Source: an uncultured Spirochaetota bacterium (GTDB lineage: Bacteria; Spirochaetota; Spirochaetia; SZUA-6; Fen-1364). From it: a stretch of 64,000 nucleotides of DNA. The stretch covers positions 544,001-608,000 of the forward strand of contig CAWGAA010000001.1 in NCBI GenBank assembly GCA_963820525.1. The letters are read 5' to 3'. A program made the position numbers and the translations under genes. The notes below the pieces were generated by a model. That model did no database searches. It worked only from the letters and a program-made list of their open reading frames with translations, and had not been told where the DNA came from. This document shows, in pieces, positions 1 to 64,000 of this stretch (position 1 is its first letter; each line of letters starts with the position of its first letter).

Positions 1-69
1 GCAGGCGCCGATGATCAGCAGCACCCAGAGGACCAACCGCGAAAGAGCCCGGGAAGCAACCGCAGTCAT
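1..69 (-). CDS. Carbohydrate ABC transporter permease, N-terminus only (runs off window)
   Basis: ATG at 69 overlaps the upstream permease stop (TGATG); reads MTAVASRALSRLVLWVLLIIGAC, a hydrophobic first TM helix. Confidence 0.7.
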   Translation of the reverse strand, partial: MTAVASRALSRLVLWVLLIIGAC

Positions 70-956
70 CACTCCCTCCCTCCCAAGAGCTTGATCTGGA
101 TATAGGCGAATATCCCCGCGATGACCACGATCACGTAGGAGAGAGCGGTGGCATAGCCGAAGTCGGAGTTCATGACAAAGGCCTGACGATAGGTGTAGAG
201 GGCCGCCGTCATCGTCGCGTTGGCGGGCCCACCCTGGTTGGTGAGGATGTTGGGCTCGTCGAACAGCTGCATTGTCCCGCTGGTTGATGTCACGGCGGAG
301 AAGAGGACCACAGGAATGAGCAGGGGCAGGGTTATCGAGAAGAACTTCCGGGCCGGGCTCGCCCCATCAATGTCTGAGGCCTCGAAGATGTCGGGGTCTA
401 TGCTCTGAAGCCCCACAAGGAAGAAGACCATGTTGTAGCCGGTCCACCGCCACGTGAGGGCCATGATGATCGTCACCTTGGCCCAGAAGGGATCGTTCAG
501 CCACGCAATGGGCTTGGTGATGAGATCGAAGCTGAGGAAGAGGTTGTTGAGCAGGCCGTTGGTCTGGAGGATCATCCTGAAGAGCACCGAATAGGCGACA
601 AGCGAGGTGACGCAGGGCAGAAAGAAGATCACCCGGAACGTTCCCCGGTACTTCTTGATGCCCTGGTTGAGGATAACCGCCAGGATGAGCGCGAGCATGA
701 CCATGATGGGAATCTGGACGAGCATGAAGATGAAGTTATGGCTCAACGCCTGCCAGAAGATGCTGTCGCGCGACATCCTAATGAAGTTGCCCAGGCCGAT
801 GTACCTGTTGTTGAACCCCTGCCACTTTCGCGTGACATAGTACAGCGAGGACAGGATGGGATAAAGCATAAAGAGGCAATACATGATGATCGCCGGCAGG
901 ACATACAGCCAGCCCACACGATTCAGGTACCGGTAGAATGCACCGCTTCTGTTCAC
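69..956 (-). CDS. Carbohydrate ABC transporter permease (MalF/LacF-like)
   Basis: Multiple TM helices, EAA loop (FEASDIDGASPARKFFSITLPLL); GTG start at 956 preceded by GAGGAG. Confidence 0.9.
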   Translation of the reverse strand: MNRSGAFYRYLNRVGWLYVLPAIIMYCLFMLYPILSSLYYVTRKWQGFNNRYIGLGNFIRMSRDSIFWQALSHNFIFMLVQIPIMVMLALILAVILNQGIKKYRGTFRVIFFLPCVTSLVAYSVLFRMILQTNGLLNNLFLSFDLITKPIAWLNDPFWAKVTIIMALTWRWTGYNMVFFLVGLQSIDPDIFEASDIDGASPARKFFSITLPLLIPVVLFSAVTSTSGTMQLFDEPNILTNQGGPANATMTAALYTYRQAFVMNSDFGYATALSYVIVVIAGIFAYIQIKLLGGRE

Positions 957-986
957 GTAACGCTCCTCGAAATTTTCCGGGACGGC

Positions 987-1022
987 AAAAAAAACTTCCG
1001 CCCCGTAAGGGGCGGAAGTTTT
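987..1022 (-). terminator. Intercistronic intrinsic terminator/stabilising hairpin after the binding-protein gene
   Basis: Perfect stem AAAACTTCCGCCCC-TTAC-GGGGCGGAAGTTTT followed by a T8 run on the minus strand. Confidence 0.85.
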
Positions 1023-1036
1023 CACGACTCATGGAA

Positions 1037-2323
1037 TTACTGACCCGTGGTCTGCTTGTACTCCTGTTCGGCATGGGCGATGGCATCGTCCACGCTCTTC
1101 AGGTCTCCCTTGAACATCAAGAGGATCGCGTTTCTAAGTGTATCCCGCATGGGTTGATAATTGGGGGTGTACATGAGGACGGGGACCTTCTCCATCCAGG
1201 CCGCGAAGTCCTTGAAGACGGGCTGGCTCTTGTAGAAGAACTCGTCGGGTGCCGTGTAGTTGGACCCGGTCCTGCTGGGCAGGTAGGTGCCCATGGCGCC
1301 CGCGCCCTTGAGAATGATGTTGTAGAACTGGAGGGCATCGGGCTTGCTGCTGGCCCAGGTGTTCTTGAGGAAGTCGATCGCCAAAGCCTTGTTGGGGCTT
1401 GAGGCGAAGACGTACCAGCTGGACCCGCCGTTGTTGCTCGCGTTCTGCGCGCCCGGCACGCCTTCCAGAAGCGGGGTCGGGACAACCATCCAGTCGCCCG
1501 CGTTGGCGGGCTGGGACTTCAACGTAGCAATGATCCACAGCGCGTTGAGGAATCCGACCGTGTCGCCGCCGTTGAAGGAAGCGATCCAGTTGTTCCAGCC
1601 CTCAGTCGGGTAGAGCAGCCCCTTGTCGTTCAGGTCTTTCAGGATGGCGAGGGACTTCATCATTGCGGGGGTGCGGAAGTTCAGCGACCCGTCCGGCTTG
1701 AAGAACTGGGTGCCGGTGGACTGCACCATGATCCGCAGGAAATCGAAGCTGGTAGTGTCGTAGGCGATGAGGGGTTTCGCGATCTTGGCCTTGAGCTGGA
1801 CTCCCAGGTTGGTCATCTGGGTCCATGTCATGTTCTTCTTATAGGAGTCGGGGTTGAGGCCCGCGGACTTTATCATGTCGGCGCGCAGCCAGAATCCCGT
1901 GGAGCCCGTATCGAACGGAATGCCGTAGATCTTGCCCTTCTCGCTCATGGGCCCGACCTTATACTGGGCGAACTTCGAATAGTCCACGCCGGCGGCCTTC
2001 AGGTCCACGAACGCGCCGGGGTAGTTCTGAATGAACTTTTCGATGCTGAAATCCTGGATGAGGACGATGTCGGGAAGTCCCGCGCCTCCCGCCTGCAGGC
2101 CCGCCTCCATCTTTCCCTCAATGTTCTCGGGGATGTCGACGACCTGGATGGTCACGTCGGGGCGGATCTTGTTATAGACCTTGACTGCCTCTTTCATGGA
2201 GAACCCGTTGAAGTTGGGGTCCCAGCACCAGATAGTCACCGTCTTTGCGTCAGCCGCCATCACGCTCGGCACGAAAATGACGATGGCGAGCACCACCACG
2301 AAAGCCAGAATGACTCTCTTCAT
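1037..2323 (-). CDS. Sugar ABC transporter substrate-binding protein (family 1)
   Basis: Signal peptide MKRVILAFVVVLA..., TIWCWDPNFN, LPDIVLIQD, YGIPFD, NGGSSW motifs; GAGGAGG SD. Confidence 0.9.
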   Translation of the reverse strand: MKRVILAFVVVLAIVIFVPSVMAADAKTVTIWCWDPNFNGFSMKEAVKVYNKIRPDVTIQVVDIPENIEGKMEAGLQAGGAGLPDIVLIQDFSIEKFIQNYPGAFVDLKAAGVDYSKFAQYKVGPMSEKGKIYGIPFDTGSTGFWLRADMIKSAGLNPDSYKKNMTWTQMTNLGVQLKAKIAKPLIAYDTTSFDFLRIMVQSTGTQFFKPDGSLNFRTPAMMKSLAILKDLNDKGLLYPTEGWNNWIASFNGGDTVGFLNALWIIATLKSQPANAGDWMVVPTPLLEGVPGAQNASNNGGSSWYVFASSPNKALAIDFLKNTWASSKPDALQFYNIILKGAGAMGTYLPSRTGSNYTAPDEFFYKSQPVFKDFAAWMEKVPVLMYTPNYQPMRDTLRNAILLMFKGDLKSVDDAIAHAEQEYKQTTGQ

Positions 2324-2363
2324 AATGCCTCCTCTCGACAGATGAATTGGAAAGCCGTCGTTT

Positions 2364-2391
2364 ATTATAGCCTCGCCGATGTACCTGTCAA
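2364..2391 (-). promoter_or_regulatory. Sigma70 promoter of the sugar ABC operon
   Basis: Consensus TTGACA-N16-TATAAT upstream of the SBP start. Confidence 0.8.
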
Positions 2392-2444
2392 GGAGAACCT
2401 CCAATTCGCCAAGCGGGGAAGGGCTCCAGAAGCTGCCGAAACGT

Positions 2445-2474
2445 TTGCAGAAACGGCATTCCGGCCAGTACATT
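2445..2474 (+). promoter_or_regulatory. Putative sigma70 promoter of ligD
   Basis: TTGCAG-N18-TACATT, 12 nt upstream of ATG 2487. Confidence 0.45.
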
Positions 2475-2486
2475 GGGATCAAACGC

Positions 2487-4553
2487 ATGGGACAAGAGGC
2501 GTACAGGAAAAAAAGGGACTTCAGCGCGACTCCGGAGCCGCCGCCGGCCTCGGAAACCCTTCAGGCAGGGAGGTTCGCGGGAAGCTCATTCGTCGTTCAT
2601 CGCCATGAAGCCCGAAGGCTCCACTACGACCTTCGGATCAGGGCGGGAGATGCCCTCGCCTGCTGGGCGGTCCCCAAGGGGTTCTCCTATGACCCGGCCG
2701 ACAAGAGGCTCGCCGTGAGGACCGAGGACCACCCGCTGGAGTACGAGAGCTTCCACGGGGTCATCCCCCGCGGCCAGTATGGAGCCGGAACCATGCAGAT
2801 CTGGGACTCTGGCGATTACCGGCTGGTAAAGGGGCGGGACATCATGGAAGCGCTCGAAAAGGGGGAGCTGAAGCTCGAGCTGAAGGGCCGCCGCCTGCGG
2901 GGAGAGTGGCACCTCGTCAGGACCCGGGGAGAAGAAGGCAAGGAATGGCTCCTGTTCAAGGCAAAAGACCGCTACGCCGGGTCCGGGAGCGACCTGTTCG
3001 GCGCAGTCGACATGGGCCGCGCCCGCCGCAAGCCCCCTCCCCCGCGGCCCGGCTTGATGGAGCCGTCCCCGGGGCACGCCTTGTTCTCAGACCCGGACTG
3101 GATGTTCGAGACGAGCTTCACGGGAAGGCGAGTGGCGATCTCGGTTAGCGAAACTCAAGTGAGCATTCGTTCGACGAAAACGGATCTGGCGCCGCTTTTG
3201 CCCGCGATCGTGCATGACCTGGGCGGGCTTCGCTCCCAGAGGGCGATCCTCGACGGAGCTCTGGTCGCCCTCGACGCGAAGGGCGTGCCCTCCGCGAGGG
3301 CGCTGGAAGAACAGTTGAAGGCCGGGGGGAATGGCATCGTTCTGTATGTCTTCGACGTGCTCTACGTGGAGGAGTGGGACGTGCGCCCGCTCCCCCTGAG
3401 AGAGAGGAAGGCTCTCCTTCTGGCCCTGCTTCCGGAGCGGAATCGCGTTCTCCGCGTGGACCCCGTCCCCGAGCACGGGGAAGCCCTCGCCGAGGCGGCC
3501 TCCAGGGCCGGGCTTTCCGAAATCGTGGCCAAGAGATCGGAAAGCTCCTACCGCGCCGGGCCTTCGGACGACTGGCGCCTGATCGATGTCCGTCGGGCGG
3601 CGGGCGCCCGCGGCGCCGGGCGAAAGCGTACGAATGCGATCGTTCGGGTGACCAACCCCCGAAAGGTGTATTGGCCCGAGCAAGGCTATACCAAGGCGGA
3701 TCTCGTGGCCTTCTACGACGGGGTGGCGGACGTGCTCCTCCCCTATCTGAAGGACAGGCCGCTGCACCTGTATCGCTGGCCCGATGGGGTTCGGGGGAAA
3801 TCCTTCTACCAGAAGCAGCTCCCGGCCGGGCTCCCGGACTGGGTGGAGACGGCGAACGTCGCCCCAGCCGGGGAGAAGCCAATCTCCTACATCGTTTGCG
3901 GGGACCGGCGGACGCTTCTCACTCTCATCAACCTGGGGAGCATCGACCTGCACCCCTGGCTTTCGCGAAGGGGGAGCCTCGATTCCCCGGATTGGGCGGT
4001 CCTCGACCTGGATCCCAAGGACGCCCCCTTTGCCAGCGTCGTGAAGATCGCGCGGGAAACCGGAAAGCTCCTGCGGGGGCTCGGGCTTGAGCCGTACCTC
4101 AAGACATCGGGCTCCACGGGGCTGCACGTCTTCATCCCGCTCGCGCCGGGCTACACCTACGATCAGAGCCGGATGTTCTCGGAGGCAGTGGCGCGGCTTG
4201 TGGTTCGCGATCACGGCGACATCGCCACAGTCGAGCGCGTCGTCGGCCGGCGCGGCGGGAAGGTCTACATCGATTTCCTCCAGAACCGCAGGGAGCAGAC
4301 AATCGTCCCGCCGTACGTTGTGCGCCCCGTCGAGGCGGCAACCGTTTCGATGCCGCTCGCATGGGACGAGCTGGAAGAGGACGTGAGCCTTCGTGACTAC
4401 ACCGTGGCGTCCGCTCGCACGCGCATTGCGAAAGTGGGGGATCTGTTCAGCGCCGCCCTCAGCCGGCCGCAGGATCTTTCCCCGGCCATCGAAGCCCTGG
4501 GGGGCTACCTCAATCCAACTGGTCCTCGGCGGAAGGCTCCTGCAGCAACCTGA
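2487..4553 (+). CDS. ligD: LigD-like NHEJ end-processing protein: 3'-phosphoesterase + degenerate ligase domain + primase/polymerase
   Basis: PE motifs YRKKRDF..TPEP, HEARRLHYDLR, WAVPKG, EDHPLEY, YGAG; POL motifs TNPRKV, YTKADL, RWPDG, FYQK, DLDP, KTSGSTGLHV, YIDFLQN; central ligase-like domain lacks catalytic residues. Confidence 0.9.
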   Translation: MGQEAYRKKRDFSATPEPPPASETLQAGRFAGSSFVVHRHEARRLHYDLRIRAGDALACWAVPKGFSYDPADKRLAVRTEDHPLEYESFHGVIPRGQYGAGTMQIWDSGDYRLVKGRDIMEALEKGELKLELKGRRLRGEWHLVRTRGEEGKEWLLFKAKDRYAGSGSDLFGAVDMGRARRKPPPPRPGLMEPSPGHALFSDPDWMFETSFTGRRVAISVSETQVSIRSTKTDLAPLLPAIVHDLGGLRSQRAILDGALVALDAKGVPSARALEEQLKAGGNGIVLYVFDVLYVEEWDVRPLPLRERKALLLALLPERNRVLRVDPVPEHGEALAEAASRAGLSEIVAKRSESSYRAGPSDDWRLIDVRRAAGARGAGRKRTNAIVRVTNPRKVYWPEQGYTKADLVAFYDGVADVLLPYLKDRPLHLYRWPDGVRGKSFYQKQLPAGLPDWVETANVAPAGEKPISYIVCGDRRTLLTLINLGSIDLHPWLSRRGSLDSPDWAVLDLDPKDAPFASVVKIARETGKLLRGLGLEPYLKTSGSTGLHVFIPLAPGYTYDQSRMFSEAVARLVVRDHGDIATVERVVGRRGGKVYIDFLQNRREQTIVPPYVVRPVEAATVSMPLAWDELEEDVSLRDYTVASARTRIAKVGDLFSAALSRPQDLSPAIEALGGYLNPTGPRRKAPAAT

Positions 4554-5661
4554 GCCTTCTTGAGTCAGGAAAGGACCTGTCGAACGCGCCCCGGTGGGCA
4601 AGCGCTTCCCCGTGACGGCCGAGACGCTCCAGGATAGTGGCGAGATTGCAGTGGGCATCCGGGTAGTCCGGCTCCAGAGAAATCGCCATCTCGTATGCCG
4701 AAACCGCATCGCCGGGCTTGTTCACCGCGGCGAGCGCATTGCCCAGATTGTTCCACGCTTCGGCGAACTCGCCGTCGGCCTCGATGGCCCGCATGTAGTT
4801 CGCCGCTGCTTCCGCCTCACGGCCGAGCCCGTAGAGCACGTTCCCCAGGTTGAACCAGGTTTCGGGATCCGGGGAGACCTCCAGCGCGCGGCCGTACGCA
4901 GCAGCGGCAGACTCCAGATCGCCCCGTTCCTCTGCCTCCACCCCGGCGGCAAACCATCGGCGCGAGTCCTGTTCTCCCGGAAAGGCGGCGATACGAGGGG
5001 AGCTCCCGCTTTCGTCTTCCCAGTCCAACAGCAGCTGCCCGTTGGGCTCGGCCCAGCCGCCGTTTGACAGCCGCACGCGCAGGCCGCGGTCATAGGCATC
5101 CAGGCGCGCGATCATCCTCTGCGCCTCGGGAAGCCAGCGGGCTATCTCTTCGAGGCTCATTCGGATGCGGGAAGCGGGGATCCCGCAAGCGGCAAGCCTG
5201 CTCAGGCCGCGGGCGCGTACGATGTCGGTGAACCCGAACCAGGCCAGCCGCCGCGCCACCCGGGCGGGTTTCAGAAGCCCATGGCGGAGCCATGACCGCA
5301 CCTCGGAGAGCGGCGCTCCGACGATCCGGCTCACCTGTTCTACCGTGTACAGGCGGGTGAAGTCCTCCAGCTCCTCCTCCGCCCCCAGAGCCCTGAGAAA
5401 CTCGGGCTCCTCGATCAGGCGGATTCGGGCGCCTTTCGTCGTGAGCTCCCGGCAGCGCGCCAGGTTTTCCGTGAGGCCTCCGTCCCCGGAGAGCGGGCCC
5501 TGCGCCTGGCCGACGACGAGCACCTGCGTTGAGGCACCGGGCGTACGAACATAGCGTCCTCCCGCGCCGGCTATCCGATCGATCGCCTCCATCCTGGTCA
5601 TCGAGACCAGACGGCCGGTGAGCGCCACCTCCATGCCGGCGAAAGACGAGCTCCCTGCCAT
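4510..5661 (-). CDS. BRCT + MerR-type HTH + TPR repeat protein
   Basis: N-terminal LigA-type BRCT (FAGMEVALTGRLVSMTRMEA..AGG..TQVLVVG..IEEPEFL); MerR HTH (LYTVEQVSRIVG..VRSWLRHGLLKP); C-terminal TPRs (WFNLGNVL, AWNNLGNAL, AHCNLA). Confidence 0.85.
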   Translation of the reverse strand: MAGSSSFAGMEVALTGRLVSMTRMEAIDRIAGAGGRYVRTPGASTQVLVVGQAQGPLSGDGGLTENLARCRELTTKGARIRLIEEPEFLRALGAEEELEDFTRLYTVEQVSRIVGAPLSEVRSWLRHGLLKPARVARRLAWFGFTDIVRARGLSRLAACGIPASRIRMSLEEIARWLPEAQRMIARLDAYDRGLRVRLSNGGWAEPNGQLLLDWEDESGSSPRIAAFPGEQDSRRWFAAGVEAEERGDLESAAAAYGRALEVSPDPETWFNLGNVLYGLGREAEAAANYMRAIEADGEFAEAWNNLGNALAAVNKPGDAVSAYEMAISLEPDYPDAHCNLATILERLGRHGEALAHRGAFDRSFPDSRRLRLLQEPSAEDQLD

Positions 5662-5665
5662 ATGT

Positions 5666-6562
5666 CTATGATTCTATCAGCTCTTCGAACACCGGGAAAC
5701 GGAAAAGCCCGTCATTGGTGAGCTCGGCAAAGCTCACGGTGCAATACACGCCGGGCTCGATCCATAGAGCCCTATCCCGGCATGCCACAATCGGTGCGTC
5801 GCGTGGGCGCTCCCGCATCCTGGCGTTGAGCCTCGCCCTCGCGGCCTTCGAGAAACCGCTTCCGACCCTGCCGAGGTAACGCAGAGCTCCATCCCCTCCG
5901 CCTGAAAGCCCGCTGCCGGCCACCAGGATGCTCTGGAAGTCCTCTTTGCCTTTCTCCATGAATCCGATGACGGCGACGGCGGCCCGAAGCCGCTTCTTGA
6001 TCTTGACCCAGGCCCCATTTCGCTTTCCCGGGGCGTACGTGCTTGAAAGCTTCTTGGCCACGACCCCTTCGAGGCCGAGCCCGCAGGCTTTGTCGTAGAG
6101 GGCCAGGCCGTCCGAGCGCACGCCCTCTGAAAGCAGGAGGGGCTGGAAGCGCGAGCCGCCGATGAGCTCCTCGAGGCGTGCACGCCGCTCAAGAAAGGGC
6201 AGATCCGTCAGGGATTCGTATGCCATGTAGATGACGTCGAACGCGATGAAGCTGAGCGGAGCGTGCCGCGCCTGCCGCGTCCGCCTGAGGACCAGGCCGA
6301 GGTCCGGCCTTCCGTCATGAAAAGCGACGATTTCTCCGTCCAGAACGAGCCCCTCCGGCAGGCCCGCAAGGCAATCCAGCTCCGGGTATCGCTCGCTTAT
6401 TTCCCCGCCGTTCCTGCTCACGATCCGACGCCTTCCATGCTCGATCATGGCAAGGGCGCGGATGCCGTCCCACTTAATCTCGAAGAAATGTTCGCCGGAA
6501 TCGAAGGGCTCGCCCAGAACGGCAAGCATCGGCGGGATGAAGCGGGGAAGCTCTCTAGCCAA
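5666..6562 (-). CDS. Stand-alone ATP-dependent DNA ligase (LigD-ligase/LigC-like)
   Basis: PMLA, motif I EIKWDGIR, III LDGEIV, IIIa FDVIY, IV GLEGVVAK, V WVKIK, OB domain GRVGSGF..FRFPVF; probable TTG start at 6562 behind GAGGA, overlapping the Ku stop. Confidence 0.9.
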   Translation of the reverse strand: MARELPRFIPPMLAVLGEPFDSGEHFFEIKWDGIRALAMIEHGRRRIVSRNGGEISERYPELDCLAGLPEGLVLDGEIVAFHDGRPDLGLVLRRTRQARHAPLSFIAFDVIYMAYESLTDLPFLERRARLEELIGGSRFQPLLLSEGVRSDGLALYDKACGLGLEGVVAKKLSSTYAPGKRNGAWVKIKKRLRAAVAVIGFMEKGKEDFQSILVAGSGLSGGGDGALRYLGRVGSGFSKAARARLNARMRERPRDAPIVACRDRALWIEPGVYCTVSFAELTNDGLFRFPVFEELIES

Positions 6563-7448
6563 CTTTCCTCTTCTTGGCCGCGGCCTTTCCCGGCTTCGTG
6601 CTGGGCGCCTGTTTGAGCCTGGCCTTCGCCTGACCATCGGCGTTGTCCGCAATTGCCGGGTTGGCGGCCTGCGCCTCCGCCACGCTGCGCTTCAGGGCTT
6701 CCATCAGGTTGATGATCTTGGGCTCCTCGGGCTCGCGCACCTGGACGATCTCCTTGCCTTCGATCTTCAACTGGATCAGCTTGGTGAGCTTTTCCTTGTA
6801 GACATCCTTGTAGCGGGCAAAGTCGAACTCCTTGATCACCGAGGCCTTGATCAGCGTGTCGGTGAGCGAGATCTCGGCGTCGGTCGTCTCGCTGTCCTTG
6901 ATCTCGTCCGTGAACGCGGAGGCCTGCTTGACCTCGTCATGCCGGATGAGCACGGTCATCGATAGCACGCCGTCGATCGGGCGCAGGATCACGACCTGCT
7001 CCTTTCCCGCGATCACCACCTCTGCGATGGCGCTCATGCCATTGGCCTGCATGCCCTGCATCAAGAGCTTGTAAGGCTTCTGCCCCACCGGGCCGTCCGG
7101 AGTCACGAAGTATGTGCGGCCCGCGTAGTACAGGGGGGACAGGCTTTCCGGCGGGATGAAGCCGTCGATGCGGATGGATTTGTCGCTTTCCGTTCGAAGC
7201 TTGTCCAGCTCATCGTCATTGATGATGACGTACTGGCCCTTGTCGTACTCGTAGCCCTTGACGATCTCGTCGTTTCCAACCTCACCGACTTCCGGCGCGA
7301 ACTTCTTGTACTGGATGCGCGTCATCGTCTTGGAGTGCAGCTGATGCAGAGTGAGGTCGTTTCCCGATGACGTGGCCGTGTATGCCTTGACCGGCACTGA
7401 AACCAGGCTCAGCTTGAGGAATCCCTTCCAGCTTGCGTGAGCAGCCAT
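6555..7448 (-). CDS. ku: Non-homologous end-joining protein Ku
   Basis: WKGFLKLSLVSVPVKAYTAT, IVKGYEY, INLMEALKRSV, basic Lys-rich C-terminal tail. Confidence 0.97.
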   Translation of the reverse strand: MAAHASWKGFLKLSLVSVPVKAYTATSSGNDLTLHQLHSKTMTRIQYKKFAPEVGEVGNDEIVKGYEYDKGQYVIINDDELDKLRTESDKSIRIDGFIPPESLSPLYYAGRTYFVTPDGPVGQKPYKLLMQGMQANGMSAIAEVVIAGKEQVVILRPIDGVLSMTVLIRHDEVKQASAFTDEIKDSETTDAEISLTDTLIKASVIKEFDFARYKDVYKEKLTKLIQLKIEGKEIVQVREPEEPKIINLMEALKRSVAEAQAANPAIADNADGQAKARLKQAPSTKPGKAAAKKRKVG

Positions 7449-7537
7449 CGCTCGCCTCCCCCCGCGCGCCCCGCCATCTGCGCAAGGCCGGGAGGGCCAG
7501 CTCTGCGGCGGCCGCGTACTCCCCTTCCCAGTAAGCT

Positions 7538-7566
7538 AAGCTACGAAGCGCGGCATCGGGAGTCAA
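7538..7566 (-). promoter_or_regulatory. Putative sigma70 promoter of the ku-ligase-BRCT operon
   Basis: TTGACT-N17-TAGCTT. Confidence 0.6.
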
Positions 7567-7585
7567 GTCGCGGCGGTTCGGGAGC

Positions 7586-9187
7586 TCAGCCGCCGAATGC
7601 CGTGGAGAGAAGCTCCTTCGTGTAGGGATGCCGGGGGTTGGAGAATATCTCCCGTGCCGGACCGGACTCCACGATCTTTCCCTGCCTCATGATGACGATC
7701 TGGTGGCAGAGGGATTTGAGAACCGCGAGGTCGTGGCTGATGAAGATATAGCTCAAGCCCAGCTTGTCCTGGAGGCCTTTGAGGAGCTCGATCACCTGGA
7801 ACTGGATGGTGCGGTCCAGAGAGGAAGTAGGCTCGTCCAGGACGAGCACAGCCGGCTTCAGCACCAGCGCGCGCGCAAGCGCGATACGCTGCCTTTGGCC
7901 TCCTGAAAACTCGTGGGGGTAGCGGAATCGCTGCTCGGGGTCAAGGCCAACTTCCCGCATGGTTTCAATAATGAGCCGCTGCCTGCTCTGCGGGTCGCCG
8001 ACCTTGTGGACAAGCAGGCCCTCGCCAATGATCTGCTCCACGGACATCCTGGGGCTCAGGCTGCCGAAGGGGTCCTGGAATATGATCTGCACGCGCCCGC
8101 GCAGGAGGCGAAGCTCTTCCTGTTTCATGAGATGAATGGCTTCCCCGTCGAGGCTGATCTCACCTTCGCTTTTTACCAAGCGAAGTATGGCTTTGCCCAG
8201 TGTAGTCTTGCCCGAACCGCTCTCTCCCGCCACGCCCAGGGTCTGGCCCTTCAGGAGCTCAAATGCTACGCCGTCCACCGCCTTCACGTAGCCCTTTGTC
8301 CTTCGAAGGAAGCCCCTTTGAACGGGAAACCACACCTTCAGGTTCTCAACGCGCATGAGGGTCCCGCGTGCTGGATCAGGCGCCGGCGGCTCGCCCTTGG
8401 GCTCGGCGTCCAGAAGCGTGCGGGTATAGGGATGCCGCGGCCGGCTGAAGATCTCATCGACCGGGTTCTGCTCGAGAATCAGCCCGTCATGCATCACGGC
8501 CACGCGGTCCGCGATGCGGCGGACGATACCCAGATCGTGCGTGATGAAGAGCACCGACATTCCGAGGTCCCGCTGGAGGTCCTTGATGAGGCGGAGGATC
8601 TGGGCCTGGATGGTGACATCCAGCGCCGTGGTGGGCTCGTCCGCAATGAGGAGCTTCGGCCCGTTCACCAGCGCCATGGCAATCATCACCCGCTGCCTCT
8701 CCCCGCCGGAGAGCTGGTGCGGATACGCCTTGAGCTTGGCTCGAGGGTCCTGAAGCCCTACCCTGCCCAGCCAGTCCACGGCGATCGGGCTCGCCTTGGA
8801 GGGCGGCAAACCCTGGTGGAGAGAGAGGGCCTCGTTCATCTGTCTTTCCACGGTATGCAGGGGGTTGAGGGATGACATGGGCTCCTGGAAGATCATGCCG
8901 ATCTCGGCCCCCCTGATGCTCAAGAGCTCCTGGGGTGTCATGCCCAGTATTTCTCGCCCGCGAAACCAGACCTCTCCCCGAGGGTAGGCGATCAAAGACT
9001 CGGGTATGAGCCGAAGAACGGACTGGGCGGTGACAGTCTTGCCCGACCCGCTTTCTCCGACAAGGGCTACAGTCTCGTTTTCCCCTATTGAGAGGTCCAC
9101 TCCATGGACCACGTTGTTCACCGCGCCCGCTTTTCGAAAGCCGATATGGAGGCCGCTGATTCTCAGAAGCTCGCTCTGGGCGGCCAT
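7586..9187 (-). CDS. yejF: Peptide ABC transporter fused ATPase, YejF-like
   Basis: Two Walker A GESGSGKT motifs, LSGGERQR and FSGGQRQR signatures. Confidence 0.9.
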   Translation of the reverse strand: MAAQSELLRISGLHIGFRKAGAVNNVVHGVDLSIGENETVALVGESGSGKTVTAQSVLRLIPESLIAYPRGEVWFRGREILGMTPQELLSIRGAEIGMIFQEPMSSLNPLHTVERQMNEALSLHQGLPPSKASPIAVDWLGRVGLQDPRAKLKAYPHQLSGGERQRVMIAMALVNGPKLLIADEPTTALDVTIQAQILRLIKDLQRDLGMSVLFITHDLGIVRRIADRVAVMHDGLILEQNPVDEIFSRPRHPYTRTLLDAEPKGEPPAPDPARGTLMRVENLKVWFPVQRGFLRRTKGYVKAVDGVAFELLKGQTLGVAGESGSGKTTLGKAILRLVKSEGEISLDGEAIHLMKQEELRLLRGRVQIIFQDPFGSLSPRMSVEQIIGEGLLVHKVGDPQSRQRLIIETMREVGLDPEQRFRYPHEFSGGQRQRIALARALVLKPAVLVLDEPTSSLDRTIQFQVIELLKGLQDKLGLSYIFISHDLAVLKSLCHQIVIMRQGKIVESGPAREIFSNPRHPYTKELLSTAFGG

Positions 9188-10215
9188 CAGGCTGCCCTCC
9201 GCGGGTCGAAGGCGTCGCGCACGGCTTCACCAATGAACACGAGGAGGCTCAAGCTGCCCGCCAGAACCACGAAAGAAGATATGCCCAGCCAGGGAGCCTG
9301 GAGGTTGGCCTTGCCCTGGGCCAAGAGGTCACCCAGAGACGGGGAGCCCGGAGGCATTCCGAAACCCAGGAAGTCGAGCGACGTGAGGGTGGTGATGGAT
9401 CCCCCGAGGATGAACGGGAGGAACGTGAGGGTGGCCACCATTGCGTTGGGGAGCATGTGGCGGAAGATGATCCGCGCATTGCTCATCCCCATCGCTTTTG
9501 CGGCCATCACATACTCGAAGTTGCGGGCCCGCAGGAACTCCGCCCGTACCAGCCCCACCAGGCTCATCCAGCCGAAAAGCAGCGTGATGAGCAGGAGCCA
9601 CCAGAAGTTGGGCTGAACAACGCTTGAGAGGATGATCAGGAGGAACAAGGTTGGCATGCCGGACCAGACCTCGATGAACCGCTGGCCGAGGATGTCGACC
9701 ACGCCGCCGTAGAAACCCTGGATTGCCCCAGCCGCCACGCCGATGGCGGAGGAGAAGAAGGTCAGCGTAAGACCGAAGAGGACCGAAATGCGAAACCCAT
9801 AGATGAGAATGGCCACCACGTCATAGCCGTTCTCGTCGGTTCCGAGCCAGTTCTGCCAGGTGGGAGGAGACGGCGCGGGGCTGGGCAGGCTGTAGTTGAT
9901 CGTGCTGTAGCTGAAGGGGATGAGCGGCCAGAGCATCCAGCCCCTGGCTTTTATAATTTGCTGGACAACCGGATCCCTGTAGTCGGCCGTTGTTCCGAAC
10001 TCTCCGCCAAAATCCTTTTCCGTGAAGCTCTTGAATACGGGAAAGTACAGCCTGCCGTTGAAGCTCACAATGAGAGGGACATCGTTTGCAATCAGCTCCG
10101 CGAGCAAGCTCAGGCCGAATAGAGCCAGGAATATCCACAGCGAAATGAACCCCCGACGGTTGGCCTTGAAGCGGCGATAGCGGTCCTGACCGATCCTGCT
10201 AAGGGCTATCTTCAT
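9187..10215 (-). CDS. yejE: Peptide ABC transporter permease, YejE-like
   Basis: RFKANRRG, NWLGTD..G.DV, RAEFLRARNFEYV, PPGSPSLGDLL. Confidence 0.9.
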   Translation of the reverse strand: MKIALSRIGQDRYRRFKANRRGFISLWIFLALFGLSLLAELIANDVPLIVSFNGRLYFPVFKSFTEKDFGGEFGTTADYRDPVVQQIIKARGWMLWPLIPFSYSTINYSLPSPAPSPPTWQNWLGTDENGYDVVAILIYGFRISVLFGLTLTFFSSAIGVAAGAIQGFYGGVVDILGQRFIEVWSGMPTLFLLIILSSVVQPNFWWLLLITLLFGWMSLVGLVRAEFLRARNFEYVMAAKAMGMSNARIIFRHMLPNAMVATLTFLPFILGGSITTLTSLDFLGFGMPPGSPSLGDLLAQGKANLQAPWLGISSFVVLAGSLSLLVFIGEAVRDAFDPRRAA

Positions 10216-10216
10216 G

Positions 10217-11326
10217 CTATGTACGCCTCGATTCGAAATCGATGCGCGGGTCTACCAGCGTATAGGTGAGGTCGCTCACCAGGGCCAGCGCAAGACCCAG
10301 GAGCGTGAAGATATACAGCGTGCCGAACATGACCGGATAATCCCTCTGCGTGGTGGCCTCGAAGCCGAGGAGACCCAGCCCATTGAGGGAGAAAATCACC
10401 TCGATGAGAACGGAGCCGGTGAAGAGCATTCCTATGAGCGCCGCGGGAAACCCGGAGATCACCAGGAGCATGGCGTTTCTGAAAACGTGCTTCCGCAATA
10501 TCCGCCTTTCCGTCAGGCCCTTTGCGCGGGCCGTCATCACGTACTGCTTGTGGATCTCGTCCAGGAAGGAGTTCTTGGTGAGCATGGTGAGGATGGCGAA
10601 CCCCCCGATAACGAGCGACGTGACGGGAAGAGCCAGATGCCAGAAGTAGTCGCCTATCTTGGCAAGGAGCCCCAGGCTGTCGAAGTTCGTTGATACCAGG
10701 CCCCGAAGCGGGAAGACCTTGAGGTACGAGCCTCCGGCGAAAAGGATGATGAGAAGGATTGCGAAGAGGAATACGGGAATCGTATTTCCCAGTATCACGA
10801 GGGTGCTCGTCCACATGTCGAAGCGGCTTCCGTGCCTGACGGCCTTGCGTACGCCCAGGGGAATGGACACGAGGTAGATGATCAGCGTGCTCCACACTCC
10901 GATGGAGATGGAGACGGGCATTCGCTCGAGGACGAGCCCGATCACGCTCCTGCCCTGGAACAGGCTGTCACCGAAATCGAATACCAGGTAGCGGCGGATC
11001 ATCTCCACGTAGCGTACAAGGAGCGGCTTGTCGAAGCCGTAGAGCTTCTTTATCTGCTCCACAACCTGGGGATCCAGTCCCTGGGCCCCGCGGTACGGGG
11101 AGCCGACGTTCCCGGTCCCCGGTGTGCCTTTGCGTGGAGCCACTTCCTGCCTGCCCTGCCCGGAGATGCGTCCCAACGCCCCCGCGGTTGCAAGGCCGCT
11201 GAGCCTGGCCACCTCCTGGTCCACCGGTCCGCCGGGAGCCAGCTGCACTATGAAAAAATTGATCGTTATGATGGCCCAGAGCGTGGGAATCATGAGAAGA
11301 AGGCGCCGAAGGATGTAAGCTCCCAT
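10217..11326 (-). CDS. yejB: Peptide ABC transporter permease, YejB-like
   Basis: [47 protein letters not shown]. Confidence 0.92.
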
Positions 11327-11330
11327 TGAA

Positions 11331-13145
11331 TTACTTTTTTGGCAGCCTGGCTTCTTTGGCCTTATCTATCCACCAGTTCTCAGAGCCCAGTGCATACTTG
11401 GGTATGATGGGAGCCCGGGAGAACTTGTTCCAATAGGCGATCCGGTAGGTGCCCACGTACCACTCCGGGATGACATAGAAGTTCCACGTGAGCACTCTAT
11501 CCAGGGCCCGGCCCCAGTACAGGAGGGCCGCATCGTTCTCCTGGTTGGCTTCAATGCCGGCGATGAGGTAGTCCACAGCCTTGTCCTGCACGCCCGCCTG
11601 ATTGTACGTGGAATCGATGTAGGCGGACTGCCACACAATCTTGAGATCGACGCTGGGGTATGCGTTCGCGCTGTACCCACTTGATATCATGTCGAAGTTC
11701 CTGTTGTGCCATCGCTCGAGGAATTGGGAAGAGTCCACGACGCGGATGTTCATCGTGATTCCCATTCTCGCGAGGTTGTCTTTCACGGGAACCGCAATTC
11801 GCTCCAGCGAAGGGCTGCCCGATTGCAGAAGAAGCTCGAAGACAAAGGGCTCACCCGTCTTCACATTGACCAGCTTCTCGTTTCGCACCTCCCATCCCGC
11901 TTCCTTGAGAAGGTCCAAGGCCTTCCTGATCTGATCTCGAATGTTTCCCGTGCCATCGGTAACGGGAGGGTTGTACTCGGACGCGAAAACCTCGGGAGGA
12001 ATCTTGTCCTTGATGGGCGCCAGGATGGAAAGCTCCTCCTTGCCGGGAAGGCCTCGTGCCTCATAGTCCGTATTTGTGAAGTAGCTGCGGGTACGCTTGT
12101 ACTGCCCGTAGAACAGGTTCTTGTTCATCCACGGGAAATCCAGGGCATAGTTGAGGGCCTGGCGCACGCGCCTGTCCTGGAAGATTGGCCTCTTGATGTT
12201 GAACACCAGGGCTTGCATGGTCTGGGGACTTTGGTCCGGGATTTCCTCCTTGATGATGGAGCCATTGTCAAATCCCCGGCCCTTGTAGAGAGTGGCCCAG
12301 TTCTTTGCAATGTTCTCCTGGTAGAAATCGTATTCTCCGGCCTTGAAAGCTTCGAATGCTACAGTCTCATCCCTGTAGTAGTCATAGCGCACGAAGTCGA
12401 AATTGAGCCGCCCTTTGTTCACGGGCAGGTCCGCGCCCCAATAGTTCTTCAGGCGCTGGTATACCGCGTACTGACCCATCTTGTAGTCCGATACGGTATA
12501 TGCACCGCTTCCCAGCGGGATCTCCGTGAGCGGCTCGGACAGTTTATGTTTCTCCCAATACTGCTTGGGCAGCACCGTTAGATTGGCAAGAGCCACCATA
12601 AGTGCCTTGTTGCCCTTTTTCAATGTGAACTTCACGCGAAGCCCGTCCAGCGCCTCCACCTTGGCCACTCCCGCAAAGTAGAGCCTGAATTGGGGAACCC
12701 CCTCGGTCATGAACTTGTTGAAGGAGAAAACCACCTCATCAGCCGTGATGGGAGTGGCGTCCTGGTTCCTGGCCTTGGGATTAATCGAGAAGATGATCCA
12801 CGTGTAGTCGACGGGATACTCCACCTTCTCCGCAATCAGGGGGTAGTAGACGTCGCTCTCGTCCTCTGACGCGGCCATCAGGGTATCGTAAAAGCTTTCG
12901 CTGGCTGCCTCAAAGTTCCCCCGCGTGGCGTACCGGTTGAAGCTGTCGTAGGTGCCGATCTCATGCAGACTGAAGGTCCCTCCCTTGGGCGCGTCCGGGT
13001 TCACGTAGTCGAAGTGCGTGAATCCAGCGGAGTACTTGGGCGTTCCATGGATGGCGAGCGCGTACGATACGATGATCCGAGGCGCCGCCCACGCGCAGGC
13101 GGCTCCGGTGAGAAATCCGATGAGAAAAAGACAACGTAGCTTCAT
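11331..13145 (-). CDS. yejA: Peptide ABC transporter substrate-binding protein, YejA-like
   Basis: Signal peptide; [41 protein letters not shown]. Confidence 0.9.
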
Positions 13146-13214
13146 CCATCCTCCAGCGCCGCTCGGACCGCACCCGAAAGGCGCGGCGCTCGTGATCCGC
13201 CCGGATCCGGCCCT

Positions 13215-13670
13215 CTACTCGAGTTTCCGCCGATCGTCGGGCGGCAGGAACTCGGGGAAGCTGAAAAGCGAGTATCCTCGAGGAATGTCGAAGTCCTCCA
13301 CAGCGGCTCCGCTTCTCACGCACGCCCGCAATCCGGCCTCGGCCTGGTCCAGGGGAACGTTCAAGCCAATGGCCGCCTCAGACACGGTGAGGATCCCCCC
13401 GCGCTCCCGGGCCAGCCGGAGGATGCTCACGGGCAGAAGCGGATCGATGCGCACGGCCGGTTTCCGTGCCCGCCACCGTATCCCGGCCGCTTTGCGCGTA
13501 AGGGAGGAAAGCTCTTTTCCCGCGAGGGCCCAGATTCCCGCGGCGAAGAACGCCGCGCCGACGAAGAATCCCTCAATGCCGATGGGAAAAATCGGGCTCG
13601 CAAAGACGAAAACCGATATGCCGCCGCAGACGATGGCCGCATACCCCAGGACGCGTCTCCATTTTGACAT
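13215..13670 (-). CDS. Hypothetical membrane protein (2 TM + C-terminal winged-helix-like domain)
   Basis: ATG behind GAGGA; two hydrophobic helices, then ILRLARERGGILTVSEAA..AEAGL. Confidence 0.7.
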   Translation of the reverse strand: MSKWRRVLGYAAIVCGGISVFVFASPIFPIGIEGFFVGAAFFAAGIWALAGKELSSLTRKAAGIRWRARKPAVRIDPLLPVSILRLARERGGILTVSEAAIGLNVPLDQAEAGLRACVRSGAAVEDFDIPRGYSLFSFPEFLPPDDRRKLE

Positions 13671-13692
13671 TCCTCTTCGCTCTTCCGAATCG

Positions 13693-13721
13693 AATGTAGC
13701 GAATGAGCCCCGGAAATACAA
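13693..13721 (-). promoter_or_regulatory. Putative sigma70 promoter upstream of the membrane protein/yej genes
   Basis: TTGTAT-N17-TACATT. Confidence 0.5.
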
Positions 13722-13770
13722 GAATCGCTCAGGCCCTGCCGCCGTGCTTACCGCGGCTCGGGATTTTTCC

Positions 13771-14505
13771 TCAGCCCAGGAGTCCCGCCCGGGCCAGGGC
13801 TGCTCCGAGCGACTTGGAGGCGGCGCTTTTCAGAAGCGCCGGCGGACGGCCTATCGCCGGCTCGATCCCCGGATCGAATGGCACCTCGCCCAGGAAGGCG
13901 ACCCCCCGGGCCTTTGCCAGATCTTCAACTGTCCGGGCGTCTCCCCGGCACATGTTGGCGATGACTCCGACCACCGCCGTCTCCATCTCTTCCAGCATCG
14001 TCAGGAGCCTGTCCACGACCCTCACCGAGACCGTGGACGGGGTCGATACCAGGAGCGCCTCCACCCGGGGCACGAGGGACATCAGGTCAAGCACTTCGTC
14101 TCCTATTCCGGGCGGCATGTCGATGATCAGCACGTCAAGCTCTCCCCACATGGTCACGGCCAGGAGCTCCAGGATGGCGTCGGTCACCTCGGGACCCCGG
14201 AGCGGCAGGGCATGCTCGCCGGTGAAGGCCGACACGCTCATCAGCGAGACTCCGTCAGCAGCGGGAAGCGGCAGGAGCCCCTCCTTCTCCTGCGGGAAGC
14301 GGGACTTCACTCCCAGGACTATATGGTCTGAAGAGCCCTGGAAATCCATGTCGAGCAGGCCGACGCGCATGCCCCGCGCTCCCATTGAAAGCGCGGCGAG
14401 GCACGAGCAGAGGGTCTTTCCCACGCCTCCCTTGGCGGAGCTGAATGCGACGATCCTCCGAGCTTGGGCCAGGCGCTTTTCCACGACGCTGCGGCGCGGG
14501 TCCAT
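13771..14505 (-). CDS. hypB: Mrp/MinD-family ATPase, ATPase-type hydrogenase maturation factor HypB (Thermococcales-like)
   Basis: MDPR start, KGGVGKT, LDMDFQGSSDH, PLRG, IDMPPG.GD; no C-terminal CPxC; TGATG-coupled to hypA. Confidence 0.75.
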   Translation of the reverse strand: MDPRRSVVEKRLAQARRIVAFSSAKGGVGKTLCSCLAALSMGARGMRVGLLDMDFQGSSDHIVLGVKSRFPQEKEGLLPLPAADGVSLMSVSAFTGEHALPLRGPEVTDAILELLAVTMWGELDVLIIDMPPGIGDEVLDLMSLVPRVEALLVSTPSTVSVRVVDRLLTMLEEMETAVVGVIANMCRGDARTVEDLAKARGVAFLGEVPFDPGIEPAIGRPPALLKSAASKSLGAALARAGLLG

Positions 14506-14921
14506 CACGGCTCCCCCGGCTCGGCCAGCTCGATCGCCGCGATGCTCACCCCCCTGCCCTTTTCCACGCTGAAGTCCGCGCTCCCGCAGCCGGGACAGCG
14601 GATGAAGGCATGGGCGGCCTCGGGCAGGAAATGGATCGCTTCCCTCTGATCCTCCGTCACGGCGGAATCTTCCGCCAGGCTCCATCGCCGTCCGCACGCC
14701 CTGCATGCCAGCTCGGCTTTCTCGGTCTCGAGGACTATGGCCTGAGGGGCGATCCCAAAGGGCCCCAGCAGGGTCGAAAGCCCGAAACTGAAGATTTCCC
14801 GGTCCACGGCCTGGAGCTCTCCTATCAGGATACGCACGGAGCGCAGGGAGCTCGGCTCTTTATCGCCGAGGGTGCCCCGGATCGCGGTCACAACCGCGTC
14901 AGCGAGAGCCCATTCATGCAT
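14505..14921 (-). CDS. hypA: Hydrogenase nickel metallochaperone HypA
   Basis: N-terminal MHE Ni motif, GEL, two CxxC (CRAC, CPGC), KGRG. Confidence 0.93.
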   Translation of the reverse strand: MHEWALADAVVTAIRGTLGDKEPSSLRSVRILIGELQAVDREIFSFGLSTLLGPFGIAPQAIVLETEKAELACRACGRRWSLAEDSAVTEDQREAIHFLPEAAHAFIRCPGCGSADFSVEKGRGVSIAAIELAEPGEP

Positions 14922-14934
14922 CGATTTCAGCCTC

Positions 14935-15396
14935 TTATCTCTGGTAGGTGCCGTACAGGGACGCTTTGGCCAGGACGCGACCTTCCATGGCCTTTACCAG
15001 ATCGGCTTTTAAAGCGCCCGCCGGGAGAGCAAGCTCCCGGTCCAGGGCATGGAGGGTGAAGACATAGCGGTGGGGTTTCCCCTGGGGCGGACAGGGCCCG
15101 CCGTATCCCAGGCGGCCGAAGTCGTTCCTGCCCTGACGGGTGCCGTCTTCGAGGGCCGAAACCGTGCGAACCCCTTGCGCGAGCCCATGGGAAGAGGCGG
15201 GAATGTTGAAGATGACCCAATGAACCCAGATGCCCACGGGAGCATCCGGGTCGTCGCAGATCACTGCAAATGACTTGGCGGCCGGAGGAGGCCCGCTCCA
15301 GCTCAATGCGGGAGAAATGTCCCTGCCGTCGCAGGTATATATCGTGGGAATCCGGCCGGCGGGCTTAAAAGCGTCAGAGGCGAGGGTAAACGCCAT
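14935..15396 (-). CDS. YbhB/YbcL family PEBP (Raf kinase inhibitor-like) protein
   Basis: YTCDG.DISP.LSW, DDPDAP, HW, GYGGPCPP, HRYVF. Confidence 0.93.
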   Translation of the reverse strand: MAFTLASDAFKPAGRIPTIYTCDGRDISPALSWSGPPPAAKSFAVICDDPDAPVGIWVHWVIFNIPASSHGLAQGVRTVSALEDGTRQGRNDFGRLGYGGPCPPQGKPHRYVFTLHALDRELALPAGALKADLVKAMEGRVLAKASLYGTYQR

Positions 15397-15421
15397 GACA
15401 AATACCTCCCCGTCGCACTCG

Positions 15422-15451
15422 ATAGTATCGCCATGGAGCGGTGTTCCGCAA
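15422..15451 (-). promoter_or_regulatory. Putative promoter of ybhB-hypA-hypB
   Basis: TTGCGG-N18-TACTAT, then a GGAGG SD. Confidence 0.45.
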
Positions 15452-15504
15452 GGCGCGGCTCCGTGCTCTCATTCGCCGCGGCCGCATCGATTTTCTAGCA
15501 TTGT

Positions 15505-15792
15505 TCAGGCATGAGGAAGGGAGCGGATCACGCCCTTGATGAAGGAATCCGAGACGGAGTAGATCCGCCGATTCCCCTTGACCTTGGAGGTCACGATCCC
15601 CTCCCTCTTCAATACGGCAAGGTGTTGGGAAACAACGGGCTGAGACTCGTCCAGGCATGCGGAGAGGTCCGACACGCAGGGCTCCTTGTTTTCAATGGCG
15701 CACAGGAGTCGCACGCGGATGGGATGACCACAGACCTTGAGCTTTCGCGCGACCTGCGAGAACTTCTCCTGGAGAAGCTTGTTTTTTTCCAT
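15505..15792 (-). CDS. ArsR/SmtB family transcriptional regulator
   Basis: GHPIRVRLL, CVSDL, SQPVVSQHLAVLKREGIV, GNRRIY. Confidence 0.9.
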   Translation of the reverse strand: MEKNKLLQEKFSQVARKLKVCGHPIRVRLLCAIENKEPCVSDLSACLDESQPVVSQHLAVLKREGIVTSKVKGNRRIYSVSDSFIKGVIRSLPHA

Positions 15793-15813
15793 ATTCTCCG
15801 CTAACTTCCCCTT

Positions 15814-15843
15814 ATTCTACATGAAATGCTCGGGCAGTATCAA
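15814..15843 (-). promoter_or_regulatory. Putative promoter of the ArsR gene
   Basis: TTGATA-N18-TAGAAT. Confidence 0.55.
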
Positions 15844-15854
15844 GGACATCGACG

Positions 15855-17102
15855 ATGATCTACCTCGACTGGGCTGCCTCGGCCCCCCCCGACCCGCACG
15901 CCCTCGACACGGCTCGGGAGGTCTCATCCCGGCACTTCGCGAACCCCTCCTCCCCTCACGCCGCCGGCAAGGCGGCGCGTGATCTCCTGGAAGCCGCGCG
16001 GGCGCGGTTGTCCGCGCTTCTCGGCGGCGGCCGGATCGTCTTCACTTCCGGGGCCACCGAATCGAACTCGAGCCTGCTTCTCGCGCTGCTGGGCCGCAAG
16101 CGCGGGGCGGATTCCCGCACGCGGGTCGTCAGGCTGGTCGCAAGCTCCGTTGAGCACGCATCGATCTACGAGCAGGCCCGACTGCTGGAGAACCTGGGGA
16201 TCTCGTGCTCGTTCATCGCTCCCGACTCACTCGGCCTCGTGGACCCTCTGCGGGTGGCGGAGAGCCTCGACGTGGACACGGCTCTGGTATCCATCATGCT
16301 CGTGAACAACGAGACGGGCGCCATCCAGAGAGTGAGCGACGCGGTTCGTGCCGTGCGCGCGTTCTCCGCCCGCTCGGGCAGGCGCATCCTGGTGCATACC
16401 GACGCCGCGCAGGGTTTCTGCAAGATCCCTTTCCTTCCCGCGGAGCTCGGCGTGGACGCCGCATCCCTGAGCGGCCATAAGATCGGAGGCCCCCGGGGCA
16501 TTGGGGCGCTCTGGCTCTCCCCCGATTGCAGGGCCGAGTTCCTTGCCGCAGGAGGAGGACAGGAGTCGGGAAAGAGGCCGGGCACGGAGAATCTCGCCGG
16601 CGCCTGCGCAATGCTTGCCGCGGCGGAAACACGGATTGCACGCCTGCCCGAAGAGCTTGCCGCGGTTCGCTCGAAGATGGGTCGGCTGATCAGGGCGGTA
16701 AAGGAGATCCCGGGTGCGGTCTTCTTCCCCGAAGGCCGGGGCGGTGTTTCGGCAGGGGAGAAAACGGACCCCTTCTCGCCGTTCATCCTCTCGTTCGGGT
16801 TCCCATCCATCCCCGGTGAAGTCGTGGTGCGGGTGGCGGATTCGAAGGGATTCCTCATCGGAACGGGATCCGCGTGCTCTTCGCGCAAGAAATCCCGAAC
16901 GCGCGTGCTGGAGAGCATGGGGATCCGCCACGAGACGGCCCTCTCCGCGGTCCGCGTCTCGATTGGCCCATCCACCACGGAGGGGGATCTCGACGCGTTT
17001 GCCAGCATGCTGAAGGAGGAAGTGCCGGCGCTTCTGGCCATGTCGGGGAAGGCGTCGCTGCGGGGGTCGCGGCCGGAGACTTCCCGGGGGAGGCGGGCAT
17101 GA
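15855..17102 (+). CDS. iscS: Cysteine desulfurase (IscS/NifZ-like)
   Basis: IYLD.AA, ANPSSPH, FTSGATES, VNNETG, HTDAAQ, SGHK PLP lysine, GSACSS catalytic Cys. Confidence 0.9.
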   Translation: MIYLDWAASAPPDPHALDTAREVSSRHFANPSSPHAAGKAARDLLEAARARLSALLGGGRIVFTSGATESNSSLLLALLGRKRGADSRTRVVRLVASSVEHASIYEQARLLENLGISCSFIAPDSLGLVDPLRVAESLDVDTALVSIMLVNNETGAIQRVSDAVRAVRAFSARSGRRILVHTDAAQGFCKIPFLPAELGVDAASLSGHKIGGPRGIGALWLSPDCRAEFLAAGGGQESGKRPGTENLAGACAMLAAAETRIARLPEELAAVRSKMGRLIRAVKEIPGAVFFPEGRGGVSAGEKTDPFSPFILSFGFPSIPGEVVVRVADSKGFLIGTGSACSSRKKSRTRVLESMGIRHETALSAVRVSIGPSTTEGDLDAFASMLKEEVPALLAMSGKASLRGSRPETSRGRRA

Positions 17103-18262
17103 GCGAGTGCCTCTTCCTGGTCAAGTACGGGGAGATCGCCCTGAAGAAGGGGAACCGCGGCATGTTCCTCAAGGCGCTGAAGAGCTCGATTCGCGGCCGA
17201 CTGCCCGACAAGAGCGTTTCGGTCTATGAGACCTGGCATCGCGTCTATGTCCGCTCGGCCTCCGAGGGCAGGGGGATCATCGCCGAACGGCTGGCCAAGA
17301 CCTTCGGCGTCGTCTCGTTCTGCGAGGCGATCAAGACGGCCAAGGACCCCGAGGCGATCGACCGGGCGGCCGTCGAGCTGGCCCGAAGGTTCCTCGAGGC
17401 CGGCCTGGGCCACCGCTTCAAGATCGAAGCCAAGCGAGCGGACAAGACCTATCCGGCCCGCTCCTACGACATCGCGTGCAGGCTGGGAGACCTGCTTTTA
17501 AAAGGCTACCCCGAACTCACGGTCGACGTGAACCGGCCGGACTGGATTCTCATGGTGGAGATCCGGGAGAGCGCGTACCTCTATGGGCCGCAGACGGCGG
17601 GTCCGGGGGGGCTTCCCAGCGGAAGCTCGGGCAAGGGACTGCTCCTTCTCTCCGGGGGCATAGACTCCCCCGTGGCAGGATACATGATGGCCAAGCGGGG
17701 TCTGGCGCTGGAAGCCGTCTACTACCATTCGGCGCCCTTCACATCGGAAGAGGCGCGCCGGAAGGTGGAGAGCCTCACGCGCATCCTCGGGGGCTACGCG
17801 CCCGGCATCGTCCTGCACGTCGTGAACTTCACCCCGGTTCTGGCCCGGATACGGGAGAAAGCGCGCGAGGAGGAGACCACCCTGCTCATGCGCGCCTGCA
17901 TGATGAGCATCGCAAGCAGGCTCGCCGCCCGGTGCGGCGCCGGATGCATCATCACCGGCGAGAGCCTGGGGCAGGTGGCGAGCCAGACCATCGAGAGCAT
18001 CGCCTACACGGGAAGCTACGCGGATCGTCCCGTGTTCAGGCCCCTGATCGGCATGGACAAGGAGGAGATCGTCACGCACGCCCGGCGGATAGGGACTTTC
18101 GAGACTTCAAACCTTCCCTACGCCGACTGCTGCGTGCTGTTCTCTCCCGTCCACCCGCTCATCCATCCCTCTCTTGAGCGGATGGAGAAAAAGTACGCAT
18201 GGCTCCGCCTCGAGGATGTTCTCCAAGAGGCTCTTCAGAGCGTGGAATCGGCGAGTTGGTAA
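17099..18262 (+). CDS. thiI: tRNA 4-thiouridine(8) synthase ThiI (no rhodanese domain)
   Basis: KYGEIALKKGNR, THUMP domain, PP-loop SGGIDS, GESLGQVASQT, RPLIG.DK, DCC; ATGA overlap with iscS. Confidence 0.95.
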   Translation: MSECLFLVKYGEIALKKGNRGMFLKALKSSIRGRLPDKSVSVYETWHRVYVRSASEGRGIIAERLAKTFGVVSFCEAIKTAKDPEAIDRAAVELARRFLEAGLGHRFKIEAKRADKTYPARSYDIACRLGDLLLKGYPELTVDVNRPDWILMVEIRESAYLYGPQTAGPGGLPSGSSGKGLLLLSGGIDSPVAGYMMAKRGLALEAVYYHSAPFTSEEARRKVESLTRILGGYAPGIVLHVVNFTPVLARIREKAREEETTLLMRACMMSIASRLAARCGAGCIITGESLGQVASQTIESIAYTGSYADRPVFRPLIGMDKEEIVTHARRIGTFETSNLPYADCCVLFSPVHPLIHPSLERMEKKYAWLRLEDVLQEALQSVESASW

Positions 18263-18268
18263 TGAGAT

Positions 18269-18550
18269 TCAGCCCGACGATGTCTTCTCCGTCGAGCTTT
18301 CCTTCGGTTTGTCCGCCGCTTTTTCCTTGCCGCCCGAGCTTCCGTTGGTTCCCGTCAGGGTCGAGCTTCTCTTGTAGTCGGTCGTGTAGAAGCCGCTTCC
18401 CTTGAAAATGACGCCCATTCCGCCGTTGATCAGCCGGCGCAGAGATCCCTTGCTGCATTGGGGGCACCGTGACAGCGCCTTGTCCCTGATGCTCTGGATG
18501 GTCTCGAAGGTATGACCGCACGACGTGCACTCATACTCGTAGGTAGGCAT
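18269..18550 (-). CDS. FmdB family zinc-ribbon protein
   Basis: MPTYEYECxxC..CPxC..FKGSGFYTTDY. Confidence 0.93.
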   Translation of the reverse strand: MPTYEYECTSCGHTFETIQSIRDKALSRCPQCSKGSLRRLINGGMGVIFKGSGFYTTDYKRSSTLTGTNGSSGGKEKAADKPKESSTEKTSSG

Positions 18551-18593
18551 AAATTTCTTTCTCCTGAGAAGCTAGACACACAAGTTTAGCTCA

Positions 18594-18622
18594 AATATAA
18601 CGAAGATGCGGCCGAGAGACAA
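18594..18622 (-). promoter_or_regulatory. Putative promoter of the FmdB-family gene
   Basis: TTGTCT-N17-TATATT, AGGAG SD downstream. Confidence 0.55.
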
Positions 18623-18671
18623 GCCGGGGCGGAGGAGCGGGCGGGCCCCGACCCGCGGCTTCAGGAGAGGC

Positions 18672-19451
18672 TCAGAGCGGCACGGGGCTGACGCGCACGG
18701 GAACTCCGTTCTTCTTGAGATAGTCCTTGATCTCTCCGATTCGAAACAGCTGGTAATGGACCATGGAGGCGATGAGGGCGGCGTCGGCCTTGCCGTCGCG
18801 TAGCACCGTGAGCAGGTGCTCGGGCTTTCCCGCGCCCCCCGATGCGACGACGGGGATGCCGACGTTCTCAGAGATCATTCTCGTCACGGCGAGCTCATAG
18901 CCTTCCCGCGTGCCGTCCGCGTCGATGGAGTTCAGGACGATCTCCCCCGCGCCGAGGCTCTCCGCGGTTTTCGCCCACGCGAGGGCGTCCAGCTCCGTCT
19001 GCGTCCTGCCGCCGTCAACGACCACACGGTACCCCGAGGGCGCATCGGGGTCCTTCAACACGTCCATCCCCAGCACCACGCACTGCCTGCCGTACAGGGA
19101 AGCCCCCTCTTCGATGATGCCCGGGTTTCTCACCGCCTGGGAGTTGACGCTCACCTTTTCGGCGCCGGCGAGCAGGACCTCCCGCATGTCCGCCGCCGAG
19201 GAAAGCCCGCCGCCCACGGAAAAGGGAATGAAGATCGCCTCCCCCACCCGCCTCACCACGTCGATGAGGATCTTCCGCCGCTCCGCCGAGGCCGTGATGT
19301 CGTAGAACACCAGCTCATCCGCCCCCTCCTCGTAGTAGTAGCGGGCCATCGACACGGGATCCCCGACGTCGACGTTGTCGTGGAAGCGCACGCCCTTGGT
19401 GGTCCTTCCATTCTTGACGTCGAGGCAGATCACGATGCGCTTCGAAAGCAT
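18672..19451 (-). CDS. hisF: Imidazole glycerol phosphate synthase cyclase subunit
   Basis: [46 protein letters not shown]. Confidence 0.97.
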
Positions 19452-19457
19452 CTCGTC

Positions 19458-20078
19458 CTACACTTTCCAGGCAAGGAAGTCCGACAGGAGAAGCAGGCCC
19501 GCCTCGCCCGACTTCTCCAGGTGGAACTGGAACGCAATGAGGTTGTCCCGCGCGACCGCGGAGGGAAAATCGACGCCGTACTCGGTCCAGCCGCACACGT
19601 CCGTGCTTCGGGCGGGAGAGGGGTAGTAGGAGTGCACGAAGTAGAAGGAGGAGCCTTCCGAGATCCTGCGCGTGACGGGATGCTCGGGGACAAAGCGTAC
19701 CTGGTTCCATCCCATGTGGGGGATCTTCAGCCCTGAAGTCCGCGCGAAGCCCTTCACCGTCCCTTCGAGCAGGCCGAGGCAGGGCGTGCCGCGCTCCTCG
19801 GACCGCTCGAAGATGATCTGGCTTCCAATACAGATCCCGAGCATCTTTTTGCCGGAGCGGAAGAACTCGGCTATTGCCCCGTCGAGCCCCGTCTTCTTGA
19901 GCTGGGCCATTGCGGAGGCCGCTTCGCCGACCCCGGGGAAGATCATGGCCGATGCGCCGGTAAGCTCCTTCGGGTCCGAGGTAAGGAAGTGCTCCGCCGA
20001 GAGCCGTGCCAGGGCGTTCTGGACGCTCTTCAGGTTCCCCGCTCCGTAGTCGATGACCGCCAGGGCGCGTGCGTTCAT
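19458..20078 (-). CDS. hisH: Imidazole glycerol phosphate synthase glutaminase subunit
   Basis: IDYGAGNL, PGVG, LGICIG, PHMGWN, YFVHSY, QFH.EKS. Confidence 0.95.
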   Translation of the reverse strand: MNARALAVIDYGAGNLKSVQNALARLSAEHFLTSDPKELTGASAMIFPGVGEAASAMAQLKKTGLDGAIAEFFRSGKKMLGICIGSQIIFERSEERGTPCLGLLEGTVKGFARTSGLKIPHMGWNQVRFVPEHPVTRRISEGSSFYFVHSYYPSPARSTDVCGWTEYGVDFPSAVARDNLIAFQFHLEKSGEAGLLLLSDFLAWKV

Positions 20079-21022
20079 TTTTTCTCCGCTCCCACGGGAA
20101 CCGCCCCCGTGATCAGGGACATGAACAGGGGCACCATCTCGTCCTCGCTGAAGGATAGGCCGGTCAGGACCACCTGGTTTCCCGCCGGCGTGATGGAGAT
20201 GGCGTCGAGTCTCTCCGCCACGTCCGCGATGGCCTGCGAGCGCAGCCATGCCACGAGCGCGAGCTTCATGACCATGGCGAGGAGCCTCGCCTCCTTCTCC
20301 GTGGACAGATTGACGGTTCCCCCCACCTGGTACCCATTCTTGTCCTTGCGCGCATCCAGCCACGTCTCGTGGATGGGTATGTGAACGCTGCCGACCGCTT
20401 TTTCGGTGATGCCGCCGGGGAGCTCCGGCAGATAGAGCACGAGGTCCGACTTTCCCATGTCCCTTACGACATCAGCGGGAAGGCTTAAGGCGGCGGATTG
20501 CCGCAGGCGTGAGAAGAGCGGGCCCATGTTGCCGTTTGAAAACAGGATCACGGAGCCCGCCGGCACGCCGAGCTCGAGCCCGCCCTTCGCGGACTGGTAC
20601 CAGCTGCCCGCTTGCGAGCTCCTGCTCTTCCACTCCGCGCTCGATCCCAGGCGCAGGCCAAGGAGAAACGTGGGGTAGCTGCCAAGCGCAACGGCGGAGA
20701 AACGCGGCGCCTCGCCCGGCACCAGGGTGATGGCGATATACAGCTTCCTGGTCATGTCCAAAAGAGAGGCCACGTCGTTGTACGCCGGCCCCGCCTGGGT
20801 CAGGGCCTTCTTGATGGTGGAAAGCGACGACTGCACCGAAAGGGAAACATAGAGCGTGCCGTCGTCGGGAAGCACTCCCAGCCATTGGGGCGCGGATTTC
20901 TCGGGGATCGTGGCGCATGAGGCGAGCAGCGCCAACAGCAGGCCCGCCGCAAAAAGGGAGATGCGCCGCCGGCCGCGCTGGGCTAGGTTGTCCCGTGAGC
21001 TTTCTTCACCGAAACGGTGCAT
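20075..21022 (-). CDS. Hypothetical lipoprotein (start uncertain)
   Basis: Basic N-region then LLLALLAS-C lipobox; stop overlaps the hisH ATG. Confidence 0.7.
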   Translation of the reverse strand: MHRFGEESSRDNLAQRGRRRISLFAAGLLLALLASCATIPEKSAPQWLGVLPDDGTLYVSLSVQSSLSTIKKALTQAGPAYNDVASLLDMTRKLYIAITLVPGEAPRFSAVALGSYPTFLLGLRLGSSAEWKSRSSQAGSWYQSAKGGLELGVPAGSVILFSNGNMGPLFSRLRQSAALSLPADVVRDMGKSDLVLYLPELPGGITEKAVGSVHIPIHETWLDARKDKNGYQVGGTVNLSTEKEARLLAMVMKLALVAWLRSQAIADVAERLDAISITPAGNQVVLTGLSFSEDEMVPLFMSLITGAVPVGAEKK

Positions 21023-24000
21023 GTTTGCTCGCCGCACTCGATCTCCTTGCCGCCCCGCTGGGGCTTCTTCCACTCCCACGAGACCGCGAGGGTCTCGGCC
21101 TTCAAGTGATCCGCAAACCTTTCAACGGCGCTTCGAACCGCTTCGGGGCCGTGGAGGGCAAGCTCGACCCTATCGGTCACTTCGAGGCCGATCTCCTTCC
21201 TGATGTTCTGGATGCCGCGGATCATGTCGCGCACCAATCCCTCGTCGATGAGCTCCTGGGTCAGCTGCGGGTCGAGGGCGACGGTGAGGGAGCCGTCGTT
21301 TATCACCTTGAGGTTCGCCTTCTCCAGCCTCTGGATCTCGACCTCCTCGGGGGCAAGGGGGAACTGCCTCTCTCCCAGCTCGACGGAGACCGCCTCCTTG
21401 CCCAACAGCCGGCGGATGTCACCCTGGGAGAGCTTCTCGATGCGGTCCGCCGCGGCTTTCATGTCCTTTCCCAGGCGCTTTCCCAGAAGCCGGAAGTTGG
21501 CCTTGGCCTTGTATTCGACAAGGTCCTCCTCGTTCTCGCCCAGGATCACGCTCTTCACGTTGAGCTCTTCCTTGATCAGCTCTTCCATCTCCTGGAGGAT
21601 CCGCCTCTCGGCGGCGTCCCGGGTGACGAGGTGAAGCGCCGTGAGGGGCTGGCGGATCTTCAGCGAGTACTCGGTTCGGAGGCTGCGCCCCATGGACACG
21701 GCCTTCACCGCCGCCTGCATCTTGCGCTCCAGCTCCGGGTCTCTGAGCCTCTCGTTGTAGACGGGGTAGTCCGCGAGGTGGATCGACTCGGGCATGCCGG
21801 GGGCCTTGAGGTTTCTGTAGATCTCTTCGGTGACAAATGGAATGAAGGGGGCTGCCACCAGGATGAGCTTCATCAGGGCCGTGGAGAGGCTCTGATAGGC
21901 CTGGCGCTTGTCAAGGTCGTTTCCCGACTTCCAGAACCTCCTGCGGGAGCGGCGGATGTACCAGTTTGTGAGAAGGTCGAGGAAGACAACGAAGCGGTCC
22001 ACGGCCTTCTGCAGATCGTAGAGCTCCATCTGCTCGGTCACGTCCTTGACCATGCTTTCGGCCTCCGAGATGATCCAGCGGTCAAGCGCGTTGGACGGGG
22101 CCTCGGGGGCTCCCTGGACCGTGATCCCGTCGATGTTGGCGTACGTCACGAAGAAGCTGTAGGCGTTCCACAGGGGGATCAGGACGTTCTTCACCACTTC
22201 CTTGACTCCCGCCTCCGAGAAGCGGAGGTCCTCGGCCCGGAGCACCGCCGAATCGACGAGGAACAGCCGCATGGCGTCCGCGCCGTAGGTATCGATCACC
22301 TCCACGGGATCCGTGTAGTTCCTGGCGCTCTTGGACATCTTCTTGCTTTCCGAGTCCAGGATGAGCCCGCTCACGATGACGTGCTCGAAGGCCGGCTTGT
22401 TGCACAGGGCGGCGGCAAGCACGGTGAGGGTGTAGAACCATCCCCGCGTCTGGTCGATCGATTCGGAGATGAAGTCCGCTGGGAAATGGGCGTCGAAGTG
22501 CTCCCTGTTCTCGAAGGGGTAGTGGTTCTGGCCGTAGGGCATTGCCCCGGATTCGAACCAGCAGTCGAGGACCTCGGGGATCCTCTTCATCGTCCCGCCG
22601 CACTCGCAGGGGAAGGTGAGCGCATCGATGAAATGCTTGTGCAGATCCGTGACCTTTGCGCCCGTGAGCTTCTCGAGCTCCGTTCGCGAGCCGATGCAGA
22701 TCGTTTTGCTGCAAGAGTCGCAGCGCCAGATCGGAAGGGGGTTTCCCCAGTAGCGGCTGCGGGAGATGGCCCAATCGCGGGCCCCCTCCAGCCATTTGCC
22801 GAACCTTCCTTCCTTGAGGTGGGACGGCATCCAGTAAATGGTGTCGTTGCCGGCAAGCATGACCGGCTTGATCTTCTCCAGAGCGACGAACCACGAGGAG
22901 ATGGCGCGGTAGATCAGGGGGCTTCCGCAGCGCCAGCAGTGGGGATAGCTGTGGCGGTAGGTGTCGTGGCGGACGAGCCGGTGGGCGGCCTTGAGGTCCT
23001 TGATGATGTTCTTGTCCGCGTCCTTGACGAACTGCCCGGCATAGGCGGCCGCCTCGCCCGTGAACCGGGCCTCCGCGTCCACGGGAACCACGGTGGGGAT
23101 CGCGGTGCCCTTCAGCAGGTTGTAGTCGTCCTCCCCGAAGCCCGGGGCGATATGCACGATCCCGGTCCCCTCTTCCGTGCTCAAGAAATCACCAATGAAG
23201 GTGCGAAACGCCCCCTTCTCCTTCAGCCCGGCGAAGAAGGGGAAAAGCGGAACGTACCCTTTTCCCGCAAGCTCGGAGCCCTTGGCCCGGGAGACGATCT
23301 CATACTCGGAGGGGCTCTTGTAATAGGCGGGGAGCCTCTCCTCCGCCAGGATGAACTTCTCCTGGCCGTCGCGAACCGTCACGTAGGTGATGTCCCTCCC
23401 CAGAGCCAGCGCAAGGTTCGACGGCAGGGTCCAGGGGGTCGTTGTCCACGCCAGGAACGAGGTGTCGGGTTGGCCCTCCAGGGGGAACGTGACCGTTATG
23501 GCGGGATCCGAAACATCGAGGTATCCGCCCAGGTTGAGCTCGAAGTTGGAGAGAGCCGTCGAGCATCGGGGGCAGTAGGGCAGGATGTAGTACCCCTCGT
23601 AGAGCAGGCCCTTCTTCCACAGCTCGCTCATGACCCACCAGATGGATTCCATGTAATCGGGGTCCATGGTCTTGTAGTCGTTGTCGAAATCGACCCACCG
23701 GCCCAGGCGCGTGATGGTCTTGCGCCATTCCTTTGTGTAGCGAAGGACAATGGACCGGCACGCCTCGTTGAACTTCGCCACGCCGTAGCTTTCGATCTCG
23801 CGCTTTCCCGAGATGCCCAGCTCCTTCTCCATCTCATACTCGACGGGCAGGCCGTGGCAGTCCCAGCCGAAGCGGCGCTCGACCTTGTAGCCCCGCATCG
23901 TCTGATAGCGGGGGATGACGTCCTTGACCGTGCTGGGAACGAAATGACCGTAATGGGGAAGGCCCGTGGCGAACGGGGGTCCGTCGTAGAAGACGAACTC

Positions 24001-24117
24001 CCGGCCGCCGTCGCGCTCGGCGATGGATTTCTTGAAGATGTCCCTCTCCTGCCAGAAAGCGAGTATCCCCTCTTCCATCTTCGGAAAGCTCACCTTGGCC
24101 TCGACCGGCTTGTACAA
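20983..24117 (-). CDS. ileS: Isoleucine--tRNA ligase, type 2
   Basis: DGPPFATGLPHYGH, GWDCHGLP, WTTTPWTLPSN, DW.ISR.RYWG, KMSKS; long type-2 C-terminus without the zinc finger. Confidence 0.97.
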   Translation of the reverse strand: MYKPVEAKVSFPKMEEGILAFWQERDIFKKSIAERDGGREFVFYDGPPFATGLPHYGHFVPSTVKDVIPRYQTMRGYKVERRFGWDCHGLPVEYEMEKELGISGKREIESYGVAKFNEACRSIVLRYTKEWRKTITRLGRWVDFDNDYKTMDPDYMESIWWVMSELWKKGLLYEGYYILPYCPRCSTALSNFELNLGGYLDVSDPAITVTFPLEGQPDTSFLAWTTTPWTLPSNLALALGRDITYVTVRDGQEKFILAEERLPAYYKSPSEYEIVSRAKGSELAGKGYVPLFPFFAGLKEKGAFRTFIGDFLSTEEGTGIVHIAPGFGEDDYNLLKGTAIPTVVPVDAEARFTGEAAAYAGQFVKDADKNIIKDLKAAHRLVRHDTYRHSYPHCWRCGSPLIYRAISSWFVALEKIKPVMLAGNDTIYWMPSHLKEGRFGKWLEGARDWAISRSRYWGNPLPIWRCDSCSKTICIGSRTELEKLTGAKVTDLHKHFIDALTFPCECGGTMKRIPEVLDCWFESGAMPYGQNHYPFENREHFDAHFPADFISESIDQTRGWFYTLTVLAAALCNKPAFEHVIVSGLILDSESKKMSKSARNYTDPVEVIDTYGADAMRLFLVDSAVLRAEDLRFSEAGVKEVVKNVLIPLWNAYSFFVTYANIDGITVQGAPEAPSNALDRWIISEAESMVKDVTEQMELYDLQKAVDRFVVFLDLLTNWYIRRSRRRFWKSGNDLDKRQAYQSLSTALMKLILVAAPFIPFVTEEIYRNLKAPGMPESIHLADYPVYNERLRDPELERKMQAAVKAVSMGRSLRTEYSLKIRQPLTALHLVTRDAAERRILQEMEELIKEELNVKSVILGENEEDLVEYKAKANFRLLGKRLGKDMKAAADRIEKLSQGDIRRLLGKEAVSVELGERQFPLAPEEVEIQRLEKANLKVINDGSLTVALDPQLTQELIDEGLVRDMIRGIQNIRKEIGLEVTDRVELALHGPEAVRSAVERFADHLKAETLAVSWEWKKPQRGGKEIECGEQTCTVSVKKAHGTT

Positions 24118-24249
24118 GACTCGCGGCCTCCTTGCCTGTTATATATGCTGAAAAAAAAGGGGGCGAGTCAAGGCACGCGCGGCGGCGGGAGGCATGTGGG
24201 TTGCTCTGCGTCGCGGGATCGTGATATCGTTTTTGGCGGACGGTGACGC

Positions 24250-25932
24250 GTGGCGGATACATTCTCCATCCTCGCCAGGCAGCTGAGCATGGCGGAAAGA
24301 AAGCTTCTGCTCTCCCGCATCATGGCCGCCGGCGTGCGGGAGGAGCCCCAGGAGCCGGACGCCGAAACGCCCCGCGAACCGCCTCCCCAGAGCGTCGATT
24401 CCGAATATGCAGGCCTGAGCTTCCTGGGCAAGCTGATCCTCCTGATAAAAAGCTTCTTCACCCGCAAGTCCACGTACGAGCTCACCGAGCAGCTCATCCT
24501 CAGGAGGATCCGGTGGGACATCGAGGCATCGGCGCCGGGCCTGATCGATTTCCGCGCCGAGGCTTTCACCGCCAAAATGAGGGCCGAAATGGAGGCAGTC
24601 AGGCCGTCGCTCTCCTTCTTCCGCGCCGTTCTCGACGGCACTGCGAAACAGCGGGACTTCATCGCCTTTCTCACGGGAATCGAGCTTGCCCCCCTGAACG
24701 AGCAGATCATGGCGGAAACGGATCCCCGCGCGATCTTCCAGGAGCCGTTCCTGGCCGAAGAGAGGGCGATACGCTCCGAGATGTGGGACCGCTTCGACAG
24801 GCTTCTCGCCGGCATTCCGCCGGACAGAAAGGCGAACGCCTACCGCGACATGCGGCGTCTCCATGCCTTCGAGGCTCTCGCTTCCCTGCGGATAGAGGAT
24901 TCCATCGCGCTGTTCCCGAAGGAGGGAGGCGGCCCCCGGCTCTTCGAGCTGGAAGCCCGGCTCATGCAGCTGTGCGACACCATGGCGGCCGTCGCGGATC
25001 CTCCCAGCCCCGTCGCCTGGAGCGCGCTTTTCCTCTTCCGTTCGAGCGAAGCTCTGGAAGACCCCGATTTCGACATGGAGAAGGGCTGCGTCGCGTTCAT
25101 CGCCCGGGCAGCCGCGGCCCGGCGCGCGATCCTGGATTTCGCGCACGGCGTGAATCTCACCAAGATCGTGCGCTACATATTAAAGGACATCTCGTATGTG
25201 CCGAATGAGCCGGGAGGGGGCGAAGAATGGTTCGTCCTGTTCCGCAGCTTCTGGGAGGACCGGATGGAGGAGGTCCTGCGGCGCTTCTCGCAGGATCGCA
25301 GGAAGCAGGCCTGCGTCACCGAGGCCCTCGAGTTTTTTGGGCTGCCCCGCCTCGCCTACCTCGAGAACTACCGCTCGGGGAGGTATGGAGACCATTTCGC
25401 CCCCCGTCATGAAACCTCGCTGGCCATTGTGCGGGCATTCTACGAATCCGTGTTCCAGCCCAAGATGGACAGGTACCTGAAAATCCTCAATATAAACGGT
25501 GATTTCTATAAGGAGGAGAACCGCGCGGCGTTCGCCGACTGCTACGAGAAGCTCGTGGGGGCCCGGGAGAAGCTCACCGAGCTGGACAGGCGGCTTTCAG
25601 CGGGGAGCGATCTCGGGGCGCGGATCGCCGAGCTCGCGGCGGAGAGCTCGTCGCTGGAGAGCCGCGGCAAGCTCGGCTCCCTGGCCAACGAGGCCAACCT
25701 GGAAGCCAGAAAGATCGTGGATACCGTGTACTCCACGCTCAACCAGCTCAGCCGCATCCTCTTCGGGCTTCTCTTCGGGGAAGCGGGCGGTCCCTACGAT
25801 TCCATCACGAACCTCAACACCATCGGGGGCCGGGAAAACCGTCTTATCCTGAAGGGCCTCGATGATGCGATACACTCCATCGATCGAGTCGCCGCGCTCC
25901 TTGCCGCGGTACGCGACGTGGAGATGGGATGA
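24250..25932 (+). CDS. Conserved spirochete hypothetical protein (DUF5312-like, from recall)
   Basis: 560-aa helical ORF with coding-like codon usage; GGEEWF motif; upstream TTGCTC-N18-TATCGT. Confidence 0.65.
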   Translation: MADTFSILARQLSMAERKLLLSRIMAAGVREEPQEPDAETPREPPPQSVDSEYAGLSFLGKLILLIKSFFTRKSTYELTEQLILRRIRWDIEASAPGLIDFRAEAFTAKMRAEMEAVRPSLSFFRAVLDGTAKQRDFIAFLTGIELAPLNEQIMAETDPRAIFQEPFLAEERAIRSEMWDRFDRLLAGIPPDRKANAYRDMRRLHAFEALASLRIEDSIALFPKEGGGPRLFELEARLMQLCDTMAAVADPPSPVAWSALFLFRSSEALEDPDFDMEKGCVAFIARAAAARRAILDFAHGVNLTKIVRYILKDISYVPNEPGGGEEWFVLFRSFWEDRMEEVLRRFSQDRRKQACVTEALEFFGLPRLAYLENYRSGRYGDHFAPRHETSLAIVRAFYESVFQPKMDRYLKILNINGDFYKEENRAAFADCYEKLVGAREKLTELDRRLSAGSDLGARIAELAAESSSLESRGKLGSLANEANLEARKIVDTVYSTLNQLSRILFGLLFGEAGGPYDSITNLNTIGGRENRLILKGLDDAIHSIDRVAALLAAVRDVEMG

Positions 25933-26029
25933 CGCCCGCGCCGGCGGCATGACGCCCATGCGGCCCGCCTTCCCGCTCACTTGAAATCCCCCACCGGCTC
26001 TGCTTAAATACCCCGGAGGAACCCACCCC

Positions 26030-27793
26030 ATGCAGAGATATCGAGAGCTCTGGCGCGACGCCGTCATGGCGTCCCTGATCCGGCTTGCCGGTGAGGCTGC
26101 GGCCGTCGAAACGGCAGGCGTCGTGACCGAGACCCCGCCAAACCCCGAGATGGGCGACATCGCTTTCCCCATGTTCCCTTATGCGCGGATTCTGCGCAAA
26201 CCCCCCCCGGCCATCGCGCAGGATGTCGCCCGAGAGCTCTCCTCCACGGGAGCCGTTCCGGCCGCGGCCCCCGGAGTCGCATCGGCTGCGGGCCCCTATG
26301 TCAACATCGCCCTCGACCACGCTTCCCTGATCACGGACATCCTGGCGCAGATCGAATCCGCCGGGGCCTCGTTCGGCGCGGGGGGGGCGCTTGCCGGTAC
26401 GAGGATCATGCTCGAGTTCTCCTGCCCGAACACGAACAAGCCGCTGCACCTCGGCCACCTTCGAAACGACGCCATTGGGGAGAGCCTCTCGCGGATACTC
26501 AGGGAAGCAGGCGCGCGCGTGCAGAAGGTCAACCTCATCAATGACAGGGGAGTCCACATCTGCCAGTCCATGCTCGCCTACCAGACGTTCGGCGGAGGCG
26601 CGACCCCCGAGAGCGCTTCGGTCAAGGGAGACCACTTCGTCGGCGACTTCTACGTGCGCTTCCACCAGTGGGCCAAGGACAACCCCGGGGCTGAGGAGAG
26701 CGTGCGGCGGATGCTCAGGGCGTGGGAAGACGGAGATCCCGAGGTCCGCGCCCTGTGGGCGAAAATGAACGGGTGGGTCATCTCGGGGATCGAGGAAACG
26801 TACCGCAGAACGGGAATCTCCTTCGACAAGGTCTACCGGGAAAGCGAGATCTTCGAGCTGGGGAGGTCCGAGGTGATGGCCGGCCTCGAGAAGGGGATTT
26901 TCCAGCGGGACCCCGACGGCTCGGTCTGGGCAGACCTGACCGAGAGGGGGCTGGACCGGGAGGTCCTCCTGCGCGCGGACGGAACGTCCCTCTACCTGAC
27001 CCAGGACATCGGGACGGCCATCGAGCGCTCGAGGGACTGGCCCTTCGACAGGCTCGTGTATGTCGTGGGCTCCGAGCAGAAGTATCACTTCCGCGTCCTG
27101 TTCCAGGTCCTGGATCTCCTGGGCTACGTCTGGGCGGGAAACCTCTTCCACCTCGCCTATGGAATGGTCCATCTGCCCGAGGGCAAAATGAAGTCGCGCG
27201 AGGGGACCGTCGTGGACGCAGATGACCTGCTGGACGAGCTGGAGAGGCTCGCCCGGGAGGAGATCAAGGGCAAGGAGAGGGAGGGAGAAGTCGGGGACCT
27301 CGAGAAAACGGCGCGCGAAGTGGCCATCGCAGCCCTGAACTACTACCTCCTGCAGATCTCGCCCCAGAAGGACATGACCTTCGACCCGAAGGAATCGATC
27401 TCCTTCAACGGCAACACGGGTCCCTATCTCCAGTACACCGGGGCGCGGATCTCCAGCATGATGAGAAAGTTCGAGCAGAGACGGGAGAGCTACGCCGGCG
27501 GCCGATACGATCCTTCCTCGCTCGCCCTGGCCGAGGAGTGGGAGATCGCCAAATCGCTGGCATCGCTTCCCGAGACGATCTTTGCCGCGGCACGGGACCT
27601 CAACCCTTCAGGAGTGGCCGTGTACCTCTACGAGCTGTGCAAGAGCTTCAGCCGCTATTACCAGGATCATCCCGTGCTCAGGAACGAGGACTCAAGCCTC
27701 GTCGTATCGCGGATCGCGCTGGTGAAAGCGGTCCTGCAGGTGCTCACGAATGGCTTCCGGCTCCTGGGGATCCCGTTCCTCGAGGCGATGTGA
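26030..27793 (+). CDS. argS: Arginine--tRNA ligase
   Basis: PNTNKPLHLGH, NDRG.HIC, KMKSREG, GNTGPYLQYT.ARI. Confidence 0.97.
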   Translation: MQRYRELWRDAVMASLIRLAGEAAAVETAGVVTETPPNPEMGDIAFPMFPYARILRKPPPAIAQDVARELSSTGAVPAAAPGVASAAGPYVNIALDHASLITDILAQIESAGASFGAGGALAGTRIMLEFSCPNTNKPLHLGHLRNDAIGESLSRILREAGARVQKVNLINDRGVHICQSMLAYQTFGGGATPESASVKGDHFVGDFYVRFHQWAKDNPGAEESVRRMLRAWEDGDPEVRALWAKMNGWVISGIEETYRRTGISFDKVYRESEIFELGRSEVMAGLEKGIFQRDPDGSVWADLTERGLDREVLLRADGTSLYLTQDIGTAIERSRDWPFDRLVYVVGSEQKYHFRVLFQVLDLLGYVWAGNLFHLAYGMVHLPEGKMKSREGTVVDADDLLDELERLAREEIKGKEREGEVGDLEKTAREVAIAALNYYLLQISPQKDMTFDPKESISFNGNTGPYLQYTGARISSMMRKFEQRRESYAGGRYDPSSLALAEEWEIAKSLASLPETIFAAARDLNPSGVAVYLYELCKSFSRYYQDHPVLRNEDSSLVVSRIALVKAVLQVLTNGFRLLGIPFLEAM

Positions 27794-28463
27794 GCACGTC
27801 CGTGATGACGAGCTCCCTGCCGGTGGAAAGGTAGCCGAGGCGCACGTAGCCCGTCCATTCTTCCCGCGAAACCAGGAAAAGAAACCTCCCGCTCCCACGG
27901 TTCCATGCGACCGCGTCTATCCTCAACAGTCCGGAAAGGAGGACCGGTTTCACCGCGTCGGAGACGAGGAGCCTCCCCTCGACCATCATCGCGCCGTCCC
28001 CCTGCTCGATCACGGTGAGCTCATCCACCCGCTTCTGGACGAAGAGCACGACCCAGACCTGCTCGTCCCCCGAATACGCGACGCCCCAGCCCGTCTGGGT
28101 CCAGTACGGCCTGAAGATCTCGGCCCTGTGGTCCGGGCTCTGAAGCCAGGCGGCCTCGATCCCGGAGAGGGATGCCCCCGCCCCGATGATCTCCCCGACG
28201 CGGGCGGACGTTCCTCCCATGCGCAGGCAGCGGGTGAGCGCATCGGAGCCGTCAGGACCGATGTGGGAGATGCGGCCCAGCGCGGCAAGCTGTCCGGCGT
28301 AGGCCTGAGCCGTTTCCATGAGGATCGTATCCATGCCCAGAGTTTGGACCGCGCCGCCGCGTATCCGGTTGAGCCAGGAGAGAGGGTCCTCTGAAGGCGC
28401 GGCCCCGGCCGCGGCGGCCGCCATGAGAGCCAGAAGAATGACGGGCAGGGGCGCTCTTTTCAT
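27744..28463 (-). CDS. Secreted CAP (SCP/PR-1) domain protein
   Basis: Signal peptide; AQAYA, ISHIGPDGS, GEIIGAG, WLQSPDHR. Confidence 0.8.
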   Translation of the reverse strand: MKRAPLPVILLALMAAAAAGAAPSEDPLSWLNRIRGGAVQTLGMDTILMETAQAYAGQLAALGRISHIGPDGSDALTRCLRMGGTSARVGEIIGAGASLSGIEAAWLQSPDHRAEIFRPYWTQTGWGVAYSGDEQVWVVLFVQKRVDELTVIEQGDGAMMVEGRLLVSDAVKPVLLSGLLRIDAVAWNRGSGRFLFLVSREEWTGYVRLGYLSTGRELVITDVLTSPRGTGSPGAGSHS

Positions 28464-28473
28464 GAATACCGAG

Positions 28474-28503
28474 ATTCTATATAGTTATTCACGGCTTTTT
28501 CAA
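28474..28503 (-). promoter_or_regulatory. Putative promoter of the CAP gene
   Basis: TTGAAA-N18-TAGAAT, 10 nt before ATG. Confidence 0.5.
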
Positions 28504-28522
28504 GGAAAAACCCCGGAGAAAC

Positions 28523-30577
28523 ATGATGGCAGACCTCGACAGGATCCGCAACATCGGGATCATCGCACACATCGACGCCGGCAAGACCACGACCACGGAG
28601 CGAATCCTGTACTTCACGGGCAAGACCCACAGGATGGGAGAGGTCGACAACGGAGAAGCCACCATGGACTGGATGGACCAGGAGCAGGAGCGCGGCATCA
28701 CGATCACCGCCGCGGCCACAACCTGCTACTGGCGGGAGCGGCAGATCAACATCATCGACACGCCGGGCCACGTGGATTTCACGGCCGAGGTCGAGCGCAG
28801 CCTGCGCGTCCTGGACGGCGTCGTGGCCATCTTCGACGCCGTGGGGGGCGTGGAGCCCCAGTCCGAGACCGTCTGGCACCAGGCCGACCGCTATCGCGTG
28901 CCCAAGATCTCCTACGTCAACAAGATGGATCGCGTGGGGGCGAACTTCCCCGGAGTCCTGGAGGAGATGCGCGCGAAGCTCGCCACCCTGCCGCTTCCGC
29001 TGGAGATCCCCATCGGCAAGGAAGGCGAGTTCGAGGGGGTGATCGACCTCCTGGAAATGAAGGAGATCCGCTGGAGCTTCGAGGACCAGGGCGCCACACT
29101 CGACCGCACTGCCGTGGCGCCGTCACGAGAAGTTGAAGCCCGCGCGTGGCGCGAGAAGCTCATCGATAATCTGGGCAGCATCTCGGACGAGCTCACCGAG
29201 CTCTACCTCAAGGGGGGCGAGATCGGCGTGCCGCTCTTGAGGAAACTCATCAGGCAGGGGACGCTTGCCGGCTCATTCACGCCCGTGCTCTGCGGCGCGA
29301 GCCTCAGAAACATCGGCGTTCAGCCAGTCCTGGATGCCGTGGTGGACTTCCTGCCCTCCCCCCTCGACGTCCCGCCCGTCACGGGGCATCACGCCAAGAA
29401 GAACGACGCCGTGCAGGTCCCGTGCAAGCCCGAATCGTTCGCCCTGGCCCTGCTGTTCAAGCTCCAGGCCAACCGCGAGGCGGGAAACCTCTGCTATATA
29501 CGGATGTACTCGGGCCGGCTGAAGGAAGGCCAGACCGTGTACAACATCAACAAGAAAAAGAGGGAGAGAATCAACAGGCTCTTGCGGATGCATGCCAATC
29601 ACTCCGAGCAGCTCCCCCAGGTGGAAGCGGGGGATATCGCCGTGGTGATAGGGCTCAAGGGCTCCCAGACCGGAGATACCCTCGGCGTGGAAGCCTTCCC
29701 CATCCTTTTGGAGAAGATGCACTTCCCCGAGCCCGTCATCTCGGTGGCCATAGAGCCCAAGACCCTTTCGGAGCGCAAGAAGCTCTCCGACGTCCTCCAG
29801 ACCCTCTCCCTCGAGGATCCCACCTTCACGGTCAAGGAGAACGAAGAGACGGGAGAGCTCATCATCTCGGGCATGGGGGAGCTGCACCTGGACGTCCTGG
29901 TGACGAGGATGCTTCGCGAGTTCAAGGTGGAAGCCCGGGTGGGAAAGCCGCAGGTCTCCTACCGCGAGTCGATCACCAAGGCCGTCACCCATGTGGAGAA
30001 ATACCACAGGACCATGGCCGGCAAGGAGCACACGGCCCAGATCACGATCCGGGTGGAGCCCCTCGCCCGGGGAGAGGGAAACCGCTTCGTCTCGGAGCTT
30101 CCCGACGGGACCCTGCCCGATGAGCTCGTGGAGGCCGTGGAGAGGGGCGTCACGGCCGCATTCGGATCCGGGGTTGTCTACGGATACCCCGCATTCGATA
30201 TCGGCGTCGCCCTGACGGACGCCGAGTATCATCAGACTACCTCGACGCCCATCGCCTTCGAGGCCGCGGGGGCCATGGCCTTCGACGCGGCCTGCCGCAA
30301 GGCGGATCCCATACTCCTGGAGCCGATCATGGCCGTGGACGTCCTGACCCCGTCCGAGTTCCTCGGTGAGGTGATTGGAAACCTCAACGCGCGGCAGGGG
30401 CTGATCGTGAGCGTGGAGAGCAAGCCCGGCCACGACCACGTGAAGGCCCAGGCCCCCCTGGTGGCAATGTTCGGCTATTCCACCAGCCTGCGCAGCATCA
30501 CCCAGGGCCGGGCCACCTTCACCATGGAGTTCTCCCACTTCGCCGAGAAGGTGGGGGGCTTCGGAAACGGGGGTTGA
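28523..30577 (+). CDS. fusA: Elongation factor G paralog, spirochete EF-G2 (recycling-type)
   Basis: AHIDAGKT, RGITI, DTPGHVDF, NKMD, GMGELHL; domain IV loop divergent. Confidence 0.9.
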   Translation: MMADLDRIRNIGIIAHIDAGKTTTTERILYFTGKTHRMGEVDNGEATMDWMDQEQERGITITAAATTCYWRERQINIIDTPGHVDFTAEVERSLRVLDGVVAIFDAVGGVEPQSETVWHQADRYRVPKISYVNKMDRVGANFPGVLEEMRAKLATLPLPLEIPIGKEGEFEGVIDLLEMKEIRWSFEDQGATLDRTAVAPSREVEARAWREKLIDNLGSISDELTELYLKGGEIGVPLLRKLIRQGTLAGSFTPVLCGASLRNIGVQPVLDAVVDFLPSPLDVPPVTGHHAKKNDAVQVPCKPESFALALLFKLQANREAGNLCYIRMYSGRLKEGQTVYNINKKKRERINRLLRMHANHSEQLPQVEAGDIAVVIGLKGSQTGDTLGVEAFPILLEKMHFPEPVISVAIEPKTLSERKKLSDVLQTLSLEDPTFTVKENEETGELIISGMGELHLDVLVTRMLREFKVEARVGKPQVSYRESITKAVTHVEKYHRTMAGKEHTAQITIRVEPLARGEGNRFVSELPDGTLPDELVEAVERGVTAAFGSGVVYGYPAFDIGVALTDAEYHQTTSTPIAFEAAGAMAFDAACRKADPILLEPIMAVDVLTPSEFLGEVIGNLNARQGLIVSVESKPGHDHVKAQAPLVAMFGYSTSLRSITQGRATFTMEFSHFAEKVGGFGNGG

Positions 30578-30633
30578 GCCCGGGCTCGGGCGGGCGGCCT
30601 GAGCCGTCTTCGCGGCGGGGTACCACCGCGGGG

Positions 30634-30756
30634 TTAGCGCGGCTCTTCGCCGGGAGTATCCAGGACGTCTCGAACCTTCCGGATCAAATCCGCCGAGGTG
30701 AACGGCTTGGGAAGGAAGGAGATTCCGGGGCTCAGCACGCCGTGCTGCATGATGGC
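30634..30756 (-). pseudogene. C-terminal remnant of a receiver (REC) domain
   Basis: Reads AIMQHGVLSPGISFLPKPFTSADLIRKVRDVLD..stop; the upstream frame is unrelated and closed. Confidence 0.75.
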
Positions 30757-30783
30757 GCCGGCGCGACCTCGGCGAGGGCCGCC

Positions 30784-30812
30784 TTGACAAATGGCCGCTG
30801 ACGGAATAGAGT
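30784..30812 (+). promoter_or_regulatory. Sigma70 promoter of the second EF-G paralog
   Basis: TTGACA-N17-TAGAGT, AAGGAG SD. Confidence 0.7.
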
Positions 30813-30843
30813 ACGCAAATCCTCACACCGTAAGGAGTTCACC

Positions 30844-32910
30844 ATGAGTATTCCCACGGCCACGCTGCGGAATGTCGCCGTCGCAGGACACGGCGGCACC
30901 GGTAAGACGACGCTCGTCGAACAATTGCTCGTCGCCGGAGGCGTGATTCCCAAGCCCGAAAGGGTCGAGTCTGGAAAGACGGTGAGCGACTTTACCGAGG
31001 AGGAAATCGCGCGAAAGATCTCCATTCACGCCTCGCTGTGCCACCTCACCTGGAAGCAGACCAAGATCAATATTCTCGATACCCCGGGCTCCGCGGATTT
31101 CGTCGGGGAGGTGACGGCGGCCCTGCGCGCCGCCGACTCGGCCCTCATTGTCGTGGGGGCCGACGTGGGCGTGCAGATCGAGACGATCAAGCTGTGGCGG
31201 CGGCTCGCACGGACGAACATGCCGCGCTTCGTCCTGGTCAACAGGATGGAGAAGGAGCGCGCCGATTTCTCCAAGAGCATCGAGGATTTGAAGGAGAAGT
31301 TCAAGGCGAACTTCGTGCCCGTCACAATGCCCATCGGAGCGGGAGGATCCTTCTCGGGGGTGGTGGACCTTGTCGAGATGAAGGCTTTCAAGAACGGCTC
31401 TGAGACGGCGGTGCCCGAGGACATCAAGGCTGCCGCGGAGGCAATGCGCCAGACCCTCACCGAGTCGGCCGCGGAAGGGGACGACTCTCTCATCGAAAAA
31501 TACTTCGCCGAGGGGAAGCTTTCCACGGAAGAGATCAAGCTCGGCCTTCGCAAGGGCATGAAGGAAGGGAAGCTCGTGCCCGTCCTGGCCGGCTCCGGCC
31601 TTTCCGGCGGGGGCGCTGCCAGCCTGCTGGATTTCATCGCCTCCGCCTGCCCATCCCCGGAAGGCCAGGCGACCGGCTTCGCCTCCGACGGGTCCGAGAT
31701 CGCGCGCGTCATCTCCGAGACCGAGCCCGCTTCCTGCTTCATTTTCAAGACCGCGATCGACCAGTTCGCGGGAAAAATCTCCTACTTCAAGGTCATGTCG
31801 GGCAGGATTTCGGCAGACGCGGACCTCGTGAACAACCGTGAAGGCAGGCGCGAGAAGATATCGAAGCTCTACACCTGCCAGGGCAAGAAGCTGGAGGACG
31901 CGACGGACTTCGCGGCCGGAGACCTCGGGCTGATCGTCAAGAGCGCCAGCCTCAAGACCAACGACACCCTCCATTCGCCCGATGCCCCGATCCGCTACCC
32001 CGAGCTCGAGCTTCCCACCCCCGTCCATTCCCTCGCCATCAGCGCCAAGGCCAAGAAGGACGAGGACAAGATGAACCAGATGCTGCAGCGCACCACCGAG
32101 GAGGACCTGACCTTCCGTATCTCCTACGACAAGGAGACCAAGGAGACGGTGATCTCGGGCATGGGAGAGCTGCACATCGCCATGATCCTGGATAAAATCA
32201 AGGAAAACCAGAAGATCGAGATGGAGACCAAGATCCCCAAGGTCGCCTACCGCGAGACGATCCAGGGCAAGGCCGGCGCCGAGTACACGCACAAGAAACA
32301 GACCGGCGGCCACGGGCAGTATGCGAAGGTCGTCCTTGAGATTGCGCCTCTGCCGCGAGGGGAAAAGTACAAGTTCACCAACGCGCTCTACGGCCAAGCC
32401 GTTTCACGGGGATACGTTCCCGGTATCGAAAAAGGCGTCATCGAGGCGATGGAAGCGGGCGTGCTCGCCGGCTACCCCGTCGTCGACGTCGAGGCCTCGA
32501 TCGTGGACGGCAAGGAGCATCCCGTCGACTCCTCCGAGCTCGCCTTCAAGCTGGCGGCGCGTGAGGCATTCAAGGAGTGCATGACCAAGGCGAAGCCGGT
32601 CCTCCTCGAGCCCGTCATGAACCTCATCGTGTATGTCGATGAGCAGTATCTGGGAGACGTCCTGTCCGACTTGAGCGGCAAGAGAGGCAAGGTGCTCGGC
32701 CAGAACCCGATCGGCGGCGGGATCCTCGAGATCAAGGCCCAGGTGCCGCAGGCCGAGCTCCTGCACTACGCCATCGACCTGAAGGCCCTCACCTCGGGGA
32801 CGGGCTCTTTCGAGGTCGAGTTCAGCCACTACAACCCGATTTCAGGAAGGCTCGCCGACGACGTCATCAAGGCGGCGCAGGCGGCAAAGGCCGAAGCCAA
32901 GAAGGAATGA
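30844..32910 (+). CDS. Elongation factor G-like protein (EF-G II family)
   Basis: GHGGTGKT, RKISI, DTPGSADF, NRME, GMGELH, KKQTGGHGQY, HPVDSSELAF. Confidence 0.9.
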   Translation: MSIPTATLRNVAVAGHGGTGKTTLVEQLLVAGGVIPKPERVESGKTVSDFTEEEIARKISIHASLCHLTWKQTKINILDTPGSADFVGEVTAALRAADSALIVVGADVGVQIETIKLWRRLARTNMPRFVLVNRMEKERADFSKSIEDLKEKFKANFVPVTMPIGAGGSFSGVVDLVEMKAFKNGSETAVPEDIKAAAEAMRQTLTESAAEGDDSLIEKYFAEGKLSTEEIKLGLRKGMKEGKLVPVLAGSGLSGGGAASLLDFIASACPSPEGQATGFASDGSEIARVISETEPASCFIFKTAIDQFAGKISYFKVMSGRISADADLVNNREGRREKISKLYTCQGKKLEDATDFAAGDLGLIVKSASLKTNDTLHSPDAPIRYPELELPTPVHSLAISAKAKKDEDKMNQMLQRTTEEDLTFRISYDKETKETVISGMGELHIAMILDKIKENQKIEMETKIPKVAYRETIQGKAGAEYTHKKQTGGHGQYAKVVLEIAPLPRGEKYKFTNALYGQAVSRGYVPGIEKGVIEAMEAGVLAGYPVVDVEASIVDGKEHPVDSSELAFKLAAREAFKECMTKAKPVLLEPVMNLIVYVDEQYLGDVLSDLSGKRGKVLGQNPIGGGILEIKAQVPQAELLHYAIDLKALTSGTGSFEVEFSHYNPISGRLADDVIKAAQAAKAEAKKE

Positions 32911-32914
32911 AGCT

Positions 32915-33334
32915 CTAGAGAAATGGCCAGGCCGGCAGGAAGAAGTGCAGAATCGCCACGGCCATGCCGAGAAAGCCGAGCGTGGTTCGATAGGCGAGGC
33001 GGGGCCGCTCCTGCTTGTCCACGGATTCGGATGGAAACATGGCGTCCTGGCGGAACACCTCGAACAGGAGCGCGATTCCCATTGCCATGCCGACTCCCGA
33101 GGGGATGAGGTCTCCGATGATGAGCGCGGCCTTTTCCTCCTCCCATGCCGGGACGAAGAGGGTGATGAAACCGACGATGAGAACGGAAAGCCCGACCACG
33201 AGCTTCACGCGTCGAGAGTTGAGGAGCTCTCCCAGCGCCGACAGGCTTCGAATCCTGCGGGAAACCGCCTCAAAGGCAAGCGCAAAACCGGCGATCAGGT
33301 TGAAGGCGATGGACAGGAAAAAGAACTGGAGCAT
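32915..33334 (-). CDS. Hypothetical integral membrane protein (about 4 TM)
   Basis: ATG behind GGAGGGGAG; four hydrophobic segments; own promoter TTGACG-N17-TATGCT at 33353-33381. Confidence 0.75.
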   Translation of the reverse strand: MLQFFFLSIAFNLIAGFALAFEAVSRRIRSLSALGELLNSRRVKLVVGLSVLIVGFITLFVPAWEEEKAALIIGDLIPSGVGMAMGIALLFEVFRQDAMFPSESVDKQERPRLAYRTTLGFLGMAVAILHFFLPAWPFL

Positions 33335-33377
33335 TGCTCCCCTCCCGCCCAGAGCATAGGAGAGAAGCGGGTTTTCG

Positions 33378-33977
33378 TCAAGGTTGCAGTGCTGGCGGGC
33401 GTACCGCGGTTGAGAGCGTTTTCGTTTCCTTCCCGACCCGGATCTCGGCCTTGAGGCTCTTCTCCTTTCCCGTGTACTGCATGCGGCCGCGCAGGACGAA
33501 ACCCTCCTCCACGACAGGATCGGAGACGATGAGCTCCTGGCCCGTGTCGGGAAGAATGAAACGGACCGTGGCAGTTGCAGGAACCGGTTCACTCGGCGCG
33601 GGGCGAGCTCCCCCTGTCCGCGGGGCGAAGGAGACGCTCACCTGGAGCGAATCCTTGTAGGGCGAGGCCCGGAGCGTTACCGAAAAGCGCGAGATGGCGG
33701 CCTGATCCGCGGGCCGCCCGACGAACCGGAAAACCATGATGGCGGCCAGCACGATGATGAGCACGGGAAGGAGCGAAGAGATGACGCCCCGCCGTGAGCC
33801 GCGGGCGCCTCCCCCGAAATTCAGGAAGGTCCGGAAGAAGCCCCTGATCTCGCCGGGATGGGAGGCGCTGGGCATCGAGAGCCTTCTCTCCCGGTCGTAA
33901 TGGTATTCCTTGTCGATCTCGGCGCCCCTCTTGATGCGGAGGATGGGCGGATTCTCTTTTTCAGGGCTTTTCCCCAT
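33378..33977 (-). CDS. Hypothetical single-pass membrane protein
   Basis: ATG coupled to the nnr stop (TGATG); YHYDRERRL motif, one TM helix, beta-rich C-terminus. Confidence 0.7.
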   Translation of the reverse strand: MGKSPEKENPPILRIKRGAEIDKEYHYDRERRLSMPSASHPGEIRGFFRTFLNFGGGARGSRRGVISSLLPVLIIVLAAIMVFRFVGRPADQAAISRFSVTLRASPYKDSLQVSVSFAPRTGGARPAPSEPVPATATVRFILPDTGQELIVSDPVVEEGFVLRGRMQYTGKEKSLKAEIRVGKETKTLSTAVRPPALQP

Positions 33978-35497
33978 CAATCCTCCCGACCGAGCACCCG
34001 CGAAATGAGGGGGACCATGTCCTCCGCGAGAAACCAGCCGGCCTTGGATCTGGCGATTCGGCCCACCCTTCCATGGAGAGAAACTCCGAAGAGCGCAGCG
34101 GAGAGAGGCTCCATCCCGCCGGCGATGCCCGCCGCGATGATCCCCGCCAGCACGTCCCCGGAGCCGCCGGTCGCCATGGCGGGATTCACCCCGTCGAAGA
34201 TCCAGTACTTCCCCGACGGTGCAGCCACGAATGTGCATGCCCCCTTGAGAACGATCACGGCATTCACGCGACGCGAAAGGGAGAGAGCGTGCGCAACGGG
34301 ATCTTCGAGGATCTCCTCCCGCCCTTCGCCTGAAAGCCGCGAGAACTCTCCGGGATGGGGTGTCAGGACCCACCTGCCGCCGAGGTCGCGCGGGCCGCCC
34401 GTCATCATGCCGCCAAGAAGCGTAAGCCCGTCGGCGTCCACCACCCCGGGAAGCGGCAGGGAGAGCAGGTTTTCCAGCCAGCGCGAGCGCGCCTTTGACA
34501 GGCCCCATCCGGGGCCTGCCAGGACCGCGGAAAATCTCTTGGGATCGAATTCGTTTCCTGCCCGGTCTGCCGATTCGTCCCACGGCCTTGCCATCACGGA
34601 AGAGAGCTTTGCGGCGAGAACGGGATACTCTTCCCTGCCCAGAAAGGCGGTCACGAGACCGGCCCGCGCGCGCGCCGCGGCCGTGGCGGCGAGCCATGCC
34701 GCCCCCGTCGTGCCGGGAGACCCGGCGAATACGGCGAGGTGCCCCCTCTGGTTCTTGTGGGCATCCGGCGGGATGGCCGGGAGCAGGGCGCGGAATGCGC
34801 CTTCCTCGAGGAGCTCCCCCGGGATGGCGGGGTCTTCCACCAGCGCCGGGGGAAAGCCGAGGGGAACGACGACGATCCTGCCGCAGAGCACCCGGGCGTG
34901 GGGCAGGTAAAGGCAGAGCTTCGGTAGTCCCATGGTGAGGGTGATATCGGCGCGGACCGCGGGGAAGCCGGCGCGAAAACCGTCTCCCACGCCGCTGGGC
35001 ACGTCGACGGCCACTTTCTTTGCCGCGGAGACGTTGATGGCGGCCGCCAGGCCGGAAAGAGGCTCACGAAGCGGGCCGCGAAGCCCCGTACCGGAAAGAC
35101 CGTCGAACACCCATTCGGCGTCTTTGATGAGCGCACGCGCCTCGCCTTCCCGCTCGGCCAGGGGGATCACGGGAATCCCGAGGGCCTCGCACAGCGCGAG
35201 GTTGGCCGCGGGATCCGTCCCTTCCTCGGGCCTTCCGTCCGCCAGAACGATGGCGGCGCCCTTCGCGCCGTCCAGGAAGCACTGGCGGGCCATGACGAAG
35301 GCGTCCCCGCCGTTGTTTCCCTTCCCGCAGACGAATGCCATGAGCGTGGAGGGAACGCGCCCGCCCCACGCCAGGCGCTTCAGGGCCTGGCAGGCCTTCA
35401 GCCCCGCGTTCTCCATGAGAAGGATCGAGGGGAAGGCGAACTCCTTCTGCGAGCGTCGATCAATGGCGGACATCCGCTGGGAATCGACGATCTTCAT
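33977..35497 (-). CDS. nnr: Bifunctional NAD(P)H-hydrate epimerase/dehydratase
   Basis: LMENAG, GKGNNGGD, AVDVPSG, HKNQRG, GPGWG, LTPHPGEF, MATGGSGDVLAG. Confidence 0.95.
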   Translation of the reverse strand: MKIVDSQRMSAIDRRSQKEFAFPSILLMENAGLKACQALKRLAWGGRVPSTLMAFVCGKGNNGGDAFVMARQCFLDGAKGAAIVLADGRPEEGTDPAANLALCEALGIPVIPLAEREGEARALIKDAEWVFDGLSGTGLRGPLREPLSGLAAAINVSAAKKVAVDVPSGVGDGFRAGFPAVRADITLTMGLPKLCLYLPHARVLCGRIVVVPLGFPPALVEDPAIPGELLEEGAFRALLPAIPPDAHKNQRGHLAVFAGSPGTTGAAWLAATAAARARAGLVTAFLGREEYPVLAAKLSSVMARPWDESADRAGNEFDPKRFSAVLAGPGWGLSKARSRWLENLLSLPLPGVVDADGLTLLGGMMTGGPRDLGGRWVLTPHPGEFSRLSGEGREEILEDPVAHALSLSRRVNAVIVLKGACTFVAAPSGKYWIFDGVNPAMATGGSGDVLAGIIAAGIAGGMEPLSAALFGVSLHGRVGRIARSKAGWFLAEDMVPLISRVLGRED

Positions 35498-35500
35498 CCC

Positions 35501-36712
35501 TCAATCCCCCTTCAGGAGAAGGTCAGACCTCCACCACGAGACGTGCGCCTTTGCGTGGTCGCAGAGCAATCCGTAGAGGAGCCCCGTCTGAGAAAGCCGC
35601 AAGTCCCGATAGGTGAGCTCGGAATCCTCGATGACGATGTAGCGCCTCTCCCGCACCCTGCCGGCGGGATCGAGGATCGTGAGGGCGTACATGTTGGCGT
35701 CCATGAAGCCCATCAGGTAGTAGAAGCCGTTGCCGCTCACCCCGATGAGCTCGTTGGGAGAGCCCGCAACCTCCGTGGTCTTGAAGCCGCTCTTCTCCTT
35801 GCGGCTGGGATTGGACGGCAGCTCCACGAAAGACTCGTAAGCGCCCGACTTCAAGTTCAGCTTGTACACGCGCGAGGAGGCGTTCTCTATCGAGGACTGG
35901 GCCTTCGTCGCCTCGTCGACGGTCTCGCGGAAGTAGTGGATCATGAGGTACAGCAGGGGGTTCTGCATGTCCGGCATGATATTGGTCAAGGCGGCGATGA
36001 GGTCCTTCTCCTTGGGCAGGTGATCGGAGTCGATCTGCACCTGATAGAGCAGTGTGCCGTCCCGCGAATACCAGAATACCTGCCAGGAATCGGGGAGCCG
36101 CGAGACCACGACGAGCTGGTCCTTGGCCGTGACGGTGAGGCTCATGATGTAGGGAAACGGCGTTCCCCCGACGCCTTCCTGCCCCAGGTAGCCCAGCGGC
36201 TCGCCCCGGCGGTCGAAGCGAAGGACAACCCTGCCCAGGTATGCACCCGTCTTCTCGTCCTTTACTCCCTTTCCATCGGGAACGTCGTCTTCGACGTAGA
36301 GTGTCTTCTCTGAGGAGACGGCGATCTGGCCGATGTTCTTCAACGGATAGCTCACCGAGGAACGGGTGCTCACCTTGTCGGCCTGCGTTCCCGTTGAGAG
36401 AAGTACCGGCGCGGGGTTCGTCGCCGCGTTGTAGAGAAGGAAGATGAGATCTCCATACGAGGTGAACACCATGATCTTTCCCGAGTTCCCATTGGCGATA
36501 TAGAACTGTCCGTCCCTCATGTGGACGCTGTTCGTATGCTCTATGGGCTGGCCGTCGAGCTGAATAAGGTCGATCTGGTCTTCCATTTTGCCGATCGACA
36601 GGGAGAAAAGCTCTTCCCGAACCAGCTCCTGGAGACCCCTCTTTTGACATCCTGAAATGACAAGGATCGCCGCCGCGGCGAGCACGAGGCGGGCTCTGAT
36701 GTGCTTTGCCAT
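35501..36712 (-). CDS. Spirochete lipoprotein, probable beta-propeller (LIC12708-like, from recall)
   Basis: Lipobox LVISG-C; FTSYGDL, YLGQEGVGGTPFP; NHL/propeller-like repeats. Confidence 0.7.
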   Translation of the reverse strand: MAKHIRARLVLAAAAILVISGCQKRGLQELVREELFSLSIGKMEDQIDLIQLDGQPIEHTNSVHMRDGQFYIANGNSGKIMVFTSYGDLIFLLYNAATNPAPVLLSTGTQADKVSTRSSVSYPLKNIGQIAVSSEKTLYVEDDVPDGKGVKDEKTGAYLGRVVLRFDRRGEPLGYLGQEGVGGTPFPYIMSLTVTAKDQLVVVSRLPDSWQVFWYSRDGTLLYQVQIDSDHLPKEKDLIAALTNIMPDMQNPLLYLMIHYFRETVDEATKAQSSIENASSRVYKLNLKSGAYESFVELPSNPSRKEKSGFKTTEVAGSPNELIGVSGNGFYYLMGFMDANMYALTILDPAGRVRERRYIVIEDSELTYRDLRLSQTGLLYGLLCDHAKAHVSWWRSDLLLKGD

Positions 36713-36723
36713 GTGTCGAAGAA

Positions 36724-36752
36724 ATACTAAACTCCGCGGCGGGGAGTGTCAA
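36724..36752 (-). promoter_or_regulatory. Sigma70 promoter of the lipoprotein-nnr operon
   Basis: TTGACA-N17-TAGTAT. Confidence 0.7.
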
Positions 36753-36779
36753 CTCGGCGGCGTCGGCAATTGGGCGGCA

Positions 36780-36799
36780 GCAACTTGCGTGCAAGTTGC
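36780..36799. promoter_or_regulatory. Perfect palindrome, candidate operator
   Basis: GCAACTTGC-GT-GCAAGTTGC between divergent promoters. Confidence 0.45.
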
Positions 36800-36864
36800 G
36801 AGAGCCGCGCAAGCGCGATACCGCCCGAGCGCGCCGGAGGCGCGCATTCGAGTGCGCGCTCGGC

Positions 36865-36894
36865 TTGACCCTCTTCTCCCCCCAGGGGTACATT
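36865..36894 (+). promoter_or_regulatory. Sigma70 promoter of secA (probably leaderless)
   Basis: TTGACC-N18-TACATT ending 7 nt before ATG 36902. Confidence 0.6.
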
Positions 36895-36901
36895 TCTGAT
36901 C

Positions 36902-39649
<2,748 letters not shown>

Positions 39650-39660
39650 CGGCGGAAAGG

Positions 39661-40758
39661 CTATGCCCTCCGTGAGGACAGGATCCGCAGATACGACAGG
39701 CAGGAGCCGAACCCGTAGATGAGGAGGGCGAGGCTCACGCCGAGGCTCACCAGCCGGAGAATCTGGCCCGCCGAAGCCGCCCCCCCAAACCGCACCAGCC
39801 CCAGAGAGATCCCCACGAAGGCGGGAAGCCTGATCAGGAAAAGCCCCAGAGCCCCCGAGGTGAACAGGAAAAGGGAGGACTCCTCGTGCGCCCTGCGAAG
39901 CCACACGCCGAACCGCACGGCCACGCCGAAGAAGCCCATGAAGGCCGCCGTGAGGATTGCGAGAAAAAGGAACGGCAGGAAGAAGATCCCGAAGATCGAG
40001 ATGGCGAGCAGGATCACGACCGCGGGGATGAGGACCACGGAGAGCACGACGGTGAGAAGCGTCCTGCGCCATTCCACGGTGGCGGACCGGGAGATCCCCG
40101 CCAGATGGGGAGTGAGGAAATACGTGACGATGAAGAGAATGAGCGCCGCCAGGATGAAGCCGACGAACTCCCGCACGAGCTCGATCGCGGGGCCCGAGGC
40201 GGGCGTGGCGAGGATCTGAAGGAAGGGAAGCTTCAGCTGGGGCAGGGCCTGGATCGCCTGTGCAACCCGCGCGCGAGGATCCGCAGTCACCTTCCCCCCG
40301 ATGCTCACGACGCTCCCCCCCACGTCCGCCCCGGGGCCAAGCGCAATGTCGGCTCCGAAAGCCCACACATCGCCGTCCACCCTGCTGTTCACGGTGATCT
40401 TGCCGCCGATGCTCACAACGTCTCCTGAGGTCGGCCTGTCCACGAGCACGGGCCGCGCGACGCGCACTCCGCCGGCCAAAAGAAAGCTCATGCCGTTCAG
40501 GGCGAGGGATACGCTCCTGTCCCCCGAGGTGTAGACGATGCGCAGGGGGAGCACGTTCCATCTCCCCTCGTTGCCGCCGCCCATGAGCCCGAAAGCCAGG
40601 CTGAGGTTTCCGCCGCCCTCGGCCACCTCGATGAGCCCGGGGGAAAGCTCGACTCCCCGTGAGGGTGCCGGGCCGGCAGGCGCGCCGCCCTGCGTGTACG
40701 CGCGGATGATGGCAAAGATCGCGATAAGGGCAATGATGCACAGTACGATTCGTCTCAT
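39661..40758 (-). CDS. Membrane protein with a polymer-forming (bactofilin-like) beta-helix repeat region and C-terminal multi-TM domain
   Basis: ATG behind GAGGAG; repeats GDVVSIGGKITV/GDVWAFGADIAL/GSVVSIGGKVT, then about 5-6 TM helices. Confidence 0.7.
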   Translation of the reverse strand: MRRIVLCIIALIAIFAIIRAYTQGGAPAGPAPSRGVELSPGLIEVAEGGGNLSLAFGLMGGGNEGRWNVLPLRIVYTSGDRSVSLALNGMSFLLAGGVRVARPVLVDRPTSGDVVSIGGKITVNSRVDGDVWAFGADIALGPGADVGGSVVSIGGKVTADPRARVAQAIQALPQLKLPFLQILATPASGPAIELVREFVGFILAALILFIVTYFLTPHLAGISRSATVEWRRTLLTVVLSVVLIPAVVILLAISIFGIFFLPFLFLAILTAAFMGFFGVAVRFGVWLRRAHEESSLFLFTSGALGLFLIRLPAFVGISLGLVRFGGAASAGQILRLVSLGVSLALLIYGFGSCLSYLRILSSRRA

Positions 40759-40769
40759 GGCGGGCTCCT

Positions 40770-41867
40770 CTACCGAATCCCCGGCAGGAATCTCAGCGGG
40801 TTCTGGGGCACTCCATCCTTCCAGACCTCGAAGTGGAGGTGGGGCCCCGTGGCGTGTCCCGTCGCTCCCACCCTTCCGATGGGGGTGCCCTGGTAAATGC
40901 GGGCGCCGCTTGCGACGAGGATCGCGCTGAAGTGGCCGTAGATGTATTGGAAGCCGAGGGGAGACCTCACCTCGACGAAATTTCCCAGCACCTCGTTGTA
41001 TCCGGCAAAGCTCACCCTGCCGTCGGAAGCGGACCTCACGACGGTTCCTTCCGAGGCGGCGATATCGATCCCCCGGTGCCTGGTTGGCTCGCCCGTGAAC
41101 GGATCCGCGCGGCGGCCGAACCGTGAGGTGAGCCATCCGCCGCGCAGGGGGCTCGCGATCGCCACGCCGTAGGCAAGGGAAAGCTCGTATCCTTCATGCT
41201 TGGCCCCGGGAAAGAAGACCCGGGTTGCGGGCGCCACGTCGCCGCGGGAAAGTGAGTTCGCCGCGAGCACCTCATCAGAGGCGAGATTGTACTTCGCGCA
41301 CAGCGCTTCAAAATCGTCCTTCACCACGATGAAGATCCCGTCCTGGTTGGGAATCGCGATCCGTTCTCCCACTTCCAGGTTGTGGACGCCCTTTCCTCCC
41401 GGCCTGTTCAGCGAGGAGATCGTGTCCAGCTCCATCCCCAGGCGCGCGGCTATCTTCTCCAGGGTATCTCCCGGCTTCACGCGGTAGCTCATGAGGGATA
41501 GCCGGGGGGGCGTGTATGTTTCGCCGCCTGCCGGGCCGCCCAGCGGCTCCGCTTTTGTCGCGCCGACCGCAGCCGCGCTCCCTGATGGCAGTGCGGCCTC
41601 CGCAGCCCGCACCGCGTCCCCCGCCGGCCGCGGGGTCACCGGCCTGGCGCGCCGGATCGCGGGCATCCAGCTTTCGGGCCATCCGCGCTCGGCAAAAAGC
41701 GGCCTTTCCCCGGGCCGGGGGAACGGCAGCCTCTGGTCGAGAACCAGGAGCACGGAAACCGGCACGAACAGCACGGCCAGAACCGTCTGGATGAGCCTGC
41801 GGTGGTCCGATATCAGACAGAGCGCTTCGCGGGCAACGATGCTCCAGACCTTCTCTTTCGACATCAT
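40770..41867 (-). CDS. LysM + M23 metallo-endopeptidase
   Basis: TM anchor, LysM YRVKPGDTLEKIA, HRGID and HLH Zn motifs. Confidence 0.9.
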   Translation of the reverse strand: MMSKEKVWSIVAREALCLISDHRRLIQTVLAVLFVPVSVLLVLDQRLPFPRPGERPLFAERGWPESWMPAIRRARPVTPRPAGDAVRAAEAALPSGSAAAVGATKAEPLGGPAGGETYTPPRLSLMSYRVKPGDTLEKIAARLGMELDTISSLNRPGGKGVHNLEVGERIAIPNQDGIFIVVKDDFEALCAKYNLASDEVLAANSLSRGDVAPATRVFFPGAKHEGYELSLAYGVAIASPLRGGWLTSRFGRRADPFTGEPTRHRGIDIAASEGTVVRSASDGRVSFAGYNEVLGNFVEVRSPLGFQYIYGHFSAILVASGARIYQGTPIGRVGATGHATGPHLHFEVWKDGVPQNPLRFLPGIR

Positions 41868-41892
41868 CCTTGTAAACTCACCAGCTTATGTT

Positions 41893-42993
41893 TTATTTCA
41901 GGTACTGCAAAGGGTCAACTGGCTCATTGTTCTTGAACAGGGAGAAATGGAGATGGGGCCCGGTAACATGACCCGTGTTTCCCAGCAGGCCCACTTTGTG
42001 ACCCTGCTCCACGTTCTCGCCCTGGGAGACAAGCACCTTGTCCAGGTGCGCGTACATGGTCTGAAAGCCCGTGCCGGGGTGCTTGAGGATCACGAAGCGG
42101 CCGTAGCTGTAGTTGTATCCAGCCGCCGCCACCCTCCCCGCCATGGCCGCTGCGACGGGAGTATCGAGGGCGTTGGAGATATCCACGCCGTTGTGGAAAT
42201 GCGGCACGCCCGTGAAAGGATCCGCCCGGATTCCGAAGCGCGAGCTCACGCGGCCGCTCACCGGGAAAATGAACAGATTGCCCAGCACCCTGTTCACCTC
42301 GCTGGGGCTCAGGTGGGCTCCCGGGATGAAGATCTCCTGTCCCGGGGTGATGATTGAACTGGCGATCCCGTTCCAGTCCAGGATGCTCTCCAGAGGCACC
42401 GAGAAAGACTGGGATATTCTCTCCAGCGTATCTCCCCGGCGGACCCTGTATTTCAAGCCTTCCGCATTGGGGTATCTGAGGACGGTCCCGGGGCCGAGGA
42501 CTCTCGCGTCCCTGATCCCGTTGAAGCTGATCAGGGTGTCGATGTTCAGCTTCAATCTCTGGGATATCTGCGAGATCGTCTCTCCCTGGCGGATCGTATA
42601 CGAGCCGACCTTCAAGGATTTCAGGAGGGATTGCCCGCTTGGCGCGTCGCCCTTGGACTGGTCTTCCTCGGGAACCAGGATCCGGTACATCTCCTGTTCC
42701 CCATCGGGGGAGGAAGGCAGGACCGCCCTGGGCAGGGAGGCGCCCCTCATGGCGAGGGCGGGCACGAAGAAAGCAACGAGCAGGAGGACGGCGATCGCGA
42801 GAGTGAGGCCCCGCTTGCTTGCGACGGCTTTCACCAGGCGCCGTGCCTTGCCGCGAGGCCGGCCGGCATGCCTCACCGCTGCCGAGCGCCTTTCCGTGGG
42901 CGGCTTCCAGACCAGCGCCGGGCGGCCGACCGGAGAACGGCGGATGTGCGAAGCTCTCTTCTTGACGAACTGGCGCCGAAGACCTGCGATCAT
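41893..42993 (-). CDS. LysM x2 + M23 metallo-endopeptidase
   Basis: TM anchor, two LysM domains, HNGVD, YAHL, TGPHLHF. Confidence 0.9.
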   Translation of the reverse strand: MIAGLRRQFVKKRASHIRRSPVGRPALVWKPPTERRSAAVRHAGRPRGKARRLVKAVASKRGLTLAIAVLLLVAFFVPALAMRGASLPRAVLPSSPDGEQEMYRILVPEEDQSKGDAPSGQSLLKSLKVGSYTIRQGETISQISQRLKLNIDTLISFNGIRDARVLGPGTVLRYPNAEGLKYRVRRGDTLERISQSFSVPLESILDWNGIASSIITPGQEIFIPGAHLSPSEVNRVLGNLFIFPVSGRVSSRFGIRADPFTGVPHFHNGVDISNALDTPVAAAMAGRVAAAGYNYSYGRFVILKHPGTGFQTMYAHLDKVLVSQGENVEQGHKVGLLGNTGHVTGPHLHFSLFKNNEPVDPLQYLK

Positions 42994-43013
42994 TGCTTCC
43001 CTTACAACCCATA

Positions 43014-43042
43014 TCGACAATGAGCGGGCCCCGTATTACTAT
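43014..43042 (+). promoter_or_regulatory. Putative promoter of pbp-maf
   Basis: TCGACA-N17-TACTAT, GGAGG SD downstream. Confidence 0.5.
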
Positions 43043-43071
43043 AAACCTCCGGTGGGAGGGGACAGCATTTC

Positions 43072-44970
43072 GTGATCGATTCCAGCCAGAGGACGCAGGA
43101 GAGACGGCGTCTTGTGATCTTTGCCTGCTTCCTGGGGCTCTGCGCCGCGGCGCTGATCGTAAAGCTGGTCCAGCTCATGGTTGTCGTGCCCGCGCGCGAA
43201 GGCGAGCAGACGCTCGTCCTTCCCGACGTGGAGCGGGGCGCGATCCTGGACCGCCAGGGCCGAATTCTGGCGATAACCACCAAGGAACAGACCGTTTCCG
43301 CATGGGTGCCTTCCATCACGTCGCCGGCGGAGAGCGCCGAGCTCCTCTCCCGGGCCCTCGGCATGGATGCGGCTGAGATCAAGGACAATTGGCGGAAGCA
43401 CCCGGGGTACGCATTGGTGAAGCGCAAGGCGGCCCCGGCCGAAGCCGACGCCGTGCGGGCGCTCAAGGCGGAGGGGAAGCTTGCCGGCATCCGCCTGGAG
43501 GACGAGTACGGCCGCGCGTACCCCGAAGGGCGTCTCGCCTCCCATGTCGTGGGCTACGTCGGCGTGGACAATGTCGCGTGGGACGGGATCGAGTATACGC
43601 TCAACGACGATCTCGCCCCACAGCCCGTGGGCACCGAGCACGAGACCGTGTTCGGAAACCAGGTGTTCCTCACCATCGACGTGAACGCCCAGTATATCGT
43701 GGAGAAGGCGGCCCGCCAGGCAATGGAGGCCACCCGGGCCGACTCTTTGATGATCCTCGCGATGGACGCCAGGAGCGGGGAAATCCTCGCCTACAGCTCC
43801 CTTCCCGACTTCGATCCCAATGAGTTCCAGAAGGAATCGCCCCAGGTGGACAGGAACTCCCTCGTCAACAGGCCCGTCGCCCTCGCCTACGAGCCGGGCT
43901 CCGTCTTCAAGATCTTTACCATCTCGTCGCTTCTCGAGCTGGGGGCCATCACCCCCGAGTCCCATTTCTTCTGCCCCGGCTACTACGAAAAGAAGCTGCG
44001 GGACGGCAGCGTGATCAGGATCAGCTGCATCCGGGAGCATGGAGACGTGACCCCCCAAAAGATCCTCCAGTACTCATGCAATGCCGGGGCAGCGTATGCC
44101 TCCGAGACGGCGAACCCGGAGAGCTTCTCCCAGATGCTGGTGCGCTACGGCTTCGGCAAGCCCACGGGAATCCCCCTGCTCGGGGAAACCGCGGGGCTTC
44201 TGCGCAAGCCCTCGACCTGGTCTGCGCGTTCCAAGCCAACCATCGCCATTGGGCAGGAGGTGTCCGTGTCCGCCGTGCAGGTCCTTGCCGCCGCCACTGC
44301 GCTGGCCAACGGCGGGGTATTGTTGAAGCCCGCCATCGTCAAGAAGATCGTCTCCGCGGACGGAAGGACCATCAAAGAGTTCGGCCGCGAGCCGCTCTGG
44401 GAGGTGATATCACCCAACACGGCGCGGGAAGTATTGCAGATGATGGAGACGGCCACTTCCGCGGAGGGAACGGCGCGGCGCGCGGCGATCCCCGGCCTGC
44501 GGATCTCCGCCAAGACCGGCACGGCCCAGGTACTGAATACTGCGACGGGCAAATACTCGGAGAGCGACTTCATCGCCTCCATGATCGGCATCTTTCCCAC
44601 CGACGATCCGCGGCTGATCCTCTACGTCGTGATCCAGAACCCCAAGGGCGAGAGCTACTTGGGTTCCACCATCGCGGCTCCCGTATTCCGGCAGGCCGCC
44701 GTCGGCCTGGCCGACTACCTCGGCATCCCGCGGGAAGGCTCCAATGTCGCCTCGCACCCCGGCGAAATCGAGGTGCGGCTTTCCAAAAAGATCGAGATCT
44801 CCTCCGTCATGCCGGATCTCATGGGAACCCCCAAGAAGCTTCTCCTGCCGCTGCTCGTGAGGGACGACATCTCCGTCACGATAACGGGAAGCGGGTACGT
44901 CGTGCGTCAGGAGCCGCCCGCCGGAACGAAGATCGAGAAGGGGTCGAAGATCGTGCTGGAGCTGCAGTGA
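43072..44970 (+). CDS. ftsI: Class B penicillin-binding protein (FtsI/SpoVD-like) with PASTA domain
   Basis: RGAILDR, R.YP, GIEY, EPGSVFK (SxxK), SCN (SxN), KTGT, C-terminal PASTA. Confidence 0.88.
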   Translation: MIDSSQRTQERRRLVIFACFLGLCAAALIVKLVQLMVVVPAREGEQTLVLPDVERGAILDRQGRILAITTKEQTVSAWVPSITSPAESAELLSRALGMDAAEIKDNWRKHPGYALVKRKAAPAEADAVRALKAEGKLAGIRLEDEYGRAYPEGRLASHVVGYVGVDNVAWDGIEYTLNDDLAPQPVGTEHETVFGNQVFLTIDVNAQYIVEKAARQAMEATRADSLMILAMDARSGEILAYSSLPDFDPNEFQKESPQVDRNSLVNRPVALAYEPGSVFKIFTISSLLELGAITPESHFFCPGYYEKKLRDGSVIRISCIREHGDVTPQKILQYSCNAGAAYASETANPESFSQMLVRYGFGKPTGIPLLGETAGLLRKPSTWSARSKPTIAIGQEVSVSAVQVLAAATALANGGVLLKPAIVKKIVSADGRTIKEFGREPLWEVISPNTAREVLQMMETATSAEGTARRAAIPGLRISAKTGTAQVLNTATGKYSESDFIASMIGIFPTDDPRLILYVVIQNPKGESYLGSTIAAPVFRQAAVGLADYLGIPREGSNVASHPGEIEVRLSKKIEISSVMPDLMGTPKKLLLPLLVRDDISVTITGSGYVVRQEPPAGTKIEKGSKIVLELQ

Positions 44971-46802
44971 CGGTTTTCGAGGCGAACGCGAAGGCCATTC
45001 TCTCCCGTCATCCCTCCTTCCCTCCCTCGGTTCTTGAACCGCCGGGCAAAGAAGGCGAAGGGGTCATCACCCTGGCTCCGACGCCGTCGGGGCTTCCGAC
45101 AGCCATGCTGGGAGGAACCTACATCCACAGCCGCTACGATCCGCGAAAGGAGGCGGCGGCGCAGATCGCCTCTGACGCCGGCGGGCAGCCAACGGCGTGC
45201 CTCATACTCGGCTTTGGGCTGGGGTATGCGGCTGAAGAGCTGGCGAGGCGATTCCCGTCTGCTGAGATCGTGGTGGTCGAGCCGGACCCCGCGTTCTTCC
45301 GGGCTGCCCTTGCCGCGCGGGATCTCTCCGGCCTGTTCTCATCTCCCCGGCTGCGCCTCCTGGTCGCAGAGAAGCCGGAGAAGCTCTCCTCCGTGCTCGA
45401 GGATCTTCCCCTGGCCGCATTGCGGATCATCAAGCTGCGGGCCGAGACGGGAAAGAACCCCGAGTATTTCGACGCGGCGGAGCAGATAGCGCACGCCTTC
45501 CTGCTTCGTAAGGACATCAACGTCAACACCCTGAACCGCTTCGGAAGGCTCTGGGTCCGCAACCTCGCCTCCAACATCCGCGCCTTCCTCGATTCACCCG
45601 GCGTCGCGCTGTTCGCCGGGCTTTTCGAGGGCATTCCCGCGCTGCTCCTTGCCGGCGGTCCCTCCTTCGACACGGTGAAGCCCCACCTCGCGGCGCTCTC
45701 CCAGAGGATGCTCGTCGTGGCAGTGGAGACGCCCTTGAGGCCGTGTCTGGAGGCAGGCGTCAGTCCCGACTTCGTCGTCATGGTTGACCCCCAGTACTGG
45801 GCCACTCGCTACCTCGACTGGACCGACAGCTACGATGGGTTCGTGGTCGCCGAGCCCTCCACACATCCCCGGACGTTCCGCAGTGCCGGCCGCCGCTTCA
45901 TTTTCGCAAGCTCACTCTTCCCCCTGGGCGCGCGGCTGGAGTCCCTTATCGGCGAAAAGGGAAAGCTGGGCGCAGGCGGATCCGTCTCGACCTCCGCCTG
46001 GGACCTGTGCAGGCTGCTGGGGGCAGGCCCCGTCTACACGGCCGGCCTCGATCTGGGCTTCCCCGGCCGCCGGACGCACTGCGCCGGCGCCTTCTTCGAG
46101 GAGCGGTGGTTCACCCTCCACTCGAGGCTCTCTCCGGCGGAAGACCGCTCGTTTCGCTACCTGCGCGAGATCGGGGTCTTCCCCATGCCGTCAAACGACG
46201 GCGGGCGGACTCTCACGGACCGCAGGATGCTCCTCTATAAGTGGTGGTTCGAGAGCCAGCTTGCGGGCGCGCGGCAGAAGACCTCAAGCCTTGCCGAAAG
46301 GGCCGTTTCCATAGAGGGGATGCCGCTGGCCCCTCGTGAAGAGGCGCTGTCTCTTCCCGTGGTCCGCGGCGAGATCGACGCCCGCATGACAAAGGCGCGC
46401 CTCATCGCCGACGCGTTTGGCAGGGACCGCGCCGCCGCCCTCGAAGCGCTTGACGGCGCCCTTTCCGACATCCTTGACGGCCTGGCAAAGCTCGAAGCCC
46501 TGGCTCGCAGGGGCATTTCCGAGGTCAGGGCGCTCAGCCGGGCCGTCGCGTCCGGCGCGAACCGCGCCCCGTTTATCGCCCGCCTCGACGGCATCGACAA
46601 GCGGATTCTCGAGCTTTCCTCGCGGGACATTGTCGGCTTTCTCATCCAGCCCCTCATCCATCGGATCGTGGACTCGGCCCCGGCCTCCCACCCGGAAGCA
46701 TCCGTTCTCGAGGCGAGCGAGCATATCTACCGCGGGATCCTGGATTCGGCGCGTTTCCACGCCGCCACGCTCGGCGTTGCCCGCGCAAAGCTCCGGGGAT
46801 AA
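44967..46802 (+). CDS. Motility-associated factor (Maf/DUF115) flagellin glycosyltransferase family
   Basis: HSRYDPRKEA, GFGLGY, W.RN...N, AGGPS, PDFVV.VDP, GGSV, GLDL; GTGA overlap with the PBP stop. Confidence 0.85.
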   Translation: MTVFEANAKAILSRHPSFPPSVLEPPGKEGEGVITLAPTPSGLPTAMLGGTYIHSRYDPRKEAAAQIASDAGGQPTACLILGFGLGYAAEELARRFPSAEIVVVEPDPAFFRAALAARDLSGLFSSPRLRLLVAEKPEKLSSVLEDLPLAALRIIKLRAETGKNPEYFDAAEQIAHAFLLRKDINVNTLNRFGRLWVRNLASNIRAFLDSPGVALFAGLFEGIPALLLAGGPSFDTVKPHLAALSQRMLVVAVETPLRPCLEAGVSPDFVVMVDPQYWATRYLDWTDSYDGFVVAEPSTHPRTFRSAGRRFIFASSLFPLGARLESLIGEKGKLGAGGSVSTSAWDLCRLLGAGPVYTAGLDLGFPGRRTHCAGAFFEERWFTLHSRLSPAEDRSFRYLREIGVFPMPSNDGGRTLTDRRMLLYKWWFESQLAGARQKTSSLAERAVSIEGMPLAPREEALSLPVVRGEIDARMTKARLIADAFGRDRAAALEALDGALSDILDGLAKLEALARRGISEVRALSRAVASGANRAPFIARLDGIDKRILELSSRDIVGFLIQPLIHRIVDSAPASHPEASVLEASEHIYRGILDSARFHAATLGVARAKLRG

Positions 46803-46893
46803 AGCGCGCGAGCGCCTTTTTGAGTTTTCTGCTCAACCTTTTGGCGCGGCGGGCCGAAGTATTGTGTGAGGATTTAATCCTCTTACGATAAAC

Positions 46894-46933
46894 ACGGTAT
46901 GCTCAATGACGTCCAGGCATACCGTTTTTTTTT
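46894..46933 (+). terminator. Strong intrinsic terminator
   Basis: ACGGTATGC-N14-GCATACCGT followed by a T run. Confidence 0.85.
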
Positions 46934-47031
46934 GCTTTAAGAGCGGCATGCATCGGGAGCGCCGATGTATGGTGCGTCGAGGCACCGCTTCGCCTCAGCG
47001 TCGGCGCCGGACGGCAACCAGCGGGATACCG

Positions 47032-47397
47032 CTACCTCTTGAGGGCCTTCTCGATAGCGGAAAGGATCCTTTCGGGCTTGAAGGGCTTCACGATGAAATC
47101 CCTCACCCCGGCCTTTATCGCCTCCACGATGAGGTTCTGCTGGCCGAGGGCCGAGCACATGATGACCCGCGCCTTGGGATCGATCTCGAAGATCTTCCTC
47201 ATCGCCTCCAGGCCGTTCATGTTCGGCATCGTGATGTCCAGCACGACGAGGTCGGGGCGGAGCGCTCTGTACCTCTCCACGGCCTGGATTCCGTCGCTCG
47301 CCTCGCCCACCACGATGTAGCCTCGCTCGCTCAAGATCTCTCGCTGGATCATCCGCATGAAGGACAGGTCGTCCGCAATGAGGATTTTCACGCCCAT
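47032..47397 (-). CDS. cheY: Chemotaxis response regulator CheY
   Basis: ILIADD, LDITMPNMNG, MCSALGQ, FIVKPF. Confidence 0.95.
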   Translation of the reverse strand: MGVKILIADDLSFMRMIQREILSERGYIVVGEASDGIQAVERYRALRPDLVVLDITMPNMNGLEAMRKIFEIDPKARVIMCSALGQQNLIVEAIKAGVRDFIVKPFKPERILSAIEKALKR

Positions 47398-47408
47398 GGT
47401 GCCTTCCT

Positions 47409-49439
47409 TCAGAGGGTTCCCCCCTGTACGAATGAGGTGTCGAGAATGAAGACGGGAGTGCCGTCTTCGAGCACCGAGATTCCGGAAAACCGTTTCTCTC
47501 CATTGAGCAGGTCGTCGATGGGCTTGATCACGAGCTCCTGTTCTTCCAGAAGCTCGTCCACCACGAGACCGGCCCTGTCCGCACCGTAGCTCAGGATCAC
47601 GGTGAAATACTCCTCAGCCCTGGGCAGGCCCTTTCCCTGGATGCCGCCGAGATAGAACAGGGGGATCTCCTCCCCCGTCCAGATACAGGTCCTGCGTCCC
47701 TCCTCGCCCCGGATCTCCGTATTGAGCACCTTCAACGTCGACTCCACCGCGGAAAGCGGCAGCGCGTAGACGATGTTCTCCGCGCGAACCAGCAGGGCGT
47801 TCGTGATGGAAAACGTGAGAGGGAGGAGGAGCGTGATGAGAGTTCCCTCCCCGGCCACGGTGCTCACCGTCACGTCGCCCTTGAGGTCTCCCCGGATCCG
47901 CGTGGCCACGACGTCCATGCCGACTCCGCGGCCGGAAAGATCCGTCACCACGTCGCGGGTGCTGAAACCGGGAAGGAAAATGAGGTCCACGAGCTGCCCT
48001 TCATCCATCTCCGCCGCGCCGGGAACTCCCAGCGCCAGCGCCTTGGACCGCACGCGCTCAAGGTCTATCCCCTTTCCGTCGTCCTCCAGCTCGATCACGA
48101 TGCCCCCGCCCTGCTGGTAGGCGGAGACACGAACCCTTCCCTTTTCCGGCTTTCCCAGCCGTACGCGCTCCTCGGGGAACTCGATGCCGTGATCTATCGA
48201 GTTCCTGATGATATGGGTGAGCGGGTCGGAAAGGGCCTCCACGATTCCCCGGTCTATCTCCGTCTCCTCTCCCGACACGGCAAGCTCTATCGCTTTTCCC
48301 AGCTTTCGGGAGAGATCGCGCACCAGGCGCGGAAACTTGTTGAAGATGATGGAGATGGGGATCATCCGCGTCTCCATCATGACCTGCTGCATGCTGTTGG
48401 AGATCTTGTCCAGAGAGTCGAAGCTCTCCCCCAAATCCTCCCGGACGGCTTGCGGATCCGCGCTCCGCGCAAACCTGTCGTAGATCCGCGAGATGTGCGC
48501 CTTCTGCTGGATGAGCTCGGCGATGAGGATCCACAGGTCGTCGAGCTTCTTCGTATCGACACGAATCGTGGTCTTTTCTCCCGAAGGCTTCTTCGGCGCA
48601 TCGGCGGGCTCCGCGCCCGCAGCCTGCCGCGCCGACGAGGGGGCTCCCGAGCCCCGCCGGGACGGCGCAAGGTATTCCTCGATGCGCAGGCGCTCGATCT
48701 CCGCGCATGCCTGGTCGATTTCGACCGCCGCGCGTATGACGGACTCCGCCTCATGCGTGGTGAGGTAGATCTCCGTCCGGGCGTACAGGGAATCCTCCGC
48801 CGTCTCTCCCTCCATGGGGGGCACCACTTTCACGACGTTGGATGCAAGCTCGAGGTTCACGAACGCGAGGTACGCCCTGGCGAACTTCATCGGCTCGCTC
48901 TCGTCCACCGTGATGACGAGCCTGTAGAGGCGCTCGCCCCTGTCGCGAGCCTCGGCCAATCTGCGGCGCTCCAGATCGCCCAGCATCACGGGCTGCCTCG
49001 CCGCCCTCGCTTCGACGCCGCGGGGCTCCTCGGCCGGCGGGGCCCCCTCCGCTTCGAGCCCCAGGCCCTTCTCTACCGTCGTGGTGTCGAACTGAGCGTC
49101 ACCGGCTCCCCGCTCGACTGCGACAAGCATCTCCGCCAGCAGGTCGGAGCCGGCGAACACCGCCTCCAACCGGCTCTTGTCCAGCGTGGCGCTTCCATCG
49201 CGCACCATTCCGAGGACATCCTCCATCTTGTGGGCGAGATTGGAGAACACGGCGTAGCCGAGAACGGCGGATTCCGACTTCAGGGAATGGATCAGGCGGA
49301 AGACCTCGTTCACGAGCTCGCGGTTGTCCCTCTCCTTTTCCAGGAGGAGCAGCGATGTGCTGAGCTTCTGGACCAGATCGTCCGCGTCCTCCAGGAACGC
49401 GTGCCGCAGCTTGTTCTCGTCGATGCCCGTCGTCGCCAT
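47409..49439 (-). CDS. cheA: Chemotaxis histidine kinase CheA
   Basis: P1 FRLIHSLK, P2 domain, TIRVD, HIIRNSIDHGIE, DDGKG, PGFST, SGRGVGMDVV, CheW-like P5. Confidence 0.95.
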   Translation of the reverse strand: MATTGIDENKLRHAFLEDADDLVQKLSTSLLLLEKERDNRELVNEVFRLIHSLKSESAVLGYAVFSNLAHKMEDVLGMVRDGSATLDKSRLEAVFAGSDLLAEMLVAVERGAGDAQFDTTTVEKGLGLEAEGAPPAEEPRGVEARAARQPVMLGDLERRRLAEARDRGERLYRLVITVDESEPMKFARAYLAFVNLELASNVVKVVPPMEGETAEDSLYARTEIYLTTHEAESVIRAAVEIDQACAEIERLRIEEYLAPSRRGSGAPSSARQAAGAEPADAPKKPSGEKTTIRVDTKKLDDLWILIAELIQQKAHISRIYDRFARSADPQAVREDLGESFDSLDKISNSMQQVMMETRMIPISIIFNKFPRLVRDLSRKLGKAIELAVSGEETEIDRGIVEALSDPLTHIIRNSIDHGIEFPEERVRLGKPEKGRVRVSAYQQGGGIVIELEDDGKGIDLERVRSKALALGVPGAAEMDEGQLVDLIFLPGFSTRDVVTDLSGRGVGMDVVATRIRGDLKGDVTVSTVAGEGTLITLLLPLTFSITNALLVRAENIVYALPLSAVESTLKVLNTEIRGEEGRRTCIWTGEEIPLFYLGGIQGKGLPRAEEYFTVILSYGADRAGLVVDELLEEQELVIKPIDDLLNGEKRFSGISVLEDGTPVFILDTSFVQGGTL

Positions 49440-49451
49440 GGCCTCAATGCT

Positions 49452-49928
49452 TCATTGCGCGGAGAGCTCTTCTCCGCCGTGCTCGCCGGAGGAGATGACC
49501 GCGGCTCTGCCGCCCGCGAAGATCCCCTCCAGATCGAGAATGAAAAAGACGCTGTCGGCTCGCCGCGCAGCGCCGCAGAGCAGCGCGGGACTCACCCCGG
49601 GGAGCGTCACCCTCTCGGGGTCGAGGGATTCCTCCTCGAGCTCGAGGACCTCCCGCACCTCGTCCACGAGCAGCCCGTAGGCCCGCTTGCCGAACTGGAC
49701 CACCACGATGCGGCTCTTCCGCCGCCCTCCCTCCTCGGGCAGCCCGAGACGCGCCCGCAGGTCCACGACGGGAATCACTTCCCCCCGCAGGCTGATGACC
49801 CCCTTCACGAAGTGCTCCGCCCGGGGCGCAGGCAGGATGCTCTGCTGCCTGAATATTTGAAGCACGTTGTCCACGGGCACGCAATAGCCGGCGCTGCCCA
49901 GGAAAAACGAGACAAAGAGCCTGCCCAC
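49452..49928 (-). CDS. cheW: Chemotaxis adaptor CheW
   Basis: GVISLRGEVIPVVDLR.RLG, GLLVDEV. Confidence 0.92.
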   Translation of the reverse strand: MGRLFVSFFLGSAGYCVPVDNVLQIFRQQSILPAPRAEHFVKGVISLRGEVIPVVDLRARLGLPEEGGRRKSRIVVVQFGKRAYGLLVDEVREVLELEEESLDPERVTLPGVSPALLCGAARRADSVFFILDLEGIFAGGRAAVISSGEHGGEELSAQ

Positions 49929-49958
49929 CAGCCTACCTCGCGTGCAAGAACGCCGCGC

Positions 49959-50516
49959 TCATGCCGATCCCTTTCTCCGCTCCAGGGAGATGATGAGCTC
50001 CACCTCTCCCAGGGGAGCTCCCACCCGGGATGCTATCAGGGAAGCCGAGAAGCCGGCCCGATGCAGGGCAATGACCTGCTGCCTGACGTCGAGGGCCTCA
50101 GTCCTGCCCGCCCCCATGAAATCCGGCTCCCCGGGCGCCTCGGGGGCGGTCCGCGCCTTGGCCTCAGGCCGCGCGGGGGCCCCCGGCCGGGATGGAGCCT
50201 CCGGCCGCGAGTCGATGATCCTGCCGTAGACCTGAGCCCCCATGTCGTGCTTCTCGCTCTCCCTCCGCAACAGGCCCATTTTCTTGTCCGCCTTCGACAG
50301 GAGCTCGGCAAGGCCGGCTATCCGATCCTCCAGGAGCGCCACGTTCCTGTCCGCGGTCTGGTTCAGCTCGACAATAAGCCGGTTCACCTCTTCGCGCACC
50401 TCGCTCACCGCCGCTTGCGCCGAGGAGGCTCGCCTCACCTTCTCCCTGAGGAGGAGGTACACGACGAGGTAGCCGATGAGGTTGACGGCAATGAGAACGA
50501 GGAGCGTCGTTACCAT
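49959..50516 (-). CDS. Membrane-anchored coiled-coil protein with C-terminal HTH-like motif (SwrB/DUF6115-like)
   Basis: N-terminal TM, coiled coil, C-terminal GFSASLIASRVGAPLGEVELII. Confidence 0.7.
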   Translation of the reverse strand: MVTTLLVLIAVNLIGYLVVYLLLREKVRRASSAQAAVSEVREEVNRLIVELNQTADRNVALLEDRIAGLAELLSKADKKMGLLRRESEKHDMGAQVYGRIIDSRPEAPSRPGAPARPEAKARTAPEAPGEPDFMGAGRTEALDVRQQVIALHRAGFSASLIASRVGAPLGEVELIISLERRKGSA

Positions 50517-50518
50517 GG

Positions 50519-50839
50519 TCAGCCGGAGATATCGATGCGCGAGCCGAGATTCGGATCCCGGAAAACGTCTTTCTTCTGGGCCGGGGACTTCTTCTCCTTC
50601 GCGGAAGCCTTCCGCCTGCCCTGCCTTTCCCTTCGACCCTTCTGGCGAACCTGTTCCGGCCCCTCCTCCTGACGCGCCGTCTCGTTCACCTTGTTGTCCT
50701 GCTCATCGGTCTTTCGGGCGATCTGCGAGCCCTGGCCCGCCTGCGAGCTGGCGATGAGCTCCTTCTGCACGGACTGCTCCTTGCCCACCTGATACTGCTG
50801 CGTGAAGAGGGTCTGCAGGTCGATGGGGAGAAGCGGCAT
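50519..50839 (-). CDS. Hypothetical flagellar-operon protein
   Basis: PIDLQ N-terminus, charged linker, DPNLG..IDISG C-terminus; packed in the operon. Confidence 0.7.
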   Translation of the reverse strand: MPLLPIDLQTLFTQQYQVGKEQSVQKELIASSQAGQGSQIARKTDEQDNKVNETARQEEGPEQVRQKGRRERQGRRKASAKEKKSPAQKKDVFRDPNLGSRIDISG

Positions 50840-50842
50840 GTG

Positions 50843-52792
50843 CTACTTCCTCCGCAGCAGGGCTTCGTCGAAGGCCTCATACTTGGTCACCTTCACGTCT
50901 CCTCCCTGCAGGAAGAACGTCACGAACTTGAACTCGGTGCGCACGGCGAGGGAAGCGCTCTTGATGGAGATCCTCACCCCGGGGTAGACCCTCTCGGAAG
51001 CCGATATCTTTCCGATGGTGGTGAGAGAGCTTAAGTAGGAGTTGATCTGCCCGATCTCCTTGGTCGTCTCTTCGAGCTGGCCCAGCATCTGGGACCGCTT
51101 CTCGTTCTGCTCCTTCAGGTACTGGGCCTTTTCCGGCGGGAGCTTCCGCTGGACGCGCAGGATGTTCTCCAGGGTCTTGATGTTGAGCTCCACCTCCTCC
51201 AGCGTCTTCTCGATCGCCCTCTTGGTGGCATCGAGCTGGGCGAGCCGCTCCTTGCTCTTCGGATCGAACCCCACTTCCAGGAGGGTCTCGGTGCCGGCCA
51301 CCGAGCCGAGGATCTTCGAGTTGACCTCCTCCGAGGCGCGAAGCCTTCCCCCGACTATCTGGGCGCGCTTGCCTTGGCAGAGGATCATCTTGTTGGCGTC
51401 CACGATCGAGTGGATGATCCCGTCCGTGACGACGACGTTCACCCCCGCCTCGACGTGGGCATGCTCGATGAACTTCGAATAGAGGCTCTTTCCGCAGCGC
51501 ACCCGGCCTTCGGTTTTCGCGGCGATGCCCTGGTGCACGACGATGTCGCCCTCGGCGTCAAGGACGCACTTGCCGACGCTTCCGTAGATCTCGATGTTGC
51601 CCGCCGCCTTGACCGAAAAGCCGTCCTCCACGTTGCCCTTGACGATCACCGTCCCCAGGAACAGCACATTGCCCGTATGGAGATTCACGTCCCCGCTTAT
51701 CGTGTAGATGGGCTCGACGTTGATCTTTCCCGCGAGGAGGAGCACCTGCCCGTTGATCTCGGCAATGGCGGTCATACCGTCTTCCGAGAGCTTCACGTTC
51801 TTGCCGATGACCAGCTCGCAGTCCTTGCCCTTCTCTGCAGGGATGGATTTTCCGGTAACGGTCTGGCCCATCTGTCCCTGCTCCGCCGGCACTTTTCGCG
51901 CCAGAAGCTGTCCGGCCACGACGTTCTCGATCGTGCTGATGTCCTTGAAGTCGACCCTGCCGTCCTTCTCCTTCAGCTTCACGGCGTTCTTCTCGTCGTG
52001 CGTGAAGAGGTAGCTGATCTTGGCGTTCTGTCCGTCGCGCGCCTTGATTCCCTCGGCGACCACGATGGGCCTGCCGTAGCGGGGTGAGCTCTCCAGCACG
52101 GAAAGCACATCCGCCTTCACCCCGAAGACCACGCCATTTGCCTGGAGGAAGCTCTTGAGGTATTCCGAGGTGAGATCGGTGCCCCCCGGTCCCGGCTCGG
52201 TCATCACCACGATGGCCTTCATCTCTCCATCCGTGACATCGAGCGATACGGTGGCGTCATTCGCGGGATTATAGCGGACGTCGGCGACTCTGACGTACTC
52301 CTCGTCCGCGTGCTTGACGGCCCTGGCAACGATCGAGGGATCGAAGTTCGATATCCCGCGGAGCGAGAGCTTCTCCAGCGCCATGATCTCCGTGGCGCGC
52401 GGTGCTTTGCCCTTGGGCCTGCTCACCTTGATGAAGGCACCGTCCGAGCTGATGCGGACGAAGACCTCTCCCGGCGCCTCCTCCTGTTTCGACAGCTGGG
52501 GCCCCGCGAACGCCGCGAACACCCCTTCCTGCTTGGAAATTCCTGGCGAGGCGATCTCCTGGGACTTCTCGTAGACCGAAAGCGTCCAGGGCGTTCTTCC
52601 CATCCCCAGGGGTCCCGAGCCGCCCTTCGCCATGACCTCGTACTCCAACCTCTTGATGGGAATGCCGAGCTCAATGGACGCCCTTTTCAGCGCCTCCTGA
52701 ACGCTCGCCGCCGTCACCTTGATGGTTCGATTGCGCTTGTCCTCTTCGGACTGTTTGCGCATGTACTCCCGCAGCTCGCTCAGGCTGATCAT
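50843..52792 (-). CDS. FapA (DUF342) family flagellar assembly protein with N-terminal Jag_N-like domain
   Basis: VDFKD...NV..GQLLA, GQTVTG, beta-helix GDV..TGNV.F.G.V.V.GNV.DGF; coiled coil. Confidence 0.85.
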   Translation of the reverse strand: MISLSELREYMRKQSEEDKRNRTIKVTAASVQEALKRASIELGIPIKRLEYEVMAKGGSGPLGMGRTPWTLSVYEKSQEIASPGISKQEGVFAAFAGPQLSKQEEAPGEVFVRISSDGAFIKVSRPKGKAPRATEIMALEKLSLRGISNFDPSIVARAVKHADEEYVRVADVRYNPANDATVSLDVTDGEMKAIVVMTEPGPGGTDLTSEYLKSFLQANGVVFGVKADVLSVLESSPRYGRPIVVAEGIKARDGQNAKISYLFTHDEKNAVKLKEKDGRVDFKDISTIENVVAGQLLARKVPAEQGQMGQTVTGKSIPAEKGKDCELVIGKNVKLSEDGMTAIAEINGQVLLLAGKINVEPIYTISGDVNLHTGNVLFLGTVIVKGNVEDGFSVKAAGNIEIYGSVGKCVLDAEGDIVVHQGIAAKTEGRVRCGKSLYSKFIEHAHVEAGVNVVVTDGIIHSIVDANKMILCQGKRAQIVGGRLRASEEVNSKILGSVAGTETLLEVGFDPKSKERLAQLDATKRAIEKTLEEVELNIKTLENILRVQRKLPPEKAQYLKEQNEKRSQMLGQLEETTKEIGQINSYLSSLTTIGKISASERVYPGVRISIKSASLAVRTEFKFVTFFLQGGDVKVTKYEAFDEALLRRK

Positions 52793-52802
52793 CTCCGGCT
52801 CC

Positions 52803-53591
52803 CTACACGATGCCTCTCTTGAAGCTGGTAAGCTTGGCCCGCAGGCGCATGATCGCCTTGGTATGGAGCTGGGACACGCGGGACTCCGTCACCTCGAGGA
52901 CCTCCCCGATCTCCTTGAGGGTCAGGTCTTCATAGTAGTAGAGCACAAGGACCTTCTTCTCCTTTTCGGGAAGCTCCTTGATGGCGGCGACGATGACTCT
53001 CTTGATCTCCTCCTTCTCGACGATGGTGTCGGGATTGAGGCTGCCGGGGCTCTCGATGCTATCCGCGATGGAGATCTTGTCGTTGTCCTCCCCCGTATAC
53101 CAGATATCGTGGAGGGAGAGCATGGAAGTGCCGCTTATCTTGAGCATCATCTGCTGGAAATCCTTGATCTCCATGGCCATGGAGGAGGCGATCTCTTCAT
53201 CGGAAGCCGAGCGGCCGAGGGATGCTTCGAGGTGCCGCACCGCGTCCTCCACCTCGCGGGCCTTCTGGCGCACGGAGCGGGGAACCCAGTCTATCGTTCG
53301 AAGCTCGTCGAAAATGGCGCCCCGGATCCTCGTCACGGCGTACGTCTTGAACTTCACGTGCTTCCCGGGGTCGAACTTGTCGATGGCGTCGAAGAGACCG
53401 AAGACTCCGAAGCCCACCAGATCGTCGAACTCCACGTTCTGCGGCATCCCGAGGGCAACCTTGCCAGCCACGTACTTCACAAGGGGGGCATACTGCCTCA
53501 CGAAAAAGTCGCGGATCTTCTGATCCTTGTTCCGGCGGTACAGCTTCCACAATTCGTCTTCGGATTTCCCGTTCCAGTGGCTGTCGCCCAT
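52803..53591 (-). CDS. fliA: RNA polymerase sigma-28 (FliA/WhiG)
   Basis: [52 protein letters not shown]. Confidence 0.96.
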
Positions 53592-53598
53592 AGGCCCC

Positions 53599-54360
53599 CT
53601 ATCCTTTTTCGTCCCGCTTCAGCACGGTCCGGATTGCTTTTGCGAGCGTTTCGGGATCCTCGTCTCCGATGAACCCGCCCGGGACATCCTCTGGCCTTCT
53701 GATGCGCGAGCTTTCGCTCGCACGGGGCGCTGGGCCGCTCTCCGCCGCCGCGGCGCCCTTCGCGCCCGGAATGACTTCCAGGTCCCCGATGTCGGGGAGG
53801 CTGTCGAGCGTATCTATTCCCTCGTCGCCCCGGCGCCGGCCGGCTGCCTCTCCCTGCCCCTGCGGCTGGAAGAGAGGCTCCGTCTCGTCGCCGAGAGACG
53901 ACTGCGATCCGGCTGCGTCTCCCGCCGCATCGATGTCGGACGTGAACTCCTCGGCGCTTCCCGCGCTCGGGGACAGCTCCTCCACCTCCTCGACGGACTC
54001 GGCCTCCTGAACGCCGGATTCGTCGGAGACGGCTTCTTCCACCGATTCGGCCTCCTCGACGTCCGCGCTGAGATTCGCGGGGTTTTCCTCGGGGAGCACG
54101 ATGTCGATTGTATGTTTCGCGGCCCCCGCCTCCACGGACGAATCGACGGCCCCCTTGCCGGCCAGCTCGGGAAGATACCTCGTCACAACGAAGGCGACCC
54201 CCGCACCCAGGAGCGCGAAAACAACGGCGAGCATGAGAGCGCGAAGCAGGACGATCCCGAAGGGGTTGCCGGAAAAGAGCCCCACAATAAGCGACAGAAT
54301 GAACGCTGCGACGGCGAAAATCGCGGCGATCCTGCCGTATTCCCGAACGAAGTCCTTCAC
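53599..54360 (-). CDS. Hypothetical membrane protein, 2 TM + acidic disordered linker
   Basis: GTG behind GGAGG; promoter TTGACT-N17-TACTCT at 54382-54410. Confidence 0.75.
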
Positions 54361-54475
54361 CGGACTCACCCTCCCAAGCAGAGAGTAGGGCAAAAGGAAA
54401 GGATAGTCAACAATGATACGCCCCTTCGGGACGGGGCGGGCGGCGTTGCGTCGGCGGCGGTGCGCGGCTTTCGAA

Positions 54476-55345
54476 TCACCCCCCGAAGAGCTTCTTCAAG
54501 AACAGGGGAATGCCTTTGCCGTCACGGTAGTCCACTTTTTCGAGCCTGCCGACGAGGTGGCGGATGCACAGGGAGGCCTTGGACTTGGGGTCCAGGACGA
54601 GGAACGGCTTCTGGCGGACAACGGATGTGTGCACCACGGCGTCATCGTAGACGAAACCGAGATAGTCCACCTTGAGGTTGAGGAACTGTCCCGCGATGTT
54701 GACCACCCTCTCGGCAACGCGTTTTCCCTCGACCACGGATTTCACCCGGTTCACCACGAGCTTCAGCCCAAGGTCGAGGTTCTCGACCTCCGTCGCGATG
54801 ATCTTGATGAGCCCGTAGGCGTCCGTTATGGCCGTCGGCTCCGGGGTGGTGACGATGAGCGCGTCGTCCGCCGCCGCGATGAAGGAGATGACGTTGTTGG
54901 ACACCCCGGCGCTGCAGTCGATGATGATGATGTCGGAGCTGGACAGGGCCGACAGCTCCGCGATGAAGGTTCCCCTCTCCTCCTCCGTCAGGTTGGCGAT
55001 CTTGGAGAACCCCGAGGCCCCGGCGATGATCCTGATCCCGTAGGCCGTGTCCACGATGATCTCGTTCAGCGTCTTCTGCTTCCTGATCAGATGGTAGAGG
55101 TTGTAGCGAGGGATCACCCCCAGCACCACGTTCACGTTGGCGAGGCCGAGATCCGCGTCCATCACGGTGACCCGCTTTCCCAGCTGTGCGTAGGCGAGGG
55201 CCAGGTTGATGGCGATATTCGTCTTGCCCACCCCTCCCTTGCCGCTGGAGACGGCGATGATCCGCGTCGCTTTCCTACCGCCCTGGGAGGCCGACGGTTT
55301 TCGCCCCCCCATGAGCTCCCTCAATTTTTCAGCCTGGTCTGCCAT
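54476..55345 (-). CDS. flhG: Flagellar number regulator FlhG (MinD-like ATPase)
   Basis: [38 protein letters not shown]. Confidence 0.95.
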
Positions 55346-55381
55346 ATCACCCCTTGGGCGGGCCGCCCCGCCGCACCGCCC

Positions 55382-56560
55382 TCAACGTCCTCTCTGGACT
55401 GTACCGAATTTCTTCTCCAGAGTCTCCCGGTTGATCCGGAAGCCCTCCATGTTCATCAGGAGGCGCACCACCGTGGCCTGCTCGAGGTCCTGCGGCACGC
55501 CCTGCCCGTCGCAGACGTAGGAGACCGATTTCCTGTGCTTGGACAGGCTTGCGATGATGTTGCCGATTCTCATCGTCTCGTCGAGCTTGGTGAGGATCAC
55601 GGACCTGTAGCGGAACGGCTCGAACTGCTGGAGGATGTCCTCCGTATCGCTCGCCTTGGTGGTGGCCGCCACGGCCAGGTACACGGCGAGCTGGGTCCCG
55701 CAGCGGTCCAGGATCTCCTTCATCTCAGCCAGCTTGGCGAGGTCTCGCGGGCTCCGCCCGATGGTGTCCACCAGGATGAGGTCCGTGTCGACGGCAAGCG
55801 CCATGGCCTTCTGCAGCTCGGCGGCGCTCTCCACGAGGGATACGGGGATGCGCATGATCTCGGCGTACGTCTCGATCTGCTGCTTGGCCGCGATTCTATA
55901 GTTGTCTATCGTGATGATCCGCACGCGCCGGGGAGGCTCCGCGCCGCCGCCGATTCCGTAGATCGCGGCCAGCTTGGCTATCGTCGTGGTCTTGCCGACG
56001 CCCGTCGGGCCGACGATGGCCATCACCCGGGGGCCCTTTCCATCGAACTTCAGGGGAGTGTCGATGGCGATCTTCTCCCCGATCCACTCCACCACGGCGT
56101 TCTGGAAGGCGGGGTAGTTTTCCAGGGTCTCCAGGGAGAACTCCTTGCGCGCCTTCTGCCGCGTCTCCGTGATGAACTCCTCGGAGAACTCGTTCAGCTT
56201 CAGCAGGGCCTCCACCCTCTGCATCGAGGGGTGGATGTCTTCCGCCTTCGGGGCCTGGGACTGCCCCTTGAGGGTCTCGCGCAGGCCCTGGATCTCCTTC
56301 AGCAATACCTGGAGCGTCTGCTCCTTTCGGACCGTCTCGAGGATCTTCTTCTTCTCTTCCTCCACCTCGGCCTTTCTCCTGCGCGGGCCGTCCTCGGAGA
56401 TATAGCCGGTCACCTCGATGCCCTCGGAAGAGAAAAAGCCGAGAAACCCGCCCACGCGGACGCTCCTGTGCGTGAGGATGCGCGCGTCCTCTCCGTAGGT
56501 GGACTTCATCTTTTCGATCGCTTCCCGGTTCGACCGCCCCTGAATCGTGAAGTACTGCAT
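55382..56560 (-). CDS. flhF: Flagellar SRP-type GTPase FlhF
   Basis: GPTGVGKTTTIAKLAA, DNYRIAA, DTIGRS, TKLDE, GQ.VPQD. Confidence 0.95.
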   Translation of the reverse strand: MQYFTIQGRSNREAIEKMKSTYGEDARILTHRSVRVGGFLGFFSSEGIEVTGYISEDGPRRRKAEVEEEKKKILETVRKEQTLQVLLKEIQGLRETLKGQSQAPKAEDIHPSMQRVEALLKLNEFSEEFITETRQKARKEFSLETLENYPAFQNAVVEWIGEKIAIDTPLKFDGKGPRVMAIVGPTGVGKTTTIAKLAAIYGIGGGAEPPRRVRIITIDNYRIAAKQQIETYAEIMRIPVSLVESAAELQKAMALAVDTDLILVDTIGRSPRDLAKLAEMKEILDRCGTQLAVYLAVAATTKASDTEDILQQFEPFRYRSVILTKLDETMRIGNIIASLSKHRKSVSYVCDGQGVPQDLEQATVVRLLMNMEGFRINRETLEKKFGTVQRGR

Positions 56561-56575
56561 AACCTTTGAGCGCTC

Positions 56576-58660
56576 CTACCCTTCGATGCGGATTTCTCCC
56601 AGCGATTCGACAGTAATATCGGGAACCACCTCGAGGCTGGAGATGACTGCAAGATGGGGAGCTTCGCGCATCGTGCTTGACTTTACCAGGGGCCGCGCCG
56701 CCTCCGAACAGAGGATGACCTCGTGGTAGCCCTGCTCCTGCATGGACTTCACCGCGTTGGTGAGGGCCGTTATCCATTTGCGGTGCAGGGCGGGATCCAG
56801 CCCTGCCACGATTCCCCTGTTGGTCTCCACCCTCGACTCGATGATCTTTTTCTCGAGCCCGGGCTCTATCGTGAGAACGCGAAGGACCTTCTTCTCGTCA
56901 CAGTACTGGAGGCAGATCTGCCTGCCCAGCGCCTGGCGGACCTTTTCGATCAGGAAGCCGATGTCCTTGGTCACGGCCCCGTAATCCGCAAGGGTTTCCA
57001 GGATCACGACCATGTTTCGCACGGATACCCTCTCTTGGAGAAGCCCCTGGAGCACCTTCTGGATTTCCCCGACCGCGAGGGTCTTCCTCACCTCGTCCAC
57101 AACTGCCGGGTAATCGTTTTTCAGCGTGTCCAGGATGGCCTGGACCTCCTGCCTGCCCAGGATATCTGCCGCGTAGCGCTTGATGATCTCGGTGAGGTGC
57201 GTTGCGACGATGGAAGGGGGGTCAACGACGGTGTATCCCAGCCGCTCGGCGCGCTCCTTCTCTTCATCCGAGATCCAGAAGGCGGGAAGACCGAAGGCGG
57301 GATCCTTTGTCGGCTCGCCGGCCACCTCCTCCGTCGCCTTCCCCGGCTGGATGGCGAGGTAGTGGCCCATCTTGATCTTGCCCCGGCCCACCTCGACCCC
57401 CCGGATCTTGAAGCAGTACTCCGATGGCTCCAGGCGCATGTTGTCGATGATCCTGATGCGGGGAACCACGAGGCCCAGCTCGAGGGCGGATTCCCGCCTG
57501 ATGCGCGTTATGCGGTCGAGAAGCTCGGCTCCCTGCTCCTTGTCCACCAGCGGAATGAGACCGTAGCCGATCTCCAGGGACAGCGGGTCGAGGGGCACCA
57601 CGGGGGAAATCTCCATCGGCGCCGCCTTCTCCCTCTCCGCCACCTCCTTCGCCTTCGTCTTCTCCTCTTCGGCGAGCTGGCGGCGCGTCAGCGTGAGCCC
57701 CAGGACGGTGATCAGTGCGCCCATGGGAATCAGCACGTACCAGGGAAAACCGGGCAGGAAGGAGAGAAGCGCAAGGAAGGCGCCGGCGATGAGGTAGGGC
57801 CGCGCCTGGCTGGAGAACTGCTTGGTGATGTCCTTGCCGAATGAGGAGTCGGAGATGGCGCGCGTGACGATGATGCCCGTCGCTGTGGAGATGAGCAGGG
57901 CGGGAAGCTGCGTGACCAGACCGTCCCCGATGGACAGGGAGATGTAGGTGTTGAAGGCGACGGGCCACGACTCGCCGTGGAGCGTCATCCCGATGATCAG
58001 TCCGCCCACGATCTGGACCACCGTGATGAGGATTCCCACCTTGACGTTTCCCGAAACGAACTTGGAGGCGCCGTCCATGGCGCCGTAGAAGTCGGCCTCC
58101 CTCTGGAGGTCGTTCTTCTTGCGCGTCGCCTCCTCCTCCGTGATCAGCCCGGAGTTGTACTCGGCCTCGATGGCCATCTGCTTGCCGGGCAGGGCGTCGA
58201 GGGTGAAGCGCGCCGCCACCTCGGCGATTCGGGTTGATCCCTTGGTGATGACGATGTACTGCACGGCGATGATGATGACGAAGATGATGAGCCCGACGAC
58301 GTATCCCTCCAGCCCCGCCTTGCCGACCACGAACGTGGCGAAGGCGCGCACGATGTGGCCGTTGAACTGGCTGCCCTTTACTAATATCAGCCGCGTGGAT
58401 GAGACGTTGATGGCAAGGCCGAAGACCGTTGCGATCAGAAGGAGGGTCGGGAAGACCGAGATCTCCAGGGCATGGCGGGTGTAGAGGACCATGAGGATGA
58501 TGAGCAGGGCGATCACGAGGTTGATCGTCATGAAGATGTCCAGGAGAACCGCGGGAAGGGGGATGAGCATCATCATCACGACGACGATGACGCCTACCGC
58601 GACGAATATGTCGCTCCTGTTCTGCCAGATGGATCCGGCGACTGTCCGCGCGTCAGCCAT
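56576..58660 (-). CDS. flhA: Flagellar export gate protein FlhA
   Basis: FPTLLL, RIAEVAARFTLDALPGKQMAI, FYGAMDGASKFV, LEIGYGLI. Confidence 0.97.
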   Translation of the reverse strand: MADARTVAGSIWQNRSDIFVAVGVIVVVMMMLIPLPAVLLDIFMTINLVIALLIILMVLYTRHALEISVFPTLLLIATVFGLAINVSSTRLILVKGSQFNGHIVRAFATFVVGKAGLEGYVVGLIIFVIIIAVQYIVITKGSTRIAEVAARFTLDALPGKQMAIEAEYNSGLITEEEATRKKNDLQREADFYGAMDGASKFVSGNVKVGILITVVQIVGGLIIGMTLHGESWPVAFNTYISLSIGDGLVTQLPALLISTATGIIVTRAISDSSFGKDITKQFSSQARPYLIAGAFLALLSFLPGFPWYVLIPMGALITVLGLTLTRRQLAEEEKTKAKEVAEREKAAPMEISPVVPLDPLSLEIGYGLIPLVDKEQGAELLDRITRIRRESALELGLVVPRIRIIDNMRLEPSEYCFKIRGVEVGRGKIKMGHYLAIQPGKATEEVAGEPTKDPAFGLPAFWISDEEKERAERLGYTVVDPPSIVATHLTEIIKRYAADILGRQEVQAILDTLKNDYPAVVDEVRKTLAVGEIQKVLQGLLQERVSVRNMVVILETLADYGAVTKDIGFLIEKVRQALGRQICLQYCDEKKVLRVLTIEPGLEKKIIESRVETNRGIVAGLDPALHRKWITALTNAVKSMQEQGYHEVILCSEAARPLVKSSTMREAPHLAVISSLEVVPDITVESLGEIRIEG

Positions 58661-58690
58661 ACAGCTTCACTCCTATCAATGCACGTCCAC

Positions 58691-59869
58691 TCATACCACG
58701 GCCTCCGCGCTCTTTCCGCTCATCTTGTACACCTCGGCGAGGATCGTGGAGATGACCTCGTAGTACTTCTCCGGAATCACGTCCCCGATCTCTACCTCCT
58801 TGTAGAGCGCCTGGGCAAGGGGCCTGTTCTCGATCACGGGCACGCGGTTCTCCGCCGCTATCTCCCTGATCTTCTGCGCGATGAGATCGGCGCCTTTGGC
58901 AACCACGGTGGGCGCCACCATGAGGGCGCGGTTGTATTCGAGGGCGATGGCGTAGTGGGTGGGGTTCGTGATGACGACGTCCGCCTTGGGCACCGCCTTC
59001 AGCATGTTTCGCCGCATGATCTCCCGCATGCGCTCCCGCAGCCTGCTCTTGGTGAGAGGGTCCCCCTCGTAGAGCTTCCGCTCCTCCTTGACCTCCTGCT
59101 TGGACATCTTGAGGCTTTCCATGTGCTGTCTTCTCTGGAAGAGGTAGTCGAAGAAGGAGAAGACCAGGAGGGCGATCGCCGCCTCCACGATGATGCGGAA
59201 CGCGATCTGGGAGATGACGGCGACGCTGGAGAAGAAGGGGGAAAGGACCAGGCGCGTGATGCGGGGAATCTCTCCCCGGATGTTGAGGTACGCAACCACG
59301 GCGATGATGGCAACCTTGACCATCGATTTTCCCAGGTTGAAGAGGGCCTCTGGGGACCCGAAGGACCTCTGGAGCCACCTGCCGAACCGCGGGATGATCC
59401 GGCTGAAATCGGGGGTGATGGGCTTCGCCGTGAAGAGAAAGCCGACCTGGATGACGTTGCCCAGCACCGCCGTGATGAAGAGAACCCCGAGAATCGGCGC
59501 GGACACCCGGGCAAAGAAGGTCAAGAGCACGGGCATGACCGCCGAGCCGGAGAACAGGTTGAGGCTTGTCGAGTTTGAGAGGAAATAGACCAGCATCTCG
59601 ATGCACGTCTTCAGGATCGAGCCGGAGAGGATGGCGATGGTGACGATCCCGACGATGAGCATGAGGGCGGCGGTCACCTCCGCGGATTTGGCGACCTTTC
59701 CCTCTTCCCGCGCCTTTCGGATCTTGTGCTCGGAGGGCTCCTCGGTCCTCCCCTCGTCTTCTGCCGCGAACCATTGGAGGTGCACGTCGAATGGCGTGAC
59801 GTGACCCGAGCGCGCCAATGGCGTCCATGCGGGCGGGAAGGCGAAAAAGGCGCCGAGGTTGTCCGTCAT
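58691..59869 (-). CDS. flhB: Flagellar export switch protein FlhB
   Basis: RTEEP..K.RKAREEG, KMSKQEVKEE, EGDP, NPTH autocleavage motif; ATGA overlap with fliR. Confidence 0.95.
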   Translation of the reverse strand: MTDNLGAFFAFPPAWTPLARSGHVTPFDVHLQWFAAEDEGRTEEPSEHKIRKAREEGKVAKSAEVTAALMLIVGIVTIAILSGSILKTCIEMLVYFLSNSTSLNLFSGSAVMPVLLTFFARVSAPILGVLFITAVLGNVIQVGFLFTAKPITPDFSRIIPRFGRWLQRSFGSPEALFNLGKSMVKVAIIAVVAYLNIRGEIPRITRLVLSPFFSSVAVISQIAFRIIVEAAIALLVFSFFDYLFQRRQHMESLKMSKQEVKEERKLYEGDPLTKSRLRERMREIMRRNMLKAVPKADVVITNPTHYAIALEYNRALMVAPTVVAKGADLIAQKIREIAAENRVPVIENRPLAQALYKEVEIGDVIPEKYYEVISTILAEVYKMSGKSAEAVV

Positions 59870-60657
59870 TTGCGGGCGCCCCCGAGAGTGACGATGAGGG
59901 ATCCGATGGCCTGAAAGCTGCCGTCGATGATCCGCTCGAAGGCCGTCATGAGGAACGGCATGCCGGCCAGGAGCATGATGAAGGCGACGCCGATGGAGAG
60001 GGGAAAACCCATGGTGAGGATGTCCATCTGGGGCGATGCCTTGGCCAGGAGCCCCATGGTGATCGAAACGAGGATCAGGGTGCCCATGATGGGAAAGGAG
60101 ATGATGAGGGCGCTCTGGAAAAGGCCCGAAAGCCCCTGGATGAGAGTCCTCATGAGCTCGTCCTTGTGCAGCACGAGGTCCACCGCCCGAACGTACTCGA
60201 AGGATCTCGCCACTCCGAGGAAGAGGAACTTGCCGGCGCCGGAGATGGCGATGAAGACCAGGAGCGCGACGAGGTTCAAGAACTCGCCCATGAGGGGCAG
60301 CTCGATCTGCGCCAGGGGATCGTAGACTTCCGATATGCCGAAGCCCATCTGGAGCGAGAAGAAATGGCCGGCGGTCTGGAAAGCGGAGAAGATGAGCTGC
60401 AGCATGAAACCGATCACCAGGCCGATGCCGACCTCTCCCAGGATGAGAAGGAAGTAGTCCACGGGGCTGGGCGGGATGGGATACCCGGCCTGGAGAACCC
60501 AGGGAAATACCGCTGCCGATGAGAAGAACGCGAGGCCGATCTTCGCGGTCTGGGGGAGCGTCGAGGATGAGAAAAGGGGGGCAACCTCCAGCAGCGCGAT
60601 GGTGCGAAAGAGAACGAGGAGGAAAAGCTGGATGTTGTCTACCAGTTGGCCGATCAC
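59866..60657 (-). CDS. fliR: Flagellar export protein FliR
   Basis: APLFS, GEV.IG, AG....QMGF, DP, KASPQMD..GFP. Confidence 0.93.
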   Translation of the reverse strand: MIGQLVDNIQLFLLVLFRTIALLEVAPLFSSSTLPQTAKIGLAFFSSAAVFPWVLQAGYPIPPSPVDYFLLILGEVGIGLVIGFMLQLIFSAFQTAGHFFSLQMGFGISEVYDPLAQIELPLMGEFLNLVALLVFIAISGAGKFLFLGVARSFEYVRAVDLVLHKDELMRTLIQGLSGLFQSALIISFPIMGTLILVSITMGLLAKASPQMDILTMGFPLSIGVAFIMLLAGMPFLMTAFERIIDGSFQAIGSLIVTLGGARK

Positions 60658-60669
60658 CCCCTCCCCCTC

Positions 60670-60933
60670 CTAGATGTGAGAGATCATCTCGAAGAGCCGC
60701 TTCGTAAACTGGACCATGGATTCCAGGAGCCATCTGCCGAAGAGAACGAGGCTCAGCAGGATCGCGGCGATCTTGGGCACGAAGGTGAGCGTCTGCTCCT
60801 GGATCGAGGTGGTGGCCTGGAGGATCGCGATGATCAGGCCGACACCCATGCCGATGAGGAGAATCGGGCCGGAGATGATGAGGATCTGAAGCACCCCTTC
60901 CCGAATCAGCTGTATAGCAGTGCCGAGCGTCAT
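60670..60933 (-). CDS. fliQ: Flagellar export protein FliQ
   Basis: QATTSIQEQTLTFVPK. Confidence 0.96.
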   Translation of the reverse strand: MTLGTAIQLIREGVLQILIISGPILLIGMGVGLIIAILQATTSIQEQTLTFVPKIAAILLSLVLFGRWLLESMVQFTKRLFEMISHI

Positions 60934-60946
60934 TGCCTGTCCCCTT

Positions 60947-61759
60947 TCATCTGAAGCTCCTCACCAGCTGCATCGTGATGAGCCCCCATCCGTCCACCAG
61001 CACGAAGAGCACGAGCTTGAACGGCATCGATATCATGACCGGCGGCAGCATGATCATGCCCATCGACATGAGGGTGGAAGCCACCACCATGTCGATGATG
61101 ATGAACGGAATGAACAATAATATCCCGATCTTGAACGCCACCGTCATCTCGTGCAGCACGAAGGCGGGAATCAGCACGTAGGTCGGCACATCGGCGAGGG
61201 TCTTCGGCTTGGGGAGTTTTCTCATGTTCATGAAGAGCCGGATGTTCTCCGCGTCGTCCCCGATCTGCCGGTACATGAACAGCCGCAGCGGCTTCTCGGC
61301 CCCGGTGAACATCTCCTCCAGGCCGATCTTCCCCTCCCCGAAAGGCTTCAAGGACTGCTGGTAGATCTGGTCCAGGGTCGGCCACATGATGAAGAGCGTA
61401 AGGAAGAGGGCCAGCCCCATGAGCACCTGGTTCGGCGGCGCCTGCTGCAGCGAGAGGGCGCGCTTGATGAAGTCGAAGACAATGGCGATCCGAAGGAAAC
61501 ACGTCATGAGGATGAGGATCGAGGGCGCCAGGGCGAGGACGGTGAGGAGGAGAAGCATCTGGACGGACAGGACAACTTCCTGGTTGTTCCGCGCCTGCCG
61601 CACGTTCATGTCGACGAATGGGAAGGGAAGCGCGCCCCCCCCTCCTGCGGCCGCCGTTCCCCCCGCCGCGCCGCCGGCCGCGGCCTGCGCAGGGAGCATC
61701 GAGGCGCCGGCGATCATGAGAAGGAAGATCGCGGCGGTCCGTATGAGGCGCATCTTCAC
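60947..61759 (-). CDS. fliP: Flagellar export protein FliP
   Basis: LAPSILILMT.F.RI, PPNQVL, PFIIIDMVV, MGMIMLPP, PFKLVLFVLVDGW. Confidence 0.96.
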   Translation of the reverse strand: MKMRLIRTAAIFLLMIAGASMLPAQAAAGGAAGGTAAAGGGGALPFPFVDMNVRQARNNQEVVLSVQMLLLLTVLALAPSILILMTCFLRIAIVFDFIKRALSLQQAPPNQVLMGLALFLTLFIMWPTLDQIYQQSLKPFGEGKIGLEEMFTGAEKPLRLFMYRQIGDDAENIRLFMNMRKLPKPKTLADVPTYVLIPAFVLHEMTVAFKIGILLFIPFIIIDMVVASTLMSMGMIMLPPVMISMPFKLVLFVLVDGWGLITMQLVRSFR

Positions 61760-61771
61760 GGCTCGCCTCCC

Positions 61772-62401
61772 CTACATCTTTCGAAGCCGCTCGCGCTGGC
61801 TCTTGAGCATCTGAAGGCTCTCGCCCAGCGAGAAGGGCTTCTTGGCGGGCTTGAAGATGTCCGCCAGAATCTCCTGGAAGCTTCGCCTCAGGGCGGGGCC
61901 CTGCTCCGCCGCCTTCAGCTTCAGCGCATCCAGGCTCTCCTTGTCCGTGATCTGGGAAATGAGCTCGACCCCCCCGTCCGAGGAGCCGATGAGGTAGACG
62001 CTTCCCCCCGCCTCCACCAGGTGCAGCGCCCTGCTGCCGGAAAGGCTTCGCGACCCGAGAATCCTGATGAGGTCGTTTTCCTGGATCTTTCTGCCCGACC
62101 CTTTTCGAAGAAGGAAGAAGATGAGGTAGATGAATCCCACGACGCAGGCCAGCACCAGGAGCATGCGCACGAAGTCCCACGTGGAGACCGTCGGCGCCGG
62201 CGCCTGCTGTGCGGATGCGGCCGCGGGAACCTGCTGCCCGGGCTCCGGTATGGCGAGCTCTGATTCGCGGACGGCCGGCGCCGGGGCGGCCGGAGCGTCG
62301 ACTTTCGTACTCGCGACGTCCCGCTTCTCCTGACAGAATGCGGCCGGGGCCGCCAGGGCCAGGACGATGAGAGTCGCCCAGATCAGCGATTGGGCACGCA
62401 A
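61772..62401 (-). CDS. fliO: Flagellar protein FliO/FliZ
   Basis: Signal peptide, TM, beta domain (SLSGSRALHLVEAGG..YLIG); lies between fliY and fliP. Confidence 0.8.
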   Translation of the reverse strand: MRAQSLIWATLIVLALAAPAAFCQEKRDVASTKVDAPAAPAPAVRESELAIPEPGQQVPAAASAQQAPAPTVSTWDFVRMLLVLACVVGFIYLIFFLLRKGSGRKIQENDLIRILGSRSLSGSRALHLVEAGGSVYLIGSSDGGVELISQITDKESLDALKLKAAEQGPALRRSFQEILADIFKPAKKPFSLGESLQMLKSQRERLRKM

Positions 62402-62512
62402 ATGCGTGCAGACTGCGCGCGCGCTTCGGCGCGCTGGAGATAGCTTTTTCAGATTCCCCCTCCCAGTTCAATCCGAAAAAAGGCTCTTCGAGCTCGGGCC
62501 TCAGGCCCGACT

Positions 62513-63625
62513 CTATGTCAAATCGTTCATTCGATCAATCTGCGATACGATCTCCGTCACGCGCACGCCGAAGTTCTCGTCGATGACCACGACCTCTCCC
62601 TTGGCGATGAGCTTGTGGTTCACCAGGATGTCGACGGGCTCGCCGGCCAGCTTGTCCAGCTCGATGATCGTTCCCTCGCCGATTCCGAGGATGTCCTTGA
62701 TCCGTTTCCTCGTTCTTCCCAGCTCCACGGTCATCTCCATGTACACGTCCATGAGAAGACCGATGTTTCCCTGCTCTCCCACCATCTGGGCGGGCTGGAG
62801 GTTGGCGAACTGCACGGGCTGGACGTTCGGCGGCGCCGCGCCGGGCCCTCCGAAGACCTGTCCGAAGGTCTGCTGGAAACCCTGGGGCGCCCCGAAGCCC
62901 CCTCCCTGGCCCGCCTGCGCGGCTGACTGCCTCGGAGCCTGGGCGCGCGCGGCGCTCGCGGCGGGCCGCGAGCCGGACGCCGAGGACAGCGAGAGGATCT
63001 CCTTGACCAGAGAAAGGGAGTACACTTCCGTGAGCGGCGAAGGCGGAAAGCCTTCGATGTTCATGGGATACTCCACAGTCACGACGAACTCACCCTGCGG
63101 AAGCCGCGCCTGCGACCTCTTGGCCTGGCGGAGGTCCGGGGGGGCCATCTTTATCGTGCGGCTGATCTGGTTTCCGATGGCCGTGGCCGCCGTCCCCGTG
63201 ATCTGGGAAACCGCCTCGGCAACGGCGGAGAGAGACGCCTCGTCGAGATCTCCCCCCGGCTGCCCCATCATGAGCCCCGCGATGGTGGTGGCGCTTTCCT
63301 TCGTTATGATATAGGCGTGCTCGCCCACCAGACCGTCTGTGAAATCCACGCGGACGTCGACCACCTCTTCGGCCCCGCCGCCGGAAAGCTCCGCCGCGGG
63401 GCGGACCCTCACCAGCGGATCTCCGATCGTCACGGTCTTGCCCGTGAGGATCGAAAGGTTGGAGCCCTGGCTCTCGGTGACGCCGCGCAGGAAATCCTGC
63501 AGGTGCGCCCTCTCCGCCTCCGAAAGGGGTGAGGAGGAAGCGCCCGCGCCCGGTTCCATTTCTATCGCGTCGGTTCCCTGCAAAAGGGCATCGATCTCGT
63601 CCTGCGAGAGCGATCCATCACTCAT
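62513..63625 (-). CDS. fliY: Flagellar motor switch protein FliY/FliN
   Basis: LSQDEIDALL, CheC-like middle, FliN domain LMDV..TVELGR, LAGEP, GEVVVIDENFGVRVTEI. Confidence 0.92.
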   Translation of the reverse strand: MSDGSLSQDEIDALLQGTDAIEMEPGAGASSSPLSEAERAHLQDFLRGVTESQGSNLSILTGKTVTIGDPLVRVRPAAELSGGGAEEVVDVRVDFTDGLVGEHAYIITKESATTIAGLMMGQPGGDLDEASLSAVAEAVSQITGTAATAIGNQISRTIKMAPPDLRQAKRSQARLPQGEFVVTVEYPMNIEGFPPSPLTEVYSLSLVKEILSLSSASGSRPAASAARAQAPRQSAAQAGQGGGFGAPQGFQQTFGQVFGGPGAAPPNVQPVQFANLQPAQMVGEQGNIGLLMDVYMEMTVELGRTRKRIKDILGIGEGTIIELDKLAGEPVDILVNHKLIAKGEVVVIDENFGVRVTEIVSQIDRMNDLT

Positions 63626-64000
63626 GCTTCTCCCTCCTCGTCGGCGACGAGCTCTTCGAACTCAGCCTGCTCGATGTCCTCGAGCTTCTTCAGCACCTGG
63701 ATGGCGGTCTTGTTGCCCACCACCCCGGGGCGGCACATGAACTTCCTTCTGTCCCCGATCTTCAGAACCATCGGGTCGTTCATCCGAACGTTCTGCAGGC
63801 GGATGATGTCCCCGAGGCGCAGCGCCAGCACGTCGCGCATCGTGATGTCGATGCTGCCCACCTCTGCCACGAGAGTGATCTCTATCCCTGCCAGCCTGTC
63901 GCGAAGGATGTTGAGGTTCTCCGTCGTGGTTCCCCTTCGCACCGAGGAGTACATGTACTGCGCCGAAAGCTTCGAGATGATGGGCTCGATGGTGAGGTAG
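63622..64000 (-). CDS. fliM: Flagellar motor switch protein FliM, C-terminal part (runs off window)
   Basis: YLTIEPIISKLS, SpoA domain (LALRLGDIIRL); ATGA overlap with fliY. Confidence 0.9.
   Translation of the reverse strand, partial: YLTIEPIISKLSAQYMYSSVRRGTTTENLNILRDRLAGIEITLVAEVGSIDITMRDVLALRLGDIIRLQNVRMNDPMVLKIGDRRKFMCRPGVVGNKTAIQVLKKLEDIEQAEFEELVADEEGEA

Follow-up and report, generated by a model that had tools for sequence, protein, structure and literature searches.

A conserved spirochaete end-joining locus with a stand-alone ligase, a ligase-dead LigD and a linked BRCT-MerR-TPR gene

Introduction

Canonical non-homologous end joining (NHEJ) of bacteria, as in Mycobacterium, Pseudomonas and Bacillus, relies on a Ku homodimer and a multifunctional LigD. 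The locus described here is like it in encoding a bacterial Ku and the phosphoesterase (PE), polymerase (POL) and ligase (LIG) modules, all within 5 kb. It differs in several respects. The ligase is on a separate polypeptide, the LigD protein carries an apparently dead nucleotidyltransferase (NTase) remnant without an OB fold, and a third conserved gene belongs to the same operon. We call this gene, which codes for a protein with BRCT, MerR-type helix-turn-helix (HTH) and TPR regions, BMT. Split or 'non-conventional' NHEJ sets are known from Streptomyces, from Methanocella with its stand-alone Lig, Pol and PE, and from mycobacteria with LigC/Prim-PolC. These sets likewise keep the ligase apart from the end-processing modules, whereas in the present locus PE and POL are still fused around a pseudo-ligase domain that is conserved at ~50% identity, and the BMT gene is attached.

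The single BRCT domains of LigA, RFC1 p140 and PARP1, and those of the eukaryotic NHEJ factors Pol mu, LigIV and XRCC1-LigIII, share their fold and T-G motif with BMT. In contrast to them, the BMT BRCT, which may bind ends or partners, is fused to a MerR HTH and TPRs. Both BRCT and TPR count as classic modules of scaffolds, and eukaryotic NHEJ uses single BRCTs to recruit factors. The MerR regulators TnrA, GlnR and HspR resemble BMT in their winged HTH, and the short helix that follows the HTH in BMT is as in TnrA and GlnR, both of which are controlled by a partner enzyme. The hspR gene closes the dnaK operon, and DnaK is the co-repressor of HspR; BMT likewise stands at the end of an operon that it possibly controls. 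BMT differs from these regulators in that its HTH is central, with the BRCT before it and TPRs in place of the effector domain, and in that the cassette loci yielded neither a dyad operator nor a promoter with a long spacer.

A comparative survey of bacterial NHEJ (Sharda et al., 2020; PMC7719229) sorted loci by domain presence, and the excerpts of it used here contain no mention of BRCT, of accessory proteins or catalytic lysines, or of Planctomycetes or Spirochaetes. Under the rules given in these excerpts the present locus would probably count as conventional NHEJ. Our literature search found no description of the BMT family or of such a system, in line with the sequence-only reading of this DNA, which knew of no prior characterisation.

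Organization of the locus

The window, that is the whole 64,000-nucleotide stretch of DNA that was analysed, contains the following features.

2487..4553, plus strand: LigD-like PE-LIG*-POL protein, 688 aa
4510..5661, minus strand: BMT, 383 aa, last gene of the block
5666..6562, minus strand: stand-alone ATP-dependent DNA ligase, LigD-LIG type with NTase and OB, 298 aa, TTG start
6555..7448, minus strand: ku, subunit of the Ku homodimer, 297 aa, leading gene of the block
7449..7585, minus strand: ku upstream region with a promoter-like element, a GC-rich leader and a ribosome site

Our own gene calls place ku, the free LigD-type ligase and BMT in this order in a tightly packed minus-strand block that converges on the plus-strand PE-LIG*-POL gene, with the 3' ends of the LigD-like gene and BMT overlapping by 44 nt. 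The TTG start of the ligase at 6562 gives an 8-nt overlap with the ku stop and agrees with relatives whose lig gene starts directly where ku ends. A gap of 4 nt separates the ligase stop from the BMT start. This shows that one block encodes Ku together with a free LigD-type ligase, with translational coupling predicted from the overlap. All genes, the overlap, the gap and the convergence were thus recovered as the sequence-only reading had described them, and we hold it very probable that this description of the cassette is correct. The organism's own genome has one Ku, one PrimPol and no ATP-ligase domains other than the two of this locus. The G+C content of the block is 0.66-0.67 as against 0.57-0.61 in its flanks.

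Ligation is separated from end processing

The free ligase has both domains of a LigD-type ligase, the NTase (PF01068, 4e-30) and the OB fold (PF04679, 9.5e-16). It also matches the NHEJ ligase family TIGR02779 (NHEJ_ligase_lig, 1.7e-64), with a score of 217.9 bits that is slightly below the cut-off of 227.75. Its motif I reads EIKWDG, and motifs III, IV and V are also intact. The LigD-like protein has strong matches to the PE (PF13298, 1.6e-39) and PrimPol (PF21686, 1.8e-83) domains and exceeds the cut-offs of TIGR02778 (242.5 bits, cut-off 214.7) and TIGR02777 (188.4 bits, cut-off 144). Its NTase match to PF01068 is merely 1.3e-8, there is no OB match to PF04679, and TIGR02779 scores merely 97 bits over positions 10-180 of 302. 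Motif I of this LIG* region reads ETSFTG instead of ExKxDG, and the Glu of motif III, the EG of motif IV and the KxK of motif V are missing. We therefore rejected the LigD-like gene as a ligase, since it has no motif I lysine that could be adenylated, no motifs III-V and no OB fold.

The same division is observed throughout the related loci. In all 25 short PE-LIG*-POL proteins, including that of the window, the motif I lysine is gone, as are motifs III, IV and V together with the OB fold, and each of them is adjoined by an intact free ligase. The KxDG motif is present in 39 of the 40 free ligases that adjoin short LigDs. Only two long LigDs occur (L030 and L084); these keep EIKxDG and have no free ligase alongside. 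In short LigDs a median of 45 residues lies between motif V and POL; the corresponding figure for the free ligases is 106. These comparisons show LIG* to be, as judged by its motifs, a catalytically dead remnant in a LigD that retains the phosphoesterase and polymerase. Sealing must then fall to the free ligase because the ligase module of LigD is dead. Of the requirements of bacterial NHEJ, the sequence shows Ku, a ligase with KxDG and OB (the free ligase only) and PE and POL modules, and the earlier proposal that ligation and end processing sit on separate polypeptides is borne out by the 25 loci.

Domain structure of BMT

BMT consists of a BRCT (residues ~10-95), a MerR-type winged HTH (~100-195), a disordered linker (~196-230) and a TPR array (~231-362). 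The AlphaFold2 models have a pLDDT of 84.3 and a pTM of 0.78 for the whole protein, and a pLDDT of 90.6 for residues 1-204. Pfam did not call the BRCT in the window copy; in NCBIfam, residues 3-91 align with the BRCT part at the end of PRK06195 (1.5e-7), and the profile of the BMT family searched against the PDB matches the BRCTs of RFC1 (2.5e-8) and LigA (2e-6). Foldseek matched the BRCT model to BRCTs of LigA, RFC1, PARP1, REV1, Pol mu and LigIV, with a probability of 1.00 for the first four. The match to LigA (9a6z_B) has an E-value of 3.2e-4 and an rmsd of 1.7 A over 87 columns; RFC1 structures 2ebu and 2k7f were also matched, and PDB 9cq3 and 3ii6, from eukaryotic NHEJ, are among the fold matches of BMT. 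The nearest structural and profile matches of this domain are thus LigA, RFC1 and PARP1 together with BRCTs of eukaryotic NHEJ factors.

The T-G motif and the next Arg of BMT align with the LigA BRCT. In the excerpts of a BRCT review (PMC10386641) the phosphate pocket combines T/S-G following strand 1 with a basic residue of helix 1 and with T/S-x-K at helix 2, and no bacterial BRCT-MerR-TPR protein is among the 12 of 24 matches listed from that review. In BMT the first two have conserved counterparts, T15-G16 and R23; at the T/S-x-K position the window copy has T-E-N, and the family is variable there.

The HTH matches MerR_1 (PF13411) at residues 105-171 with 9.1e-8 and 32.5 bits (cut-off 21.6). 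Its nearest solved relatives in the profile search against the PDB are GlnR (8.4e-7) and TnrA (7.2e-5), and it also matches CarH, BrlR and SoxR by profile or fold. The HTH occupies residues 100-175 behind the BRCT, and the next helix is short (178-193). A classic MerR layout does not describe this protein, as its HTH is not N-terminal, there is no long coiled-coil dimer helix, and TPRs form the C-terminal end. The TPRs, recognised by TPR_1 (1.9e-23) and other families, span residues ~230-357 in Pfam, and in Foldseek their model matches consensus TPR and OGT TPRs with an rmsd of 1.2-2 A.

BMT is linked to one Ku subfamily in two phyla

BMT forms a conserved family of 409 clusters at E<=1e-30. 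The linkage of its homologs to NHEJ genes, which the sequence-only reading had put forward as a check, is strongly positive: NHEJ genes lie within 10 kb in 57 of 80 homologous loci, ku is upstream on the same strand in 47 of the 80, in two phyla, and all four genes are together in 26. Among 41 relatives there are 22 genomes with Ku and 24 with BMT, 22 with both and 17 with neither, so that BMT is present in every Ku-bearing genome. In 201 Planctomycetota, Ku was found in 30 and a BMT-like protein in 29, with both in 19; in 18 of these 19, Ku and BMT are at most 5 kb apart on one contig. Ku was found in only 5 of 201 sampled genomes of the window's own phylum, which agrees with the earlier remark that NHEJ is atypical for spirochetes. 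Those Ku genes that lack a BMT fall into distant subfamilies (25-36% identity). The Ku and BMT trees are broadly congruent, and the spirochaete copies nest within the diversity of Planctomycetota, indicating that the whole cassette has probably moved together. The order of the genes persists at 35-60% protein identity in three architectures, namely ku-lig-BMT, ku-BMT with a canonical LigD, and a BRCT-less form. We consider it likely that BMT is functionally tied to this Ku subfamily. That it travels with an end-joining cluster in two phyla hints at a third player in bacterial end joining.

BMT is not an obligate Ku partner. No Ku was found in 10 of the 29 BMT-bearing Planctomycetota or in 18 of the 22 genomes with orphan BMT loci, and the BRCT, MerR and TPR regions show the same degree of conservation there as in copies linked to ku. 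Several clades contain orphan copies that have no conserved neighbours, and the tree needs at least eight changes of context. BRCT-less MerR-TPR forms directly follow ku-lig at five loci and in six sampled genomes, and TPR-less BRCT-MerR clusters occur too, leaving the MerR HTH as the invariant core of the family. One spirochaete (L099) has the ku-lig-dead-LigD cassette without BMT. Conversely, BMT also stands beside ku and a canonical LigD at L030 and L084, where the LigD looks active, and at L085. It follows that BMT is no adaptor particular to the split ligase.

The ku gene, its upstream region and a predicted Ku-BMT contact

The ku product matches PF02735 (1.2e-44) and TIGR02772 (Ku_bact, 2.1e-75; 253.5 bits, cut-off 150). 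Its C-terminal tail is conserved and reads ..QAPSTKP..KKRKVG in the window; columns K279, A281 and S283 are at least 90% conserved among 37 BMT-linked Ku sequences. The motif K-x-A-P-S ... KKKK-x-G is common to this subfamily and is absent from the L099 Ku and from distant Ku genes.

Upstream of ku there is a promoter-like TTGACT-N17-TAGCTT, a GC-rich leader of ~90 nt and a ribosome site, GGGGGAGG. The earlier view that the block lies behind one promoter stands in so far as this element is kept upstream of ku in most spirochaete relatives; a scan for consensus promoters flagged nothing there. There is also no Rfam match in this region. MerR-activated promoters have spacers of 19-20 bp. In the spirochaete clade the spacer of the ku element is 17 bp and there is no shared dyad. 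The k-mers enriched upstream of the operons resemble an extended -10 (gTGCTAnnnT) and not a binding site, and tandem TGCTAGCA palindromes occur at three related loci only. Dyad, spacer and k-mer analyses of the cassette loci thus found no BMT operator upstream of ku or the operons.

In structure co-prediction, which the sequence-only reading had also suggested, two Ku subunits with BMT scored 0.35, with 0.00 for the best of three controls. Of 157 solved complexes, 116 pass the mark for such scores, as do 2 of 215 mismatched pairs, and the scores of up to 0.60 that reach it came from only 18 of the 157 solved complexes plus both passing mismatches. At least 37% of contacts agree between runs, and the partner pLDDT is at least 65. 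The model gives weak support to a possible Ku-BMT contact.

Discussion

We see about an even chance that the locus is a conserved, probably horizontally acquired NHEJ variant built on one Ku subfamily, with BMT most likely its sensor or regulator. The invariant MerR HTH core, the kinship with GlnR and TnrA, the Ku-less genomes with BMT and the BMT-less L099 cassette suggest such a role. Specifically, the winged helix would bind DNA, the BRCT, being of the DNA-associated LigA/RFC1/PARP1 class, would add recognition of breaks or ends, and the TPR array would bind a protein or peptide partner. BMT controlled by this partner could then couple the status of breaks or Ku to the expression or deployment of ku-lig. 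That BMT acts by this mechanism, as a MerR-type DNA-binding sensor/regulator of the Ku subfamily, is a tentative proposal with somewhat less than an even chance. Against it, no operator was found: the spacer is 17 bp, there is no dyad, the enriched k-mers are extended -10-like and the palindromes are confined to three loci. The 8-nt overlap and 4-nt gap would lead to near-stoichiometric synthesis of BMT with Ku and ligase, which is no less fitting for a subunit of a complex than for a regulator, and the scaffold-type BRCT and TPR modules also count against regulation. Regulation, which the sequence-only reading had also named, nevertheless fits at least as well as scaffolding does.

The main competing view is that BMT is a structural third subunit, which would bridge Ku, free ligase and PE-POL protein and so act as the bacterial equivalent of XRCC4/XLF or of BRCT adaptors. 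The BRCT and winged helix would hold the 5'-phosphate DNA end, and the TPRs would dock the Ku tail or the free ligase. The DNA-bound class of the BRCT (the LigA 9a6z_B and RFC1 matches with aligned T-G and Arg), the translational coupling, the tail found on BMT-linked Ku and missing from the L099 and distant Ku, and the weakly predicted Ku-BMT contact all point this way. If BMT were a third core factor, with the BRCT and winged helix reading the 5'-phosphorylated end and a TPR groove gripping the Ku tail (K-x-A-P-S ... KKKK), NHEJ of this subfamily would be a genuinely multi-protein machine in which BMT positions the free ligase and the PE-POL/pseudo-ligase protein. BMT would then be a prokaryotic functional counterpart of eukaryotic BRCT/XRCC4-type adaptors, and dead LIG* a docking or DNA-sensing module. 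We regard the bridging subunit as rather unlikely, and rate the tail-gripping core factor as similarly doubtful. In genomes without a Ku hit the domains are equally conserved, at least five ku-lig-linked loci can dispense with the BRCT, the L099 cassette does without BMT, and the place of BMT beside ku and canonical LigD shows that recruitment of a free ligase is not what specifically requires it. These observations likewise fail to support the earlier idea of BMT as the dedicated scaffold of a four-component machine, and we do not think that it is an obligate structural subunit.

Two further explanations loosen the tie to NHEJ. BMT may serve as a DNA-end-binding factor or as a general regulator of DNA damage or stress, with a regulon or pathway of its own for which NHEJ is one of several outputs or none; its frequent position next to ku would then be incidental. 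The orphan copies with their repeated changes of context, and the genomes in which BMT occurs and Ku was not found, are in keeping with this, and HTH plus TPR is a common regulator architecture, as in the RRNPP family. We nevertheless judge it improbable, since BMT directly follows ku or ku-lig on the same strand at 47 of the 80 loci, from two phyla, and this, together with the 22 of 22 co-occurrence in the window's own taxonomic order, is far above what is expected for a roaming regulator. Least probable by a wide measure, and hardly to be entertained, is that BMT is functionally unrelated to NHEJ and was merely carried along when the cassette moved. The raised G+C of the block and the position of the spirochaete copies within Planctomycetota do indicate probable movement as a unit, but mere hitch-hiking is at odds with a gene order that has been kept through deep divergence in all three cassette architectures.

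Gene content and layout of the end-joining block

The sequence-only reading had described ku, a stand-alone ligase and a BRCT-MerR-TPR gene (BMT) as a minus-strand block converging on a gene for a LigD-like protein with a decayed ligase remnant (PE-LIG*-POL), and ORF listing together with family scans bore out this four-gene arrangement.

Genes of the end-joining block in the window
6555-7448, minus strand: ku (Pfam Ku 1.2e-44, TIGR02772 2.1e-75)
5666-6562, minus strand: free ATP-dependent ligase, 298 aa (NTase 4e-30, OB 9.5e-16)
4510-5661, minus strand: BMT, 383 aa, third minus-strand gene
2487-4553, plus strand: LigD-like gene, 688 aa (phosphoesterase 1.6e-39, NTase weak at 1.3e-8, primase-polymerase 1.8e-83)

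The family scan matched no OB domain in the LigD-like protein. The top NCBIfam model for the free ligase is the LigD ligase domain (TIGR02779, 1.7e-64), with a score of 217.9 bits that is slightly below the 227.75 cut-off. Spacing is tight throughout, with the ligase starting at a TTG at 6562 that gives an 8-nt overlap with the ku stop, 4 nt separating the ligase stop from the BMT start, and the 3' ends of BMT and the LigD-like gene overlapping by 44 nt. ABC-transporter genes lie on both flanks, and the G+C content of the block is 0.66-0.67 versus 0.57-0.61 in the flanks. The genome (5.05 Mb, four contigs) codes for one Ku and one PrimPol, and its only ATP-ligase domains are these two.

An Rfam scan of positions 2000-8000 gave zero matches at E<=0.1. 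A 540-aa open frame antisense to ligD (3087-4709, minus strand) was rejected as a gene and taken as a high-G+C artefact. A defence-system reading was also set aside, as PADLOC returned only a 45-residue HTH match for BMT (mad1, 1.1e-5) and was blank for the other three proteins.

Decay of the LigD ligase module

The 80 related loci and the window together yielded 40 free ligases and 27 PE-LIG-POL frames without interruption. Loci with LigD split over frames (L007, L009, L015, L057) were excluded; two-frame splits of BMT or LigD, which occur in these and in L075, G249:C28:186434-187028 and G256:C9:161194-161707, may reflect frameshifts, decay or errors of assembly. The motif I lysine is absent in all 25 short PE-LIG*-POL proteins (about 650-690 aa, including that of the window), where the consensus reads LFE..f.GrR, and the motif III Glu, motif IV EG and motif V KxK are gone too. 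The short LigDs also have no OB fold, since the median distance from motif V to POL is only 45 residues, versus 106 in the free ligases. KxDG is present in 39 of the 40 free ligases, the fortieth (L065) having been N-terminally cut in extraction. Long LigDs (860-888 aa) that retain EIKxDG and match NTase+OB in full are confined to L030 and L084, and within this set these are exactly the loci without a free ligase. Judged by its motifs, LIG* is a dead module conserved in this state across the short LigDs, which would be unable to ligate and so would depend on a separate ligase. The retained remnant has about 50% identity, versus about 73% for POL. In databases the short form goes under names such as 'bifunctional non-homologous end joining protein LigD' and 'non-homologous end-joining DNA ligase'; a widespread short 'LigD' class is thus misannotated as a ligase, which bears on annotation and on counts of 'conventional' NHEJ.

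Association of the BMT family with one Ku subfamily

A word-indexed search recovered more than 100 full-length BMT homologs at 50-64% identity, those named being mostly from Spirochaetia MAGs, and homologs in Planctomycetota have about 45% identity. A profile of the BRCT-MerR half matched 409 clusters (50% identity) at E<=1e-30 and 1767 at E<=1e-10; most family members are 370-460 aa long. The supposition that BMT homologs are neighbours of ku and ligase genes held up when 80 BMT-encoding loci from species genomes were searched by tblastn with the Ku, ligase and LigD domains of the window.

NHEJ genes around BMT in 80 loci
57/80: one or more NHEJ genes no further than 10 kb away
47/80: ku upstream on the same strand
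43/80: free ligase upstream
26/80: all four genes
23/80: orphan loci, with no NHEJ gene in that range (upstream sequence is shorter than 2 kb in three of the 23)

The layout ku-lig-BMT accounts for 36 loci and is the commonest, followed by ku-BMT lacking a free ligase in 11. Two further samples were chosen independently of BMT, and their linkage counts exaggerate independence because the sampled genomes are kin. Specifically, among 41 relatives of the genome of the window Ku occurs in 22 and BMT in 24, with both in 22, BMT alone in two, neither in 17, and the positives spanning four genera; among 201 Planctomycetota genomes (at least 80% complete) there are 30 with Ku, 29 with a BMT-like gene and 19 with both, three more hits having been excluded as BRCT-only proteins. 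Of these 19 genomes, 18 have BMT downstream of ku and no more than 5 kb away. The 11 Ku-positive Planctomycetota without BMT have a distant Ku (25-36% identity) and canonical LigD or paired ku genes, and one of them (G393) carries a distant MerR-TPR gene directly after ku. Four Planctomycetota loci (L090, L092, L094, L095) contain two adjoining divergent ku genes that are unrelated to the BMT-linked subfamily and that possibly code for a Ku heterodimer.

The association has exceptions in both directions. Ku was found in only 4 of the 22 genomes of orphan loci (of unstated completeness), one of the four being stop-fragmented, and 10 of the 29 BMT-positive genomes of the Planctomycetota sample have no Ku. 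Orphans are scattered over the BMT tree, its starred branches forcing at least eight context changes, and no neighbour is common to more than three of the 23 orphan loci. A comparison of 19 Ku-less orphan BMTs with 31 ku-linked copies from Planctomycetota showed equal conservation of BRCT, MerR and TPR, with a mean top-residue frequency of 0.56-0.62 in both groups and an identical consensus in 71-79% of columns. The BRCT is absent in five loci (L025, L026, L046, L050, L080), as the BMT-homologous part begins at residues 79-104, immediately behind the ligase gene, and leaves no room for it, and a BRCT-less BMT likewise occurs in six sampled genomes. A ligase-MerR-TPR fusion in BRCT-less loci was ruled out by the different frames of the genes. 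BRCT-MerR clusters of 174-269 aa without TPRs in the ESM Atlas are a lead only. Finally, in a spirochaete of another family (L099, G230:C52:7209-15757) ku (49% identity) and a free ligase (42%) converge on a short, dead LigD and BMT is missing from between them; the Ku of this BMT-less cassette stops soon after the core, without the long basic tail.

Domains and predicted fold of BMT

Pfam places MerR_1 at residues 105-171 (9.1e-8) and TPRs at about 230-357 of the BMT of the window, and gives no BRCT match in this copy. Residues 3-91, however, align with the BRCT-bearing C-terminus of PRK06195 (NCBIfam, 1.5e-7), and PF00533 is precomputed on eight homologs. Against the PDB, a 56-sequence profile of the N-terminal half matched the BRCTs of RFC1 (2.5e-8) and LigA (about 2e-6) and the MerR-type HTHs of GlnR (8.4e-7) and TnrA (7.2e-5). 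Designer PPR proteins, the top PDB profile matches for BMT, were dismissed as repeat-summed artefacts in which no single stretch passes alone.

The AF2 model of the entire protein (pLDDT 84.3, pTM 0.78) has a disordered linker at about 196-230 followed by 4-5 TPRs. Because TPR matches swamped the whole-protein Foldseek search, the N-terminal 204 residues were modelled (pLDDT 90.6, pTM 0.82) and searched apart. This model matched the LigA BRCT (3.2e-4, rmsd 1.7 A over 87 columns), the BRCTs of RFC1 (including the DNA-complex model 2k7f), PARP1, REV1, Pol mu (NHEJ complex), XRCC1/LigIII and LigIV, and, for its HTH part, SoxR. By its LigA, RFC1 and PARP1 matches the predicted BRCT belongs to the DNA-associated class. 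The RFC1-type class binds 5'-phosphate, as is consistent with the title of PDB entry 2k7f.

Upstream regions

We searched 48 regions upstream of ku and the corresponding regions of 20 orphan BMT genes, each 200-260 nt long, for perfect and near-perfect inverted repeats. The shared repeats were TGCTAGCA, in tandem in three related Pirellulales loci, and otherwise CCCGT-N4-ACGGG, which is GC-rich and hairpin-like (L027, L033). The TGCTAGCA palindromes lie directly upstream of ku-BMT (L034:2546-2598, L084:3307-3323) or of an orphan BMT (L079:9855-9876); their seven occurrences are the only ones in 1.3 Mb of loci, and they may represent either an operator or -10-like boxes that overlap. Across the inverted-repeat and k-mer searches (48 ku upstream, 20 orphan and 51 non-spirochaete regions) no operator emerged. 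The k-mers enriched in the 51 non-spirochaete regions, (G/A)TGCTA(G/T), were scored against a random-window background that would enrich any promoter element, so this enrichment is not specific and they were read as an extended -10 instead of an operator. A promoter-like element conserved at ku, TTGACT-N17-TAGCTT, has no dyad.

At 7449-7540 (minus strand), and in L006-L019 and L075, there is a CACAGCGGGAGGGG-like conserved stretch with a GC-rich leader of about 90 nt downstream of the -10-like box; this leader has hairpin potential and no Rfam match. Upstream of ligD, a conserved TGGTACATT-like extended -10 occurs both in L005-L017 and at 2469-2474 (plus strand). The distance from this box to the ligD ATG is just 8-12 nt or so in the window and in most of its spirochaete relatives, which may leave the ligD transcript with little or no leader. 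The solute-binding-protein gene (1037-2488, minus strand) is faced by a promoter (2364-2391, minus strand) that matches the sigma-70 consensus at 12 of 12 positions (TTGACA-16-TATAAT) and is arranged back to back with the start region of ligD.

Possible roles of BMT

To the observed gene content, tight coupling, LIG* decay and co-occurrence statistics we add a proposed division of labour, in which the free ligase would seal ends, the LigD-like protein would supply 3' cleaning and fill-in, and the retained LIG* remnant would have a non-catalytic role. For BMT we tentatively favour a break- or partner-responsive DNA-binding regulator or sensor over an obligate scaffold. The MerR HTH is the invariant core of the protein, its nearest solved relatives TnrA and GlnR are partner-controlled, and BMT is retained, its constraint undiminished, in genomes in which no Ku was found. 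The design and position are also familiar from regulators, as the RRNPP family combines an HTH with TPRs and hspR sits behind dnaK at the operon end, just as BMT ends its own operon. The upstream searches argue against this role, in that they yielded no operator, a ku element without a dyad, and k-mers that resemble an extended -10.

That BMT instead acts as a repair scaffold, the competing reading, appears less likely to us, although several features speak for it. Its BRCT is of the DNA-bound class, TPRs are protein-binding modules, and BMT synthesis is translationally coupled and thus would be near-stoichiometric with that of the coupled genes. BMT-linked Ku carries a motif in its conserved C-terminal tail in which K279, A281 and S283 are at least 90% conserved. 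Structure co-prediction, proposed earlier as a check on physical contact among the four proteins, gave a weak signal for Ku2 + BMT, with a score of 0.35 versus 0.00 for the best of three controls, runs that agree in at least 37% of contacts and a partner pLDDT of at least 65. Of 157 solved complexes 116 reach the mark used, as do 2 of 215 mismatched pairs; scores of 0.60 or under account for only 18 of the 157 complexes and for both of the mismatches that pass, so that a Ku2-BMT contact is only faintly suggested.

Relation to known bacterial end joining

The arrangement is real and conserved. Bacterial NHEJ itself is well known, and is taught and has been reconstituted as two proteins, Ku and LigD; what is new is a pseudo-ligase LigD with a free ligase and a conserved BRCT-MerR-TPR companion of one Ku subfamily. 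Full-text searches of the openly available literature, in its main texts, found no description of a BRCT-MerR-TPR protein or a ligase-dead LigD. A comparative study of bacterial NHEJ sorts loci by domain presence, and in its available text the terms BRCT, accessory, Planctomycetes, Spirochaetes and catalytic lysine do not occur (PMC7719229). In the available part of a LigD structural review 'inactive' denotes PE point mutants only (PMC8656161), and in that of a BRCT review the bacterial passages concern LigA and a polymerase exonuclease subunit, with MerR, tetratricopeptide and 'bacterial BRCT' not occurring as terms (PMC10386641).

BMT thus joins a BRCT, a MerR HTH and TPRs in 409 clusters and accompanies one Ku subfamily across Planctomycetota and Spirochaetota. 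In either role, as break-responsive regulator or repair adaptor, it would be the first dedicated bacterial NHEJ accessory factor defined by comparative genomics, and it offers a handle on the control or organisation of Ku-dependent repair in bacteria. Natural drop-out variants, which lack the BRCT, BMT, the free ligase or Ku, make its role directly testable.

Origin of the cassette

Of 201 genomes sampled from the phylum of the window only 5 have Ku, versus 17 of 24 in the family of the window. Trees of BMT and of Ku, both from quick searches with midpoint roots only, place the main spirochaete clade (98-100 SH-aLRT) in the midst of Planctomycetota clades with ku-lig-BMT. Taken with the G+C step, this nesting in both trees suggests that the cassette arrived as a whole, with a Planctomycetota-like source as its probable donor. 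In part of the spirochaete clade (L006-L008, L013 of G253, G251 and G254) 5-13 kb of other genes lie between ku and lig-BMT, and the operon there is broken with all of its genes retained.
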